A DNA stretch of 64,000 nt. Origin: an uncultured Acidobacteriota bacterium. Its GTDB lineage: Bacteria; Acidobacteriota; UBA6911. The stretch covers positions 320,001 to 384,000 of the forward strand of contig CAWHCF010000022.1 in NCBI GenBank assembly GCA_963827655.1. The letters run 5' to 3'. Positions 1 to 64,000 of the stretch are shown in pieces. The notes beneath the pieces are model-generated. The model saw only the letters and a list, made by a program, of their open reading frames with translations. It had not been told where the DNA came from and did not search any database. A program made the translations under genes and the position numbers. How positions within the stretch are numbered: position 1 is the stretch's first letter; every line of letters begins with the position of its first letter.

Positions 1-228
1 TACAACGGGCCCCCTCTCACAGTTGGCGGTGAGTTGAACAAGCTCGCGGCCAACGTTGCGCTCGGTCGCGACATTGCCGGCGTCCACTGGCGCTCGGACG
101 CGACCGAGTCCCTGAAACTGGGCGAGGGCGTTGCGATCAGCTACCTGAGAGAGGAACGAGGCTGTTTCAACGAGCGATTCGAGGGGCTTTCTCTCACCAC
201 GTTTGACGGCAGGACCGTCGTCATTTGA
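1..228 (+). CDS. Vanadium-dependent haloperoxidase (PAP2 superfamily), C-terminal part, truncated by window edge
   Basis: Frame open from base 1: GELNKLAANVALGRDIAGVHWRSD resembles the vanadate-binding R-x3-GVH-x2-D motif of vanadium bromoperoxidases. Confidence 0.8.
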   Translation, partial: YNGPPLTVGGELNKLAANVALGRDIAGVHWRSDATESLKLGEGVAISYLREERGCFNERFEGLSLTTFDGRTVVI

Positions 229-480
229 TTGACGATTTACGATTGACGATTGACGATTGAATCGATTCGGCGAGTTTCGCGTAGAAGGCTCCTTCCCTCC
301 TCGAGCTGTCATTCAACGAGCGATTACGAGGCGGCTTTCGATTCGACTACAGTTTGACGGCAGGACCGTCGTCATCTGATTTACGATTGACGATTTACGA
401 TTGACGATTTGTTCACGATCGACGATTGTCCCTTCATGGATGTTTAACAATCGTCAATCGTCAATCGTAAATCGTCAATT
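227..480. repeat. Heptamer (TTGACGA/TTTACGA) tandem-repeat arms in inverted arrangement between convergent genes
   Basis: Forward arms at about 227-268 and 378-428; reverse-complement arm (TCGTCAA)n at 448-480. Confidence 0.9.
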
Positions 481-481
481 C

Positions 482-2047
482 CTACTGCTGGGCCACGAGT
501 TTCGCGTAGAAGGCCCTTCCCTCCTCGAAGCGTCCCAGAGCCAGGGCCTTGTCGGCTTCGCTCGCGAAGCGGTAGTTCTTCCGGATAAACCGGATCGACT
601 GCTCGATGTCATCGACAAACGAGCCGGCTGCTTCCGCGCGCCTTGCCAGAGTCCCCTTGAGCGTGTAATAAACCGGGCTGGAGTGAGCAAAAACCGTGTA
701 TCCGGCGTGAGTCCTGGCCTCGCTGCGAATGCGCGCGGCTAGCCAGCCGCCGCGCTCGACCGGGATTTCTTCTTGCAGCCGCGCTTCCCGCTGGTTGTGC
801 GCCAGAGCTTCGGCCACCACGATGCCATCGCGGACGATTTCGAGCCGGTCGAAAGGAAGGCGCGACAGGGCGCGCGCAACGACAGTCAGGCGCTCCGGCC
901 CCTCGAGCACCGACCCCGGCCCCTTCCCGTTCACCGTCAGGGAAAGCAGCGGACCGTTGGAAACGAACGTGCGGCCTGCCCGCAGGCCCGCAATCCAGGA
1001 GTCATAGTTAAACGAGCCTTCCACCTGGACGAAGACCCGGTTGTGATCGTAGATCCACCAGTCGGTGCCGGACGACGCCGGAAGTCGAAACCCGCAATTG
1101 AGAAGCTGGTAGTAGCGCGCGTAGTCGGCCTCGTTGCCGTCCGCGAGATTGAAGGCATCGACATGACCCAGCGCAACCGCCGTGGGCATTTCCATGCCGC
1201 CGCCGTTGTGACACCAGACCGTGGTGCCGCCAATCCGCCGGGCCTCGGCGCAAAGCATCGAAAGAGTCGGGAAATCGGGCGCCTTGCCGTCGCGCGAAAG
1301 CACACCGGTCGAAACCGGCTCCACCAGTCGAGGAATGTTCAAGAAGAGGCAGTGGCCGTAGCCCGTCCCCCAGGGCGTGCTGTTGTTGCGCGCCTCTTCT
1401 CCCATATCGATGAGGGTTCCGTGTTGTGAAAACTGAGGCAGGCGCCCAATCGGGTAGCGGTTGGTAATGTAGGGCGACTCGTTGCGAATCAGGTAGCTGA
1501 TCACGCTCACATCGAGCGCCTCGGCCGGGGGAACCAGCCGCAGCCTTTCGTCGGGATCTTCATCAAGCTCGAGATGGTAATGGGTATGGGTGTTGCCCGA
1601 ATACCAGCCGGAAGCCCCCAGATCCCAGAGCGCCGGAATCGTGAAGTCGGCCACACGAGTCAGTCCCGCGCCGACCTCGACCGCACTCAATACCGCCTCG
1701 TGGCAGATGCCGCGAACCACTTCGATGTCGTAGCGCCCAGGGGGGACCGCTATTTCGTAAGAACCGCGCGCGTAAAAGTAGTGCTTGACCGAGCCTCGCG
1801 TACGCTGCGGCATGGTCTTGATTGCCGGAGCCGGCATGAACGCTTCGCCCGAGTTGCTGACGCGCATCTTGGCCGCGACCGGCTTCCCCGACGCGCCGTC
1901 GCGCAGCACGCCACGGATGGTTCCTCGCGGACGGTCGTCCAGAAGCGCTCCGTTTAGAACGCCCAGCGGCAAGAGAAGACTTCCCGAGCCGAGGATCGAA
2001 ATCGACTGGAGAATTTCACGGCGCGAGCGATGCGGTATTTCTCCCAT
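482..2047 (-). CDS. CehA/McbA-like PHP-fold metallohydrolase with N-terminal carboxypeptidase-regulatory-like domain, probable Tat export
   Basis: GWYSGNTHTH, WCH, ASSGTD and GRTFVSNGP motifs; RSRREILQ twin-Arg; ATG 2047 with AAGGGAG RBS. Confidence 0.75.
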   Translation of the reverse strand: MGEIPHRSRREILQSISILGSGSLLLPLGVLNGALLDDRPRGTIRGVLRDGASGKPVAAKMRVSNSGEAFMPAPAIKTMPQRTRGSVKHYFYARGSYEIAVPPGRYDIEVVRGICHEAVLSAVEVGAGLTRVADFTIPALWDLGASGWYSGNTHTHYHLELDEDPDERLRLVPPAEALDVSVISYLIRNESPYITNRYPIGRLPQFSQHGTLIDMGEEARNNSTPWGTGYGHCLFLNIPRLVEPVSTGVLSRDGKAPDFPTLSMLCAEARRIGGTTVWCHNGGGMEMPTAVALGHVDAFNLADGNEADYARYYQLLNCGFRLPASSGTDWWIYDHNRVFVQVEGSFNYDSWIAGLRAGRTFVSNGPLLSLTVNGKGPGSVLEGPERLTVVARALSRLPFDRLEIVRDGIVVAEALAHNQREARLQEEIPVERGGWLAARIRSEARTHAGYTVFAHSSPVYYTLKGTLARRAEAAGSFVDDIEQSIRFIRKNYRFASEADKALALGRFEEGRAFYAKLVAQQ

Positions 2048-2059
2048 AAACACTCCCTT

Positions 2060-2083
2060 ACCGCGAAGACGCCAAGGCGCCAA
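2060..2083 (+). repeat. 9-bp-period repeat arm (ACCGCGAAGACGCCAAGGCGCCAA)
   Basis: Same family as arms at 19250 and 20504. Confidence 0.7.
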
Positions 2084-2095
2084 CGAGACGCCGCC

Positions 2096-5000
2096 TTAGA
2101 ATTCCATCTTCAAACCGAATTGCAGGATTCTCGCCGGAAGGGTGTCATCGATGACGCCGAAAAGCGGCGATCCCAGGGCCCTGCCGGGCTCCTGAAAATT
2201 GGCGTGGTTTAGTATGTTGAACGCTTCGAAGCGAAACTGGATATTGAAGTGTTCCTTCCAGCGATGGTTCTTGAGCAGCGAAACATCCAGGCCGGCAATG
2301 CCGGGCCCGGTCAGCAGGGCGCGGCCGGAATTACCGAAGGTGAATTGTGCCGGCGCCGCGACCGCTGAGGTGTCGAACCAACGGTCCAAGCTTCTCTCAG
2401 GATCCGGGAGTTCCGGGTTGCGGAGCAGGTTTACCCACTGCGAGCCGGGTGCGAAGGCGTTGGTGGAACTCGCCTGCGTTACCAGTCCATAGGGGCTGCC
2501 GGCCTGCAGGAGCAGGATGGTTCCGAGATTCCAGCCACCCAGGACCATCGATTGCGCACCCTGGCTCAGCCAGCGTCTTCCCTTTCCTATCGGCAGTTCA
2601 TAGACCGAGCTCCATACCAGGCGATTGCGCACGTCGTTGCCCGACAGAGATTTTTCCGCGCGGCGATTGTAAAGGTTCTGAATGCCGCCTGACACGACGC
2701 CGACCTCAAAGCCGGCCGCTACATCGTCGATGAACTTCGAGAAGGTGTAGTTAGCCAGAAAGTTCAGCCCATGAGAGAAGCGTTTTTCCACTTTGACGTT
2801 CAGAGCATGATAGCTGGAGTTTCCCCACATCGGCGTGAGCAAGGTTAGGTTTCCAAATTGGGGAAAAGGTCTGCGCACCTGGGCATTGCCCGCCCCCATG
2901 AGCGCCTCGGGAACCTGGTTGATATTCGTGTTGGGCCCGGGCAGCTTATGGCCGACGTTGCCCAGGTAACCCACTTCGAGCAACGTCTGCCATCCGAGGT
3001 CTTGCTGGATGGCAAGATTCCACTGCTGCGAATATCCCAGGGGGCGGGAAGTCTCAATGAACTGAGGAGCAAAACGAACCGGCTGACCCACGGGTACGGC
3101 GCCAAACTCGGGGCCGATTTGGGCGCGGCTCGTGCTGGGAAAGCCATCTCGCAACAAGAACGGGGGCGTGATTCCATTGTCCGGCGTGGAAAAATTGCCG
3201 CTGGTTTCAAATCCGGCGCTGGCGGTATTCGAACCGGGAATCGGGGGACCAAAGAAGACCCCATATCCGGAACGGATGATCGTCCGCGTTCCGAAGAGCT
3301 GCCAGGCAAATCCGATGCGAGGCGCAAAGTTGTTATAGTCCCCGTCGTAGACGTTTCGACCCATGCCGTCCCGGCCGGCGAAGGTGACCACGCCCGGGGT
3401 ATTCGACACCGGGTTGATCGCAACAGGGTCGAACCCATTCTGGCGATCGTTGATATCGAAGCGCGGCGTGTGCGTTTCCCAGCGCACGCCAAGGTTCAGG
3501 GTGAATCTGGAACTCACTTTCCAATCGTCGTGCACGAACAGGGCAAAATATTTGGCGCGCCGATCGAGCAGGTCGGTGTCGAGAATGGAGGCAGAGTTCG
3601 GAAATCCCAGAAGCAGGCTGGCGATTGCGTTCCCGGTATTGGTCACTCCTGGTTGTGAACTCGGCTGGTCACCGAAGTTGAGGGCGCCGGAAATCTGGCT
3701 ATTGAGGTCGTCAACATTGCGGGCCAATCGAACTTCACCGCCGAATTTCACGGAATGGGCGCCGCGAAACCAGGAGGCGTTCTCCACGATGTGGGTATCG
3801 TGTATGGGAATCTGGATCCGTTCCTGGGTGGCTGCTCCCATGGCACTGTACCCCGCCGGCGTGACACGCGGGAAAGCGCGATCGGAGACCCCCTTCAAGC
3901 CCAGTTTTGTCGGCCAGCCCTCGTCCAGGCCGAGCGCAAGGTTTTTGAACCGGCGCGGTTGCCAGTTGAAGCGGAAGTCATTGAGGAACGTAGCCGAAAA
4001 AGTATGAATCTCGTTGATCAACAGGCTGTAGGCGCGCCGATCGCTTTCATTGGCATTCGGGTCGGCCGCCGGCTCGTCAAAGGCCGGAGTAATATTGGTA
4101 GGAAAATCGTGCAGGATAAACCGGCCGGAGATTCGATCCTGGTTGCTGAGCTGATGATCAACCTTGGTGGTCCAGGTCGTGATATTCAGGGCATTGACCG
4201 CGTTCCGGCTGAAATTGTTGGCGCCTGCGCGATTGGTCGGCGGGCGGGTTGGAAGCGGGTATAACGCCACGATGTTTGCGCCCACGGGGTCGATGCGGCT
4301 GCTGGGAATCCGGTTCCCTTCAAACTGATCGCGAATCCTTTGATTAGGATTGGCTGGATTGGGGCGCGTCGTGTCGGGATTGTAAATGGGAATCAATGCC
4401 CCTGCGGCGGTGAACGTCTGCGAGAAATCACCGGCTCGTTGAAGTTCGGTGGGGACCGTCAGGAGGCGGTTGACTCCGATTCGCTGGCGCTGCCACTCCG
4501 TGGAGGTAAAAAAGAAAGTGCGGTTCTTGATGACCGGGCCGCCCACGGCAAAACCGAAGATGTTCCAGCGCAGCGGCTCTTTCTCGTCGGAGAAAAACCT
4601 GCGCGCGTCCAGCACGTCGTTGCGGAAGAATTCGTACAGATTCCCGTGCAAGCGCATTCGTGCCCGATTTGGTTGATATGGAAACGACTCCGCCGCCGCT
4701 GTTGCCGAACTCAGCCGAGTAGTTGTTCTGCTGAACCCGAATTTCCTGCACGGCGTCGACCGGCGGATTGAAGAGCGCTTGAGGGATTTCCAGAGCGATA
4801 TTCGAAGAGTTGACGCCGTCGATCATCCACTGTTGATGGTCCGCGCGCCCGCCGGCGATCGTCACTCGCGGGCGGATCACATCGCCGCTGACGAAAACGG
4901 CATTGCCCATCAGTCCGAGAAGCTCTCCCACACGGCGTCCGTTCAGCGGCATGTCGACGATGGTCTTGTTTTCGATAAACTGGCTGACGGTCGAGCTTTC

Positions 5001-5378
5001 GGATTCGAGCAAGGGGGCGGCGCCGCTCACTTCGACCGTCTGGGCCACCTGGCCGAGCTCGAGCGAGAGATCGAGTCGCGTTACGCGCCCGAGCTCGAGA
5101 ACGAGACCCGAACGCGAGTACATGCGGAATCCCGTGGCGGTCGCGGCCAGGCGGTAGCGTCCGGGCGGAAGCAAGGAGAACGTATACTCGCCTTGCGCGT
5201 TCGTCACCACCGCCGCGCTGACGCCGGTGTCTTCGTTGGTGAGTTCCACGTTGATTCCAGGCAGCCGGGCCTGACTCGGATCGGTGACGATCCCTGTCAG
5301 CGTAGCGCTGGAAACCTGGGCCCAGGCAACTGTTTCGAATACAAGAAAGGCGAGAGCAACCAGCGGCAGGCGACCCAT
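2096..5378 (-). CDS. TonB-dependent receptor (Oar-like, carboxypeptidase regulatory N-domain); one frameshift near 4650
   Basis: Signal peptide; PLNGR and STKSGTN continue into LHGNLYEFFRND in another frame; C-terminal ILQFGLKMEF. Confidence 0.85.
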
Positions 5379-5447
5379 GAGACCCTCCCTCGTTTGCCCC
5401 GATCTTATACCAGCAGTCCGCGCTGTTGGGTAGGGAGAATCCTGCTT

Positions 5448-5475
5448 AACCACGAAGGCTCGAAGACGCGAAGAA
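5448..5475 (+). repeat. 9-bp-period repeat arm (AACCACGAAGGCTCGAAGACGCGAAGAA)
   Basis: Tandem nCGAAGnC units; opposite-orientation arm at 6718-6743. Confidence 0.7.
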
Positions 5476-5531
5476 TCTCTTGTCTTAAGAATTCGGCAGG
5501 ATGGAGACGTAAAGATCAACCCCTGTCCGGA

Positions 5532-5774
5532 CTACCGAGCGGCGAACTCATCGCGGGCGTACGACTCGAGGTACCCGCAGGAGTCGCAGCGGAAGGTGCC
5601 GATGGGGATGATCAACTTCTCGGACACCTTGGTGCCGGTCCAGAACGACTTCTCGGGCGCGCCGGCCCCCCAGTGGCTGACCCCCCGCGACCCGTACCCG
5701 TAGTTGTTGTCGAGGACGAAACCCTGCTTCATCAAACCCCCGCACTTCGCGCACCGCTGAGATGAATCCGCCAT
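5532..5774 (-). CDS. Small zinc-ribbon protein (DUF6487/PF20097-like)
   Basis: CAKCGGLMKQGF...FRCDSCGYLESYA; AAGGAG RBS. Confidence 0.7.
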   Translation of the reverse strand: MADSSQRCAKCGGLMKQGFVLDNNYGYGSRGVSHWGAGAPEKSFWTGTKVSEKLIIPIGTFRCDSCGYLESYARDEFAAR

Positions 5775-6034
5775 CGCCTTCGCTCCTTCCGTTAGCCAGC
5801 CGACCCCTATCTTACCTCGATCGATGCCAGCAACGGTTGGGTTCGGTCACTTCCGCCTTGAGGAGCGAATTAGCGTCTGTTCGGAAACCGACCTGGTCGT
5901 TGAGAGATCGTTTTCACGTGCTGCGGACGTAATCCGGCGGGGCATTTGAAGGAAGGTCGAGAGCGGCATCCCGACTCTGATGTGACGACGGGTCATCAGA
6001 GACTGTTGCAAAAAGTCTCCCGATTACACTGTGC

Positions 6035-6058
6035 CGGACGGGCTTCATAGCCCGTCCG
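6035..6058. repeat. REP-like palindrome CGGACGGGCT-TCAT-AGCCCGTCCG
   Basis: Perfect 10-bp stem downstream of the BON gene. Confidence 0.55.
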
Positions 6059-6114
6059 CACATAAACACCCTGGGCCTTCCGGCCTGATGTTCGCGGGCG
6101 GGTCGGCGATTCTA

Positions 6115-6513
6115 CTACTCCTTGATCGTCAGCCGCGGCGTGACGCTCTTCACACCCTCGACGCTCTTGGCAAGCGCAACCGCCTTATCCGCTTCGGCCT
6201 TCGTGTTTACGGTTCCCGTCAACGTGACGTTGCCATCTTTGGTATCGACATTGATGTCGAATGCGTCAACCGTCTTGTCGGCGGCGAACTTCATCTTGAC
6301 CGCGGATGTCGTCGTGGCGTCATCGGTCTTGTCCGCCACTTTCTTGCCGACCTCGGCGGTCTTCTGGCCGACGTCCTCGGCCTTGTCACCCACTTCCTTT
6401 CCCGCGGCAACCGTAGCATCCTTGGTGGTGGATCCGGTATTTCTCGCCGTCGCGCAGGCAGCCGACAGGGCAACAACAAACGACAGACTCAGTACAGCCA
6501 GGTAGTTCTTCAT
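6115..6513 (-). CDS. BON-domain (OsmY-like) lipoprotein
   Basis: Lipobox LSAAC; DDATTTSAVK...INVDTKDGNVTLTG...VEGVKSV BON signature. Confidence 0.85.
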   Translation of the reverse strand: MKNYLAVLSLSFVVALSAACATARNTGSTTKDATVAAGKEVGDKAEDVGQKTAEVGKKVADKTDDATTTSAVKMKFAADKTVDAFDINVDTKDGNVTLTGTVNTKAEADKAVALAKSVEGVKSVTPRLTIKE

Positions 6514-6717
6514 AGTTTTTTCCCTCATGTTTAAAAGTGCACCACATCTTCAAACCCCTGAAGGAAGGCAAACGCGATGCCAGTACCGGGGATCACTCTC
6601 AACTTATACTGTGGCCGGAACTAAGCCTTCCTTGATGTGATGCGAATACGCGGGGCCTGATCGCGTCATTCCGCGAAAATATTCCCTTGCGGGTGTTTGC
6701 GTTTTGCACCCAGGCCG

Positions 6718-6743
6718 TTTTGCGTCTTCGCGTCTTTGTGGTG
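6718..6743 (-). repeat. 9-bp-period repeat arm (TTTTGCGTCTTCGCGTCTTTGTGGT)
   Basis: Reverse complement of the ACCACnAAGACnCnAAG family. Confidence 0.7.
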
Positions 6744-6772
6744 GGTTTGTCACCCAGGGCCGCTCTGATAGA

Positions 6773-8938
6773 ATGACGCTCATGCAATCTGAGGCCAATC
6801 TCGTTGAACTGGAATCAGTCCTGAGAGAGAAATTCGGTTATGGCAGTTTCCGCCCTGGGCAGCGCGAATTGATCGAAGCTGTGCTGGCCGGGCGCGACGC
6901 TCTCGGAGTGCTTCCAACTGGAGGCGGCAAGTCGCTCACCTATCAACTCCCTGCGACGCTGCTGAAGGATGTCACTATAGTGGTCTCACCCCTTATCGCC
7001 CTCATGACCGATCAGGTGGAGGCCTTCAACCGGAGAGGCGGACCGCTAGCGGTGGCGTTGCATTCGAACCTACCTCCTGGTGAAGCTGCCAGAGTCCTGG
7101 CCCAGGTTCGCGGGGGCAGAGCCAGTCTCCTTTATGTCGCGCCCGAACGGTTAGAGCTGCCGGGATTTCGCGAGCTGATGGTGGCCCTGAAACCCAAGCT
7201 TTTTGTGATTGACGAAGCTCACTGCGTGAGCCAATGGGGCTACGATTTCCGCCCATCGTACCTCGCGTTGCAACAGATTGTGTCCGCGCTTCGGCCCGGT
7301 CCGGTCCTGGCGCTCACCGCCACAGCGACGCCGGCGACGCAAGGCGATATCGTAAGAGGCTTGAACCTTGACCACCCATTGCTGTTCGTCGCGCCTTTCG
7401 ATCGACCGAATCTGAGCTTTGAAGTTCACCCGTGCAAGGCCGGCGACAAACCGCGCCGCTTGCTCCAGCTCGTGAGAGAGCAGGCCGGGAAAGGCTCGCA
7501 AATCGTATACGTCGGGCGGCGGAAAGATGCCGACGAGATCGCGGCCACGCTCTCCAGCTATGGGCTGGGTGCAGTTCCCTACCATGCCGGCATGGCCGCT
7601 CGCCAACGCCAGGCTGCTCAAGAAGCGTGGCTCTCGGGAAAGAAACCGATAGCCGTGGCCACAGTCGCCTTTGGGATGGGAATCGACAAGCCGGACGTGC
7701 GGTCAGTGATCCATTACCAGCATCCGGCGTCGCTCGAAGCCTATTATCAGGAAGCGGGGCGCGCCGGACGCGACGGCGCTCCGGCGCGGTGCATCACGCT
7801 CTTCAGTACCAAGGACGTATCCCTGGCGCACTATTTCATCCGCAATCGCTACCCGAGCCGCGACCAGGTCGTTCACGTGCTGCAAACCATCCCGCCCGAT
7901 GGAACCTCCCCCGATACGCTGAAGTATGGCGCCGGCGACCTGAGTGACGAGCAAGTCAAAGTTGCGCTTCTCGCACTCCTCGAGCAAGGGCGCATCCGGC
8001 GTGACGAGCACGGGAATTTCAGGCGTGAGAAGCTCACTCGCGCCAGCCTCAACTTTTCTCTTAACGCGATGTTCGCCCGCAAGAATGCCGACTACCGCCG
8101 TCTTGACGCCGTGGTCGCGTACTGCACCGATACCAGCTGTCACCGGGCGTACATCCTGCGCTATTTCGGTGAACGCCTGGCGGAAGCCTATCGTTGCGGA
8201 AACTGTTCGGCCTGTTCCGGCGGCTCCTCCAGGACAGGCTGGGCGGCTTCGCAGGAAGAAGCGGGAAGCATTTACCAGGCGCATCGTGATGCGCTGGAAA
8301 GCGGAGCCGCCATCAGCTCCGAGATGTTCGCCCGATTTCTCCGCGGCCGCGCCTCCAGGAAAATACCGTCATCCTGGCGTCGACTCGCCGGGTTCGGCGC
8401 TTTTTCGAATACGCCGATGAGCGACCTGCGCGCTCTGGCGGTCCGGGTTCTGGAAACTCAAGCGGCGCGACCCCCGGCAAAGAGGGCCGCCGCGCAAGTT
8501 GTCTCGGGCGGGAGTATCACACAAGACGCAGGCATCCGGACACGCGGCCCGAGCGAAGATCCTGAATCATCCGGCAACGAGAAAGCCCCCTTCTGGCGAT
8601 CGAATGAGCGCGCGTTCTCGAGCAGACGAGTTAAAAATCGGAAGGTGCCCCGCACCGTTGGTCTATGCGTGCTCGGGCTCGTGGCCGAGGTGGAGGGGAG
8701 GCTCTCGCCTTCAGGAGTCGCAAACCTGCTGCGAGGCTCGCGCACTTGCAGCGCGGTCAAGACCGAGCCGGAACTCGGGAATTTGAAGCACTTCGGCGTA
8801 CACCGAGAATCGAGCTACGCGGAGCTCTTGCCCGACGTTCTGGCAATGTATGCCAAAGGGTATCTCGGCAAATCCGGCGAGAGGAGCAAGAGGCTTGTGC
8901 TCACGCCCAAGGGACGAGCTGTGCTGGATCGATACTGA
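6773..8938 (+). CDS. recQ: RecQ-family ATP-dependent DNA helicase
   Basis: LPTGGGKS, DEAHC, TATAT, AFGMGIDK, QEAGRAGRDG and Zn-binding C...CGNCSAC. Confidence 0.9.
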   Translation: MTLMQSEANLVELESVLREKFGYGSFRPGQRELIEAVLAGRDALGVLPTGGGKSLTYQLPATLLKDVTIVVSPLIALMTDQVEAFNRRGGPLAVALHSNLPPGEAARVLAQVRGGRASLLYVAPERLELPGFRELMVALKPKLFVIDEAHCVSQWGYDFRPSYLALQQIVSALRPGPVLALTATATPATQGDIVRGLNLDHPLLFVAPFDRPNLSFEVHPCKAGDKPRRLLQLVREQAGKGSQIVYVGRRKDADEIAATLSSYGLGAVPYHAGMAARQRQAAQEAWLSGKKPIAVATVAFGMGIDKPDVRSVIHYQHPASLEAYYQEAGRAGRDGAPARCITLFSTKDVSLAHYFIRNRYPSRDQVVHVLQTIPPDGTSPDTLKYGAGDLSDEQVKVALLALLEQGRIRRDEHGNFRREKLTRASLNFSLNAMFARKNADYRRLDAVVAYCTDTSCHRAYILRYFGERLAEAYRCGNCSACSGGSSRTGWAASQEEAGSIYQAHRDALESGAAISSEMFARFLRGRASRKIPSSWRRLAGFGAFSNTPMSDLRALAVRVLETQAARPPAKRAAAQVVSGGSITQDAGIRTRGPSEDPESSGNEKAPFWRSNERAFSSRRVKNRKVPRTVGLCVLGLVAEVEGRLSPSGVANLLRGSRTCSAVKTEPELGNLKHFGVHRESSYAELLPDVLAMYAKGYLGKSGERSKRLVLTPKGRAVLDRY

Positions 8939-8962
8939 CCAATCGCACTGCGAATTTCGCGA

Positions 8963-11900
8963 CTACTGTGTCCCGCGTTTTCCGCGATACGTGATCCACA
9001 TGGGCGAAACCCAAACGATCTCGCCATCCGCCTGCTCGCCGCGAACATAGTAGTAACTGGTCTTTCCCGGCTCCGCCGCCGTATCCCGCCAGGTGAGATC
9101 CACAGACGCCGTCTTGGGCTCCGTCGTGTACACAAACCGATTATCCTTGATGACGTGTACCTTGGCGAATGGCGCGGTGCCAACCAGCTTCAACGTAAGC
9201 GAAGGCCAGTCCGGCGTTTCGAATTCGTCCCCCATCATGTGCTTGCCGCTGCGCAAGTCGGCGAGAATGTCATCGGTCGCTGCATAGACGTGCCGTTTCT
9301 GAAACGCTTCGAGCACTGCCTCGCGCGTCGGTGCCGAAACATACACATTGCAGTAGCTCATGTGCGTCGAAACGTGATCCGAACTCGCCTGGAATCCAAG
9401 CTTGTATCCCTTTTCAAGCGCAAGCGAGACAAAACCCTTGGGGCGCCATCCTCCGATCGAGTCTTGCTCGTTGTTGGAGCGAGGGGCTTGCGGCATTTCG
9501 TAGTTCTGCCTCAACGCCTGGTAAATCTCGACGATGGGTTCAGTCCGTGGGTCGTTATCCCGCCAGTCGGTCCCCATGTTGGTGGCGCTGGTGTGAACCG
9601 CCACGATGCCGTTGAAATGGCGTAGATACTTGTAAAGCATCTGCGTGTCGGGGGCTGGTCCGGTCGAGTCGTCGGCCACCTTGGGGAGCCGCGGCAACGT
9701 GCGTACGCCGCGCTGGGCGAAGATGATGTTTCGATGACCCTCCGGGTATGACACGCTCCGTTCGTAGTTGAACATCGGAGTGAAGACGCCCGGCTGGTGA
9801 AATATATCGGTCAGCTTCTGCGTGATCCACCAGGAGTATTCCCGGCCGAACCCGTTGTCGTGGTCGCAGCAGCCAAGCCAGTCGAGCGCGGCAGCATCCA
9901 GGGAGTAGCGCCAGGCATCCCAGATCGAGCCGTCTCGCGCCGCATCCATCGAGATTTCTGTGTGGCGGTGGAACTCGCCGCGAAGAACACGGTAATCGAC
10001 GCCGTTGATCCGGGCGCGATAGTCGCGCAGCCGTCGTACGTGGGCCCCCTCCGGCTCTACCGCCGCAGGGCCGGTCTCGCGCGCGGCCGATTCGAGCTTG
10101 GCGGGCTTGACCTTTTCGGCCAGGACGATACGGGAGGCATAAAGATCGTTGTTGTAACGATCGTCAAAAGTAGCGAACTGTTGGGTCGCACCGTAGACAT
10201 TGCGCAGGGTCTGATCAAACTGTTGCCGCCCATCGGAGGATCGTACAATCAGCAGCTCGCCCGCGGCCGTGGAAGCAAGAGCCGGTCGATTGTCCAGAAG
10301 GTTGTCGCTGTGCGGGATGAAGATCGGAAGCGTCCAGGAAGCGCCGTCGAACGAGACCACGTTCTCGAACCACACGGTTCCGATCGAGGTCCACCAGATC
10401 GGCTGAGCGGTACGGTAGGCGAGCCACACCCGGCCTCCCCGATCCGACAGCAGCCGCGGGATAGCTGTTCAGCGGGCGCGGCGGAGGCTGCGGCGGCGCG
10501 GCTGGGCGCGCGGTTCTTGGCCAATTGAGGATCGGGCTGTGTTCCCTTTAAACCCTTCTCCCTGGCGTTCCGTCGCGTCCACCATTCGGTTAGGAACACC
10601 GGGCAGAACCGCCCCTAGATTCCCGGGCACAAACGCCTGCTCTCCCTGCCATACCTTCACTTGAATCCAGCGCCCCTGATAGAGCGCCATTCCCGTGGTT
10701 TCGTGGGCGCCAAAGTCTTTGCCCCAGCTCTCGTCCGATTCTTCCCACGCCACCCATAAACGACCGGATTCATCATAGGCGAGGGAAGGGTAAGCCTCAT
10801 AGCGAGCGCTCGCGGCGGCCGGAACCTCCGTTCCGGCGCGGCCGGAGGCGTCGAAGGTGCGAAAATATACGTCGTAGTTCCCTTTCCGATAGCTGTCCCA
10901 GGCCACAGCGACCTCGCCTTTGGGAGAGGCCGCGATCGCAGGATTCCACTCGTTGCCGGCGGATGAAGCCACGGTTAACTCCTCCGCAAAAGACGTCCCT
11001 TGCTGGCGCGACGCGCGAATTTGCGAGCGTCCGTTTCGAAATGCCTGCCATGCCACCCAAACCCGTCCCTGGGCATCCGTGGCGGCGGCGGGCACGATGT
11101 CTGCGCCGCGGTCCGTCGAAAGGCGCAGCGTTTTTCCAGGCTTGCCGGCTTCAAACGGGCGCGCATAAAGGTCGAAATTCCCGCCGGTGTTGGCCGACCA
11201 GAAGACCCATACGCGATTCGATCCATCGACCGCGACGGCCGGCTTGTAGAGATCGCCGCGAGCTTCGGAGACGGAAACCGGTTCCGACCACTTGCCGTCC
11301 GAATAGCGCGCAAGAAGAATCTGGTCTCCCCCGGTCGGCTCAGCCAGCTCAGCCAGGTTCTTGGGAGCCTCCGGGATGCCCAGACGAACGCCGGTGAATT
11401 TGGCATTGGGAGTGAACTGAAGATATGCGATCCAGAGGTTACCGGCTTGATCCACGGCCGCCGCCGGATAGTCCTGGTCTTCGCGCGACCGCGAGACCTG
11501 AGTGGTCGCCGGAACGCGGTCCACCATGACGCGGCCATCCAGAAACTTCGCCGAGGTGCCGTAGGGGACGTCCGCGGGCCGGAACTGAAATTTCCCCTGG
11601 GTCGTGTCCACCCGCACTTCGGACGCGTCGACGAGCTTGCTGAAGGTAGCGACCACGCCGTTCGCCGCTACCGGTCGTTCCGCGGCAGCGCCAAAGACGC
11701 GCACCTGGTGCGTCGAAATCTTCCAGCCCGAGGTTCCTTCCAGCCGATCCTCCTCGTCGAAGCGCCAGGGTTCGAGACGCGCGACAGAGCCCGGCGAGAC
11801 CACCAGGGATCCATCCCATGGAGTCGGCTTTGTGTCTGTGAGCCCAAGCAAGATCCGGAAGCTGATCTCTTCCTCGGGCGCCGCCGGAACCGGCGGCGTG

Positions 11901-11995
11901 GCGGCGGAACCCTGAGGACTGGTCCCGGATTGGAAGCTCAACAGGAACAGAGGAAGGAGCGCAAACAAAAACCAAAGGCGTGAAACCCTGGCCAT
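8963..11995 (-). CDS. Secreted beta-propeller + PHP-fold (DUF3604-like) metallohydrolase; several indels near 10450-10550
   Basis: ORFs 10469-11995 and 8963-10429 together align along the intact paralog 16212-19250 (GEFHRHTE, CCDHD, GHRN, ASSDH). Confidence 0.75.
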
Positions 11996-12173
11996 TTGTG
12001 ATTCCCTCCAGGTTGGATTCTCGTTGGACTGGGATTGAAACTAACCCCAATCGGAACAGAATTTCAACGGTTTTCAGCCGACCGTTACTTCCCCGAGGCG
12101 AAAGCGGCGATTCTACTATCTAATTGGCTCCACTTCTGGTAGAATTGTGGCTACAAGCGAGCGGGGTGCAATA

Positions 12174-12443
12174 ATGGCGCGTGTGGGAATAAGAGCTCTA
12201 AAGAACGACCTGAGTCGGTATCTGCGCCGCGTGCAGGCGGGTGAACGGATCGTGATCACGGATCATGGCAGACCGGTAGCCGCTCTCACGGCCGCGGAAG
12301 ACCCGGGCGAAGCCTCCTGGGCCTGGAACTTAGTTGAGGAGGGATTTGCAGCATGGAACGGAGGTAAGCCTCTCGGCTGTCACAATCCGCCTCGTGTACG
12401 CGGGAAGACGGCAGCCGAGATCGTGCTTGAGAACCGACGATGA
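12174..12443 (+). CDS. Phd/YefM-family antitoxin
   Basis: VGIRALKNDLSRYLRRVQAGERIVITDHGRPVA; overlaps the toxin by ATGA. Confidence 0.9.
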   Translation: MARVGIRALKNDLSRYLRRVQAGERIVITDHGRPVAALTAAEDPGEASWAWNLVEEGFAAWNGGKPLGCHNPPRVRGKTAAEIVLENRR

Positions 12444-12856
12444 TCCTCTACTTGGACACCAGCAGTCTCATTCTAAGAGTTGAACCAGGTTCCGAAATTG
12501 TCCGCCGTCTTCTTGGCCAGGCATCTATCGTATCAACGTCGGTTATCGCATACCCTGAATCTCGCGCGGCGCTAGGCCGTCTCCGACGCGAGGGTACTCT
12601 GACACTGCTCGATCACGAACGATCAAAGCGCGCTCTCGAGAACGACTGGACTCGACTCCTCGCCCTCAATGTAACGGAAAGAGTTTACCGTCGCGCCGGG
12701 GACCTTGCGGAGAAACATGGACTCAGGGGTTTCGATAGCCTTCACTTGGCTTCATACCTCGGATTGATTGGCCAGAGCGAAGGTCAGCCCGTTCGCTTCT
12801 CATCCTTCGACGACTCTCTCAATCGTGCCGCCCGCAGAGAAACCCCTCGAACATAG
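12440..12856 (+). CDS. vapC: VapC PIN-domain toxin
   Basis: YLDTSS, YPE, LRGFDSLHLAS and SFD acidic PIN residues. Confidence 0.85.
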   Translation: MILYLDTSSLILRVEPGSEIVRRLLGQASIVSTSVIAYPESRAALGRLRREGTLTLLDHERSKRALENDWTRLLALNVTERVYRRAGDLAEKHGLRGFDSLHLASYLGLIGQSEGQPVRFSSFDDSLNRAARRETPRT

Positions 12857-12989
12857 ACTCAAATTTGACAGTTCACATTAGTCTGCGCCAGCAGTCTCGA
12901 GATGCCGGTATTTCCCTCGGTATCCCTGCCAGTCAGGCGTCGGCGAAGACTCGGAAAACAGCAGGGCGAGCGCAGTCGGGGGCGGATCG

Positions 12990-13103
12990 AAATCGATAAC
13001 CTTACTTCGTTTTCTCAGCGTCTCCGCGGATGGGCGATGGATGCTATACACGCACCTCGATAGCGAGGAAAGCGACCTCATGCTGGTGGAGAACTTCCGT
13101 TAG
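12990..13103 (+). pseudogene. 3' remnant of a TolB/PD40-repeat protein
   Basis: Translates [30 protein letters not shown], a typical PD40-protein C-terminus; the rest of the gene is absent. Confidence 0.6.
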
Positions 13104-15250
13104 CCGGCGTCGGCCGCGGCCGTGGCGCTCTTCGCCTTGTCGAAGTCCGCGAAGGTCTTTCCCTGTTCGGCCAGCTGCTTCAACAGCGGGGCGGGTTGCC
13201 ACAGGTCTCCGTGTTGGCGCCGGAAATCAGAGATCCGTTCGTAAACCTTATCCAACCCGACCGTGTCCGCATACCACATCGGACCGCCACGATAAACCGG
13301 AAAGCCATAACCGTTGAGATAGATGATATCGATGTCGACGGCCCGAAGCGCGAAGCCTTCTTCCAGGATTCTGGCTCCCTCATTCACCAGAGCGTAGATG
13401 GTCCGCTCAATAATCTCTTCCGGCGCAATAGTCCGTCTCTCGATGCCGGCCGCTCTCGAGCACTCCTCAATGATTTCTTCGACTTCGGGATCCGAGGTTC
13501 GCGTGCGGTCGTTCGGGTTATAGCGGTACCAACCCGCCCCGGTCTTCTGGCCAAAGCGGCGCAATTCGCACAGGCGATCCGCTACCAGGGGGCGGCGCCG
13601 GCCGGGCGTCTCGAGATGCCGGTATTCCTGTCTTATTCGCCAACCGACGTCGAGTCCTGACAAATCACCGGTCGCCAGCGGACCCATGGCCATGCCGAAG
13701 TGGTAGAGCACGCCATCGACTTCTTCCACGCTGGCCCCCTCTTCGACCAGGAACTGGGCCTCGCGCTGATAATAATGGTACATTCGATTGCCGACGAAAC
13801 CGCGACAGTTGCCGACCAGAACGCCGATCTTGCCCAATCTCCTTGCCAGAGCCATCGATGAGGCAATGACGTCATTCGCGCTCGCCTTTCCGCGCACAAC
13901 TTCTATCAGGCGCATCACGTTCGCCGGAGCAAAGAAATGATGGCCGATCACCCGCTCCGGGTGTTGGGTCGCAGAAGCGATCTGGTCGATATCCAGCGTC
14001 GAAGTGTTGGAGGCTAGAATCACCTCGGGCTTGCAAACCTGGTCCAATTCGGAGAAGACCTGTTTCTTTACCTCCATTCCCTCGAAGACTGCTTCGACCG
14101 CAATGTCCACCTCGCCGAACTCGTCGTAACTCAGGGTTGGATGAATCAGAGCCATCCGCTTGTCCACCATCTGCGGAGTGAAGCGTCCTCTCCTGACCGA
14201 AGTATCGTAGTTCCTCCGGATGTTTGAGATTCCGCGGTCAAGAAATTCCTTGGAGACTTCCTTGAGGACCACCGGAATTCCAGCATTGGCGTAGACCATC
14301 GCGATGCCGCCTCCCATGGTTCCAGCCCCGACAACCGCGGCCTTTCTAACTTCCAGGACAGGAGTCTTCTTGGGGAGACCGGGAATCTTCGCAACCTCAC
14401 GCTCGCCAAAGAAGACATGAATCATCGCCTTGGATTGGCCCGAGTAGAGGCATTCTTGAAAGAGCTCTGCCTCTCGCTTACAACCCTCTTCAAAGGAAAG
14501 CCTGGTGGCGGCTTCGACCGCATCGATCGCCTTGTGGGGGGCCATCATGCCGCGGGCTTTTCTGGCCGCCAGTTCACGGGCCGCGCCGAACAGGGCGGCG
14601 TTCCCCTTCTGGTCGCCGAGTTTCTCATTGCGGTCGCGCGTCTTTCGCGGACGCTCACCCCGGGCGAGGAGGTCTCGCGCAAAAACCAACGCCCCTGCCA
14701 GGAGGTCCCCTTCGATGATCTTGTCCACGATGCCGGCCTCGAGCGCTTGTGGGGCACCCACCGGATCTCCCAGAGCGCACATCTCCAGCGCTTTGGCCAC
14801 ACCGGCGAGCCGCGGCAGCCTCTGGGTTCCAGCCGCGCCGGGAATGATTCCGAGCTTTACTTCCGGCTGCCCGACCTGAGCCGTCGGTACGGCTACGCGA
14901 TAGTGGCAGGCCATCGCCACTTCAAGTCCGCCCCCGAAGGCAGTTCCGTGAATCGCGCACACCACTGGCTTGGGGCAGTCCTCTATTTTGAGCAACAGTG
15001 GCAGCAAACCGGGACCACGACTCTTTTCGCCCGACGTGATCTTGCCAAACTCTCGGATGTCCGCCCCCGCGATGAATGTCCGTCCGCTGCCGATCAGAAC
15101 AATGGCTTTGATCGCGGCGTCGGATTGCGCAGCGTCAATCGAACTGCCGATGCCTTCAGGCACGCCGGGGCTCAGCGCATTAACCGGGGGGTTATTGATA
15201 GTAATGATGCCGATGTCGCCATCTCTGGTCAGCGATACCAGTTCGCTCAT
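13100..15250 (-). CDS. Multifunctional enoyl-CoA hydratase / 3-hydroxyacyl-CoA dehydrogenase
   Basis: FIAGADI and GGGLE crotonase motifs; [13 protein letters not shown] and GHHFF. Confidence 0.92.
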
Positions 15251-15280
15251 TTTTAGCCACTCCGCTTATGGAAACTTATT

Positions 15281-15307
15281 AACCACCAAGACACGAAGAC
15301 ACAAGAA
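15281..15307 (+). repeat. 9-bp-period repeat arm (AACCACCAAGACACGAAGACACAAGAA)
   Basis: Lies between the SDR and the hydratase/dehydrogenase genes. Confidence 0.75.
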
Positions 15308-15318
15308 ACACCATCACG

Positions 15319-16089
15319 TCAGACGATCGTCATGCCTCCATCGACCACCAGGGTCTGGCCCGTGATGTAGTTCGATGCTTCGGATGCCAGAAATACCGCG
15401 ACGCCTTTCAACTCTCCTTTGCGTCCCACCCTTCCCATCGGGATCTGCGCCTCGAGCGAGCTCTGCTCTTCCTGCAGCACTTTTTCAGTCATGCGCGATG
15501 GGAAAAAGCCCGGCGCAATGCCGTTCACGCGAATGTTGTATTGGGCCCATTTCGCCGCCAGCTCGCGCGTCAGCGCGATCAGGCCTCCTTTGGCCGCTAC
15601 ATAGCCCGTGATGTGATGCATTCCCGCGGGAAAGCTGCCGACAAGACCCGCGATCGAGGCGATGTTGATGATGCGGCCGTACTTTCGCCGGATCATTTCG
15701 CGTCCAGCGGCCTGGCTGAACAGGAACGCGCCGGTAAGGTTGATGTCGATTACCATGCGCCATTTTTCCAGGGGCATCTCCTCGGCAGGCGCGCCCCAGG
15801 TGACTCCTGCATTATTGACCAGTATGTCGATCTGCCCGTAGATATCCCGTGTCCTGGCGATCATCGCCTGCACGGCTTCGGGATCTGAAACATCGCAGAT
15901 CGAGCCTTCGCACCGAAAGCCGCGTTGCTTCAAGTCTTCCACCGCCGGCCCCAGCCATTGCTCGCGCCGAGCCAGAATCATCAGCGAAGCGCCCGCTTCA
16001 GCCAATCCTTCCGCAATCTCGAGTCCCAGGCCGCGAGAACCGCCGGTCACGAGCGCGACTTTACCACTCAGGTCGAAAAGCTTGTTCAT
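15319..16089 (-). CDS. Short-chain dehydrogenase/reductase (gluconate 5-dehydrogenase-like)
   Basis: TGGSRGLG, NNAG and YVAAK. Confidence 0.9.
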   Translation of the reverse strand: MNKLFDLSGKVALVTGGSRGLGLEIAEGLAEAGASLMILARREQWLGPAVEDLKQRGFRCEGSICDVSDPEAVQAMIARTRDIYGQIDILVNNAGVTWGAPAEEMPLEKWRMVIDINLTGAFLFSQAAGREMIRRKYGRIINIASIAGLVGSFPAGMHHITGYVAAKGGLIALTRELAAKWAQYNIRVNGIAPGFFPSRMTEKVLQEEQSSLEAQIPMGRVGRKGELKGVAVFLASEASNYITGQTLVVDGGMTIV

Positions 16090-16090
16090 T

Positions 16091-16200
16091 TCGATTGACG
16101 ATTTACGATTGACGATTGACGATTGTAACTTAGCTCTTAACCGTGGGGCTATTTCGAAATGGTAACAATCGTCAATCGTAAATCGTCAATCGTCAATCGA
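16091..16200. repeat. Heptamer (TTGACGA) inverted-repeat element
   Basis: About 35-bp arm TCGATTGACGATTTACGATTGACGATTGACGATTG, a spacer of about 40 bp, then its reverse complement. Confidence 0.95.
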
Positions 16201-16211
16201 ACGGAGAAACC

Positions 16212-19200
16212 ATGCGACGAGGCTATGGGCTTTGGATTCTACTCATCTCGGCTGCCACGATCACAGGCTTTTCACTTGGTCCCCAGGGGCAACAGGCAGC
16301 CCGACAGGAGCCGGCGAAGATGCCCGAGGCGATCTCGTTCCGGATTCTGCTGGGCATAGGTGACAAGGAACCCACGGTCTGGGACGGCAAGATTCAGGCC
16401 GCCTCGGGCAGAGTATTGGCCATTCGAGGCTGGCGTCTGGCCGAGAACGACGCCGCACAAGGCGCCGCCTGGAAGATCTCCACTCGCAGAGGGCTGCCTC
16501 CAGTGGGTGCGCAAAATCGCGGCTTGCCCGGGGCCATGCTCGAGAACGGCGTTATCGTGACCGCCGTCCCTGATGGTCCGTCTGCCGGGTTTTCGGTTGA
16601 GACGCCGCAGGGAAAGTTCTCCTTCACGCCCCAGGAGGTATCCTACGGGGAGCCAAAATCATTTCTGGACGGCAGAGTACAGGTCGATCGAGTCCCGAAC
16701 AGCGTGCAGCTGACCAGTTCGGCGGAGGAACAGGACTTCCCGGCCGCGGCACAAACGGAGACCGACGTTTACCTTGCCTATGTAGAATTCGTACACGGCG
16801 ACCGCTCGCAGACTGTTCAAGGACAGTTTCCCTCGGAGCCGAAGGACTTTACTTTTCTCGCGCGTCCGGCCGGAGGGGACCAGGTCATGATGATGCGTTA
16901 CTCAAAAGCCCAACGGACCTGGGATCCGCCCGTGCCGGTTTCGGCGCCGAAGCAGGATGTCCTGCGCGCGGCCGTCGCGGTCGATGGCCAAAAACGGGTC
17001 TGGGTCATCTGGTCGGCAAACAAGGACGGCAACTTCGACCTCTACGCGAGAGCTTACTCCGGCGGTGCATGGTCCTCCGAGTTGCGCCTGACCTCCGATC
17101 CGGGCACCGACATTAACCCGGTGGCGGCGGCGGATGCCAAAGGACGGGTCTGGGTCGCCTGGCAGGCATTTCGCCTCAACAACCTGGAGATCCTCGCAGC
17201 GGCTCAGAACGGCGATGGCTTCACGAAGGAAACCCTGGTCTCGACCTCGCGGAGCAGCGATTGGGATCCCGCCATCGCTTCCGCTCCCAACGGAGACGTG
17301 GCGGTGTCCTGGGACACGTACGACAAAGGGGACTACGATGTGTATTTTCGCAGATTCCGCTGGGACCAGGATCTCCAGATGGATGCGCCCGTGGCCGTGG
17401 CCGCCAGCCAGAATTTCGAGGCTCGAAGTTCGCTGGCCTACGATCCTCAAAACCGGCTCTGGGTCGCTTACGAGGCGTCGGATACAAAGTGGGGAAAGGA
17501 TTTTGGAGCCTACGAAACCACCGGCATTGCGCTCTATCAGGGACACAATGTGCAGCTGAAATGCTTCCAGGGCGCGCGCGTCCTGACCACGCCCGCCGCG
17601 CTCGTCGAGGCTCTCCCCGGCCCGCCGGGAGCGCAGAACCTGGGCCGACGCCGGAGCCAAACTCAAAGCGCCGGCCAGGGGAGCGATGCGAGCAGCGCTA
17701 GCGCGAATCAACCAAACGCTGCGCTGGCCTCAAACCGAAGGCCGAGCGCGACGCCGCAGCCGCCCCCTCTGCCGCTCAACAGCTTCCCCCGGCTTGCCGT
17801 AGATTCAAAGGGGATGGTTTACCTGGCCTTCCGCACGTTCGCGGGCGGCGCCCGCACTCCGATCGGCTTTCCCTGGATCGAGAACGTCGTCTATTTCGAC
17901 GGCGCCGAGTGGCGAGGCCCGGCTCTCGTGCCGCAGAGCGATGGATTGCTCGATAGCCGTCCGGCCGTGCTGTCGCCGGCTGCAGGGACTCTGTTGCTCG
18001 TCGCCGCCACAGACTACCGCCGGTCGCCCCTGGCGGGAAGCGCAGGGCGCGCCGGCGAAGCGATCAATACCGATCTCTATGCCGCCGAGATGAGGGTCGA
18101 TGCCAGTCTGCGGACCTCCGAGTTGAAGGCTTTGCCGGCCGAAACGGCCGCGGCGCCGCATCCCGAAGTCAAGCCGGAGCTGGATCAGGTCGCCCGGCTG
18201 CGCAATCACCGCCTGCAGCTTGGGAAGGAGAAGCTGCAGTTGCTGCGCGGCGAATTCCATCGTCACACCGAGATGTCGGGCGACGGCGGCCGCGACGGTC
18301 CGCTGATCGATGCTTATCGCTACATGATCGACGCCGCCTACATGGATTGGGTCGGTTGCTGCGACCATGATAACGGCGGCGGCAGGGAATACTACTGGTG
18401 GACCCAGCAGAAGCTCACCGACGCCTACAAGCTGGGCCAGCAGTTTATCCCGATGTTCAGCTACGAACGAAGCGTGCGCTACCCGGAGGGACATCGTAAC
18501 GTGGTCATGGCTCGCCGCGGAATTCGCCCGCTCCCAAGGCTACCCAAGGTGCCGGACGACGCCCCCTCCGCGCCGGCGCCCGACACGCAAATGCTCTACC
18601 GTTACCTGCGCGAGTTCGGCGGCATTGCCGCGGTTCACACCTCGGCCACCGATATGGGGACCGATTGGCGCGACAACGACCCGATCGTCGAGCCCGTGGT
18701 CGAGATCTACCAGGGAGACCGGCAAAACTACGAGATGCCCGAGGGACCACGCTCCAATAATTCTCAAGATTCGATTGGCGGCTGGCGCCCTCTCGGCTTC
18801 GTTTCTCTGGCGCTGCAGAAGGGATACAAGATAGGCTTCCAGGCCTCGAGCGACCATATCTCCACCCATATGTCGTACTGTAACCTCTGGGTCACGGCTC
18901 CCACCAGGGAGGCCATCATGGACGCGTTTCGCAAGCGCCGGGTTTATGGAGCCACCGAAAACATCCTGGCCGATGTTCGCTGCGGAGAGCACTTCATGGG
19001 CGAGGAGTTCTCGACCAGCGCGCCTCCCGCCATCTCAGTCAAACTGGCCGGCACTGCGAATTTTGCCAAGGTCCACATCGTGAAAGACAACCAGTATGTT
19101 TACTCCACCGAGCCCGGCACGAAGACGGTCGATTTCGTGTGGAAAGACGCCGCCGCCGAGAAGGGCAAGACCAGCTTCTACTACGTCCGGGGCGAGCAGA

Positions 19201-19250
19201 CCGACGGCGAGCTGGTCTGGGTAAGCCCGATGTGGATCACCTACCGATAA
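16212..19250 (+). CDS. Secreted beta-propeller + PHP-fold (DUF3604-like) metallohydrolase
   Basis: 1012 aa; signal peptide; repeated xxVWVxW blades; GEFHRHTE, CCDHD, YERS..GHRN, HTSAT, ASSDH. Confidence 0.78.
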   Translation: MRRGYGLWILLISAATITGFSLGPQGQQAARQEPAKMPEAISFRILLGIGDKEPTVWDGKIQAASGRVLAIRGWRLAENDAAQGAAWKISTRRGLPPVGAQNRGLPGAMLENGVIVTAVPDGPSAGFSVETPQGKFSFTPQEVSYGEPKSFLDGRVQVDRVPNSVQLTSSAEEQDFPAAAQTETDVYLAYVEFVHGDRSQTVQGQFPSEPKDFTFLARPAGGDQVMMMRYSKAQRTWDPPVPVSAPKQDVLRAAVAVDGQKRVWVIWSANKDGNFDLYARAYSGGAWSSELRLTSDPGTDINPVAAADAKGRVWVAWQAFRLNNLEILAAAQNGDGFTKETLVSTSRSSDWDPAIASAPNGDVAVSWDTYDKGDYDVYFRRFRWDQDLQMDAPVAVAASQNFEARSSLAYDPQNRLWVAYEASDTKWGKDFGAYETTGIALYQGHNVQLKCFQGARVLTTPAALVEALPGPPGAQNLGRRRSQTQSAGQGSDASSASANQPNAALASNRRPSATPQPPPLPLNSFPRLAVDSKGMVYLAFRTFAGGARTPIGFPWIENVVYFDGAEWRGPALVPQSDGLLDSRPAVLSPAAGTLLLVAATDYRRSPLAGSAGRAGEAINTDLYAAEMRVDASLRTSELKALPAETAAAPHPEVKPELDQVARLRNHRLQLGKEKLQLLRGEFHRHTEMSGDGGRDGPLIDAYRYMIDAAYMDWVGCCDHDNGGGREYYWWTQQKLTDAYKLGQQFIPMFSYERSVRYPEGHRNVVMARRGIRPLPRLPKVPDDAPSAPAPDTQMLYRYLREFGGIAAVHTSATDMGTDWRDNDPIVEPVVEIYQGDRQNYEMPEGPRSNNSQDSIGGWRPLGFVSLALQKGYKIGFQASSDHISTHMSYCNLWVTAPTREAIMDAFRKRRVYGATENILADVRCGEHFMGEEFSTSAPPAISVKLAGTANFAKVHIVKDNQYVYSTEPGTKTVDFVWKDAAAEKGKTSFYYVRGEQTDGELVWVSPMWITYR

Positions 19251-19272
19251 CCGCGAAGACGCAAAGACGCTA
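19250..19272 (+). repeat. 9-bp-period repeat arm left of arsR
   Basis: ACCGCGAAGACGCAAAGACGCTA; 21/23 inverted match to 20504-20526. Confidence 0.8.
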
Positions 19273-19280
19273 AAAAAACC

Positions 19281-19317
19281 TTGACTTATTCTTCGGTAAT
19301 TCTATTATTGTGGAATT
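19281..19317 (+). promoter_or_regulatory. Putative sigma70 promoter / ArsR operator region
   Basis: TTGACT-N16-TATTAT immediately before ATG 19318. Confidence 0.55.
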
Positions 19318-19666
19318 ATGAAAAGACAGCCTTCTCAGGAAGAGGTGGCGCGATTTGCCGACATGCTTTCGGCTATGGGGACCGAGCCCCGGCTGCGCAT
19401 CATGCGGCTCTTGCTCTCGGCCCATCCCGACGGGATGGTTGTGGGCGACGTTCAGGCTGAACTCGGAATTCCCCGCCTCTACCCTTTCGCATCACCTGGA
19501 GAAGCTGAAACACGAAGGCCTGGTCACCGTTCGTCGGGAGCGCCAGTTCCTCTGGTACGCCGCCAGCACGGAAGCCCTGGAGGAGCTCCTGTCGTTTCTC
19601 TTCGCGGAATGCTGCTCGCGCAGCAAGGCCGTCAAGGCGGAGAACATCGTGCAGCTATCGAGATGA
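19318..19666 (+). CDS. arsR: ArsR/SmtB-family repressor; frameshift near 19470
   Basis: AMGTEPRLRIMRLL continues in another frame as ASTLSHHLEKLKHEGLV...AECC; the C-terminal CC is typical of arsenite-sensing ArsR. Confidence 0.8.
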
Positions 19667-19693
19667 CCGGTCTTTTCGAGAACGGAGAACCAA

Positions 19694-20506
19694 ATGAGTC
19701 AAGACATCAAAGAAGTCGTGAGAGAGAAATACGGACAGATCGCGTCACAGGTTTCAACCGGTGGCGGCTCTTGCTGCGGAGCGCCGACCGCTTCGAGCCG
19801 GGAGTGCGACCCGATTACTGGCAACCTTTATCAACCAACGGAAACCGCCGATATCCCGACCGACGCAGTCACAGCCTCGCTGGGCTGCGGCAATCCGACG
19901 GCACTGGCGGAACTGCGTCCTGGCGAGACGGTCCTGGATCTCGGATCGGGGGGCGGCATTGATGTGTTGTTATCGGCCAAGCGAGTCGGGCCAACCGGAA
20001 AAGTCTATGGGCTCGACATGACCGACGAAATGCTGGCATTGGCGCGCGCCAACCAGCAAAAATCGGGCATCGCCAACGTGGATTTTCTAAAGGGGGAAAT
20101 CGAAAACATTCCTCTTCCCGACAATTCCGTCGATGTCATCATCTCCAACTGCGTGATCAACCTTTCGGCCGACAAGGATCGGGTCATGGCTGAGGCCTTC
20201 CGGGTTCTGCGGCCAGGCGGGCGGTTTGCTGTCTCCGACGTGGTCGTGCGGGGCGAAGTACCGGCCGAGATTCGCCGCAATGTTGAACTGTGGATTGGCT
20301 GCGTGGCAGGCGCTCTGCAGGAACACGAGTACATTTCCAAGTTGGAGCAGGCCGGTTTCACCGATGTGGAGGTCGAACCGACCCGGGTATACCGGATGGA
20401 AGACGCCCGGGAGTTTCTAGCCGAGGCCGGTCCGAATATCGCCGAGTTGGCTCCGCTGGCGGACGAAAAGTTCATGAGCGCCTTCGTCCGGGCTCGCAAG
20501 CCCTAG
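19694..20506 (+). CDS. arsM: Arsenite S-adenosylmethionine methyltransferase
   Basis: [24 protein letters not shown] and WIGCVAGA. Confidence 0.92.
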
Positions 20507-20526
20507 CGTCCTGGCGTCTTCGCGGT
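20504..20526 (-). repeat. 9-bp-period repeat arm right of arsM, overlapping its TAG
   Basis: TAGCGTCCTGGCGTCTTCGCGGT. Confidence 0.8.
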
Positions 20527-20533
20527 GGATTGT

Positions 20534-21736
20534 CTACTGGTAGCGACTCAGTTCCAGCTTGGCGATCGCCTCGCGGTGCACCTCGTCCGGACCATCGGCC
20601 AGACGAAGCGTGCGCGCTCCGGCCCACGCCGCAGCCAGTCCGAAGTCCTCGCACACGCCTCCGCCGCCGTGAGCCTGAATGGCTCGGTCGATGACGCGCA
20701 GCGCCATGCTGGGCGCAATCACTTTGATCATGGCAATCTCGGCGCGGGCCTCCTTGTTGCCGACCGTGTCCATCATGTAGGCCGCCTTCAGAGTAAGGAG
20801 GCGCGCCTGCTCGATCTCGATTCTGGATTCGGCGATATCCGACCGGATTGTACCCTGCTCGGCGATCGGCTTCCCGAACGCAACTCGCGATTTCACGCGC
20901 CTGCACATCGCCTCCAGCGCCCGTTCGGCCAGGCCGACCAGCCGCATGCAGTGATGAATCCGTCCCGGTCCGAGGCGCCCCTGGGCGATTTCGAAGCCTC
21001 GTCCCTCACCCAGGAGAATGTTGGAAGCCGGCACGCGCACGTTTTCAAAGATAACCTCTCCGTGACCGTGCGGCGCGTGGTCGTAGCCGAATACCGTAAG
21101 CAAGCGCTTTACCCTCACTCCCGGCGAATCCATCGGCACCAGAATCATCGACTGCTGCTTGTGGCGGGGCGCCGTCGGGTCGGTCTTGCCCATGAAAATA
21201 GCAATCTTGCAGCGCGGATCACCCGCGCCGGAGCTCCACCATTTATGACCGTTGATCACGTAGGCGTCGCCATCCCGCTGGATTCTGGATTGTATGTTGG
21301 TCGCATCGGAGGAAGCGACATTCGGCTCGGTCATGGCGAAGCAGGAGCGGATCTCGCCGGCTAGCAGCGGCTTGAGCCATTTTTCTTTCTGTTCCTGACT
21401 CCCGTAGCGAACCAGCACTTCCATGTTGCCGGTGTCGGGCGCCGAGCAGTTGAACACTTCCGGCGCCATGAGGGAGCGCCCCATGATCTCGCACAGCGGC
21501 GCATACTCGATGTTCGCGAGGCCGGCGCCATATTCGCTTTCCGGCAGGAACAGGTTCCACAGCCCGCTCGTTTTTGCCTTCTTTTTAAGCTCCTCCACGA
21601 CCCCTGTCGGTTGCCAGCGATTATCGTCTTGAATCTCGGCGTGGTACCTCTTCTCGTTAGGGTAAATGTACTCATCCATGAATGCGGAGACGCGCTTCTG
21701 GAGATCCTTCACCTTTTCGGAGTGTTCGAAGTGCAT
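20534..21736 (-). CDS. Acyl-CoA dehydrogenase
   Basis: [27 protein letters not shown] and LADGPDEVH. Confidence 0.92.
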
Positions 21737-21985
21737 ACCGGTAGTTTCCTTTCAGTAATTAGCGAATTTAGCCCGACAGGAAACCCTGCGGCAACGGCAA
21801 AGTCGTTGGTAGAGAGTCTTGGATACTTCGCGCTCAAAAGAGCGGAGTTCCAGATTTCCAGCGATCTCGAAATGATCAATGACAAATCGACTGGGGCGGC
21901 TTGCCCCGGATTTGTTCATCTCTCATTAGTCTCTCATTGCCAATCTGACTGTTTTGCTCAGGCAGGAAGGCGAAGGCAGGCGGCG

Positions 21986-22327
21986 CTATAGCTTGAGGAG
22001 ATCTCTCAGCTTGCTCGCGACCGTGTTCCGCGTGGATGTATTGATACTTCCAAGGTATCGCGCCAGGCTTGAACAATGGATTGTTGCCATTTTATGGATG
22101 CGCAAAGTTGATAGCGTCTTGAGATTCGTGGAGCGGAACTCCGGTTTGCTCGGGTCCAAGAGCACATCGGAAGGAAGAACTTGTGTTGGGATTACCGACG
22201 AGATGTATGCTACCAAAACCTCTGGGACTGATCCGAGTGTTCCGGTAAGCAACAACACTGGACGCAGCTTCATTCCCGGAACGTCCCCGAAAGGAAACAG
22301 GGCTAGATAGATCTCACCGTGGACCAT
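21986..22327 (-). CDS. PemK/MazF-family toxin
   Basis: GEIYLALFPF...KLRPVLLL; translationally coupled to the upstream small acidic gene. Confidence 0.8.
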   Translation of the reverse strand: MVHGEIYLALFPFGDVPGMKLRPVLLLTGTLGSVPEVLVAYISSVIPTQVLPSDVLLDPSKPEFRSTNLKTLSTLRIHKMATIHCSSLARYLGSINTSTRNTVASKLRDLLKL

Positions 22328-22547
22328 TCACAGGCTGCCCGTCGTCCAGAGTGTAGATATCCTGCTGCGAATCACTCAATTCAGACGCCCATTCCCTGGC
22401 AACCCCGTGTACCCAGGCGCTGCCCGCTTCGTCCTCGTCCGGTAATAGCACGATCAAGCGCACTCGCCCGACCGGGAGCCCCTCCGGCACTTCGGCATGA
22501 AGGCGGTGTTGTTCATCTATATCGCCTACCAGTTCGATTGCTTTCAT
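22314..22547 (-). CDS. Putative antitoxin
   Basis: Small acidic protein ending DIYTLDDG, overlapping the toxin start. Confidence 0.65.
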   Translation of the reverse strand: MKAIELVGDIDEQHRLHAEVPEGLPVGRVRLIVLLPDEDEAGSAWVHGVAREWASELSDSQQDIYTLDDGQPVNGPR

Positions 22548-22710
22548 CGGTGCCCTGTCCATTGTACCTTTGAGTGTCTACGTTCTGATGATAGCAAAAT
22601 TCGCCTCTAACCCTCACGAATTTCAGAAACGGCATTAACAGCTTGCCAATGGTCAGCGCATCGCCCGCTCGATCGCAGATTGTGTGGTCCAAGGAGCGGC
22701 GATCAGCGGG

Positions 22711-23388
22711 TCAGCGTTTCGAGCGCCGGTACGCAGTGGCCAGGCAGTCGGCGTACTCGTTCCAGCGGAATCCGGAGTGCGCCGCGATCCAGCGCAGCTT
22801 GAGCTCCGGCCGGCGGCTGAAAATGACATAGAGTTCCTGAACCAGCTCGAGGTTCTTGATCTCCCCGCCTTTGCGTTTCCAGCCCCGCTTTTCCCAGCCT
22901 GCGGCCCATTGCGTGATGGTGCTGACGCACAGCTGGCTGTCGGTGTAGATCACCGCCGGCGTTCCTTGGGGCACGAGCCCGACGCCGGCGATCAACGCCG
23001 ACAGCTCCATGCGATTGTTGGTGGTGTGGGCTTCATGTCCCTCGCGCTCGGCGACGATCTCGTTGTTGACGACGTAGACAGCCCCCCAGCCGCCGGGACC
23101 GGGATTTGGATCGGCCGCGCCGTCCGTGAACACGCCGTCGGTGGGGCCCGCCGTGAAGTTGGCGAGCACCTCCGATGTCGTCAGATTCCCTTCGCGCTCC
23201 GACGCCGATCGGGTGGGTATATGCTTCGCGGCTGGACGTGCGGCGCCTGTCTTGAAATGCGAGGTGCCGCCGGACTGCTTTTTTCTGCAGGACAGGCAGC
23301 GCCTGGGCTGCCAGCCTGGAAATTTAGCGAGCGTCGCCGCCTGCAGCTCGAACGGGCGTCCGCAATCCTGGCAGGTGAAGTTTGGCAT
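22711..23388 (-). CDS. rnhA: Ribonuclease HI with N-terminal zinc-ribbon extension
   Basis: FTDGA..NPGPGGWG, TNNRMEL, YTDS, AH..NEYAD; N-terminal CQDC...CLSC. Confidence 0.85.
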   Translation of the reverse strand: MPNFTCQDCGRPFELQAATLAKFPGWQPRRCLSCRKKQSGGTSHFKTGAARPAAKHIPTRSASEREGNLTTSEVLANFTAGPTDGVFTDGAADPNPGPGGWGAVYVVNNEIVAEREGHEAHTTNNRMELSALIAGVGLVPQGTPAVIYTDSQLCVSTITQWAAGWEKRGWKRKGGEIKNLELVQELYVIFSRRPELKLRWIAAHSGFRWNEYADCLATAYRRSKR

Positions 23389-23623
23389 GCGGTCCTCTAC
23401 TCCCGGGGAGCTCGTGGCGATTTAGCTCCCAATAGCGGCTGATGATGCGCTCGGCTCCTGGTGGTTCAACAAAATCCCGGCCCGTACTGATACCACGCCT
23501 GACAGTATCTATCCAGATCGAAGAGCATGCTACGGTGGGCTCGGGGACCTGTGCTCCAGCCGCCTGAAATGCAATAAATCGGTTCTTCAGGTTCGTCTCC
23601 GATAGGACAAGATCCGCCAGGGC

Positions 23624-23912
23624 ATGCTTGCCGCGGCGGCGATCGGCTACCTGTGCAAGCACAATGCGACGCTGTCCGGCGCCGAGGGCGGCTGCCAGGC
23701 GGAGATCGGCGTCGCGTCGGCGATGGCCGCGGCATTGGTCGCGGCGGCACACGACGCGAGTCCCAGGGTCGTCGAGAACGCGGCGGAGTCGGCGCTGGAG
23801 CATCATCTGGCGATGACCTGCGACCCGGTCGCCGGGTTCGTGCAGGTCCCGTGCGTCGAGCGATGCGCATTCGGCGCCGTCAAGGCCTGGACCGCCTACG
23901 CCATCGCCAGCC
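23624..23912 (+). pseudogene. Internal fragment of Fe-S L-serine dehydratase (alpha part)
   Basis: [12 protein letters not shown] and [16 protein letters not shown] motifs; only about 95 codons, degenerating into repeat sequence. Confidence 0.75.
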
Positions 23913-23951
23913 ATGTTCGGCGCTCTTTGAAGGTTGCGGATGCTTCGCGTT

Positions 23952-24029
23952 TCTTGGTGTCTTCGCGTCTTCGTGGTTGATTTTTTTCCGCCGCGGTAAC
24001 CACGAAGACTCGAAGAACCGCCAAGAAGC
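23952..24029. repeat. 9-bp-period inverted-repeat pair
   Basis: TCTTGGTGTCTTCGCGTCTTCGTGGTT ... AACCACGAAGACTCGAAGAACCGCCAAGA. Confidence 0.8.
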
Positions 24030-24075
24030 TTGCGCGGATGTGATACCATCGCTTTCATCCATTGAGGACCCGGTT

Positions 24076-24663
24076 ATGCATTGGACAGATCTTTCGCGCC
24101 GGCTTTTTCTTCAGCGGTCCTGCGCTGGAATCGGTTCAACCTGGCTCGCGTCCCGCTGGACCGAGATCCTGGCGGCGCAGGAGCATGCTCACCGTGCCGC
24201 CCTCGCCGCGCCGGAAAGCAAGCTCGAGATTCTCTCCGCGGAAGAGGCCGCCGAAATCGAAGCCGTCGCAGCCCAGATAATTCCAACCGACAGCACCGCC
24301 GGGGCGCGCGAAGCCCACGTCATCTACTTCATAGACCGGGCGCTCGCAACCTTCGACGGTGACAAACGCAAGCTTTACGCCCGAGGGTTGGCGGAGCTTC
24401 AGAGCCGGTCGCGCAAGCTCTTTCGGGGCACGCGACGGTTTTCCGACTTGACCGCGGATCAACAAATCGAGGTCCTCAAATCGATCGAGAAGACTCAGTT
24501 TTTCGAAATCGTTCGCAAGCATACGATCATCGGTTTTTTCGCCAACCCCGAGTACGGCGGCAACCAGGACCAGACAGGATGGAAGCACATCGGCTTTGAG
24601 AATGCCTTCACCTTTGAGCCCCCCTTTGGCTCTTATGACCGCGATCACAAGGAGGGGCATTAA
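24076..24663 (+). CDS. Gluconate 2-dehydrogenase subunit 3-like protein (Tat)
   Basis: LSRRLFL; IIPTD..GA..A.V..FID; GFFANPEYGGN. Confidence 0.85.
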   Translation: MHWTDLSRRLFLQRSCAGIGSTWLASRWTEILAAQEHAHRAALAAPESKLEILSAEEAAEIEAVAAQIIPTDSTAGAREAHVIYFIDRALATFDGDKRKLYARGLAELQSRSRKLFRGTRRFSDLTADQQIEVLKSIEKTQFFEIVRKHTIIGFFANPEYGGNQDQTGWKHIGFENAFTFEPPFGSYDRDHKEGH

Positions 24664-24668
24664 GAGAC

Positions 24669-26336
24669 GTGAGAGCCCGGAGTCAGCTCTTTGAAACCGG
24701 CACGCAGGTCGACTTCGCGGTCGTCGGTTCGGGCGCTGCCGGCGGAATCGTGGCGAAGGAACTGGCTGCAGCCGGATTCACGGTTGTTGTCCTCGAGCAG
24801 GGACCCTATCTCAGAGAAGAGGATTTCAAGCACGACGAGCTGAAATACGTGGGGCAGGCGGAAATCACCAACGACTATAAATTGCAGCCCAATACTTTTC
24901 GCAAAACTCCCAGAGCCAAGGCTGTTCTCCAGCCGGCCGTGGGTTATGCCCGGCTGGTGGGAGGCGGCTCCGTCCACTTCACCGCCAATTACTGGCGTTT
25001 TCACCAGATTGATTTTGAGGAGCGCAGCCGGCTGGGGTCGATCGCAGGAACGGGATTTACCGATTGGCCCATTCGTTACTCGGACCTCGAGCCTTACTAC
25101 ACCAAGGCCGAGTGGGAGCTCGGGGTGTCGGGACTTGCCGGCGCAAGCCCGTGGGATCCGCCGCGTTCCCAGCCTTATCCTCTGCCGCCACTCCCGGTCA
25201 AGTCATCAGGCATACTTCTGGAGCGAGCGGCGCGCAAGCTGGGCTGGCATGCTTTCCCTGCTCCGATGGCGATCATTTCTCAACCGTATCGGGGCCGAGG
25301 AGCATGCCTGCACTGCGGCTTCTGCAAATTCTTCGGCTGCGAAGTAAGAGCCAAGTCAAGCACCGCGGCCACCGTGATTCCGATGGCCGAAAAGACGGGA
25401 CGGTGCCAGATTCGTCCAAATTCCTACGTGCGGAAGATCGAGACGGATAAAGCCGGACGGGTTACGGGGGTTATCTACTTCGATGCAGAACGACGCGAGC
25501 ATTTACAGAAAGCCAGAGCAGTCGTTCTCTGCGCCAACGGGGCGGAGACCCCACGCCTGCTCCTGATCTCGAAATCGAATCTGTTTCCGAACGGGCTGGC
25601 AAATTCCAGCGGGCTGGTCGGAAAGTATCTCATGTTCAACGGCGGCGCGGCTGCGGGCGGGGTTTTCGAGCGCCAATTGAACGAATACAAGAGCGTGGTT
25701 GTGACCCGGATCATCCACGACTTCTATGACTCCGACCCGAAGCGAGGTTTCTATGGCGGCGGCGGCATCGATGCGCGTTTCGACTTTCTTCCGATCGGGT
25801 TTGCGCTCGGGGGCTTGCCCCAGGATGCGCCGCGTTGGGGAACCGCATATAAGGCCATGCTCAAGGAGTACTTCACTCGAACAATGTACGTGATCTCCCA
25901 CACTACCTCGCTGCCAGTGGAGACTAACAGCATTTCTCTCGATGCCAATGTGAAAGACGCCTGGGGACTGCCTGCGATACGAGTTACCTATCAGGATCAT
26001 CCGGACGACATGCGCACGATGAAGTTTTTTCTTCAGCGCAGTTCCGAACTGCTGGAGGCGGCCGGAGCCCTCAAAAAGTGGGAATATCCGGTTGAAGAAC
26101 AGACCTTTTCCTTGCATCTTCTGGGCACCTGCCGCATGGGTGACAATCCCGGCAAGTCCGTCGTGGACCAGTTTCACCGCGCGCACGATGTTCCCAACCT
26201 GTTCATCGTAGATGGCAGCAGTCTGGTCACGTCGGGCCGGGGGCAACCGACCTGCACGATTCAAGCGCTGGCTTATCGCGCGGCCGATCACATCATTCGG
26301 TCCGCCAAATCAGGAGAGATCAAGACGTCCGTTTGA
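24669..26336 (+). CDS. GMC-family FAD oxidoreductase
   Basis: GSGAAGG, CLHCGFC...C and HLLGTCRMG. Confidence 0.9.
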   Translation: MRARSQLFETGTQVDFAVVGSGAAGGIVAKELAAAGFTVVVLEQGPYLREEDFKHDELKYVGQAEITNDYKLQPNTFRKTPRAKAVLQPAVGYARLVGGGSVHFTANYWRFHQIDFEERSRLGSIAGTGFTDWPIRYSDLEPYYTKAEWELGVSGLAGASPWDPPRSQPYPLPPLPVKSSGILLERAARKLGWHAFPAPMAIISQPYRGRGACLHCGFCKFFGCEVRAKSSTAATVIPMAEKTGRCQIRPNSYVRKIETDKAGRVTGVIYFDAERREHLQKARAVVLCANGAETPRLLLISKSNLFPNGLANSSGLVGKYLMFNGGAAAGGVFERQLNEYKSVVVTRIIHDFYDSDPKRGFYGGGGIDARFDFLPIGFALGGLPQDAPRWGTAYKAMLKEYFTRTMYVISHTTSLPVETNSISLDANVKDAWGLPAIRVTYQDHPDDMRTMKFFLQRSSELLEAAGALKKWEYPVEEQTFSLHLLGTCRMGDNPGKSVVDQFHRAHDVPNLFIVDGSSLVTSGRGQPTCTIQALAYRAADHIIRSAKSGEIKTSV

Positions 26337-26366
26337 TTGACGATTTACGATTGACGATTGACGATT
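26334..26366 (+). repeat. Heptamer (TTGACGA) arm starting at the GMC stop codon
   Basis: TGATTGACGATTTACGATTGACGATTGACGATT. Confidence 0.9.
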
Positions 26367-26388
26367 CAAAGGTGGTGCAGTCCTGAAA

Positions 26389-27342
26389 ATGAACAGAACT
26401 GTCACTTTGTGGGTGGTCTGCGCACTCTTCCTCGCCGCCACTCAGGCATGCAAAAAAGCATCGCCCGGTGGTTCAACCACACCCGCCAAGCCCACGGCAC
26501 CAGCTCCTGCAGAGCAGCCCTCGGTCGTTCCGTCCGCCGCCGCATCCACGGACGGGATGGTCCTTATTAAGGGAGCGACGTTTCTCATGGGAACCGACGA
26601 TGCCTTTCCTTACGAAGGACCGGCTCACCGCGTGACCGTGAAATCGTTCTGGATCGACCGGCACGAGGTTACGGTGGCCGCCTTTACCAGGTTCGTCAAG
26701 GCGACCAACCACAAGACCGACGCGGAGAAGTTCGGCTGGTCGGGCGTTTTCGACGTGAAGACCGGGGAATGGAAAAGAGTGGATGGCGCGGACTGGCGGC
26801 ATCCTGAAGGTCCTGATACATCGGCGAAGCCCCAGGAACCGGTCGTGCACATCTCATGGAACGATGCGTCGGCCTACGCAAAATGGGCCAAGAAGCGGCT
26901 TCCGACCGAAGCCGAGTGGGAGTATGCCGCCGCCGGAGGATCAGCCGGAAAAAGGTTCAACTGGGGCGACGATTTTCTTCTGAACGGCAAATGCGTCGCC
27001 AACTGGTGGCAAGGAACCTTCCCCGAGCGAAACACGGGCGAAGATGGCTACGTCGGCCGGGCCCCGGTGGGCAGCTTTCCGGCGAATGGCTACAAACTTT
27101 ACGACATGGCCGGCAATGTCTGGGAATGGTGCAGCGATTGGTTTGACGAAGGATACTACTCGAGGAGTCCAGAAATCGATCCGCCGGGACCCTCGAGCGG
27201 CACAGAGCGGGTCATTCGAGGTGGTTCCTGGATGTGCAGCCAGAATTACTGCCAGGGTATTCGGGTCGCCGCGCGCAGCCAATCCGCCACGGACAGCGGG
27301 CTGAACAATCTGGGATTCCGGTGCGTTCGCGATGCGTCCTGA
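26389..27342 (+). CDS. Formylglycine-generating enzyme (sulfatase-modifying factor), lipoprotein
   Basis: RLPTEAEWEYAA, DMAGNVWEW, RGGSWMCSQNYC (catalytic Cys pair) and GFRC. Confidence 0.88.
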   Translation: MNRTVTLWVVCALFLAATQACKKASPGGSTTPAKPTAPAPAEQPSVVPSAAASTDGMVLIKGATFLMGTDDAFPYEGPAHRVTVKSFWIDRHEVTVAAFTRFVKATNHKTDAEKFGWSGVFDVKTGEWKRVDGADWRHPEGPDTSAKPQEPVVHISWNDASAYAKWAKKRLPTEAEWEYAAAGGSAGKRFNWGDDFLLNGKCVANWWQGTFPERNTGEDGYVGRAPVGSFPANGYKLYDMAGNVWEWCSDWFDEGYYSRSPEIDPPGPSSGTERVIRGGSWMCSQNYCQGIRVAARSQSATDSGLNNLGFRCVRDAS

Positions 27343-27373
27343 GCAAGCTCCACCGCGCGGACCACGCTAACTA

Positions 27374-28822
27374 ATGAGGAGGCGCGAGAAAATGCAAGCA
27401 ACACTGCGCAGATGGAGCCTGTTAGGCCTGCTCTCGGTGTCAGCCATTGGTTCTTTTCATCACCCGGCACGATCTCAGCCCGATCGAAAACTGAATGTCC
27501 TGTTGATCGCCGTAGACGACCTGAACACCAACCTGGGCTGCTATGGTGATCCTCTGGCGCGATCCCCCAACATCGACAAGCTGGCAAGCCGGGGAGTCAA
27601 GTTCGAGCGCGCCTACTGCCAGTATCCGCTTTGCAACCCTTCACGCACGTCGATCCTGAGCGGGCGGCGCCCTGATACAACCAGAATCTTCAATAACACC
27701 ACTCCTCCGCGCGCCTACCTGAAGGAGGTTGTATTCCTGCCGGAGTATTTCCGGCAACACGGCTATTTCACGGCTCGCGTCGGCAAGATTGCGCACGGGA
27801 GATTCGAGGACGCTGTCCGGTGGGACGTATCGGAAAACGCCCAGGGGCGCCCGGGCGCGGCGCCGCCGCAACAGCCGCCGCCGGCCAGCACACCGGAAAC
27901 CGGAAATCCGGGAGACGGAGGAGCCAGGCTCTCATGGCTTGCGACCGACAATCACGACGAAGAGGAACCTGACGGGAAAACTGCCAGGCGCATCGTGCGC
28001 CTGTTGCAGGAGAACAAGGACAAGCCCTTCTTCATCGCAGCCGGATTTCACAAGCCCCATCTCAGGTGGGTCGCTCCCAGGAAATACTTTGCCCTGCACC
28101 CTCCCGAAAAGGTCAAACTGCCAAGGACGCCTGAGGACGACCGCAAGGATATTCCCGCAGTTGCGCTGACCCGCACCGCAGGCGACGAGACGATGACTGA
28201 CGAGCAGAAACGGCAGGCGGTTGCGGCTTATTCTGCCTGCGTCTCTTTCACCGACGCGCAGGTCGGTATCGTCCTGGACGAAGTCGACCGGCTGAAACTG
28301 GCCGACAAGACCATAGTGGTTTTCTGGGGCGACCATGGCTTCCATCTGGGCGAACACCATGGGTTGTGGCGCAAGATGACGCTGTTTGAAGAATCCACGC
28401 GCGTCCCGCTTATCATTGCGGCGCCCGGAAAACGCGCTGGTGTCGCCTCGCCCCGCCTGGCCGAATTGGTCGATCTCTACCCGACGCTAACCCAGCTCTG
28501 CGGACTTCCGCAGCCGCCGAAGCTCGAAGGCGTCAGTCTGGTGCCCCTGCTCGAGGATCCTGATCGAGCCGTCAAGCAGGCTGCTTATACTGTCGTTGCC
28601 CGTGGACGCGGCGTGTTGGGGCGAAGCGTTCGGACGGAACGATACCGGTACACCGAATGGGGCGACGAAAAAACGGCCGAGCTGTACGATCACGAGACCG
28701 ATCCGCGCGAATATACCAATCTTGTCCGTGATCCCAAGCACTCCAAGACGCTGGTCGAAATGAAGAGCTTGCTCCATGCGGGCGGAGCGACGAGCCCGGA
28801 GAATCGAGCCGGAAGACGCTGA
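27374..28822 (+). CDS. Cys-type sulfatase (iduronate/choline sulfatase-like)
   Basis: VDDL, CNPSR, GFHKPH and GDHG. Confidence 0.9.
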   Translation: MRRREKMQATLRRWSLLGLLSVSAIGSFHHPARSQPDRKLNVLLIAVDDLNTNLGCYGDPLARSPNIDKLASRGVKFERAYCQYPLCNPSRTSILSGRRPDTTRIFNNTTPPRAYLKEVVFLPEYFRQHGYFTARVGKIAHGRFEDAVRWDVSENAQGRPGAAPPQQPPPASTPETGNPGDGGARLSWLATDNHDEEEPDGKTARRIVRLLQENKDKPFFIAAGFHKPHLRWVAPRKYFALHPPEKVKLPRTPEDDRKDIPAVALTRTAGDETMTDEQKRQAVAAYSACVSFTDAQVGIVLDEVDRLKLADKTIVVFWGDHGFHLGEHHGLWRKMTLFEESTRVPLIIAAPGKRAGVASPRLAELVDLYPTLTQLCGLPQPPKLEGVSLVPLLEDPDRAVKQAAYTVVARGRGVLGRSVRTERYRYTEWGDEKTAELYDHETDPREYTNLVRDPKHSKTLVEMKSLLHAGGATSPENRAGRR

Positions 28823-29017
28823 ACCGTCTTCGAGTCTTTGGTTTCTTCGTGTTTGGCTTCGTCCGGCTAAGAATACTATCGACAAACGTCACAGTTTAGG
28901 GTACGAAATGATTGCTGAGTAACTTCAGATGTTTTCGCCCGTACTGGCTTGCATTTCTAGACTTTAGTATTATGGGACTCTTCGCTGGGAGCGAAGAATT
29001 ACTGAACAGGAGAAGAC

Positions 29018-29278
29018 ATGACTTACATCATTACAGAACCTTGTGTTGGCGTCAAAGATACCGCGTGCGTCGACGTCTGCCCGGTCGATTGCATTCATCC
29101 GCGGAAAGATGAGGCCGAGTTTGCTGAAGCGACGCAACTCTACATCAATCCCGATGAATGCATCGATTGCGGCGCCTGCGAACCTGCTTGCCCGGTAGCG
29201 GCGATCTTTCCAGAAGAGGAAACCCCGGAGAAATGGAAATCTTTCATTCAGCTTAATTACGATTACTGGAAGAAGTAG
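29018..29278 (+). CDS. Dicluster (7Fe-type) ferredoxin
   Basis: CVDVCPVDC and CIDCGACEPACP; AGGAG RBS. Confidence 0.92.
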   Translation: MTYIITEPCVGVKDTACVDVCPVDCIHPRKDEAEFAEATQLYINPDECIDCGACEPACPVAAIFPEEETPEKWKSFIQLNYDYWKK

Positions 29279-29315
29279 CCATTTGAAGGAGTCCGTTCTG
29301 CTAAGGAGAAGGATT

Positions 29316-30387
29316 ATGCTCACGCGCATGCGTCCTGGTTCGAAGGAACTCTTGCTGCTTTTGACTTTGATCTTTGTCATCAGTCTCGCGGGCTGCAGTA
29401 CCACGACCGAGAAGAAAGCCGAGCCGCCTCCGTATGTGCCCGAAGTGCTTCCGATACCTGCGCCGCCGACCGGATTCGAGCCCATGCCGGAGCCGCCCGA
29501 TAATCCAACCACGCCCGAAAAAGTAGCCTTGGGCCGGCAGCTGTTCTTCGACAAACGGCTCAGTTTCGACGGCAGCCGCTCGTGTTATTCGTGCCACCTC
29601 AACGAGCGCGGCCTTACCGACGGACTGCCGACTGCCGTGGGCGCAGGCAACAAGCCGCTGCCACGCAGCAGCCCTTCGCTGTGGAATATCGGATATCACA
29701 AGGAGTTCTACTGGGACGGTCGCAGCCCGACGCTCGAGGCTCAAGCCCAGGCGGCCTGGGCCGGCGGCAACATGGGCGCCAAGGGGCATGAAGGCGAAAT
29801 CGTGGGCAAGATCAAAGCCATCCCGGGATACCGGGCGCAGTTTCAGAAGGTCTTCGCTGCCGACGCTACTGCCGCAACCATAATGAAGGCGATTACGGCG
29901 TACGAGCGAACCATCGTTTGCGGCGACACGCCCTGGGACAAATTCCAGCAGGGGGACGCTTCCGCCATCAGCGACGAAGCCAAAAGGGGTTGGGAGATCT
30001 TTCGTGGTAAAGCCGGATGCGGGACCTGCCACGCCGGGGCCCTCTTGACCGACCTGCAGTATCACAACGTCGGGGTGGGAATGGATCAGCCCAAGCCGGA
30101 CGAAGGACGCAAGAACTTCACCAAGGATGAGAAGGATACCGGGCGCGTTCAAGACGCCTACCTTGCGCAGCGTTTCGAAATCGGCGCCTTACTTCCACAA
30201 CGGAAGCAAGGCAACCCTCGAAGAAGCCGTAGACTTCGTGCTGGGCGGAGGATACCCGAACAAATACCTGGACAAGAAGAATCTGAAAAAAGTGAAGCTG
30301 ACGGCGAAGGAGAGGGACGACCTCCTGGCATTCTTGAGATCGCTCGATTGCGGTGTGGAGCTGAAAGAGCCGAAACTGCCCGAATAA
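29316..30387 (+). CDS. Di-heme cytochrome c peroxidase/MauG-family lipoprotein; frameshift near 30145
   Basis: [26 protein letters not shown]; continues [16 protein letters not shown] in ORF 30127-30387. Confidence 0.85.
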
Positions 30388-30398
30388 CAGGCCGGGTT

Positions 30399-30468
30399 CT
30401 TCGTGTCTTTGTGTCCTAGTGGTATTGGTTTCATAGCGCTAACCGCAAAGACACGAGGACGCGAAGAA
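30399..30468. repeat. 9-bp-period inverted-repeat pair
   Basis: CTTCGTGTCTTTGTGTCCTAGTGGT ... AACCGCAAAGACACGAGGACGCGAAG. Confidence 0.8.
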
Positions 30469-30486
30469 ATACCAAGAGCGGTAGAG

Positions 30487-31668
30487 TTGTTTTCACGCAT
30501 TGCTTCCAGGCTCCACGCAGAAACAAATCCACTCTATAGAATCCGCGCCCAGATCGAGTCCCGGGGAGAGCAGATACTCGACCTTGTCTCGGGAAATCCC
30601 AACCAGCACGGCATATTTTTTCCTCAAGAGCCGCTCGAAGCCAGTCTGATTCGTGGCGCGAGGCAGGCTCGCTGCTATCATCCCGATTCGTTAGGGCAGC
30701 GTCCGGCGCGGGAAGCCATTTCGTCCTACTATCGAAACCAGGGACTGGCAATCCCGCCCGAAAACATCCTGCTTACTCCCGGAACCAGCATTTCTTACTG
30801 GTACTGCTTTAAACTGCTGGCCGATGAAGGGGAGGAGATTCTGTGTCCGCGCCCCTCGTATCCGCTCTTCGACTACATTGCCGAAATGAGCGGCGTGCGA
30901 ATGGTTTCTTACCCTATGGACGAGGCTCGCGCCTGGGCTATCGACCTCGATCGTCTGGAGGCCTCGATCTCCACCGGCACTCGTGCCATCATCCTCATAT
31001 CGCCGCATAATCCCACCGGCCACGTCGCTTCGCTCGATGAGATCCACGGACTGGCCGAGATCGCCCGCCGGCATGACCTGGCGATCATCAGCGATGAGGT
31101 CTTCAGCGAATTCCTTTTCGAGTCCCAGGTCTTGCCCCGCGCGGCCGCCAGCGCCGCTCCGCTGGTTTTTACCCTCAACGGCTTCTCCAAAATGTTCGCT
31201 CTGCCCGGCCTCAAGCTGGGCTGGATGACGGTCTCGGGCCAGAGCGACCAGGTGAAAGACGCGATCCGCAGCCTGGAGCTGATCTCCGATACCTTCTTAC
31301 CGGTGAATGAAATGGTTCAGGCGGCAGTCCCCGCCATCTTCGAGGAGGGGGGGACCTTCTTGAGATTCTATGCTCGAGAAATAGCGCAGCGCTGGATGGA
31401 GGCGCGGCGGATTCTGAGCCGCTGCGCTCACATCGCCTTCGTCGAACCTGGAGGAGGATTCTACGTTACGCTGAAGCTCCAGAGCATTGAGGAAGAGCCG
31501 GCCGCGCAAGCAATTCTCGCCACCAACCATTTGCTGGCACATCCGGGTTACTTTTATGACATCGATCCCGATCACCTGGTTTTGAGCTTCATCCAGGAGC
31601 CGGAGATCATCCGGACCAGCCTTCCCCGCCTTATTGCCACGTTAGAACATGCGTCCCGCTGTCTGTGA
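30487..31668 (+). CDS. PLP-dependent aminotransferase class I/II
   Basis: SPHNPTG, ISDEVF and GFSK..LPGLKLGW; start uncertain (TTG 30487 chosen, downstream of the repeat). Confidence 0.85.
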   Translation: MFSRIASRLHAETNPLYRIRAQIESRGEQILDLVSGNPNQHGIFFPQEPLEASLIRGARQARCYHPDSLGQRPAREAISSYYRNQGLAIPPENILLTPGTSISYWYCFKLLADEGEEILCPRPSYPLFDYIAEMSGVRMVSYPMDEARAWAIDLDRLEASISTGTRAIILISPHNPTGHVASLDEIHGLAEIARRHDLAIISDEVFSEFLFESQVLPRAAASAAPLVFTLNGFSKMFALPGLKLGWMTVSGQSDQVKDAIRSLELISDTFLPVNEMVQAAVPAIFEEGGTFLRFYAREIAQRWMEARRILSRCAHIAFVEPGGGFYVTLKLQSIEEEPAAQAILATNHLLAHPGYFYDIDPDHLVLSFIQEPEIIRTSLPRLIATLEHASRCL

Positions 31669-31774
31669 TTCTTCACGGTACGCACGTCAAGCAAACCAAC
31701 AGGGAATCAAAGAATCGCTTGATGCCGGGCAGCGCAGGATCTATGATGGCGCACATCAAGTCACAACCGGAGAT

Positions 31775-32614
31775 ATGTCAATGAATCGCTGGAGTAGACT
31801 GCTCATTGCGCTCGTGCTCGCGTCTCCCGTCTCGGCAGCTGAGTTGCAGAAGCCTGCCGCTTCACCCGCGATCCTCGCGCAGCCGTTCGCTTCCCGAGAA
31901 GAAATCGAGGAATTCTTACGAAATGCCAGGATCGTCAAAGCGAAAGGGACCGGTATCGGCATTACAAACCCCCTGAAGCTTACGCTCGACGATGGCCGCG
32001 TACAGCACTTCGCGGTCTTCAAGAGCATTGACGAGAGGAAGCCCGGAGTGACCCAGCTCGCCGCCAGCACCGAAATCGATTTCAAGGATTCCTGGATGTT
32101 CGAGGTCGCCGCCTACGAGCTCGACAAGCTGCTGGGACTCGACATGGTCCCGGTAACCATCGAGAGGACTTATAACGGACATAAGGGATCGCTGCAGTTC
32201 TGGATTGATAACTGCATAATGGAGAGCGACCGGTTGAAGCGAAAGCTCAATCCCCCTGATCCCACGTCGTGGAAACAGCAAATTTTCAAGGTCCGAGTCT
32301 TCGATAACCTGGTCTATAACATCGATCGCAATCTCGGAAACCTGCTGATCACGCCCGAATGGAAATGTTACATGATCGATCATTCGCGCAGCTTCAAGAA
32401 TGTCGACGCCCTCAAGTCGCCGAAAGACCTGACCTACTTCTCTCGTTCGTTGATTGAGAGTCTTCAAAAACTCGACGAGCAAACGGTGAAGACGCGCTGC
32501 GAGAAATACCTCACGCTTTACGAAGTGAGAACCATGCTCCGCCGCCGCGATAGGATCGTTCAGCTCTTTACCAGTCTCCTGGCGGAAAAAGGCGAGAGCA
32601 TAGCCTACCCATAG
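31775..32614 (+). CDS. Secreted protein-kinase-like protein (PI3/PI4-kinase-like fold)
   Basis: Signal peptide; AVFK, EVAAYELD, DRNLGN and IDHSRSF kinase-like motifs. Confidence 0.6.
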   Translation: MSMNRWSRLLIALVLASPVSAAELQKPAASPAILAQPFASREEIEEFLRNARIVKAKGTGIGITNPLKLTLDDGRVQHFAVFKSIDERKPGVTQLAASTEIDFKDSWMFEVAAYELDKLLGLDMVPVTIERTYNGHKGSLQFWIDNCIMESDRLKRKLNPPDPTSWKQQIFKVRVFDNLVYNIDRNLGNLLITPEWKCYMIDHSRSFKNVDALKSPKDLTYFSRSLIESLQKLDEQTVKTRCEKYLTLYEVRTMLRRRDRIVQLFTSLLAEKGESIAYP

Positions 32615-32698
32615 GATCTAGGATTCAGTAGGATTCGGTTAGGAATCCTGAATCCTAGATCCTAGATCCTGGCTCCTGAATCCTGATCCTGGATCCTA
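32612..32698. repeat. Heptamer (TAGGATC/CAGGATT) inverted arms filling the gap between two convergent stop codons
   Basis: TAGGATCTAGGATTCAG... / ...GAATCCTAGATCCTAGATCCTGG...GGATCCTA. Confidence 0.85.
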
Positions 32699-34396
32699 AA
32701 CCTGGTTGATCGGCAGCTTGATCGTAAAGGTGGAACCCTGTCCGAGCTCGCTGGACACCTGGATTGAACCCTGGTGCTCCTTGACTATGCTATAGGCGAC
32801 CGCAAGGCCCAGACCGACTCCCACCCCCACACCTTTGGTGGTGAAGCCCGGATCAAAGATCTTGTCAAGGTGCTCAGCGGGAATACCCGACCCGGTGTCC
32901 CTGATGGAAATCACGATTTCGTCCCCTTCTCGCCGGGTGTCTACGAACACCTGTCCCTTTCCCTTGATTGCCTGGCAGGCGTTCGTCAACAGGTTCATGA
33001 AGGTTTCGTTAAGGAGGGCCGGATAGCACGGAAGTGCCGGAACATCGCCGAGGTTCAGCACCACTTCGACGCGCGGCTGAACCGAAGGGTCCAGCACCTG
33101 GACCGTCGCGGTGAGGCCGTCATTAATATTGACCACCTTGAATTCCGACTCGTCGAGCCGAGCGAACGAGATTAACGAACGCATCACGCGAACAATGCGC
33201 GAGCACGCCGAGACGCTCTCCTGCGCAATATCAATAAGGTGCCGCAAGAGTTTGCTCTCGTCGGGCGGTCTTCCCTCGGTGGTGGCCAGCCGCCCGAACA
33301 TAACCATCAGAAGCTCGAGATTCGCCTTAAGGGCTCCCAGGGGACTGTTGACCTCGTGGGCGATTCCAGCTACCAGCCGGCTCAACGAAGCCATTTTCTC
33401 ATGCTGATAGAGCTTGAGCTCCGCCTGGCGCAGGGCGGCGGTCCGTTCCGCAACCTCGAGCTCGAGTTCTTCGTTGGCGCGCTTTATGGCATCGAAGAAC
33501 CGGGCATTCTCGACCGAAAGGCTGATCTGGGAGGCCACGGCGCACAATAACGTAAGATCGTCGTGGGTGAAGGCGCCGATAGCCCGATTGTTTTCGAGGT
33601 ACAGGATGCCGAGCACGCCGGATTTCCCGACCAGCGGCGCGCACACGATCGACCGCAGCCCTCGCAGCACCACGCTGTGGCCATGGGCAAATCGAGGGTC
33701 GGTCCCTGCATCCGCGGTGATGATGGCTTTGCGGTCGTTCATGATGCGCTGGGCGATCGTCGAGGAGAGGGGCCCGGAAGGAGAGTCCGCCACGGCTTCG
33801 TCGCGCCGGCAAATTACGGCGGGGCGCAGCGTGGCTCCCTCTTCTTCGAGAAGGAATATCGCCCCCTGCTCGGCCTGGGTGCTGGACAACAGGATTTCCA
33901 CCGCTTTACGGGAGACATCTTCCAGCGAGCGCACTTCGGACAGCGCGCGGCTCAGGTCGAACAAGAGCCGGAGGGTTCGGCGCTCCTTGGCCGCCGCCAT
34001 GTCCGAGTCCTCACCCGGTCCGCGGCGGACACCGGACGCAATCTCCTGCACTAGCTGGTCATAGTCTTCTTCGAGAGTTACCGTCATGTCCGATACCGGA
34101 ATCGGCCTTCCCTCTACGCTATAGACAAGGGTATGGGTGCCGACTCTGATCTCGTCGTTGTGCTTCAAGATTGCGTGCTTCACTCTTTTTCCATTGACGA
34201 AGATGCCGTTGTAGCTGTCGAGGTCGCTGACCGAGAAATCGTCGCCTTCGCGAGCTATGACTCCATGCCGGCGCGAGACTCCCGCCCCTTCGAGGACGAT
34301 CTGGTTGTCCGAGGCGCGGCCGATCGAGTAGCTCGGTTCCACCAGCGCCATTTTGGTCAGCTGGCCCGAGGACTTCTTGATTCGCAGGCTGGGCAT
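32696..34396 (-). CDS. FHA-GAF sensor histidine kinase
   Basis: FHA (IGR, SRRH, S.NG), GAF (RSIVCAPL), H-box AHEVNSP, N-box NLLTNA and G-boxes. Confidence 0.9.
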
Positions 34397-34601
34397 TTAT
34401 TTTCCTTCCACCGTCATCGCGCCTGCAGTTTTCCGGCGCTCCGGCCGGAATCCGTGACACTGAATCCCACCAGCAACGATGCGAAAGCGCGCAAGAACGC
34501 GACCAATTGAAGAAACTATTATCGCCGCGAGGGAACCACAGCGAAAGAGGGAAAAATCGCTTGGTATTGTTTGCGCCTCTGTGGCTAACTTATGCAAACC
34601 G

Positions 34602-35951
34602 ATGACCTCGATAAACAGCGCCGTGGCGACCGAAGCCAGCACTCCGATAGATTCCTCCGGGATTGGGGGGCATCCAAGGGGGCTGACGACGCTTTTCTTC
34701 ACAGAGATGTGGGAGCGTTTCAGCTACTACGGGATGCGAGCCATTTTGATTCTGTACATGGTCGCGGCGCCGGCCAGTGGTGGCCTCGGTTTCGACACTG
34801 CGAAAGCCGCCGCTATTTACGGCGCTTACACCAGCGCAGCCTATCTGACCGCAGTACCTGGAGGTTGGGTCGCCGACAGATTTCTCGGAGCGCGCAGCGC
34901 GGTTCTTTACGGCGGAATTCTCATAGCCCTGGGTCATTTCTCAATGGCGCTCGGGCCGCTCTCTTTTTTCTTCGCCGGGATGTTCCTTATCGTCATCGGC
35001 ACCGGATTGCTCAAGCCGAACATCAGCACGATGGTTGGAGGCCTCTACAGCGAGAACGATCCTCGCCGGGACGCCGGTTTTTCAGTCTTTTACATGGGCA
35101 TAAACCTCGGAGCCCTGATCAGTCCGCTGGTCTGCGGCTACCTGGGGCAGCGAGTCGACTGGCACGCGGGGTTTGGCGCCGCAGGCGTTGGCATGAGTCT
35201 CGGGTTGGTTCAGTTCCTGGCCCATCGCGATCGGCTGGCGCATGTGGGGAACAAGCCCGACAAGCCTTACGGGAAGGAAGCGGGGGCCGCGGCGGGCGGA
35301 CTGACTGCGGAAGAAATGAAGCGCCTGGCAGCCATCGGTATCTTCTTTGTCTTCTCATCCATTTTCTGGGCTGCGTTTGAGCAGGCCGGATCGAGTTTGA
35401 ATCTGTTTGCCGACCAGGTCACCGACAACCGGATTGTGGGCTGGGAATTTCCCTCGAGCTGGTTCCAATCGGTGAATTCAATCTTTCTTATTGTCCTGGC
35501 CCCGGTTTTTTCCTGGCTGTGGCTGCGTATGGGTGATCGCCAACCTTCAAGTCCGGCAAAATTCAGTTATGGTCTGCTGTTTGTCGGCCTGGGTTTCATC
35601 CTCGCGGCGCTTGGAGCCTCGGTCGCGGATAGCGGAAAGGTAAGTCCGGCCTGGCTCATCGGGGTTTACCTTTTCAACACCATTGGAGAACTTTGCCTCA
35701 GCCCGGTTGGATTGAGCACAGTCACGAAGCTTGCGCCGGCTCGCCTCGTAGGCTTGATGATGGGGGTATGGTTTCTGTCGATTTCAGCCGGTAACTATCT
35801 TGGCGGATGGATCGCTGGATTCTTCGACGCCACGGCCGAGGGTGCCATGGTCGGTTTGTTTGGAGCGGTCGCGATCGGAACGCTGGTCACGGCCGGCATC
35901 CTGGCCTTGCTCATTCCCTTCATTCGAAGCCTGATGGGCCGCGTCCGTTGA
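34602..35951 (+). CDS. POT-family di/tripeptide MFS transporter
   Basis: [18 protein letters not shown] and GELCLSPVG. Confidence 0.92.
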
Positions 35952-36008
35952 ATCACGGTTGGAGGATCGGACGCGCCGGCAGGATCCCGGCCCTTTCGCG
36001 CGGTATCT

Positions 36009-36794
36009 ATGGCTCGAGATCGAATCCTTGAGGGACAGTACGCGCTGATAACCGGGGCCAGCCGTGGAATAGGCCGCGCCGTCGCGGAATGCTTCGCCCA
36101 AGCCGGTTGCGGCGTCGCAGTCGCTGCTCGCGGCGCCATCATCTCCGGCGTCGCCAAGGAGGTTGGCGAGAAGTGGCGCGTGCCATACCTCGGGTTTTGC
36201 GCCGACGTGGCTCAGCAGGAGAGTGTTCACCGGCTTTTTGAAGCCATCCGCTCCTGGTCAGGCGACCGGCTGGACGTCCTCGTGAACAATGCCGGTTACT
36301 CCTTTTCCCGGGAAATATGGAATACGCCCCTGGATGCCACACCCGCCGACAGGCTTCAGGCCTGGTTTTCGGATATCTTCCAAACCGACACGATGGGTTC
36401 GGTGTTCTGCACTTACGAGGCTCTTCCTTTGATGATGGCTCGCAAAAGAGGGAGCATCATTTATATCGCTTCCACTCCGGCGCTGGAAGGATTCCAGGGA
36501 ACGCCCTACACCGTCGCCAAGGCGGGCGTTCTGGGTCTGATGAAGGACGTAGCCCGGCTTTACGGGCATCTCAACATTCGGGCCAATGCGCTCGCTCTCG
36601 GCAACATACTCACTCCCGCCACCCTTGAAAGTCTGGACCCGGGGCTGCAAGACAAGCTGGCGCAAGAGACGCCTCTGAAACGCTGGGGTGAACCCGAGGA
36701 GGTCGCGCGAGCCGCGCTTTTTCTGGCCTCGAACCGGTCGAGCTTCATCACCGGCCAGACCATCGCGGTCGATGGCGGAACCGTCCGCCGTTGA
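36009..36794 (+). CDS. Short-chain dehydrogenase/reductase
   Basis: TGASRGIG, NNAG and YTVAK. Confidence 0.88.
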   Translation: MARDRILEGQYALITGASRGIGRAVAECFAQAGCGVAVAARGAIISGVAKEVGEKWRVPYLGFCADVAQQESVHRLFEAIRSWSGDRLDVLVNNAGYSFSREIWNTPLDATPADRLQAWFSDIFQTDTMGSVFCTYEALPLMMARKRGSIIYIASTPALEGFQGTPYTVAKAGVLGLMKDVARLYGHLNIRANALALGNILTPATLESLDPGLQDKLAQETPLKRWGEPEEVARAALFLASNRSSFITGQTIAVDGGTVRR

Positions 36795-36904
36795 CGCAGG
36801 GGACCGTCCGCTGCTTCTTGCGTCTTGGTGTCCCGGTTCAGCCCCGACGCACGCGCCGGGATGTGAACGTGGAGCACTAGGTGGAAGCGCTTGTTCTTGC
36901 CCGG

Positions 36905-37627
36905 CTACCCGATAGTCCCGGTGGCACGCGCCAGGGCCCCGAACTTCCGGGTGCGACATCGGAAGTCCGACAGGGCTTTTTCCAGGTCGCTTTCTTCGAA
37001 ATCGGGCCAAAGCTTGGGTGTGAAATGCAACTCGGAATAGGCCGCTTGCCAGAGGAGGAAATTGGAAAGACGATGCTCTCCCGCCGTGCGGATAATCAGA
37101 TCCGGGTCCGGAACAGACTCCACCCCGAGGGCTTGAGCGATGTGCTCCTCTTCGAGCTGTTCGGGCTTCAGCTCACCCCGGGCTACCTGCCGCGCCAGGA
37201 AGCGAGTGGCTTCGACTATTTCGTGACGGGCGCCGTAGTCGAGCGCAAGCCGCAGGTGGAGGCGGGTTCCGGCGCGGGTTGCATCTTCCGTAACCCCGAG
37301 TTCGGTCAGCACACCAGGAGGCAAACGATCCCTCCGGCCTATGGCTGATAGCCGGATGCCGTTTTCCAGCAGCGCATCCCTCTCGTTGCGCAGGTAGCGG
37401 CGGAAAAGACTGAACAAGACATTGATCTCCTGCGCCGGACGACGCCAGTTTTCGCTGGAAAACGAGAAGAGCGTCAGTATCGAGACTTCCTGGCGGCAGG
37501 CCTCCTCGGTCGCGCGCCTGACGGCGCGCGCCCCGATTTCATGCCCTTTCCAGCGCGGCATCCCGCGCTGCTCCGCCCAGCGCCCGTTCCCGTCCATGAT
37601 AATCGCAACATGCAGCGGGCAATTCAT
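36905..37627 (-). CDS. uppS: cis-isoprenyl (undecaprenyl) diphosphate synthase
   Basis: HVAIIMDGNGRWA, FSSENWRR and DLIIRT.GE.RLSNFLLWQ. Confidence 0.92.
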   Translation of the reverse strand: MNCPLHVAIIMDGNGRWAEQRGMPRWKGHEIGARAVRRATEEACRQEVSILTLFSFSSENWRRPAQEINVLFSLFRRYLRNERDALLENGIRLSAIGRRDRLPPGVLTELGVTEDATRAGTRLHLRLALDYGARHEIVEATRFLARQVARGELKPEQLEEEHIAQALGVESVPDPDLIIRTAGEHRLSNFLLWQAAYSELHFTPKLWPDFEESDLEKALSDFRCRTRKFGALARATGTIG

Positions 37628-37655
37628 CTATCCCTCCACCAGAACAGATGAAAGT

Positions 37656-37672
37656 ACTCTATCATGTAAAGC
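37656..37672. promoter_or_regulatory. Putative operator ACTCTA-N5-TAAAGC upstream of uppS
   Basis: Imperfect palindrome matching 38812-38828. Confidence 0.5.
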
Positions 37673-37768
37673 AAGCGCGCAAAGTATGGCCTCGGTTCAG
37701 CAGCGGAATTACCCTTCATGCCGTGGTTGTGCCTGTTATCCACGCCCCGGCCGTTCACGGCGCCGCCC

Positions 37769-38155
37769 TCAACTGTGCGAAGGGAGAGGTTCGATCCGGT
37801 GTCGCAGCGACCTCTCCACGCGCGCGCTTCGCACCTGGCCCAGGTTTGGGAGCAGGTTGGAGAGGGTCTGGAGATACCCCTCCAGTGCGGAACGTCCTTC
37901 GGCGCTGAGCCGGTACGTGCTCTTGGGCTTCCGGTCTTCGAAGCGCTTGTCGCAGATCACGTATCCAGCTTCTTCGAGCTTCCGCGCCTGAACGCTTAGA
38001 TTCCCGTCGGTCGTCTGCAACAACTCCCGGAGCTCCGTGAAGCTCAAAAAGTCCTGAACGACCAGCGCGGAAAGAATGCCGAGGCGCAGCCGTTCGTGAA
38101 TCATAGGGTCCAGCTCACTCGGGGTGGGCCTGGTTTTCTTGCTTTTCTTAGCCAT
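37769..38155 (-). CDS. Winged-helix transcriptional regulator (HTH_34/MarR-like)
   Basis: IHERLRLGIL..L...SFTEL...TDGNLS..RKLEEAGYV. Confidence 0.85.
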   Translation of the reverse strand: MAKKSKKTRPTPSELDPMIHERLRLGILSALVVQDFLSFTELRELLQTTDGNLSVQARKLEEAGYVICDKRFEDRKPKSTYRLSAEGRSALEGYLQTLSNLLPNLGQVRSARVERSLRHRIEPLPSHS

Positions 38156-38750
38156 TGTGCCTCCAGGCAATGTACCCGCCATAAACGATGTGCAACCACC
38201 CGAAACCTGCCGCCAGCCAGGTAAGCCCCATGCCTGGCGGCGACGCAGCCGCGCCGGTCGCCGTTACCAGCAGGCACAGGCCCAGATAGCGCACGGGAGC
38301 AACCGAAACCTGCCCGCCGTTTACTACCGCCGCTCCATAGCAGCCGAGCCAGATGGCCGGAAGCCACTCCAGGTTGCCCGAACGGACTGCCACACTGGTG
38401 AGAATGCCTCCCACGAAAAGCGACGGGCAGAGACTCCACAGCAACTTGCGAAGAAGAGGGGCCTGCAGTGGCGTGCGCAACTGCAGCGACTTGCGATAGA
38501 TTCCGTAGGAACAGATGGCAAGGGAGAAGCCCAGGACGTAGCCCCAAACGTCCAGGGCGATGCCCGGGAACGCGCCCGGCCCCCACGGCGGGCCGGTGAT
38601 CAAAGAATTGATGGCAACCCCGGCCAGCGCCACAAAGCCGGTTGCCATGAGACCCTTGCCGGGAACCGCGGTAAACTGTCCGGCTGCTTCCAGGGTCCGG
38701 CGGATGTATTGAAGATCTTCGCGCGCAGTTTCCAAGTTCAACGGTTCCAT
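38148..38750 (-). CDS. Hypothetical multi-pass membrane protein
   Basis: About six hydrophobic segments; overlaps the regulator start. Confidence 0.75.
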   Translation of the reverse strand: MEPLNLETAREDLQYIRRTLEAAGQFTAVPGKGLMATGFVALAGVAINSLITGPPWGPGAFPGIALDVWGYVLGFSLAICSYGIYRKSLQLRTPLQAPLLRKLLWSLCPSLFVGGILTSVAVRSGNLEWLPAIWLGCYGAAVVNGGQVSVAPVRYLGLCLLVTATGAAASPPGMGLTWLAAGFGWLHIVYGGYIAWRHNG

Positions 38751-38811
38751 GCTCCGTGCGCCTCCTGGATTTCGTGCTTCATCTCACAACACTTCCTCAC
38801 ATATGTCAAGT

Positions 38812-38828
38812 ACTTTGTGTTATAGAGT
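38812..38828. promoter_or_regulatory. Putative operator ACTTTG-N5-TAGAGT
   Basis: Palindrome about 60 bp upstream of the membrane protein-regulator operon. Confidence 0.55.
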
Positions 38829-38848
38829 TAATTGCCTTCTTGGTGCTT

Positions 38849-38916
38849 CTTCGTGTCTTTGAGTCTTAGTGGTATTCGATTAGACAGCTCTAACCACAAA
38901 GACACGAAGACTCGAG
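38849..38916. repeat. 9-bp-period inverted-repeat pair
   Basis: CTTCGTGTCTTTGAGTCTTAGTGGT ... AACCACAAAGACACGAAGACTCGAG. Confidence 0.85.
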
Positions 38917-38963
38917 CGAAACGCAACTTCATGGTAAAGTCGATAACCGAGCGCAGGTGAGAC

Positions 38964-39308
38964 GTGAAACAACCGATCTGGAACTTCGAGCAGGATCCAT
39001 CGGATGAGCCGATGGACGAAACCAGCGTCAACCTTCGCGCCTACTTCGACCGAATGGATGACGAGAAAATGAAGCGCTACAGACCGGACTGGACCGACGA
39101 ACAGGTCATCGAATGGGACGGCAATTTCCGCGACGACGGCCATCTGATGATTCTTTGCTGCGAGCGCGATGTGGATGTGGTGGAATACCGCAGGGTGCTG
39201 GAACAGTGCATCGACTACCGAAACCGGGCCCGGCCGCAGCTCTTCGCAAAGGATCAACGAGCAAAAACCAGCGAAGACAGCGAGCCGAAGGACCAGTCTG
39301 GAGGGTGA
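38964..39308 (+). CDS. Hypothetical acidic protein
   Basis: GTG start with AGGTGA RBS; coding-like composition; fills the gap between genes. Confidence 0.6.
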
Positions 39309-39319
39309 TCCGAGGCCTG

Positions 39320-40327
39320 CTAGTACTCGCAGAGCGGGCTGTGGACCTCATACGGCTTCGCCGGTTTCATGGGTCCTTCAGCGTTATGGCAATCCAGGCA
39401 GATCGCGGTCTTCACAACCAGACGGTGCTTGGAAGTAGACCCGGAGTGAACCTGGTGACACGACAGGCAGGTTGTGTCGGAGCCGAAGACCGCGACGTCG
39501 CGGATACTTCGCAGGACGTGGCGATCGCCGGGGTTCAGGCGCACATCGTCCGCTCGGGAAAAGTCGACCTCGAAATCCTGGAAGAGATTGTCCCCCGCTA
39601 CGAAGTTGTTCGCGTAAGGGAGTCCGGTGGAGCGCGACTTTCCCATCCGGATATGGCACTGCGCGCAGATCGAAGTAATGGCCTGGCTCTCGGTTCTGCG
39701 CTTCTTCGACAACAAGATCAGCGACGTGTCATTCGTATGCTCCAGGCTGACGCTGCCGTGGCATGTGAAGCAGTCCAATCCAAACGCCGAGAAGGTCCTG
39801 GTTTTTGGATCTACCGCCGTGGAGTGGCACCCGGCGCATCGGTTCGCGAACTTGTCTTTGTCCCAGGCCGGTCGCTCGACTTCAATCCACCTCTCCACAC
39901 TCCGGTCGTGAGTTAACACCGCCTGTGTGGAAAGTAACGCGAATTTTCCGTAGCCTTGTTTCTTGAGGAAACGGACGTGACGACGGCTTCCCATGACGTA
40001 TTCAATCTCGGAAACCATTCGAGCAAGAGCGGGCTCTCCTCGAACGACACGCTGCAGCTCCTGAGCATCCTCCTGTTGGCGCACCGCCGTGCCGTGCGTG
40101 TTCTTCTGCCATGTCGGCCCTATGTCATTCCGGTGACAGAAAAGGCACTCGTCACCGTGGACATATTCAGGTATCGGCTTGCCCGCATGGTTGCCACCCC
40201 AGGCCGAAGGATCCAGCTTTTTCTCCTGCGGCCTGACGGGGCCGAGCCCCCACAGCAGGAAAATCGCTGCGGCAGCGGCGAACCGAATTTCAGAAGACAT
40301 AAGCCCGGCGATATCTCTCGGTTTCAT
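39320..40327 (-). CDS. Hexaheme c-type cytochrome
   Basis: Signal peptide; six CxxCH motifs (CLFCH, CAGCH, CFTCH, CAQCH, CLSCH, CLDCH). Confidence 0.85.
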   Translation of the reverse strand: MKPRDIAGLMSSEIRFAAAAAIFLLWGLGPVRPQEKKLDPSAWGGNHAGKPIPEYVHGDECLFCHRNDIGPTWQKNTHGTAVRQQEDAQELQRVVRGEPALARMVSEIEYVMGSRRHVRFLKKQGYGKFALLSTQAVLTHDRSVERWIEVERPAWDKDKFANRCAGCHSTAVDPKTRTFSAFGLDCFTCHGSVSLEHTNDTSLILLSKKRRTESQAITSICAQCHIRMGKSRSTGLPYANNFVAGDNLFQDFEVDFSRADDVRLNPGDRHVLRSIRDVAVFGSDTTCLSCHQVHSGSTSKHRLVVKTAICLDCHNAEGPMKPAKPYEVHSPLCEY

Positions 40328-40447
40328 GGTCGTTGCCCAGCCGCTTCATTGAAGAACAAGAATAATGAAACCATAGATCAGGAAAACAAGAAACCAGGAA
40401 ACTAGCCAAGGGCTGCGCCCTTGATATCCCGCTGCGCGGGATATAGG

Positions 40448-40664
40448 GCCAGGAGTCAGGAGCCAGGAGCCAGAATGGCCTTTGCACATGCATTCAGCAG
40501 GCGGCTCAAGTCCTCCCGGAGATTCATACCTCCTTCTTCAGGTTTGCCGTAACCCAGGTCGTGTGCCAGAATCAGGGTTGCATCAGATCACCCCATCTCG
40601 TGATGTTATCCTTTCGGTAGTGCCAATCAACTTCTTGCTCCTGACTCCTGACTTCTGGCTTCTA
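40448..40664. repeat. Heptamer (CAGGAGT/CAGGAGC) inverted arms enclosing a gene remnant
   Basis: GCCAGGAGTCAGGAGCCAGGAGCCAGAAT ... GCTCCTGACTCCTGACTTCTGGCTTCT. Confidence 0.85.
40456..40587 (-). pseudogene. C-terminal remnant of a four-helix-bundle protein (23S rRNA IVP / TIGR02436-like)
   Basis: Hand translation: TLILAHDLGYGKPEEGGMNLREDLSRLLNACAKAILAPGS*; the LILAxDLGY motif is typical; in-frame stop upstream; own stop lies in the repeat arm. Confidence 0.6.
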
Positions 40665-40786
40665 ACGTGAACAGAATTCTCGTAAGCTCGGACATATCGG
40701 ACATAACGGTCTAATGGCTTCAACTCGCGCTTGATTTTGATAGCGCGGTGAAACAAGATGCATACTTCCTGAAAGGAGCCTCAGAG

Positions 40787-42091
40787 GTGAACGCGATCCT
40801 TCGTATCACGGGCGCGATAGCAGCGCTCTTTCTGGTCCCGTCACGGGCGCCGGCAGAAGATTGGCTGAGACAAATCGAGAATGAAACCGCGAAAATCGAG
40901 GCTCAAATCACCGCCCTGCGCCACCAGATCCATCAGTATCCCGAGCTTTCAAACCGGGAAGAGAAGACCGCAGGCCTCGTGGCGGATCACCTCAAGAAAC
41001 TTGGCCTGGAGGTCAAAACCGGTATTGCGCATCACGGGGTGGTGGCGCTGCTCAAAGGAGGGCGCCCGGGTCCGACCATAGCGGTGCGGGCCGATATGGA
41101 CGCGCTCCCAGTGACCGAGGACACGCCCCTCCCCTTCAAGTCCCGCGTCCGCGCCAGCTACCTGGGACAGGATGTGGGCGTAATGCATGCCTGCGGCCAC
41201 GACGTGCACACGGCCGTACAGCTCGGCGTGGCCTCGGTGCTGAACTCGATTCGAGCCAATATCCCCGGCACGATCAAGTTCATTTTTCAGCCCGCCGAGG
41301 AAGGACCGCCCCCACCCGAGGAAGGTGGCGCGCGCATGATGGTGAAACAAGGAGTGCTCGAAAATCCAAAGCCGGAAGCAATCTTCGGCCTCCACACGTT
41401 TTCCGAACTGCCGGTTGGAGTTCTCGGTTTTACCGAAGGGCCGGCGTTTGCCGCCACCGATACTTTCGAAGTCAAGATCATCGGCAAACAGGCGCACGGC
41501 GCCGCGCCCGAGTTATCGGTCGACCCGGTGGTCACGGCGGCCCAGTTTGTTCTGGCTTTGCAGACGATCAGGGCGCGCATTCTCTCTCCGCTCGAGCCGA
41601 GCGTAATCACAGTCGGAACGATTCACGGCGGACAGCGCCACAACATCATCCCGGCCGAGGTGACGCTTTCGGGAACCATCCGTTCCTACAGCGATGAAGT
41701 CCGGAACACCGTCGAAGAAAAATTTCGAAATATTTTGAAAGGCGTCACGGCGGCGGCCGGCGCGACCTTCGAGATCGTGCGTTACGAACGAGGTGTCCCC
41801 GCCGTCATCAACAATCTTTCACTCACCCGGGAATCGATCCCGGCGCTGGAGCGCGTGGTGGGAAAGGAGAATGTGAAGCGGATTCCTCCCACCATGGGAG
41901 GCGAGGATTTTTCCTATTTCGCGAATGTGATTCCCGGATTTTTCTATCGCCTGGGGATGGTAAAACCCGGGACAATGTCGGGCGGCCATCACACTCCGAC
42001 TTTTCTGGCCGATGATTCCAGCGTCGCCGTCGGCATCAAGGCGATGAGTCATCTTCTGCTGGATTATCTGGGCAGGCGCAGCAAGCAGTAA
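40787..42091 (+). CDS. M20D amidohydrolase, secreted
   Basis: RHQIHQYPELS, RADMDALP, HACGHD, QPAEE and GEDFS. Confidence 0.9.
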   Translation: MNAILRITGAIAALFLVPSRAPAEDWLRQIENETAKIEAQITALRHQIHQYPELSNREEKTAGLVADHLKKLGLEVKTGIAHHGVVALLKGGRPGPTIAVRADMDALPVTEDTPLPFKSRVRASYLGQDVGVMHACGHDVHTAVQLGVASVLNSIRANIPGTIKFIFQPAEEGPPPPEEGGARMMVKQGVLENPKPEAIFGLHTFSELPVGVLGFTEGPAFAATDTFEVKIIGKQAHGAAPELSVDPVVTAAQFVLALQTIRARILSPLEPSVITVGTIHGGQRHNIIPAEVTLSGTIRSYSDEVRNTVEEKFRNILKGVTAAAGATFEIVRYERGVPAVINNLSLTRESIPALERVVGKENVKRIPPTMGGEDFSYFANVIPGFFYRLGMVKPGTMSGGHHTPTFLADDSSVAVGIKAMSHLLLDYLGRRSKQ

Positions 42092-42260
42092 GCAGTAAGC
42101 TGCTTGCTGCCTGCTTACTGCTATTGCTTGATATCTAATACCGAAATGAATAGAATGCGTGCCGAATTCGGCACAATTGAGGGTCTTCGTAAGGGCCATG
42201 AAGTGCACAGGCAGCGTCGACTCACTGCCCACTGCTTACTGCCTACTATTTACTGCTTTT
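42082..42260. repeat. Heptamer (AAGCAGT / ACTGCTT) repeat arms
   Basis: AAGCAGTAAGCAGTAAGC includes the amidohydrolase TAA; reverse arms at about 42100-42130 and 42222-42258. Confidence 0.8.
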
Positions 42261-42275
42261 CATGGAGAGTTCAGC

Positions 42276-43101
42276 TTGGCGACCCAAGACAAGTCTGGAG
42301 GCCAATTCCTGACGGCGGCGGGCCTGGCGGTTTTCTTCTGTGGCCTCGCCTTCGTGGGAACGTATCTCGTGATCACCAAGAAATGGTGGTTCCCCGAGGG
42401 CATTTCGTCCATTGCCCCTAGCATCGATTCGCAATTCGCCATCACCATGTGGATCTCGGGTATTGTTTTCGTCCTGGCGCAGGTAGCTCTCGGCGTCCTG
42501 ATATTCCGTTTTCGCGATCGCGGAGGTCAGTCGCAGTATTCCCACGGCAACACAAAAATGGAAGTACTGTGGACGGGCTTGACCGCGATTCTCTTCGTCG
42601 GCCTCGCGGTCATGGGCCGCACGGCCTGGGCGGAGCTCCATTTCCTGGGACCGGAACCCGGCGCGATGCAGGTAGAAGTAACCGGAGCCCAGTTTGAATG
42701 GCAGTTTCGTTACCCCGGTCCGGACGGCCAGTTCGGGACCACCGATCCCAAACGGGTCAGCGAGACTGCGGCGAATCCGCTCGGACTCGATCTGAACGAA
42801 CCCGCAGCGAAAGATGACATCGTCATGCCGGTGATGGCGGTTCCGGTCAACCGGCCCGTGGAAGTGATTCTGCGTTCGAAAGACGTGATCCACAGTTTTT
42901 TTGTCCCGCAGCTTGCGAGTAAAGCAGGATACCGTCCCGGGTCTGGCCATCCGAATTCACTTCACCGCCCAGAAAGAAGGCGAATATGAGGTCGCCTGCG
43001 CCGAGCTCTGCGGCCTGGGACACTACAAGATGCGAACCTCGTTTACCGTCATGTCCGAAGAGAATTTCCAGAAGTGGCTCAAGGAAAACGCGCCGCAATA
43101 G
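42276..43101 (+). CDS. coxB: Cytochrome c oxidase subunit II; frameshift near 42915
   Basis: QFEWQFRY and SKDVIHSF, then CAELCGLGHYKM CuA motif in ORF 42901-43101. Confidence 0.88.
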
Positions 43102-43139
43102 TTTCGCCCAGCCTCATACTTCATCATGGAAGGTAGATT

Positions 43140-44891
43140 ATGAGCCAATCAGGCAGCATGGCAGTTCATCATGAAGCGCCCAAGAGCTTCATCCGCCGTT
43201 ACGTTTTCAGTTTGGATCACAAGGTTATCGGAATCCAGTACTGGTGGCTGGCGCTTTTTTCAGTCTTTGTCGGCATAGTCCTGTCGGTGTTAATGAGGAT
43301 TCAGCTGGCCTGGCCCGGGCGCCCGCTCCCCTTCTTCAAGGATGGGTTCATGACTCCGGAGCAGTATCTGGCGCTGGTCACCATGCACGGGACCATCATG
43401 GTCTTTTTCGTTCTGACCACCGCGCCGCAAAGCGGATTCGGCAACTTCGCCCTTCCCATTCAGATCGGCGCCGCCGACATGGCGTTCCCGGTGCTCAACA
43501 TGCTTTCCTTCTGGACCACCTTTCTGTCGCTGGCCGTGATGCTGGCGGCCTTCTTCGTGGAAGCCGGCGCGCCCATCGGCGGCTGGACGGCCTATGCTCC
43601 GCTGAGCGCACTGGGAGAAGCCGCAGGCCCGGGACAGGGTATGGGCATGAACCTCTGGGTGATCAGCCTCTTCATTTTCTGCGCCGCCTCGTTAATGGGA
43701 GCGCTGAATTTCATCGTCACGACGCTTGACTTGAGGACCAAGGGGATGTCGTTGATGAGGATGCCCCTGACTGTCTGGGCCTGGTTCACGACGGCCATCC
43801 TCGGCTTGCTCGCCTTCGCGGTCCTGATGGGCGCCTGCGTGCTCCTGCTCCTGGACCGGGTCGCCGGAACCAGTTTCTTCATCCCCGGAGGCCTGGTAGT
43901 CGGGCAGAAGCCCCTTGCCAATCAAGGCGGCTCACCCCTGCTCTGGCAACACCTCTTCTGGTTCTTCGGACACCCTGAGGTCTACATCGCAATTCTTCCC
44001 GGAATGGGTGTGGTCTCACAGATACTCTCGACTTTTTGCCGCAAACCCATCTTCGGCTACAAGGCGATGGTTTACGCTATCCTCGGGATCGCCGTCCTGA
44101 GCTGTACGGTCTGGGGTCATCACATGTTCATCAGTGGCATGAACCCCTACACGTCGTTTGCATTCTCCCTCCTGACCGTCGCGATCGGTGTTCCTTCGGC
44201 CATAAAAACCTTCAACTGGCTGGGAACGATATGGGGCGGGAGAGTCCAGTTGACCACCGCGAATCTCTTCGCGCTCGGCTTCGTGTCGTTGTTCGTCTCC
44301 GGTGGTATCACGGGTATTTTCCTGGCCCAGCCTTCGGTGGACCTCCCCTTGCATGACACCGTCTTCGTCGTGGCGCATTTCCACCTGGTGATGGGCGTCG
44401 CGGCAATTTTCGGCATGTTTGCCGGAACCTTCTACTGGTTTCCCAAGATGTTCGGGCGAATGATGAACGAATCGCTGGGGAGAATACATTTCTGGATAAC
44501 CCTGGTGGGCGTCTACTGCATCTTCTTCCCCATGCACTTCATGGGATTCTCCGGACAGCTGCGGCGCTATTTCGATTTCACGGGTTACAAATTCCTGGCC
44601 GAGATGCCTCCACTCAACACTTTTATCAGCATCGTCGCCATCATCACGGCGTTAGGTCAATTGATCTTTCTCTTCAACCTGTTCTGGAGCCTGGCCAAGG
44701 GACGGCGGGCCGAAATGAACCCCTGGCGCTGTACCACGCTTGAGTGGACCGTGCCGTCGCCCCCGCCTCATGAGAATTTCGAGGGCCCGCCGCCGGTCGT
44801 ATATCGTGGCGCGTACGAATATAGTGTGCCGGGAGCCAAGGAGGACTTTGTTCTTCAAACCGAAGCCGCTGCTCCCGTGGGGAGGCACTGA
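43140..44891 (+). CDS. coxA: Cytochrome c oxidase subunit I (A1 type)
   Basis: DHKVIG, HGTIM, FGHPEVY, WGHH and AHFH. Confidence 0.95.
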   Translation: MSQSGSMAVHHEAPKSFIRRYVFSLDHKVIGIQYWWLALFSVFVGIVLSVLMRIQLAWPGRPLPFFKDGFMTPEQYLALVTMHGTIMVFFVLTTAPQSGFGNFALPIQIGAADMAFPVLNMLSFWTTFLSLAVMLAAFFVEAGAPIGGWTAYAPLSALGEAAGPGQGMGMNLWVISLFIFCAASLMGALNFIVTTLDLRTKGMSLMRMPLTVWAWFTTAILGLLAFAVLMGACVLLLLDRVAGTSFFIPGGLVVGQKPLANQGGSPLLWQHLFWFFGHPEVYIAILPGMGVVSQILSTFCRKPIFGYKAMVYAILGIAVLSCTVWGHHMFISGMNPYTSFAFSLLTVAIGVPSAIKTFNWLGTIWGGRVQLTTANLFALGFVSLFVSGGITGIFLAQPSVDLPLHDTVFVVAHFHLVMGVAAIFGMFAGTFYWFPKMFGRMMNESLGRIHFWITLVGVYCIFFPMHFMGFSGQLRRYFDFTGYKFLAEMPPLNTFISIVAIITALGQLIFLFNLFWSLAKGRRAEMNPWRCTTLEWTVPSPPPHENFEGPPPVVYRGAYEYSVPGAKEDFVLQTEAAAPVGRH

Positions 44892-44918
44892 CTCCTGCAT
44901 TCTCCAGGCGGTTAATGT

Positions 44919-45578
44919 ATGAATCCGACTTTAGTTGACACCGAACTCGAGACTCCGCCGGAGCTGGACCGCGGCGGCGGTGGCTTCAAGGACCCGGGCT
45001 CCGATGGCGGCGGAGATGGCGGCCGCGATCCGGTGGCGCGCTTTGATACTTACCAGACGGTAGTCTGGGTGTTGATGATCCCCATCGTCATGCTCTTTGC
45101 GGGTCTGACCAGCTCCCTGGTAATTCGCAAAGGGATATCCGACGATTGGATCTCGATCGAGATCCCAAAGATCTTGTGGCTGAACACACTGGTGCTCCTG
45201 TCGAGCAGCGCCGCCCTGGAAGTAGCGCGCCGCGCGCTGAAACGAGGGAACCACGACGGCTTTCGCGTCTGGCTCTGGATCACCGCGGCGCTGGGGACGC
45301 TCTTCCTGCTCGGCCAGATCGCAGCCTGGCGGGAACTGGCCGCGCAAGGGGCGTTTCTGTCCAGCAACCCGAGCAGCGCTTTCTTTTACGTTTTGACCGC
45401 GTCGCACGGAGCCCACCTGATTGGCGGAATGGTCGCGCTGATCTACCTGACCATTCGAGTATTCCAGAACCAGTTCGGGGCAAGGCGGCGATCGGCGCTC
45501 AAGGCGACGGCGGTCTACTGGCACTTCATGGATGGTCTCTGGATCTACTTAATAGCCCTGCTGATTTTCTGGAGGTAG
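44919..45578 (+). CDS. Heme-copper oxidase subunit III-like protein
   Basis: NTLVLLSSS, HGAHL and YWHFMD. Confidence 0.88.
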   Translation: MNPTLVDTELETPPELDRGGGGFKDPGSDGGGDGGRDPVARFDTYQTVVWVLMIPIVMLFAGLTSSLVIRKGISDDWISIEIPKILWLNTLVLLSSSAALEVARRALKRGNHDGFRVWLWITAALGTLFLLGQIAAWRELAAQGAFLSSNPSSAFFYVLTASHGAHLIGGMVALIYLTIRVFQNQFGARRRSALKATAVYWHFMDGLWIYLIALLIFWR

Positions 45579-45582
45579 TCTC

Positions 45583-46215
45583 GTGGCACATGGCGAATCA
45601 CACGCGATAGCGGTGGAGCCCACCTGGGAAGGAGGGGCCGCACCTTACGGAATAGGCTCCAAGAAGTTGGGCATGTGGTTGTTCATCGCAGCGGATACTC
45701 TCACGTTTTCGGCCTGCTTGATCGCCTACAGTTATGTGCGTCTGGCGAGTCCCGAGTGGCCCCGGCCTTTCGAGTGGGGCAGCATCGTCAATGCCATCGT
45801 CATGACGGCCTGCCTGCTCTCGAGCAGCTTGACCATGGTGATAGCGGTTGCCGCCGCCGCGCGCGGGGAGCGGAAGAAAACGGTGCGGTTCATCCTGTTT
45901 ACCATCGCCGGCGGAGTCGCCTTCATCGTTCTGCATGCCCAGGAATGGATGGCCCTGATCGACCACGAGCACGTGACCCCGTTTTCAAACCCCTGGGGCG
46001 TCCCTCTCTTCGGAGCCACGTTCTTTGCTCTGACCGGCCTCCATATGACGCACGTGACGATTGGAGTGATTTATCTGGCAATCATTGCGACCGGGGTCGG
46101 GCGCGGAAAGTTTACGCCGGAAGACGTGGAAGTCTCGGGTCTGTACTGGCACTTCGTCGATCTGGTCTGGATGTTCATTTTCCCGATGGTCTATCTTCTC
46201 TCGAACAAGTTTTAA
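45583..46215 (+). CDS. coxC: Cytochrome c oxidase subunit III
   Basis: KLGMWLF, TGLHMTHV and GLYWHFVDLVW. Confidence 0.9.
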   Translation: MAHGESHAIAVEPTWEGGAAPYGIGSKKLGMWLFIAADTLTFSACLIAYSYVRLASPEWPRPFEWGSIVNAIVMTACLLSSSLTMVIAVAAAARGERKKTVRFILFTIAGGVAFIVLHAQEWMALIDHEHVTPFSNPWGVPLFGATFFALTGLHMTHVTIGVIYLAIIATGVGRGKFTPEDVEVSGLYWHFVDLVWMFIFPMVYLLSNKF

Positions 46216-46232
46216 GAGGCGGAGGCGTCGTA

Positions 46233-46541
46233 ATGTCTGCTCAAGATGCTCATGCGGTCGGCAGCACAAAGCTCTTCATCTGGGTCTGGTTCTGGCTGGT
46301 GTTGCTGACAATTATCGAGGTCGTGCTGGCCTACCGGCGACTGGGTCTGGCGATGATGATCGTGATCCTGCTGGGGCTTTCGTTAATGAAATCGGCTTTG
46401 ATCATGGGTTACTTCATGCATCTCAAGTTCGAGAGAATGAGCCTGATCCTCACACTCATTCCTGCCCTCGTGATCCTGATCTGTCTGATGTTCATCAGCT
46501 TTCCGGACAGCGTCCGGATCCAACAATTGACTCCCAGGTGA
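46233..46541 (+). CDS. Cytochrome c oxidase subunit IV
   Basis: VWFWLVLLTIIEV...KSALIMGYFMHLKFE; ATG 46233 with GGAGG RBS. Confidence 0.85.
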   Translation: MSAQDAHAVGSTKLFIWVWFWLVLLTIIEVVLAYRRLGLAMMIVILLGLSLMKSALIMGYFMHLKFERMSLILTLIPALVILICLMFISFPDSVRIQQLTPR

Positions 46542-46670
46542 AATCGATGAATCGCGGATTGCAGATCGGGGATGGCGGACTGGGACGCGTGACACCGGAC
46601 TGTTTCCCTCAGGCGCGATCCAAGGATCGGGCTCGGGCGAACCGGCAAGCTCGCGCTGCCTCTGATTGCG

Positions 46671-46853
46671 GTGCTGCTCGCCGGGTTCACGTCGCAAGCC
46701 TACGCGCAGGGCTGCGCCATGTGCCTGGCCAGCGCAATGTCGCAAGGGGTGCGAGCGATCGAAGCGATGAATCTCGGAATCCTTATTCTTCTGGTCCCGC
46801 CGTTTCTCATGATCCTCGCCATCTTTACCTTTCTTTTTCTCCGCAGGTCATGA
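46671..46853 (+). CDS. Small membrane protein with CAMC motif, associated with the oxidase operon; start uncertain
   Basis: AQGCAMC followed by one transmembrane helix. Confidence 0.6.
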   Translation: MLLAGFTSQAYAQGCAMCLASAMSQGVRAIEAMNLGILILLVPPFLMILAIFTFLFLRRS

Positions 46854-47000
46854 CGATTGCGGATTGCGGATTGTAGTGATGCCATCGACAGACCTTAAGA
46901 ATCCGAATCAAACTAATCCGAAATCTTACTTCTGTCGCTGAATTCGCCGTCCTCTAATCTTCTGTTTGCAGTTCAATCCGCAATCTGCAATCCGCAATTC
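46854..47000. repeat. Heptamer (GATTGCG / CGCAATC) inverted arms
   Basis: CGATTGCGGATTGCGGATTG ... CAATCCGCAATCTGCAATCCGCAAT between convergent genes. Confidence 0.85.
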
Positions 47001-47007
47001 CGAGGGG

Positions 47008-48074
47008 TTAACGCTTCAGGCGCTTCAGGTCTTTCTTGACTTCCTCGCTGTCGGGTTTCAGTTTCAGCGCGGCTTCCAACTCTGATACCGCTTCACGAGT
47101 ACGGCTCATCTTTTCGAGCACGAGGCCGAGGCGCCAGCGTCCAGCCCAGATGGGAGGCGCGGTCGGTTCGGGCTCCTGCGTAAGGTACTTTCGAAAAGCG
47201 GCCTCGGCCCGCGTCAATTCCTTTCCGTTGCGCAGCAGAATATTGCCGGCCACGTAGTTAGGAGCAAGATTGTCCGGCACGTTCTTCTCGGCCTGGGCCA
47301 GTATCGCCTCGACTTCGGGCCAGCGCTCCTGGAGGGCGCCGCCGGCGGCCAGAAGAGTATAGGCGCCGACGCGTCCGGAATCGATGGCGAGCGCGGCGCG
47401 CGCATGCTTCTCCACCAGGTCAAACCTCACCGGGTTGCGTTCGATGTAAAGGCCGGCAAGTGATGTATGCGCCTCGTAACTGCGCGGATCAGCCTGGGCG
47501 GCTTTGCGGTAAAGTTCCTCCAGCGTGCTCTTATCACGTTCCAACTCCGCCAGCTGTGCCGCAGCGAGATAGCCGCGCGCCGCATCGATTCGACCAACGC
47601 GCTCGGGAATCTCACGGGCCTTGTTCTTGTCCCCGCCTACGATTCCCGGCGCTTCCCATAGATACTCCATATAGCCGACCAGCAGCCGCACGTGGTAAGG
47701 ATCAAGCTGGAGCGCCAGGTCCAGTTCCTTCTTGCAACGGCGCGCCAGGAGCGTCTGCCGGAAAACAGAGGCGCGCTGGGCCATACGTCCGTAAACCTGC
47801 GCCAGAACGGCGCGATAGGAAGCATTGCGGCCGTCCAGGGCCACTGCTTTTTCGGCCAGCGGCAACGCTCCGTCGAGATCGCCGTACTCCAGCTTGATTC
47901 GCGCCATCCACCAGAGCCCCGCGGCGTCGCTCGGATTTGCCGCCAAACGCGATTCCACCAGAGCACGGGCGCGCTTCCAGTGTCCGGCTTCGATCAGCGA
48001 TTCGACCGGCGGTGTTTGGGCCTTCGCCATCGCAACCGCAAGAACAAGGCCAGCACACCCGCTTTGAGGTTCAT
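47008..48074 (-). CDS. Secreted tetratricopeptide-repeat protein; probable indel in the signal peptide
   Basis: TPR-like helices; ATG 48074 (MNLKAGVLA) is one base out of frame with ORF 47008-48030. Confidence 0.75.
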
Positions 48075-48092
48075 CCGGTTCTCGAGCCCACG

Positions 48093-48207
48093 AAAAAGTG
48101 AAAAGTGCTGAGTAAAAAGTAGAAAGTTAGAACGGGCTTGGCCGTCGCTCGCCACTTTTGACTTTCAACTCAGCACTTTCCACTTTTTTTTACTCAGCAC
48201 TTTTCAC
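48093..48207. repeat. Heptamer (AAAAGTG / CACTTTT) inverted arms
   Basis: AAAAAGTGAAAAGTGCTGAGTAAAAAGT ... ACTCAGCACTTTTCAC; the right arm overlaps the M23 stop. Confidence 0.85.
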
Positions 48208-49617
48208 TTGGTACTTGCTCTTGGGGAGGTCTCACTCTTGTAGGGGAATGCAGGCCCAAGCTTGCGCGCAATTCGATCCTGGATCCAGTGGCTATCCCAC
48301 CACTCGACCGGATTGACCGGCAACCCTTGAAGCAGCGTCGTGAAATGAAGATGGTCGCCTCCGGCGAGACCGGTCTCGCCCGTCTGCCCCAGAACATCGC
48401 TTCGACTGACTTGCTGGCCCGGAGCGACCGCAATCGAGCTCAAATGCCCGTACAGACTCATCAAGCCGTATCCGTGGTCGATTACGACGGCGTTCCCATA
48501 AATTCCAAAATACTTGGCCAGGACCACCATGCCGTCGTTGGCGGCAGGCACTTGCGTGCGCCGCGTGACCGCAAGATCGAAACCAAGGTGATCCTGCCGA
48601 TCGATTTCTTTTCCTCCGTGGAAGTACGTGCGCCGATCGGCGAACGACGACATTACCTGGGCGTTTCCCAGAGGCAAGAAAGGTTTGCTCCATAGAAACT
48701 GCGGGCGCGATTTCTTCGCCAGCTCATTCAGTTCCTCGGCATTCTTTTGCCGCAGCTCCCGGTTAATCGCCAGATAGTTATTGAGCAGGCTCCCCCGGTC
48801 GGCCAGTTCCGTCGTGTGAGACAGGATCTCAGGAACCACCTTGGCCATAAACTCGTCGGTCACCTGAATCGTGTCGGTCTTAACCGGCTTGGGAAAAAAC
48901 TTCTCGATGAATGCGACCTCTGCCTCATTCCCGGCGCCATCATCGGCCACCAGCCGGACCTTGGAATCGTTCGAATCGTAGGGAACTGCAAAGAGCGCGA
49001 ATCGATCCTGCTTCCCTCCTCCGGGCAGCGGAAAGCCCGGAAACCAGCGCCCGCCTGAGCGAACTCCGTCGCGCACGCACGACTCTCCCACTCGATAGGC
49101 GACCGCTTCGCATCCTCCCTGGGCGGCATAGGTCTGGATCGAAGTGACCTGAAGAGATGGAGGAGTGAGCCGTACCGGCAAGCTCACTTCCTGGATCACG
49201 GGAGCGGGACTCCGCCACCAGGAGCCCGCGCGCCCGGCTGTTACTCGAACGCTCGCCTGGCCGGCCTTCAAGTTGGCGATCGTATCCCTGCCAACCTCCA
49301 CCGTGATCTCATCCCGCTGTGTGCGCGGCCCCCAGAAGATCAGCGGGGGGAGCGGCGTGTAGTTCTTCTCCGCCAGGCCCTCAACTCGCTGGTCCTGGAC
49401 GAAATCCACCGTTGACGCGACTCAGACCCCGCTGAGGCTCCACGATTTCAATTTTTACCGGAGTTCGCTTGCCGATAGCCGGAAAGCCCGGCGTGATCTT
49501 GATTTCAGGCGCAGGCCCCGCTCGAAACGCTCCTACTCCCGCGATGACCACGAGCGCCAGGGTCAACACCAGCAAGATGGTTCTGGGAATTCGACGCTTC
49601 TCACGGGTCATGAACAT
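48204..49617 (-). CDS. M23-family peptidase; frameshift near 49410
   Basis: HLGFD, YGHL and HLH; N-terminal anchor in ORF 49381-49617. Confidence 0.85.
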
Positions 49618-49619
49618 GG

Positions 49620-50906
49620 TCAGGACCGATAGGCTTCCCTGCCGATTCCCTGAATGGGAATCCCTTGCGCTGCCAGGACCTCGTGCTGAAGCGCATACAT
49701 GCAGCCTGCGGCGCGATCAATCGCCCGTGTGAAGGCGATGGAGCCTTTAAGTACCGGGAGCAGGCGAGCCTTGTCCTGGATCCGGGCCGGTGGATATTCA
49801 TGCTCCACGACCAGGTGCGTCTCTTCAATCTTAAGATCGAGTAACTCACGAGCCGCCAGCTGATGATCAAGCCAGTCGACGGACCGATTCTGCAAGTAGG
49901 CGAGCGGATCATGACGCGCGGTTCCAGGCAGTTCGTGCTCGCACAACACGACCTGCTTCAACCATGCATTCGCTTGATCCGCCGGGTTTGACGCGGGCTT
50001 GCCGTCTTTGCGATCTCCCCGAAGAACCGTCTGGCCTCCGTAGCCCCAGGCGGAAACACCTTTGGCGTTGACCACCTGTCCTTTGACGTGAAACCCTCCA
50101 ATCAGGAACGGGTAGCCGCTGTCCTTGAGATACTGGAACAGAGAGCGTGTGTCCTGGCCCATCAGGATGGCATGCGAAGGATCGTAGTGGATTCGCAAGT
50201 TGTCTCCGACTCCTGCCTTTTCAGCGATTCGATGCAGCGCAATCCACATGCCGGGCGTGTACCCAATGTTGTTATGGTAGTTGTCCCCGGTGGTCCATCC
50301 AGGCATAGGGCACTGCTCGACCCGGTAAGTCAGTCCTCGATCCTTTGCCGCCTTCAGGAGAGGGACGAAGCTGCCGCGAAAATCGTCGAGGTTCTGGTCC
50401 ATGTCCAGGGCTTGATTGCGGCCTACGAAGCCGCAGACGGCATTCACTCCCAGCATGACCGCGGCATCCATCGTTCGCAGCATGAATTCATGCTTCTTCT
50501 TTCGGATGGTCGGATCCTCATGCAGCATGTTGTCGAAATAGGCGACATCGGACAGGCCGATGCTGTAACGCTTCATGGCCGCGAGGACCCGGTTGGCCCG
50601 AGCCGAATTGAAGGGCTGCCGCAGATCCAGGGTATTGGCCACAGGATCGAGCATGGCCTCGGCCGGCACGTCGGACTCGGTGGGGTGGAGCGCCGCCGAG
50701 AGCTCAATGTAGTCAGCCCCAAGGTCACGCGCATACTCCAACCATTCTTCCACCGCGCGATCAGGGTCCGGATCACGAATCTCCCGGGGCGTGAGTTCCT
50801 GAAGAGCCGCCGTCAGCACGCCGATCTTCATAAACTTCGGTTCGAACTGCTTGAGTCCCGCTGGGCTCGAAACTCGTTCCTCCACTGCTTCGATATTGCT
50901 CGGCAT
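49620..50906 (-). CDS. Sugar phosphate isomerase/epimerase (xylose-isomerase-like TIM barrel)
   Basis: VEQCP, YDPSH, FHVK and VEHE metal ligands. Confidence 0.8.
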
Positions 50907-51002
50907 CGTTACGACCTCCCGGTAATCTCATGTCGACATGATGGCTTAACCAAGTCCGCGCGAAAAAGTGCATGGTAGCATACTGCGGCTCGCGACCGTT
51001 AA

Positions 51003-51235
51003 GGGCTCGCGCAAAAATAACTTCACATTCTGGCGCGAGGGTCGGTGGTCAATCATGAACCGGTTTCTGTTTGCTAGGCATGCTGAGGATCGCGCCCCTT
51101 CGGGCTGCGGCCCGCAGGCCCGCTGGCTTTGTTGCTCGCTCCTCACGTACCGCACCGGGTACGCATCGTCGCTCGCGCCTCGCCAGCGGGCCTGGGGGCC
51201 TGCAGCAGAATGCGAACTTATTTCTGCGCGAACCC
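51003..51235. mobile_element. MITE-like non-autonomous element with about 30-bp terminal inverted repeats and TAA target duplication
   Basis: GGGCTCGCGCAAAAATAACTTCACATTCTG ... CAGAATGCGAACTTATTTCTGCGCGAACCC; TAA at 51000-51002 and 51236-51238; long internal palindrome about 51095-51206. Confidence 0.75.
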
Positions 51236-51354
51236 TAAGATCCTTCGCATTTCTCAACCTCTTCGTGCTTCCCGGTCGGCGCTGCGGCGAACATACACCG
51301 CCAAGATACAAACAAACGCCATGAAGGCGGCGCCCGAAACGTTCTTGAACTCTG

Positions 51355-51382
51355 TTGACCATGGTCATATATTTATAACCAT
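51355..51382 (+). promoter_or_regulatory. Putative TA-operon operator
   Basis: GACCATGGTC palindrome and ATGGTCATA-N4-TATAACCAT inverted repeat abutting the antitoxin ATG. Confidence 0.55.
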
Positions 51383-51659
51383 GAAAAGCCCCAGGCGGAA
51401 ACGGAACCGCCTTAGACGGCCAACAAAAACCGTGCACATTCCGGCGGGTGAGTTCAAAGCGCGTTGCCTGGCCCTGATGGACCGCGTCCGGGACGGCCGC
51501 GAACAGTACATCATCACCAAACATGGGAAGGCGGTGGCCAGGTTAGTTCCCATAGAGGACGAGCCGGCAGACATCTTCGGCTACATGAGGGACACCGTGA
51601 TCAACTACACCGACGTGATCACGCCTCTGGACGAAGTTTGGGAGGCCGAGAAGGGTTAG
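51381..51659 (+). CDS. Phd/YefM-family antitoxin
   Basis: AGEFKARCLALMDRV...IITKHGKAVARLVP. Confidence 0.88.
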   Translation: MKSPRRKRNRLRRPTKTVHIPAGEFKARCLALMDRVRDGREQYIITKHGKAVARLVPIEDEPADIFGYMRDTVINYTDVITPLDEVWEAEKG

Positions 51660-51663
51660 CGCC

Positions 51664-52089
51664 GTGCCGGATCTCTTGCTCCTGGATACGCACATCTGGA
51701 TCTGGTTGTTCGAAGGGGTGGAACGAGAAATCCCGCGTCGGATCAAGCAGACTCTGCGCAGCGCGAGCATGGAATCGGCCCTGGTGGTTTCGGCGATGTC
51801 AGTTTGGGAACTTGGCATGCTGGAAGTAAGGGGCCGCGTCAGGCTGTCAATGGATTGCCGCGTCTGGGTACAACGGGCGTTAGGAGCGCCGGGGTTGCGG
51901 TTCCAGGGCCTCACACCCGCAATTGCCATTGAAAGCACTCGACTCCCGGGAGTGGTCCATGGCGACCCGGTCGATCGGATTCTGATAGCGACCGCGCGGC
52001 TGATCGGCGCTGTACTGGTGACTCGGGATCATCGAATTCTGGACTACGCTGAAACAGGTCAGGTTCGCGCTCTCAGCGCCGCGCCTTGA
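51664..52089 (+). CDS. vapC: VapC PIN-domain toxin
   Basis: LLDTHIWIW, SVWE, HGDPVDR and LVTRD. Confidence 0.9.
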   Translation: MPDLLLLDTHIWIWLFEGVEREIPRRIKQTLRSASMESALVVSAMSVWELGMLEVRGRVRLSMDCRVWVQRALGAPGLRFQGLTPAIAIESTRLPGVVHGDPVDRILIATARLIGAVLVTRDHRILDYAETGQVRALSAAP

Positions 52090-52180
52090 GATCGATGATG
52101 CAGCGAACATGTCCCATGGTGCCGGGGCCGGGTCGAGCCGAGTCTTGAATCCATGAAGCCGCGTAAAGGATAATTCGAGT

Positions 52181-53197
52181 ATGCCCTTAATCGACCAATA
52201 CCATCGCCCGGTCAAGGATCTCCGCATATCCGTCACCGACCGGTGTAACTACCGCTGCGCGTACTGCATGCCTTTAGATGAGTACACCTGGATCGAGAAA
52301 GATGAGGTGCTCACGTTTGAAGAGATCACCCGGCTGGCAACCCTGTTCATCCAGATGGGAGTCGAAAAGATCCGACTGACCGGCGGCGAGCCGCTGGTCC
52401 GCCGCGATCTGGAGAAACTGATCGCGACGCTGTCACCTCTGTCCGGTCTGAAAGACTTGAGTCTTACGACCAACGGCTCGCTTCTGGCTGAAAAAGCGGC
52501 CGCGCTTCGCGCCGCAGGATTGCGCCGGATCAACGTCAGCCTGGACACACTCAATCCCGAAAGGTTCAGGCAGATCACCAAGCGCGGCGATCTGGAAAAG
52601 GTCCTGGCCGGCATCTTCGCGGCGCACGGCGCCGGGCTCAATCCGGTCAAAATCAACGCCGTGATTGTTCGCGGCCTGAACGACGATGAAATCGTCCCTC
52701 TGATTGAATTCTGCAGAACCAACGGGTTTTCGATGCGTTTCATCGAATACATGGACGTGGGCAATGCCAATTCCTGGAGCCTGGAGAAGACCGTTACCAA
52801 ACAGGAAATTCTTCAGACCATCAACCAGCACTTCCCGCTTCGAGAGGTCGGAAGAATGGATGGCCGCGCTCCAGCCATCGATTATCAATTCCTCGATGGA
52901 ACCGGCGACATCGGCATCATCGGCTCGGTCACCGAGCCGTTCTGCGCCACCTGTACTCGCGCGCGTCTCACCGCCGACGGCAAGCTCGTCACCTGTCTCT
53001 TCGCCCAGGAGGGACGTGACCTGAAATCACTCATGCGCCGCGGCGCCACCGATCAGGAGATCTGCCAGGTCATTCGCAGCACCTGGACCGTGCGGAAGGA
53101 TCGGTACTCGGACGAGAGGTGGGAGAGCCTTCGCTCGGGCGCGGGGTATCAACCAAAAGACCATCGTAAGATCGAGATGATCACGCTGGGAGGTTAG
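52181..53197 (+). CDS. moaA: GTP 3',8-cyclase (molybdenum cofactor biosynthesis radical SAM)
   Basis: LRISVTDRCNYRCAYC, CATCTR...C and C-terminal GG. Confidence 0.95.
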   Translation: MPLIDQYHRPVKDLRISVTDRCNYRCAYCMPLDEYTWIEKDEVLTFEEITRLATLFIQMGVEKIRLTGGEPLVRRDLEKLIATLSPLSGLKDLSLTTNGSLLAEKAAALRAAGLRRINVSLDTLNPERFRQITKRGDLEKVLAGIFAAHGAGLNPVKINAVIVRGLNDDEIVPLIEFCRTNGFSMRFIEYMDVGNANSWSLEKTVTKQEILQTINQHFPLREVGRMDGRAPAIDYQFLDGTGDIGIIGSVTEPFCATCTRARLTADGKLVTCLFAQEGRDLKSLMRRGATDQEICQVIRSTWTVRKDRYSDERWESLRSGAGYQPKDHRKIEMITLGG

Positions 53198-53205
53198 TCT
53201 CGCTC

Positions 53206-53263
53206 TCAGGATTTAGGATTCATGATTCGGCACGACGTCTCGATCCTGAATCCTAGATCCTGA
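53206..53263. repeat. Heptamer (CAGGATT / AATCCTG) inverted arms
   Basis: TCAGGATTTAGGATTCATGATT ... GATCCTGAATCCTAGATCCTGA; same family as 32612. Confidence 0.8.
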
Positions 53264-53463
53264 AGAAACGCTTGCCTTCCCGGAAGTACTGAGTATGATT
53301 GACCGCGCTTTATCTGCCGAAGAATAAGTTGCCCTCCCCCGAAGTCCCGGAGCGCCCCTGAGGGTGGTCGCCCGCGGACGCAGCCCAAATTCCGAATTCG
53401 GTTTCCGGGTCCATCAGTAAGAACGTTACCGACACCAGCAGCGAACCCGAAAGGACGGTTCCG

Positions 53464-53781
53464 ATGAACATCATCGGCGTCAGGAAGTACGAAGCGGATC
53501 CCCGCGAGCAAATCACCTTCAGCTTCCGGCGCAGTCGCCCCAACCTTCCGGTCTCTCTATCGGTCGACGGCGGGGAGTTCCTCCCGATGGTCAACGAATT
53601 CGCCCTTCAAGTGCCGGCCGACAAAGGGACTCAGCGCAGGGTGGTGATCATGATCGTGGGCGAAGACAACGACCTCTGCAACCTGACCATCAGCGGCGAG
53701 AACGGGCCGCCGGATCAGGATGCGCTGGTTGTCATGAATACCCCGGTTTGCTCCGCCCGCTACCGGTTCACGGTCCTCTAG
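53464..53781 (+). CDS. Hypothetical beta-rich protein
   Basis: ATG with AAAGGA RBS; tightly linked to the next gene. Confidence 0.55.
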   Translation: MNIIGVRKYEADPREQITFSFRRSRPNLPVSLSVDGGEFLPMVNEFALQVPADKGTQRRVVIMIVGEDNDLCNLTISGENGPPDQDALVVMNTPVCSARYRFTVL

Positions 53782-53803
53782 CAAGCGTACCCCAGACAAG
53801 GAG

Positions 53804-55431
53804 ATGAGGTTAATGGGCCACATTAAAAGGATGATCGCTGCCCTGATGTGGTTTGCCGCCGGCGGTGCTACGCTGCACGGTCAATCAGTCGGCGAGGCAC
53901 AGGACCGTGTAGTGGGACGGCTGGAGGCCATCATCCGCGCGAAGGCTCAGAATCCAGCCTTGCTGAAGGATGTGTATTCAAAAACCCTCGACATCAGCGG
54001 CGACTTGCCTTCGACGATGGCCATGTGGCTATTCCTCGAGCAGCACCAGGACGCGATTGAAGCCAGCAACCCCCTGCTGCTGGCGCTGCAGCAAGAGCGC
54101 ATCGATCAGCAGGTCGGGAGCGGCTCCACCAACAATGGCACCACGTCACTCGCGGTTAAGGGCGGCGCCCCTGCAGTGCTCGGTCTCGCTTTCGAAAGGG
54201 GAGGGATCGCGCGCGAGTTTGATGGAAGCACGGCGACGTTTCGGGGAAATCCCCACGGCCTCATTCAGGCGATTGGCGGCAACGACATGGCCGAGATACA
54301 CCGGGACCTCTCGGACAACCCCACATTGACAGCCGTGGACAAGTTCTCTTTCGGTGTTTCCTTCGACACCAGCGACGAAGACGACCCGGATATGCCCGCT
54401 GCCGACCCGAACCGGTTGTCCTCCTACTCCTTCCGCTACGAGGTCATCAACCGACGCAATCCGCGCGACCGTCGCTACGACAAGGCGTGGTTGAACCTCG
54501 TCGTCGACAGCGCGCAACAGCTGGTAAGCCGGGAAGAGGAGCTGCGTACCCTGATCGAAGAGCTGACGGAGCCGGGCCGCGACGAGGCCGGGAATCCGAT
54601 CATCCCGTGGCCGGAGTTGAAGGCCTGGCTGGACAACCTGGGCACGCTAATGGAGAGTTACGACGACCGGGGCGTCTCCGATTCTGTGCTCGAGAGCTTT
54701 CACAAGGAAATGCTTTCCGAGCTGCAGAAGCTCAGTGCCCTGGCCGGCCCGGGCGGTCCGGGCACCAGGATCGGGGCGGCTAAAAAGAAGGACTTCGACA
54801 GCACGGTTGCAGAGATGGTCGCGGCCTTGAATAAAGTGATCATCGATCGCGACAGCGTCCGCGCGCTGGCGCGCCGCGGGCCGCTGGTTACGCTCGAGTT
54901 CAGCAACTCGCGCGATCCGCAACTGCCCGACCTGTACAACTTTCTCCTGATCGCCGAATCGAATATAGGGACGCGCGCGGACCTCATTGCCAATGCGGCC
55001 TTCAGTCTTTTCCGCACAGACCCGAGGCTACCTGCAAGCTCGAGCCGCTGGCGCGACGTCCACGTTGCGGGCCAACTGGACGTCGCCCTGGCGGATGTTC
55101 AGAGGATCGGCAACTTCATCCTTAGTCTTGCCGGGCGCTGGGAGTATATTCCCGAAGACACCTATACGCCGGGCAGCCTTGACCTGCTTGCGCGCGACAG
55201 CATCCTTGCCTCCTCGGACCGCCGGTGACCGATTCGATGGGCCTGCTGGTCACGCCCAAAGGCAACGTCGGCATTTTCCAAGCGAAGCTGACCATTTCGA
55301 TTAAAAATTTCGGCATGCAGATTCCAATCTCCTTCAGCGTCTCCAACCGTACCGAGCTGATCAAAGAGAAGGATGTGCAGGCGCACTTCGGCATCACGTT
55401 CAATCTGGATACGTTCTTGTCTAAACCGTGA
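53804..55431 (+). CDS. Hypothetical exported/outer-membrane protein; probable frameshift near 55220
   Basis: Signal peptide; amphipathic beta-strands at the C-terminus continue in ORF 55225-55431. Confidence 0.6.
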
Positions 55432-55518
55432 ACCGATGGCTACGCCGGCTCTGTCCGATCGAATGATGTTCGTCAGGGGAACTCGTCATGTCTTCGCGAT
55501 CGGCCGTTAGCGGTTGCA

Positions 55519-55547
55519 TAACCACAAAGACACCAAGACGCAAAGAA
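55519..55547 (+). repeat. 9-bp-period repeat arm
   Basis: TAACCACAAAGACACCAAGACGCAAAGAA; opposite arm at 56906-56930. Confidence 0.75.
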
Positions 55548-55554
55548 CACCAGG

Positions 55555-56109
55555 CTAGTTGTGACAAAGCTTGCAGGCTTTCTCCCGGGGAAACATCAGA
55601 TGAAACTTCTCGGTCGAACCGTGAGCGTTATGACACTGGCCGCAAACCTCGAGGACTTCGGGCGTGTGAGAATGCGTCTTGGCGAACGCGGCTTCTTTAT
55701 GACAATCGAAACAACCGCCTTTGAAGGTAAACCGGCCCCGCCGGCTCATGGCGTGACATTGCGTGCATTCGACCTGAACGGGCGGGTGTAACTGGAACGG
55801 CTTGAAGTCCGCCGGGGGATTGGGTCCCGCGAAGAAGCGGATCTGCTGGCGGCCTCCCTCCCAGCTCAGTGCCAGGGTATGAACCCCTGGTGAAAGATTG
55901 ACCTTTGTCTGCAAGACGCCGGGGGCCGACTCTTCGGCCGCGAGCGGCTTCCCGTCGATTTCGAGCTTGCCCGCCGGAGCCGTGGCTATGATACTCGTTT
56001 CTCCCGAAGGGAGCGCGGCCCCATCGGTCGGTCGCAGAATTCGTCCTTCAGTTTGAGCATGCGCCGCTGCGAGGCACAGCAGCACCGTGAACCAGATACG
56101 CTTCGTCAT
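55555..56109 (-). CDS. Tetraheme c-type cytochrome with N-terminal Ig-like segment
   Basis: Signal peptide; CTQCH, CFDCH, CGQCH and CKLCH. Confidence 0.85.
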   Translation of the reverse strand: MTKRIWFTVLLCLAAAHAQTEGRILRPTDGAALPSGETSIIATAPAGKLEIDGKPLAAEESAPGVLQTKVNLSPGVHTLALSWEGGRQQIRFFAGPNPPADFKPFQLHPPVQVECTQCHAMSRRGRFTFKGGCFDCHKEAAFAKTHSHTPEVLEVCGQCHNAHGSTEKFHLMFPREKACKLCHN

Positions 56110-56873
56110 AGATGGATGCGGCAGACGTAGCCTGCGAACTTGCTGTCGTTACTCTTGCCGGACGGCGCAATGCCAGCGTCGCAGTAGTAAATGCTTCCGC
56201 GCTCCCAGGTCAAGCCGTGCGGGTCCGGGTCTTCTTTGCTGAGCTGCACGGCCTCCAGAATACGGCCATCTTTGGGATCGAGCCTGTGGATCACCAGGTC
56301 GTTCGAGAACAGGCACCAGATTGATTTGCCATCCCACCCCAGGCCGTGAGCGCGGGTCAGCGTAACCGGAATGCTGTGGAGTTCCTTGAAGTTCACATCA
56401 ACCTGGATCAGTTTCTGAAGCTTGAGCGCCGTTATCCACAGCGAGTTCGCTACCCAGATCAGACCGTGAACACCGCCCCCTCCGGGGATCGGATAACGCG
56501 CAACGGTCTTGCCGCTTGTGGCGTCGATCTTGACGACCTCGCCGCTGGTAGCGTCGCGCGGACGAGCCGGCCGGTTACGGGCCGGACCGTTGGCCGCCAT
56601 CCACAGGAATCCGCCGCCATAAGCGATGCCGCTGGTGTTGGACGATTCGGTCTCGACCTTGCGCAACACTTTCCCCGTCTTCCAGTCGAGCAGGTACGCG
56701 ACGTCGCTGACCTGTTCGGCAACCCAGAGTCCCTCCTCGGTTGATTCGAGACCATTTGGATTCCCATCGGGCGATTTGAACAAAGGTTCGATTTTGCCCT
56801 TGCGCACGGGGTGGTTGGTTCCGGCAAAGGCGCTCGCCGTAAATCCCAGCAGTAGTTCTCTTCGAGTAAGCAT
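56106..56873 (-). CDS. Tat-exported beta-propeller protein (YncE/glutamine cyclotransferase-like)
   Basis: MLTRRELL; repeated GL.W.G..LW blades; ATGA overlap with the cytochrome gene. Confidence 0.7.
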   Translation of the reverse strand: MLTRRELLLGFTASAFAGTNHPVRKGKIEPLFKSPDGNPNGLESTEEGLWVAEQVSDVAYLLDWKTGKVLRKVETESSNTSGIAYGGGFLWMAANGPARNRPARPRDATSGEVVKIDATSGKTVARYPIPGGGGVHGLIWVANSLWITALKLQKLIQVDVNFKELHSIPVTLTRAHGLGWDGKSIWCLFSNDLVIHRLDPKDGRILEAVQLSKEDPDPHGLTWERGSIYYCDAGIAPSGKSNDSKFAGYVCRIHL

Positions 56874-56905
56874 TACAGCCCCCTTCGGCAAAGATTTTGG
56901 TGTTT

Positions 56906-56930
56906 CTTCGTGTCTTTGTTCCTTGGTGGT
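56906..56930 (-). repeat. 9-bp-period repeat arm
   Basis: CTTCGTGTCTTTGTTCCTTGGTGGT. Confidence 0.75.
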
Positions 56931-56941
56931 ATTGTTTTCGC

Positions 56942-58221
56942 CTATTTTCGAATCCTCACCAGGCTGCGGTTGATGTCGGAGATCCTGGCGACACCGGCCA
57001 GTCCCATGTCGAGGGCAAGTTCGGTCCGGAGCAGTTCCAATACCCGGGACACTCCACGCTGTCCGAATGACGCAAGTCCCCAGAGGTAAGGCCGGCCGAT
57101 CCCGACCGCCGTCGCCCCCAGCGCGAGCGCTTTCAGGATATCGGTGCCGCGCCGAAACCCGCCGTCGATCAGCAGCGGCATTTTCCCGCCCGCAGCCTCG
57201 ACGCACTCCGGTAGAGCTTCAATCGTAGCCCCGACATGGTCGAGCTGTCGAGCGCCATGGTTCGAAACCACGGCCGCCGAGACACCGGTCTTCACGCATT
57301 TCTCGGTGTCTTCCGCGGTGAGAATTCCTTTGATGATGATGGGCAACTTCGTCACGTCCCGAAGTTGCTGGATGGCTTCCCAGGTCGGGGTCGGAAAAGG
57401 ACGCGACGGGTACTCGCCGGCCTGCCATGGCCTGTCGGTCGGCTTGAAGATCAAGTTGCCTTGAGCGTCGCGAGGAACGCCCTCCATCTCGCACCAAACG
57501 CGAATAAACCGGTTCCGCATGCTGCGCTCCCGGTGCGACACGTGCATGTTGTCGACCGTGAAGCAGATCCCCCCGCAGCCCATGTCTTCCAGCTTTTCCA
57601 CGAAATCGACCATCATGCTCTTGGTGCGCAGTTGCCCGCCGAGGGTATACTGCCACCAGGTCTTCGGACCCTTGCCCGAGGCGAGAAACTTGTCGATGCC
57701 GCCGTTCGTCACCATGACCGCATTCGACGCCGCCGCCGCCGCCGCCGTTTCCTGCTCGCCGTTGCGGAAGAAACAGTTCTTACCCCCCGCGGGACAAATG
57801 AATATCGGATACTCCAGCTTGTTGCCCAGCAACGTGGTCGACAGATCGATCTTGTGCACATCGGTCAGGAACCGGGGTCTCAGGATGATGCGATTGAAAG
57901 CTTCACGATTGTCTCGCAACGAGACCTCGTCCTCGGCTCCCTCGGACATGTAATCCCATGCGACCTTGTCGACCTTGGCCTGCGCCAGCTTTTCAAAATC
58001 AAAGACATTGATGGGGTGGAGCAGTGGATCCTCGGTCTTGATCAGATCCTGCCCCATGAGTAACGGGGACGCCAACGCGAACTGCGCCAGCTTGAGCAGT
58101 GCCTGGCGCCGACTGACGATTGACGATTGACGATTTACGATTGACGATTGATTCGATTTACGATTGACGATTGACGATTGACGATTGAACGGCTCTGGTA
58201 ATGCCGGATGTCGATTGACAT
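56942..58221 (-). CDS. FMN-dependent alpha-hydroxy-acid oxidase/dehydrogenase with Tat-like leader; 5' end interrupted by heptamer array
   Basis: IIKGI, SNHGARQLD and DGGFRRGTD; SRRQALL in frame upstream of 58075; candidate ATG 58221 is out of frame. Confidence 0.8.
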
Positions 58222-58364
58222 CGGCGAACTCACTCTCAGCTCAATTCAAGAATGACAGGTATTCGATCAACTCCGTCACAACGTTGGTTTCACAAAACTC
58301 AAGCGCTCTGCATCTACCGCTTATCGCTTTTCAATCGTAAATCGTCAATCGTAAATCGTAAATC
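58113..58364. repeat. Heptamer (TTGACGA) array 58113-58189 and inverted arm 58331-58364
   Basis: About ten units on the left; the right arm encodes the last residues and stop of the sulfatase (KIYDLRLTIYD*). Confidence 0.92.
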
Positions 58365-59758
58365 TTGGGATCCTCGACTTCCTTCATCCAACGGGCCATC
58401 TCCTTGCGGAGACGGCCCAGATTCTCAGCATGCTTCGAGTCCATCGAGAGATCATGCATCTCCCAGGGGTCGCCTGCGAGATCGAAGAATTGCGTTTTAC
58501 GCGTTCCTTTGCCGTCGGCCCCGACGAAGTACTCAATCAGCTTGTATCGCTCGTCGCGGACTGCTCGCTGTATGTTCCTGTAGGCAAAAAACAGCGTCTT
58601 TCGCAGCGTTGCTTGTTGACTCGTAATCACCGGGACGAGACTTCGCCCCTCGACGGTTTCCGGTACCGGGATGCCCGAAACTTCGCACAGTGTCGGGAAA
58701 ATATCGAACAGGTAAACGAATGCATCGATGCGCTTGCCCTTGGGAATATCCGGCCCTGCGATGATGAGAGGAACATGCACGCTGTGTTCATACACATTCT
58801 GCTTCCCCATGAGGCCATGCCGCCCCACCGCCAGGCCATTGTCGGCGGCAAAGACGATCACGGTATTTCCGGCCTGTCCGCTTTCCTCGAGCGCCGCGAG
58901 CACCCGGCCAATCTGCGCGTCGAGATGTGTGATCATGGCATAGTAGTCCGCAATGTGCTTTCGTATTACTTCAGGCGTCCGCGGACGGGGCGCCAGTTGC
59001 TCGTCGCGAACATTCATTTCCCCGTTGTCAAAGGAATGCTCGGCCATGAAATTCTTCGGCAGGACAATCTTTTCGTCCTGGTACAAGTCTCGGAACTGCT
59101 TGGGCGCCATCCTCGGGTCGTGAGGAGCCGTATAGGGCAAGTATATGAAAAAGGGTTCCTGGCCTTTATGTTGCCGCAGAAACTGGATAGCCGCATCACT
59201 GAAAAGCTCGCTCGAAAAATTCCCGGCGAAGTGCTGCTTCTCTTTCGGGTACTTGCCCGACGGATCGAAATCGTTCACCGGCACTTTCAGATGGTCGCTC
59301 ATTCCTCCGAAAAAAACGTTGCTGCCCGCAGTGAACCCCCGCGAGTAGACTTCCGGAGGGTTATGCCACTTCCCGGTCCCGAAAGTCGCGTACCCGGATT
59401 GGCGCATGATTTCAGGCAGCGTCGTGCCTTTGACAAAAGGCTGCGCGTGAAACAGCGTCCGGCCGGTCAGTAACATAGCCCGGCTCGGAACGCACACGGC
59501 GGCATTATCTCCGCCCATGATATAAGCGCGCGTGAAGGTAGTGCCTGTGGAAACCAGCTTATCCAAATGCGGTGTGAGAATTTCCTTGTTACCCAGGGCT
59601 CGGATGGTATCGAAGCGCTGGTCGTCGGCCAGAAGGAACAGTATGTTGGGACGATTCCGCTGGGCGGCCTTCGCGCTTGTGGAAACTGCGAACGCGAGCT
59701 GGAGACCAAAGACAGCGGCGATGAATCTCCATGTTCCCGACGTCATGTAGCGACTCAT
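58331..59758 (-). CDS. Cys-type sulfatase (choline-sulfatase-like)
   Basis: RPNILFLLADD, CVPSR, GKWH, PHDP and ADNG. Confidence 0.9.
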   Translation of the reverse strand: MSRYMTSGTWRFIAAVFGLQLAFAVSTSAKAAQRNRPNILFLLADDQRFDTIRALGNKEILTPHLDKLVSTGTTFTRAYIMGGDNAAVCVPSRAMLLTGRTLFHAQPFVKGTTLPEIMRQSGYATFGTGKWHNPPEVYSRGFTAGSNVFFGGMSDHLKVPVNDFDPSGKYPKEKQHFAGNFSSELFSDAAIQFLRQHKGQEPFFIYLPYTAPHDPRMAPKQFRDLYQDEKIVLPKNFMAEHSFDNGEMNVRDEQLAPRPRTPEVIRKHIADYYAMITHLDAQIGRVLAALEESGQAGNTVIVFAADNGLAVGRHGLMGKQNVYEHSVHVPLIIAGPDIPKGKRIDAFVYLFDIFPTLCEVSGIPVPETVEGRSLVPVITSQQATLRKTLFFAYRNIQRAVRDERYKLIEYFVGADGKGTRKTQFFDLAGDPWEMHDLSMDSKHAENLGRLRKEMARWMKEVEDPKIYDLRLTIYD

Positions 59759-59828
59759 CTCATAGCCGGGCCGGGCCCTTGGTTTCGAGTCTCGTTGAAT
59801 GCCTGGCCGTCATTATAAACTTCTCACT

Positions 59829-60023
59829 TCGATTGTCGATTGACGATTGACGATTGACGATTACCGCTTGGCGGTTAACCGTGGGACAATGCCGTCCAAT
59901 CGTCAATCAAAAGCCAGCCTCGAGGTACTCCGAACGTGGTCCTGTTCCATTCGACGATCATCGCATGGCGAGGACCTGAACAATGCCGTTCAATCGTCAA
60001 TCGTAAATCGTCAATCGTCAATC
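59829..60023. repeat. Heptamer (TTGACGA) element with one left and two right arms
   Basis: Left arm 59829-59862; right arms 59897-59908 and 59991-60023 (the latter includes the arylsulfatase stop). Confidence 0.9.
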
Positions 60024-61761
60024 CAAATGGCGGACTTCCACGTACAGGACTCCGACCTTGTCCTGGTCCTGTTGGATCCAGGCTTCAAGACGCCCGGGAC
60101 CGGCCGGAAGGCGCACGCCGGAAAATGAATGCTTGCTCATCCCTGATTTCACGATCGCGTCACGCGTCACGCCCTGGAAGGCGAAATGGACATTAGCCGG
60201 AGTTTCCGGCGAAGCAAATTCGAGAGTGATCTGGTAGCTGCCCTCCTTCGCAACATGGACTTCCCAATACCCCAGACTCTTGGGCGTCCAGCTGGCGCTC
60301 GGACCGCGCCAGTCCTGGCGGGTGAGGATTGACCGGATTCTCGCGCGGGGAGCCCAGATGAATTCGGGGCGGAGCATAGCCTCTCGAAGCGCTGACATCT
60401 CGAAACCACGCCTCGTACCCCTGGCGCAGGCTTTTGACGATATCGGGGTGCCCGCCGGCGATGTTCTTGAGCTCGAACGGATCTGCGGCAATGTCGTAGA
60501 GCTCCAGGGCCGCGTTGGGCGGCGCGGCACGCTCCCCTGCGCCCAGGGGCTGAACGAGTTTGAAGCGCTGCGACTGCACGGCAAAAGAGCGGTAGAGTTC
60601 GGGCTGGTCTCCCCGGTGCCATTGGACATACAACGTGCGGTCCGGCCAGTTCTCGGTCTTCCCGAGCAACAGCGGTTGCAGGCTCGCGCCGTCAAAGGAA
60701 ACGCCTGGCGGCCGGCTAATCCCGCACAGCTCGAGAAGCGTCGGGGCCACGTCGATGTGGGCCGCGATGCGATCTACCTTCAGTCCCTCCTGGAGCCTTC
60801 CCGGCCAGCGCACGAAAAAGGGCACGCGAATTCCGCCCTCGTAGACACTCCCCTTTCGATCGCGCAAGCCGCTGTTGTAGCGAACCTGCTGGGGCCCGTT
60901 GTCCGTCATGAAGAGCACGATCGTATCGCCCGATAGCTTCAAACTCTCCAGTCTCTGGAACAGCCGCCCGAGGTTGTCGTCGATATTGGTGATCATGCCG
61001 TAGATCCGGGCCGTCTCATCGTGCGAGGGGTCCCTCGGCAGCGGTTGGCCGATTGCCGGGAATTCACCGGAAGCAAGATTCATCCGGCTATAGGGAAGAT
61101 AATCCTGTTCCGATACTTGCAGCGGCGTGTGCGGACAGTTGAAGGCAAGATAGGCGAAGAACGGCTTCTCTCCGGATTCCTCGATGAACTTCATCGTGGC
61201 ATCCGTGAAAGCGTTCGTGCAGTAACCCTTCGCCCGCACCGTGGTCCCGTTGTGCTGCAGCAGAGGATCGAAGTAACTCCCGCCTCCCGGAGGATCGGAC
61301 GGTTGACCGATGCCACCCCCTTTGTGTACCAGAGACTCCTGGAAACCCTGATCGATCGGGCGCATCGGGTAGTTGTCTCCCAGGTGCCATTTTCCGAATA
61401 TTCCGGTTCGATAGCCCGCCGCCGCCATCATCTCCGCCAGCGTGACCTCCTCCGGGTGCATCATCGCGCGTCCCAGATAGGTATCGACAACTCCGGTTCG
61501 GTAGTTGTAGCGGCCCGTCATGAGGCTCGCGCGTGTCGGCGCGCACACCGGTGACACATAGAAACGCTGGAACTGCACGCTCTCACGGGCGAACTTGTCG
61601 AGCTGCGGCGTTCGGATCTTCGGGTTTCCATGAAACCCAAGGTCCCCGTGCCCCTGGTCGTCTGTGATGATCAGAAGGACATTGGGGCGCTTGGGAACTT
61701 GCGCCCGGGAGAATGTGACGGATACAAAAAACAGAAGGAACCAATAGACCAGTCGCGGCAT
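60018..61761 (-). CDS. Arylsulfatase with C-terminal beta-sandwich; frameshift near 60330
   Basis: [22 protein letters not shown] and YEGGIRVP; continues LTRQDWRG in ORF 60018-60695. Confidence 0.85.
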
Positions 61762-61908
61762 TCGAGCGCTCCTTTCATTGCGATTTATACTGTATCAATG
61801 ACGAGTATCTTCCTTCGTTTTTTTCTTTTTTCCTTAGTCTTTAGTCTTTTGTCTTTGTTACACTAGCGCCACCCTAGCATCGCGGACCTCATTCAGACGG
61901 AGGATAAC

Positions 61909-64000
61909 ATGCAGATTTCTTCGCGCGGCCTCCCAAGCGCGCTGTTTTGCCTGCTGGTGCTTTCGCTGTCAGTATCCAACCTTCCGGCCCAAACCCAAGG
62001 CGAAATTACCGGTGTGATCCGCGACGCGAGCGGCGGCGTGATTCCGGGAGCGACGGTCACAGTCATCAACCCGGCTACGAACTTCACCCGGACGGCTGTC
62101 AGCAACGAGGCCGGCGTCTATAATTTCCCGTCTCTCCAGCCGGGGAAATACAATCTCAAAGTGGAGATGTCCGGCTTCCGCACCGTCACACGAAACGATG
62201 TCGAGCTCCAGGTACAGCAATCGGCGCGCCTCGACTTCGCCATGGAAGTGGGGGCGGTGAGCGAAATCATTGAAGTATCCGGCACCACGGCTCTGATAGC
62301 CTCGGAGAATGCGACGGTCGGCACCGTGATCGATAACCAGCGCATCGTAGACATGCCGCTCAACGGGCGCAACTTCCTGCAGCTGGTGTCGGCCAGTCCG
62401 CACACGAGCCAGGGCTTCAGCAGCGCCGGGCAGGCCGGGTCGCGGCAGGGGGGCACGCGCTCAACCCAGAACATTGCGATCGCGGGCCAGCGCAGCATGT
62501 TCAATCGGTTTACCCTCGACGGAGTCGAGAATACCGACGTCAACTTCAACACCTACGTGATCCTGCCCTCGATCGACGCGCTGCAGGAGTTCAAGGTCCA
62601 GACCGGCGTCTTCCCGGCCGAGTTCGGCCGAGCGACCAGCCAGATCAATGTCTCGACCAAGTCAGGAACCAATAGTTTTCATGGCGCGCTGTTCGAGTTC
62701 CACCGCAATGACAAGATCGACGCCAAGCAGTACGCCTTCACCTCCAACCGCCCGCCAAAGGATCCCTTCAAGTGGAACCAGTATGGCTTTACGGTGGGCG
62801 GTCCGATCTGGATCCCGAAGGTCTTCAACGGCCGCAACCGGCTCTTCTTCATGACGAATTTCGAGGGGTTCCGCGAGCGCCGCGCGACCCAGGGCTTCTT
62901 CACCGTGCCGTCGGCGGCCATGCGCGAGGGCAATTTCTCGGAAATCTCGACCCCCATCTTATGACCCGCTCGCCCGAACGACCCAGTTCCCCGGGAACAT
63001 CATCCCAAGGAACCGGATCCACCCAACCTCGCGTCGACCTGCTGGAGTTCTACCCGGCGCCGAACGTCAACACCGGAAGCCTGGTGTCAAATCATCAGAA
63101 TGCCCGGAACAACCGGACCGACAAGGACCAGTTCATCGTGCGCATCGACTTTGTCGAGAACGCGAAATCAAACTGGTTCGGACGCTACAGTTTCGGGGAC
63201 GAGGAACAGATCAATCCGAATTTCTACCTTAACGGCTCCAAGCTGCTGACCAATGTCGATCAGGCGATGATCGGTAACACGCGGGTGTTCTCGCCTTCGG
63301 TGGTCAACGAGTTCCGCGCCGGCTATAACTACTTCTTCAATAGCCTGGGGCGCGAGCTCGCCAATGAGCGCGACGTGGTTTCGGAACTGGATATCCCCGG
63401 CATCTCGACGGCGCCGCCGATTGCCTGGGGAATCCCGAGCGTCAGCGTCCAGGGATTCGCCGGCTTCGGCGACGACTCCGAAGGGCCGTACGTCAATAAG
63501 AACCACCTGTACCAGTTCGTGGATAACCTATCCTGGACGCGCGGCAAGCACTCGCTGCGCTTCGGATTCGAGATCCGGAACGACCAGTATAACCAGATCG
63601 GAAACCAGTTCGCGCGGGGGGCGTTCCTTTTCGAGGCCAACGCCACCACTAGCCCGGGCGCAGCGATTCCGGGTGGTTATGGATTTGCTGACTTCCTCCT
63701 CGGCTACTGCAAGCGCTGCGAGGCTTCGGTAGCGCTCGCGGAGGCGCATTTCCGGGCCACGAGCCAGTACTGGTACGTCGACGATACCTGGAAGATCCAC
63801 CCCAAGGTGACACTCAATCTCGGGCTGCGCTACGAGTTCACCCCGACCTGGTTTGACACCAACGGAACCCTGGTGAATGCGCATATTCCGGCCTTCGACA
63901 ACACTGCCGAACGTCCAGGACCTCAGCCGCCACCCGACACTGGTCCGGATCGGGAGCGGCGATTTCTACGAGAACATCCCGCTGCGCTTCAACCCGGCGA
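61909..64000 (+). CDS. TonB-dependent receptor (Oar-like), runs off the window; frameshifts near 62960, 63038 and 63907
   Basis: Signal peptide, PLNGRNF and STKSGTNSFHG; later frames give YDPL..FPGN and DDTWKIHPKVTLNLGLRYE. Confidence 0.85.

Follow-up and report, generated by a model that had tools for sequence, protein, structure and literature searches.

The window considered here is the whole 64,000-nt stretch of DNA from an uncultured Acidobacteriota bacterium, and the feature of interest lies in it between two divergent genes, one for a multihaem cytochrome and one for an M20 peptidase, in the region of their promoters. Two heptamer arrays face each other there in inverted orientation, and the minus strand between them carries a stop-to-stop ORF at 40456..40587 (43 codons, translation SDATLILAHDLGYGKPEEGGMNLREDLSRLLNACAKAILAPGS*). 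An earlier, sequence-only reading had described this ORF as one with its stop inside an arm and its 5' half missing, and this description stands. Its extent needed revision: the arms and the fragment are indeed found at 40448-40664, but the element is wider, about 40400-40713, and includes the termini of a 2.15-kb unit. Its parts are as follows:

40400..40447, minus strand: right-terminal module of the 2.15-kb repeated unit, two short hairpins followed by GGCTAGTT, abutting the 3' arm (from the aligned ends of the relatives' units)
40448..40475, minus strand: 3' arm, ~4 heptamers of the NCTCCTG/GCTCCTG type on the gene strand, coding for the last six codons and TGA (from TRF and an inverted-repeat search)
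40456..40587, minus strand: pseudogene fragment of a PF05635/TIGR02436 four-helix-bundle protein, comprising its C-terminal 36-39 codons (profile positions 87-122 of 124)
40588..40629, no strand: spacer in place of the gene's 5' two-thirds, without similarity to the 5' ends of related genes
40630..40664, minus strand: 5' arm, ~5 heptamers (on the gene strand of the CAGGAGT/CAGAAGT type) with all three frames open (from TRF and an inverted-repeat search)
40666..40713, minus strand: probable module of the left end of the 2.15-kb unit, TTAGACCGTTATG ... hairpin ACGAGAATTCTGTTCACG; of all parts the least secure (from a by-eye match to left ends)

The period-7 runs reported by TRF are at 40448-40473 and 40630-40663, and the inverted-repeat search pairs 40448-40475 with 40632-40659, that is, 28 nt with 89% complementarity, separated by 156 nt. 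The sequence CAGGAGNCAGGAG has three exact matches in the 64 kb, every one of them inside the two arms; when up to two mismatches are allowed, there are 14 matches, as against 6.7 +/- 2.4 in shuffled sequences, and six of the 14 fall in the arms. In a predicted RNA fold of the window copy, the arms are paired (z -3.0). The TGA stop at 40456-40458 and the final six codons are part of the left heptamer array, such that the C-terminus of the fragment reads ...LSRLLNACAKAILAPGS and has the tail ..APGS. The copy is not inside a 23S rRNA gene, in which IVSs (intervening sequences) occupy helix 25 or 45, and an Rfam scan of 39900-41200 gave no match at E<=1. A promoter-like site (40737-40766) and a terminator-like site (40810-40828) were found by a promoter/terminator scan, both outside the element.

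The identification of this ORF as a four-helix-bundle gene, which had been proposed on the basis of a short motif, was supported by some approaches and not by others. In an hmmscan against Pfam and NCBIfam, the 43-aa fragment matched no family even at E<=10, let alone at the curated cut-off, an outcome that the sequence-only reading had named as refuting, but three comparisons with the family itself were positive. A word-indexed search for longer proteins led to P0001, a 153-aa protein that is a PF05635 member (Pfam E 9.5e-37), with 125.9 bits for PF05635 against a cut-off of 33.8 and 119.4 for TIGR02436 against a cut-off of 24; the fragment is 69% identical to its last 36 residues and lies at an equal distance from the stop. 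When profile A1, made from 55 close relatives, was searched against the 2003 window ORFs of at least 12 aa, the fragment ORF was the sole match (E 9.5e-9, the next best having an E of 3.2). Finally, hhalign aligned the fragment with the family over 39 columns with a probability of 98.7% (E 2.1e-16). Judged by these alignments, the fragment is homologous to bona fide PF05635/TIGR02436 proteins. It is a pseudogene fragment because profile positions 87-122 of 124 alone are present, which is short of a complete four-helix domain (about 105-125 residues), and because the 5' half was not found: the 58 nt that separate the fragment from the 5' arm, compared with the 5' ends of 79 related genes, gave a mean score of 13.5 versus 13.3 for shuffles.

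Two candidate remnants in this region were set aside. An N-terminal remnant in the frame ..ITRWGDLMQP* was rejected, as it was missed both by an unfiltered HMM search and when the DNA was aligned with 79 gene starts. A stretch of 12 nt, AAGGATAACATC, identical to the beginning of a 537-aa ORF (see below) was treated as chance; its orientation is wrong, and its score of 24 exceeds the shuffle maximum of 22 in two loci while other loci are not above shuffles. The 5' arm itself translates as ..KPEVRSQEQEV.., a pattern shared with the N-terminal extensions of 13 of 120 close relatives.

The sequence-only reading held that the full element consists of an arm, a four-helix-bundle gene, and an inverted arm, in which case heptamer flanks would be expected on intact genes elsewhere. 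Such flanks are present. Species-representative genomes were scanned for relatives and the best 80 of 593 retained (55-76% identity); these span Acidobacteriota, Cyanobacteria, Verrucomicrobiota, Bacteroidota, Planctomycetota, Nitrospirota, Desulfobacterota, Clostridia, and other groups. Among these best 80, period-7 arrays occur upstream (within 250 nt) in 44, at the 3' end in 54, and on both sides in 36; at the TRF threshold applied, 26 of the 80 have no 3' array and 36 have no 5' array. Arrays occur at a density of 1.69 per kb at no more than 250 nt from a family member and of 0.20 per kb elsewhere in the loci, an 8.5-fold difference, and a period of 7 is the commonest tandem period in the loci and the window taken together (370 TRF rows, compared with 53 with period 6 and 89 with period 8). 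Arrays are most often 30-32 nt long (77 of 348 arrays).

The arms are also matched locus by locus, which further supports this structure of the full element. Units vary between loci (CAGGAGT, CAGAATT, CAGAAGC, and CAGGAGA, among others), whereas the arms of one locus match: in 18 of 36 loci the 5' unit is the reverse complement of the 3' unit, and in 13 it departs from it at a single base. The mean match within a locus is 6.28 of 7 positions versus 5.23 +/- 0.13 when arms are permuted between loci, and none of 2000 permutations reached the observed value. Over 35 loci, 855 of 958 aligned arm positions (89%) are Watson-Crick.

In intact copies, the arrays reach into the gene. The stop codon lies within the 3' array in 37 of 53 genes and no more than 30 nt before it in a further 11, and it is TGA in 55 of 79 genes. 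C-termini resembling ..PDS, SDS, PGS, or SGS, which are what such heptamers encode, are found in 86 of the 120 closest proteins and likewise in the window copy. At the other end, 21 of 37 genes have a start codon that overlaps the 5' array at its inner end or is at most 10 nt away from it, typically as ..CAGAATG, and GGAG is present inside the 5' unit in 17 of 43. A same-strand upstream ORF of at least 200 codons enters the 5' arm in 10 of 43 loci, and in two loci the upstream host ORF and the start codon of the cassette overlap as ATGA. The median dN/dS of the relatives is 0.17 (range 0.08-0.28, 67 pairs); at the level of sequence, the protein is under purifying selection and functional in these relatives. 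The PF05635-type family is large, with 29,729 clusters at 50% identity (E<=1e-3).

The same loci contain more distant paralogues, and 12 of these 14 secondary matches are flanked by arrays, with a period of 7-9 and some identified by eye; their units include AGCGTGT, CTTCCCAG, AACAGACC, and ATAGCTC. Different paralogues of one genome bear different arms (L036, L073, and L074). In another locus (L050), two copies are homologous across the gene and its 3' arm and not beyond. Since start and stop codons form part of the arrays, the array-encoded tail is conserved, the arms of paralogues differ, and the L050 copies share gene and arm alone, the arm and the gene travel together.

Plasmids give a similar picture. 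In PLSDB, 25 plasmids code for relatives annotated as 'four helix bundle protein' or 'S23 ribosomal protein'. Eight of these 25 records, reference strains included, were examined, two with close and six with distant relatives; arrays were found at all eight copies and on both sides in seven, of which six are inverted and one is direct (L083). Two of the plasmid copies sit between cas6 and cas4. Published material contains a further example: the table of GGGAATC arrays in Xanthomonas (PMC4692102) lists a four-unit array overlapping with the XCC0516 start codon (row 27 of supplement file 2). XCC0516 is a PF05635 protein that was crystallised as PDB 2GSC, and 2GSC and 2RLD each contain five chains. 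The title of the 2GSC paper reportedly speaks of five four-helix bundles.

The DNA that best matches the window copy reveals a larger unit, since the best matches are copies embedded in a unit of 2152 bp found in Acidobacteriota. Two copies of this unit, 99.9% identical, occupy different sites in one Acidoferrales genome (L001 and L002). It runs from the left end through a 537-aa ORF, which lies on the opposite strand, and the four-helix-bundle gene to the 3' heptamers and a right end with two hairpins and GGCTAGTT. Positions 40400-40447 of the window align with the right ends of L001, L003-L005, L007, L017, L020, and L046, with 43 invariant columns. A 23-nt motif within this end is exact at 40407-40429 and is the only match in the window at three or fewer mismatches (0.01 expected); it is present in 10 of the 80 loci, always just past the 3' arm, and L001 and L002 diverge immediately beyond it. 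On the other side, 40666-40713 resembles by eye the left ends of L001, L004, L017, L020, and L005 (16 invariant columns), and the left-end hairpin motif, which is exact in 6 of 88 loci, has a single match in the window with three mismatches (0.22 expected by chance). The window copy thus retains the right end of the 2.15-kb unit and, to judge from the aligned ends, probably the left end. No target-site duplication is evident at the ends of the unit or of the element. Full-length 2.15-kb relatives have no 5' arm, so that two events or more, or else a variant not yet seen, are required to explain the window copy. A second cassette with an internal deletion, independent of this one, is found in L037, where 11 N-terminal and ~27 C-terminal codons remain between both arms.

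The 537-aa ORF adjoins the four-helix-bundle gene in 10 of the 80 loci and is absent from the window. Its product matches no family in Pfam and NCBIfam, transposase models included, and in the ESM Atlas it falls into unnamed clusters only. An AlphaFold2 model from a six-row alignment has a pLDDT of 56, and Foldseek found no match to it in the PDB at E<=1e-3 (best E 1.8e-3); the model gives a hint of a C-terminal winged helix.

The window has other heptamer elements:

227-260, 378-410, 448-479, 16092-16125/16166-16199, 26335-26366 (solo), 58110-58188/58333-58364, 59830-59862/59990-60023: GATTGAC-type arms
46855-46998: GATTGCG variant array
32613-32704, 53206-53260, 42078-42121: CAG-type empty hairpins in cassette-like order

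The GATTGAC arms are copies of one sequence of 33-35 nt, identical even in the GATTTAC variant position, and they alone are shared, the interiors of the hairpins being unrelated to one another. These arms abut the stop or start codons of host genes, and another acidobacterial genome (L015) has them as well. Among the 2003 window ORFs, none in the other elements scored with profile A1 as a four-helix-bundle remnant. A search with the peptide encoded by a GATTGAC array, a weak test with 37 candidates only, gave no PF05635 protein; its six matches were four FMN-dependent dehydrogenases (the host gene downstream of the array), one protein without a domain, and one peptidase. The CAG-type orphan inverted pairs in the loci have the cassette-like order, with the CAG arm first, in all four cases, and a deletion origin of the CAG-type empty hairpins is plausible. 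Internally deleted derivatives thus exist in the form of the window copy itself and of the L037 copy; the earlier claim that the other elements of the window are such derivatives is not supported for the GATTGAC hairpins, with their unrelated interiors and no remnant of a gene.

It is highly probable that the feature is the relic of an IVS-type cassette with heptamer arms. For the explanation as a whole, namely that it is an inert, internally deleted, selfish cassette of the IVS type nested in the end modules of a 2.15-kb unit, a probability of about 0.78 seems appropriate. The window copy is dead and probably of no consequence to the host. Such a cassette would be a PF05635 four-helix-bundle gene with both ends built into inverted arrays of 7-nt repeats. 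Intact, it is found in intergenic DNA, often immediately after a host gene that has the same orientation. The ribosome-binding site and the start codon may come from the 5' arm, (CAGRANN)n, because it often contains AGGAG and ends in ..CAGAATG; the positions are those observed in the relatives, and the function is the one that they suggest. The 3' arm is the reverse complement and codes for the last few residues and the TGA stop. Taken jointly, these three steps are likely.

The subsequent steps are less secure. The arms could pair as a stem of ~30 bp around the ORF, which might then be cut by RNase III as in the Coxiella IVS; the potential for pairing is in the sequence, cleavage is proposed by analogy, and the odds of the step as a whole are slightly below even. 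Mismatches in the arms are G-U-compatible on the sense strand in 21 cases, on the antisense strand in 28, and on neither in 54 (p 0.39). RNA pairing is therefore not demonstrated, since there is no sense-strand excess of G-U, and an inverted repeat acting at the level of DNA fits equally well. The selected protein might, from its homology to Avd and the pentameric crystal structures, be a nucleic-acid-binding pentamer that has the arms as a possible ligand, which is a tentative proposal. Binding of five units by such a pentamer would be consistent with the commonest array length and with the five chains of 2GSC and of 2RLD. It had also been suggested that protein clade and heptamer co-vary. 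This is not what was found within the subfamily, in which heptamer type needs 40 changes on the protein tree compared with 42.4 +/- 1.5 in shuffles, and between distant paralogues any co-variation is anecdotal; this independence of heptamer type from the protein tree speaks against a protein that recognises the exact unit. Finally, copies would decay through internal deletion and leave hairpins consisting only of arms, as two copies illustrate.

Other explanations have to be considered. One is that the arrays came first: the hairpins would be independent, dispersed intergenic repeats (REP- or STRR-like), and genes would insert or be kept between them. Orphan arrays do outnumber gene-linked ones in the 80 loci (216 versus 132), about 80% of 181 orphan arrays differ from the arm unit of the resident gene, and the window has ~10 GATTGAC arms with no linked gene, which are copies of one sequence around unrelated interiors and include one solo copy. 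Moreover, 186 GGGAATC arrays occur in X. campestris, and 70 of these belong to inverted pairs (PMC4692102). However, if genes had merely come to lie between such repeats, the start and stop codons built into the arrays, the array-encoded tail conserved in 86 of 120 relatives, the different arms of paralogues in one genome (L036, L073, and L074), and the L050 copies, homologous over gene and 3' arm only, would be difficult to account for, and this explanation is rather doubtful. At the opposite extreme is the complete model of the sequence-only reading, in which all the heptamer elements of the window are deleted cassettes, a pentamer binds five 7-nt units per arm, and clade and heptamer co-evolve. 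It has to contend with the lack of a gene remnant in any other window element, the mutually unrelated GATTGAC interiors, a peptide search that (with 37 candidates only) gave host-gene orthologues and no PF05635 protein, and a protein tree with which heptamer type does not co-vary. Against these can be set the two deleted derivatives (the window copy and L037), the CAG arm in first place in four of four CAG-type orphan pairs, the commonest array length of 30-32 nt (77 of 348) alongside window GATTGAC arms of 32-34 nt, the five chains in each of 2GSC and 2RLD, and a modest excess of orphan arrays that match the resident arm unit (20% versus 11.8 +/- 2.4% in permutations). In this complete form, the model is improbable.

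A third possibility is that the 537-aa protein moves a DNA transposon whose ends are the arms and the end modules, with the four-helix-bundle gene as a passenger and the window copy as a MITE-like deletion derivative. In favour of it, one genome has the 2152-bp unit at two different sites with 99.9% identity, the 537-aa ORF is next to the gene in 10 of 80 loci, and the right end of the unit is exact in the window and the left end probable. Yet about 70 of the 80 armed cassettes have no such neighbour, the unit ends outside the arms, no target duplication was found, and the 537-aa protein has no Pfam or NCBIfam family, a poor model (pLDDT 56), and a best Foldseek E of 1.8e-3 for a winged helix only; this explanation too is a long shot. 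Chance, together with host regulation, is the least probable of all: the likeness of the ORF would be fortuitous and the heptamers would be regulator sites of the divergent cytochrome and peptidase genes. The element is in a divergent promoter region, and heptameric direct repeats are reported to be regulator sites in other bacteria (PMC5930380), but an hhalign probability of 98.7%, a 23-nt motif shared exactly with the ends of mobile units elsewhere, and the recurrence of the arm-gene design across many phyla speak strongly against it. The preferred explanation remains that of a decayed cassette of the IVS type.

How does this cassette compare with known systems? Avd has a homologous four-helix-bundle fold, and P0001 matches the bAvd-like PF22296 (E 1.6e-6) and NCBIfam DivGenRetAVD. 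However, P0001 is below the DivGenRetAVD cut-off (34.9 versus 80 bits), and there is no reverse transcriptase beside the window copy, the neighbouring genes of which are unrelated. In REP/RAYT systems and REPINs, a gene is flanked by inverted short repeats, which also occur as many orphans and as hairpin doublets, intergenic and near stop codons. The likeness to REP/RAYT is one of geometry alone, a gene between inverted copies of a dispersed repeat: the flanked gene here codes for a small helical PF05635 protein without an HUH nuclease domain, tandem heptamers take the place of imperfect palindromes, and most orphan arrays are unlike the resident arms. As for insertion sequences and MITEs, the window copy resembles them in holding both end modules (the left one probable) of a repeated 2.15-kb unit with its interior deleted, and differs from them in having no recognisable transposase, no target-site duplication, and ends that do not mirror each other as simple inverted repeats.

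Many bacterial genomes contain an excess of heptamer repeats (PMC4692102 and PMC4679880). Intergenic examples include GGGAATC in Xanthomonas and GGGGAYT in Nostoc (PMC4692102), TAACTGA in Beggiatoaceae, Cyanobacteria, and Bacteroidetes (PMC4679880), and the STRR of Calothrix, which is cited in the same literature. These repeats resemble the present ones in forming intergenic arrays of ~4 units, often in convergent pairs, which abut start or stop codons and are patchy across phyla; the difference is that the arrays here are linked to one specific gene family. It is conceivable, if improbable, that PF05635 cassettes are the protein-coding parents of intergenic heptamer arrays (GATTGAC, the GGGAATC of Xanthomonas, the STRR type of cyanobacteria, and the TAACTGA of Beggiatoaceae) and that a pentameric Avd-like protein recognises arrays of ~five units and maintains or spreads them in trans. 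If this were true, the parent cassette would represent a partnership of the REP-RAYT kind without a known nuclease, and rRNA IVSs would be one special landing site.

The closest system is the IVS, and IVSs with an S23p/four-helix-bundle ORF have been known for some 30 years. In the 23S rRNA IVS of Coxiella, inverted repeats at the ends make up a 28-bp stem, the S23p ORF is in the loop, and two to three tandem GACAGAT heptamers plus a degenerate one directly precede the ATG; RNase III cuts the stem at the first repeat (PMC4990558, as for the rest of what is said here of Coxiella). The number of repeats differs among strains, one of which has a 176-bp deletion in the ORF. The Coxiella IVS is regarded as selfish and horizontally spread, and its authors regard the S23p protein as probably not produced in Coxiella and as decaying; IVSs of Leptospira and others are cited in the same paper. 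The present cassettes share with the Coxiella IVS a PF05635-family ORF within terminal inverted repeats of ~28 bp, as in the window copy and the 36 of 80 relatives with both arms, and tandem heptamers before the start codon, as in the 5' arm of the window copy and in 21 of 37 relatives, the Coxiella heptamers being of the CAGRNNN type. On the other hand, the window copy lies between protein-coding genes, whereas that of Coxiella is in a 23S rRNA helix; it has lost the 5' two-thirds of the ORF and lies nested within the end modules of a larger unit; cleavage by RNase III was demonstrated for Coxiella and is proposed by analogy for cassettes of the window type; and S23p is called decaying in Coxiella, in contrast to the purifying selection in the relatives studied here.

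The design was thus already published in part, with the Coxiella IVS. In the full-text literature searched, no general link of PF05635 or four-helix-bundle genes to tandem-repeat arms was found, the heptamers of the Coxiella IVS being the sole precedent, and a general arm rule for the gene family was not found beyond Coxiella. The rule is a checkable one: genes of a very large family would usually lie between inverted arms of short tandem repeats that supply their starts and stops, in many phyla and mostly outside rRNA. If it holds genome-wide, it would join together IVSs, the 'four helix bundle protein' genes scattered among operons, and at least part of the excess of heptamer repeats. The cassette shares its design with the Coxiella IVS and is therefore best regarded as an element of the IVS type, of which the window copy is one outside rRNA.

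The dispersed GATTGAC-type repeat of the window is 33–35 nt long, and each copy contains five GATTGAC/GATTTAC heptamers; the identity between copies is up to 100%, the T-variant position included. Its arms mostly occur as inverted pairs, separated by 38–187 nt, with unrelated interiors, and there is one solo copy. Together with the other heptamer runs of the window, they are as follows:

GATTGAC-type and other heptamer features (window coordinates)
227-260, 378-410, 448-479: GATTGAC-type arms
16092-16125/16166-16199: GATTGAC-type inverted pair
26335-26366: GATTGAC-type arm, solo
58110-58188/58333-58364: GATTGAC-type inverted pair
59830-59862/59990-60023: GATTGAC-type inverted pair
32613-32704, 53206-53260, 42078-42121, 42220-42256: CAG-type heptamer hairpins
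46855-46873/46974-46998: GATTGCG and CGCAATC arms forming an inverted pair, separated by 100 nt and flanked by convergent genes
61819-61856: T-rich run of TAGTCTT/TTGTCTT units, upstream of a gene at 61867

GATTGAC-type arrays adjoin both the start and the stop codons of host genes in the window; for example, the gene ending at 26336 has as its TGA the first TGA of the array. In the segment 58088-58225 (minus strand), the predicted N-termini of metagenomic orthologues of the FMN-dependent dehydrogenase gene (P0121–P0124; identity up to 93%) run through the same GATTGAC array, which indicates that related genomes have kept the array at this position. A hairpin of the same GATTGAC type is found in another acidobacterial locus (L015, 3556-3689).

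Near the start of the window, two copies of a 58-nt segment, each with a GATTGAC arm in it, lie 151 nt apart (201-258 and 352-409), and a 26-nt piece of gene 485-2095, part of its 3' end, is found again downstream of the array (271-296 and 496-521). These repeats suggest local duplication around the arms.

The CAG-type hairpins have almost no interior; their units are CAGGATT/AATCCTG and CAGTAAG/CTTACTG, and the array at 42078 provides the TAA stop of the M20 peptidase gene. They are the best candidates for wholly emptied cassettes. Besides the window relic at 40448-40664, a second internally deleted cassette is present in L037 (10100-10480), where the reading runs MKEPAKTFEDL and then, out of frame, SKLLEAYSKAILHSDS followed by a stop. 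Its distance from an intact copy, which it follows downstream, is 1.4 kb; in front of the deleted cassette, three heptamer types (AACCGTG, ACAGGAG, and AACCAAC) make up a block that is present two to three times.

Two genomes from different orders, represented by L009 (9961-9995) and L006 (about 9850-10000), share the same chromosomal cassette site and downstream gene; the 5' array is much longer in L006. In L009, a 467-codon upstream ORF passes through the 5' arm and ends in an ATGA overlap with the cassette start codon.

L001 and L002 share a repeated unit of 2152 bp (8275-10426 in both) whose hairpin ends are conserved; it has relatives in L003–L005, L007, L008, L016, L017, and L020. Its 537-aa ORF has no family in Pfam or NCBIfam, matches in the ESM Atlas no more than unnamed clusters of acidobacterial and verrucomicrobial origin (Acidobacteriota, Verrucomicrobiota), and gives a fold model that hints weakly at a winged helix; in L016 and L017, a second paralogue (25% identity) lies in tandem. 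The product may be an undescribed mobile-element protein.

In plasmids of Pseudanabaena (L083) and Anabaena sp. 90 (L084), the four-helix-bundle gene and its arrays lie between cas6 and cas4, within a CRISPR-cas operon and on the same strand. The arrays of the Pseudanabaena copy are long (AAAAGCT x15.6 and AAAAGCC x14) and direct instead of inverted.

For Xanthomonas campestris, the supplement of PMC4692102 (file 2, row 27, XCC0516/XCC0517) lists a GGGAATC x4 array located 6 nt past bccP and over the start codon of XCC0516, the crystallised pentameric PF05635 protein; the portions of the paper covered here carry no comment on this array.
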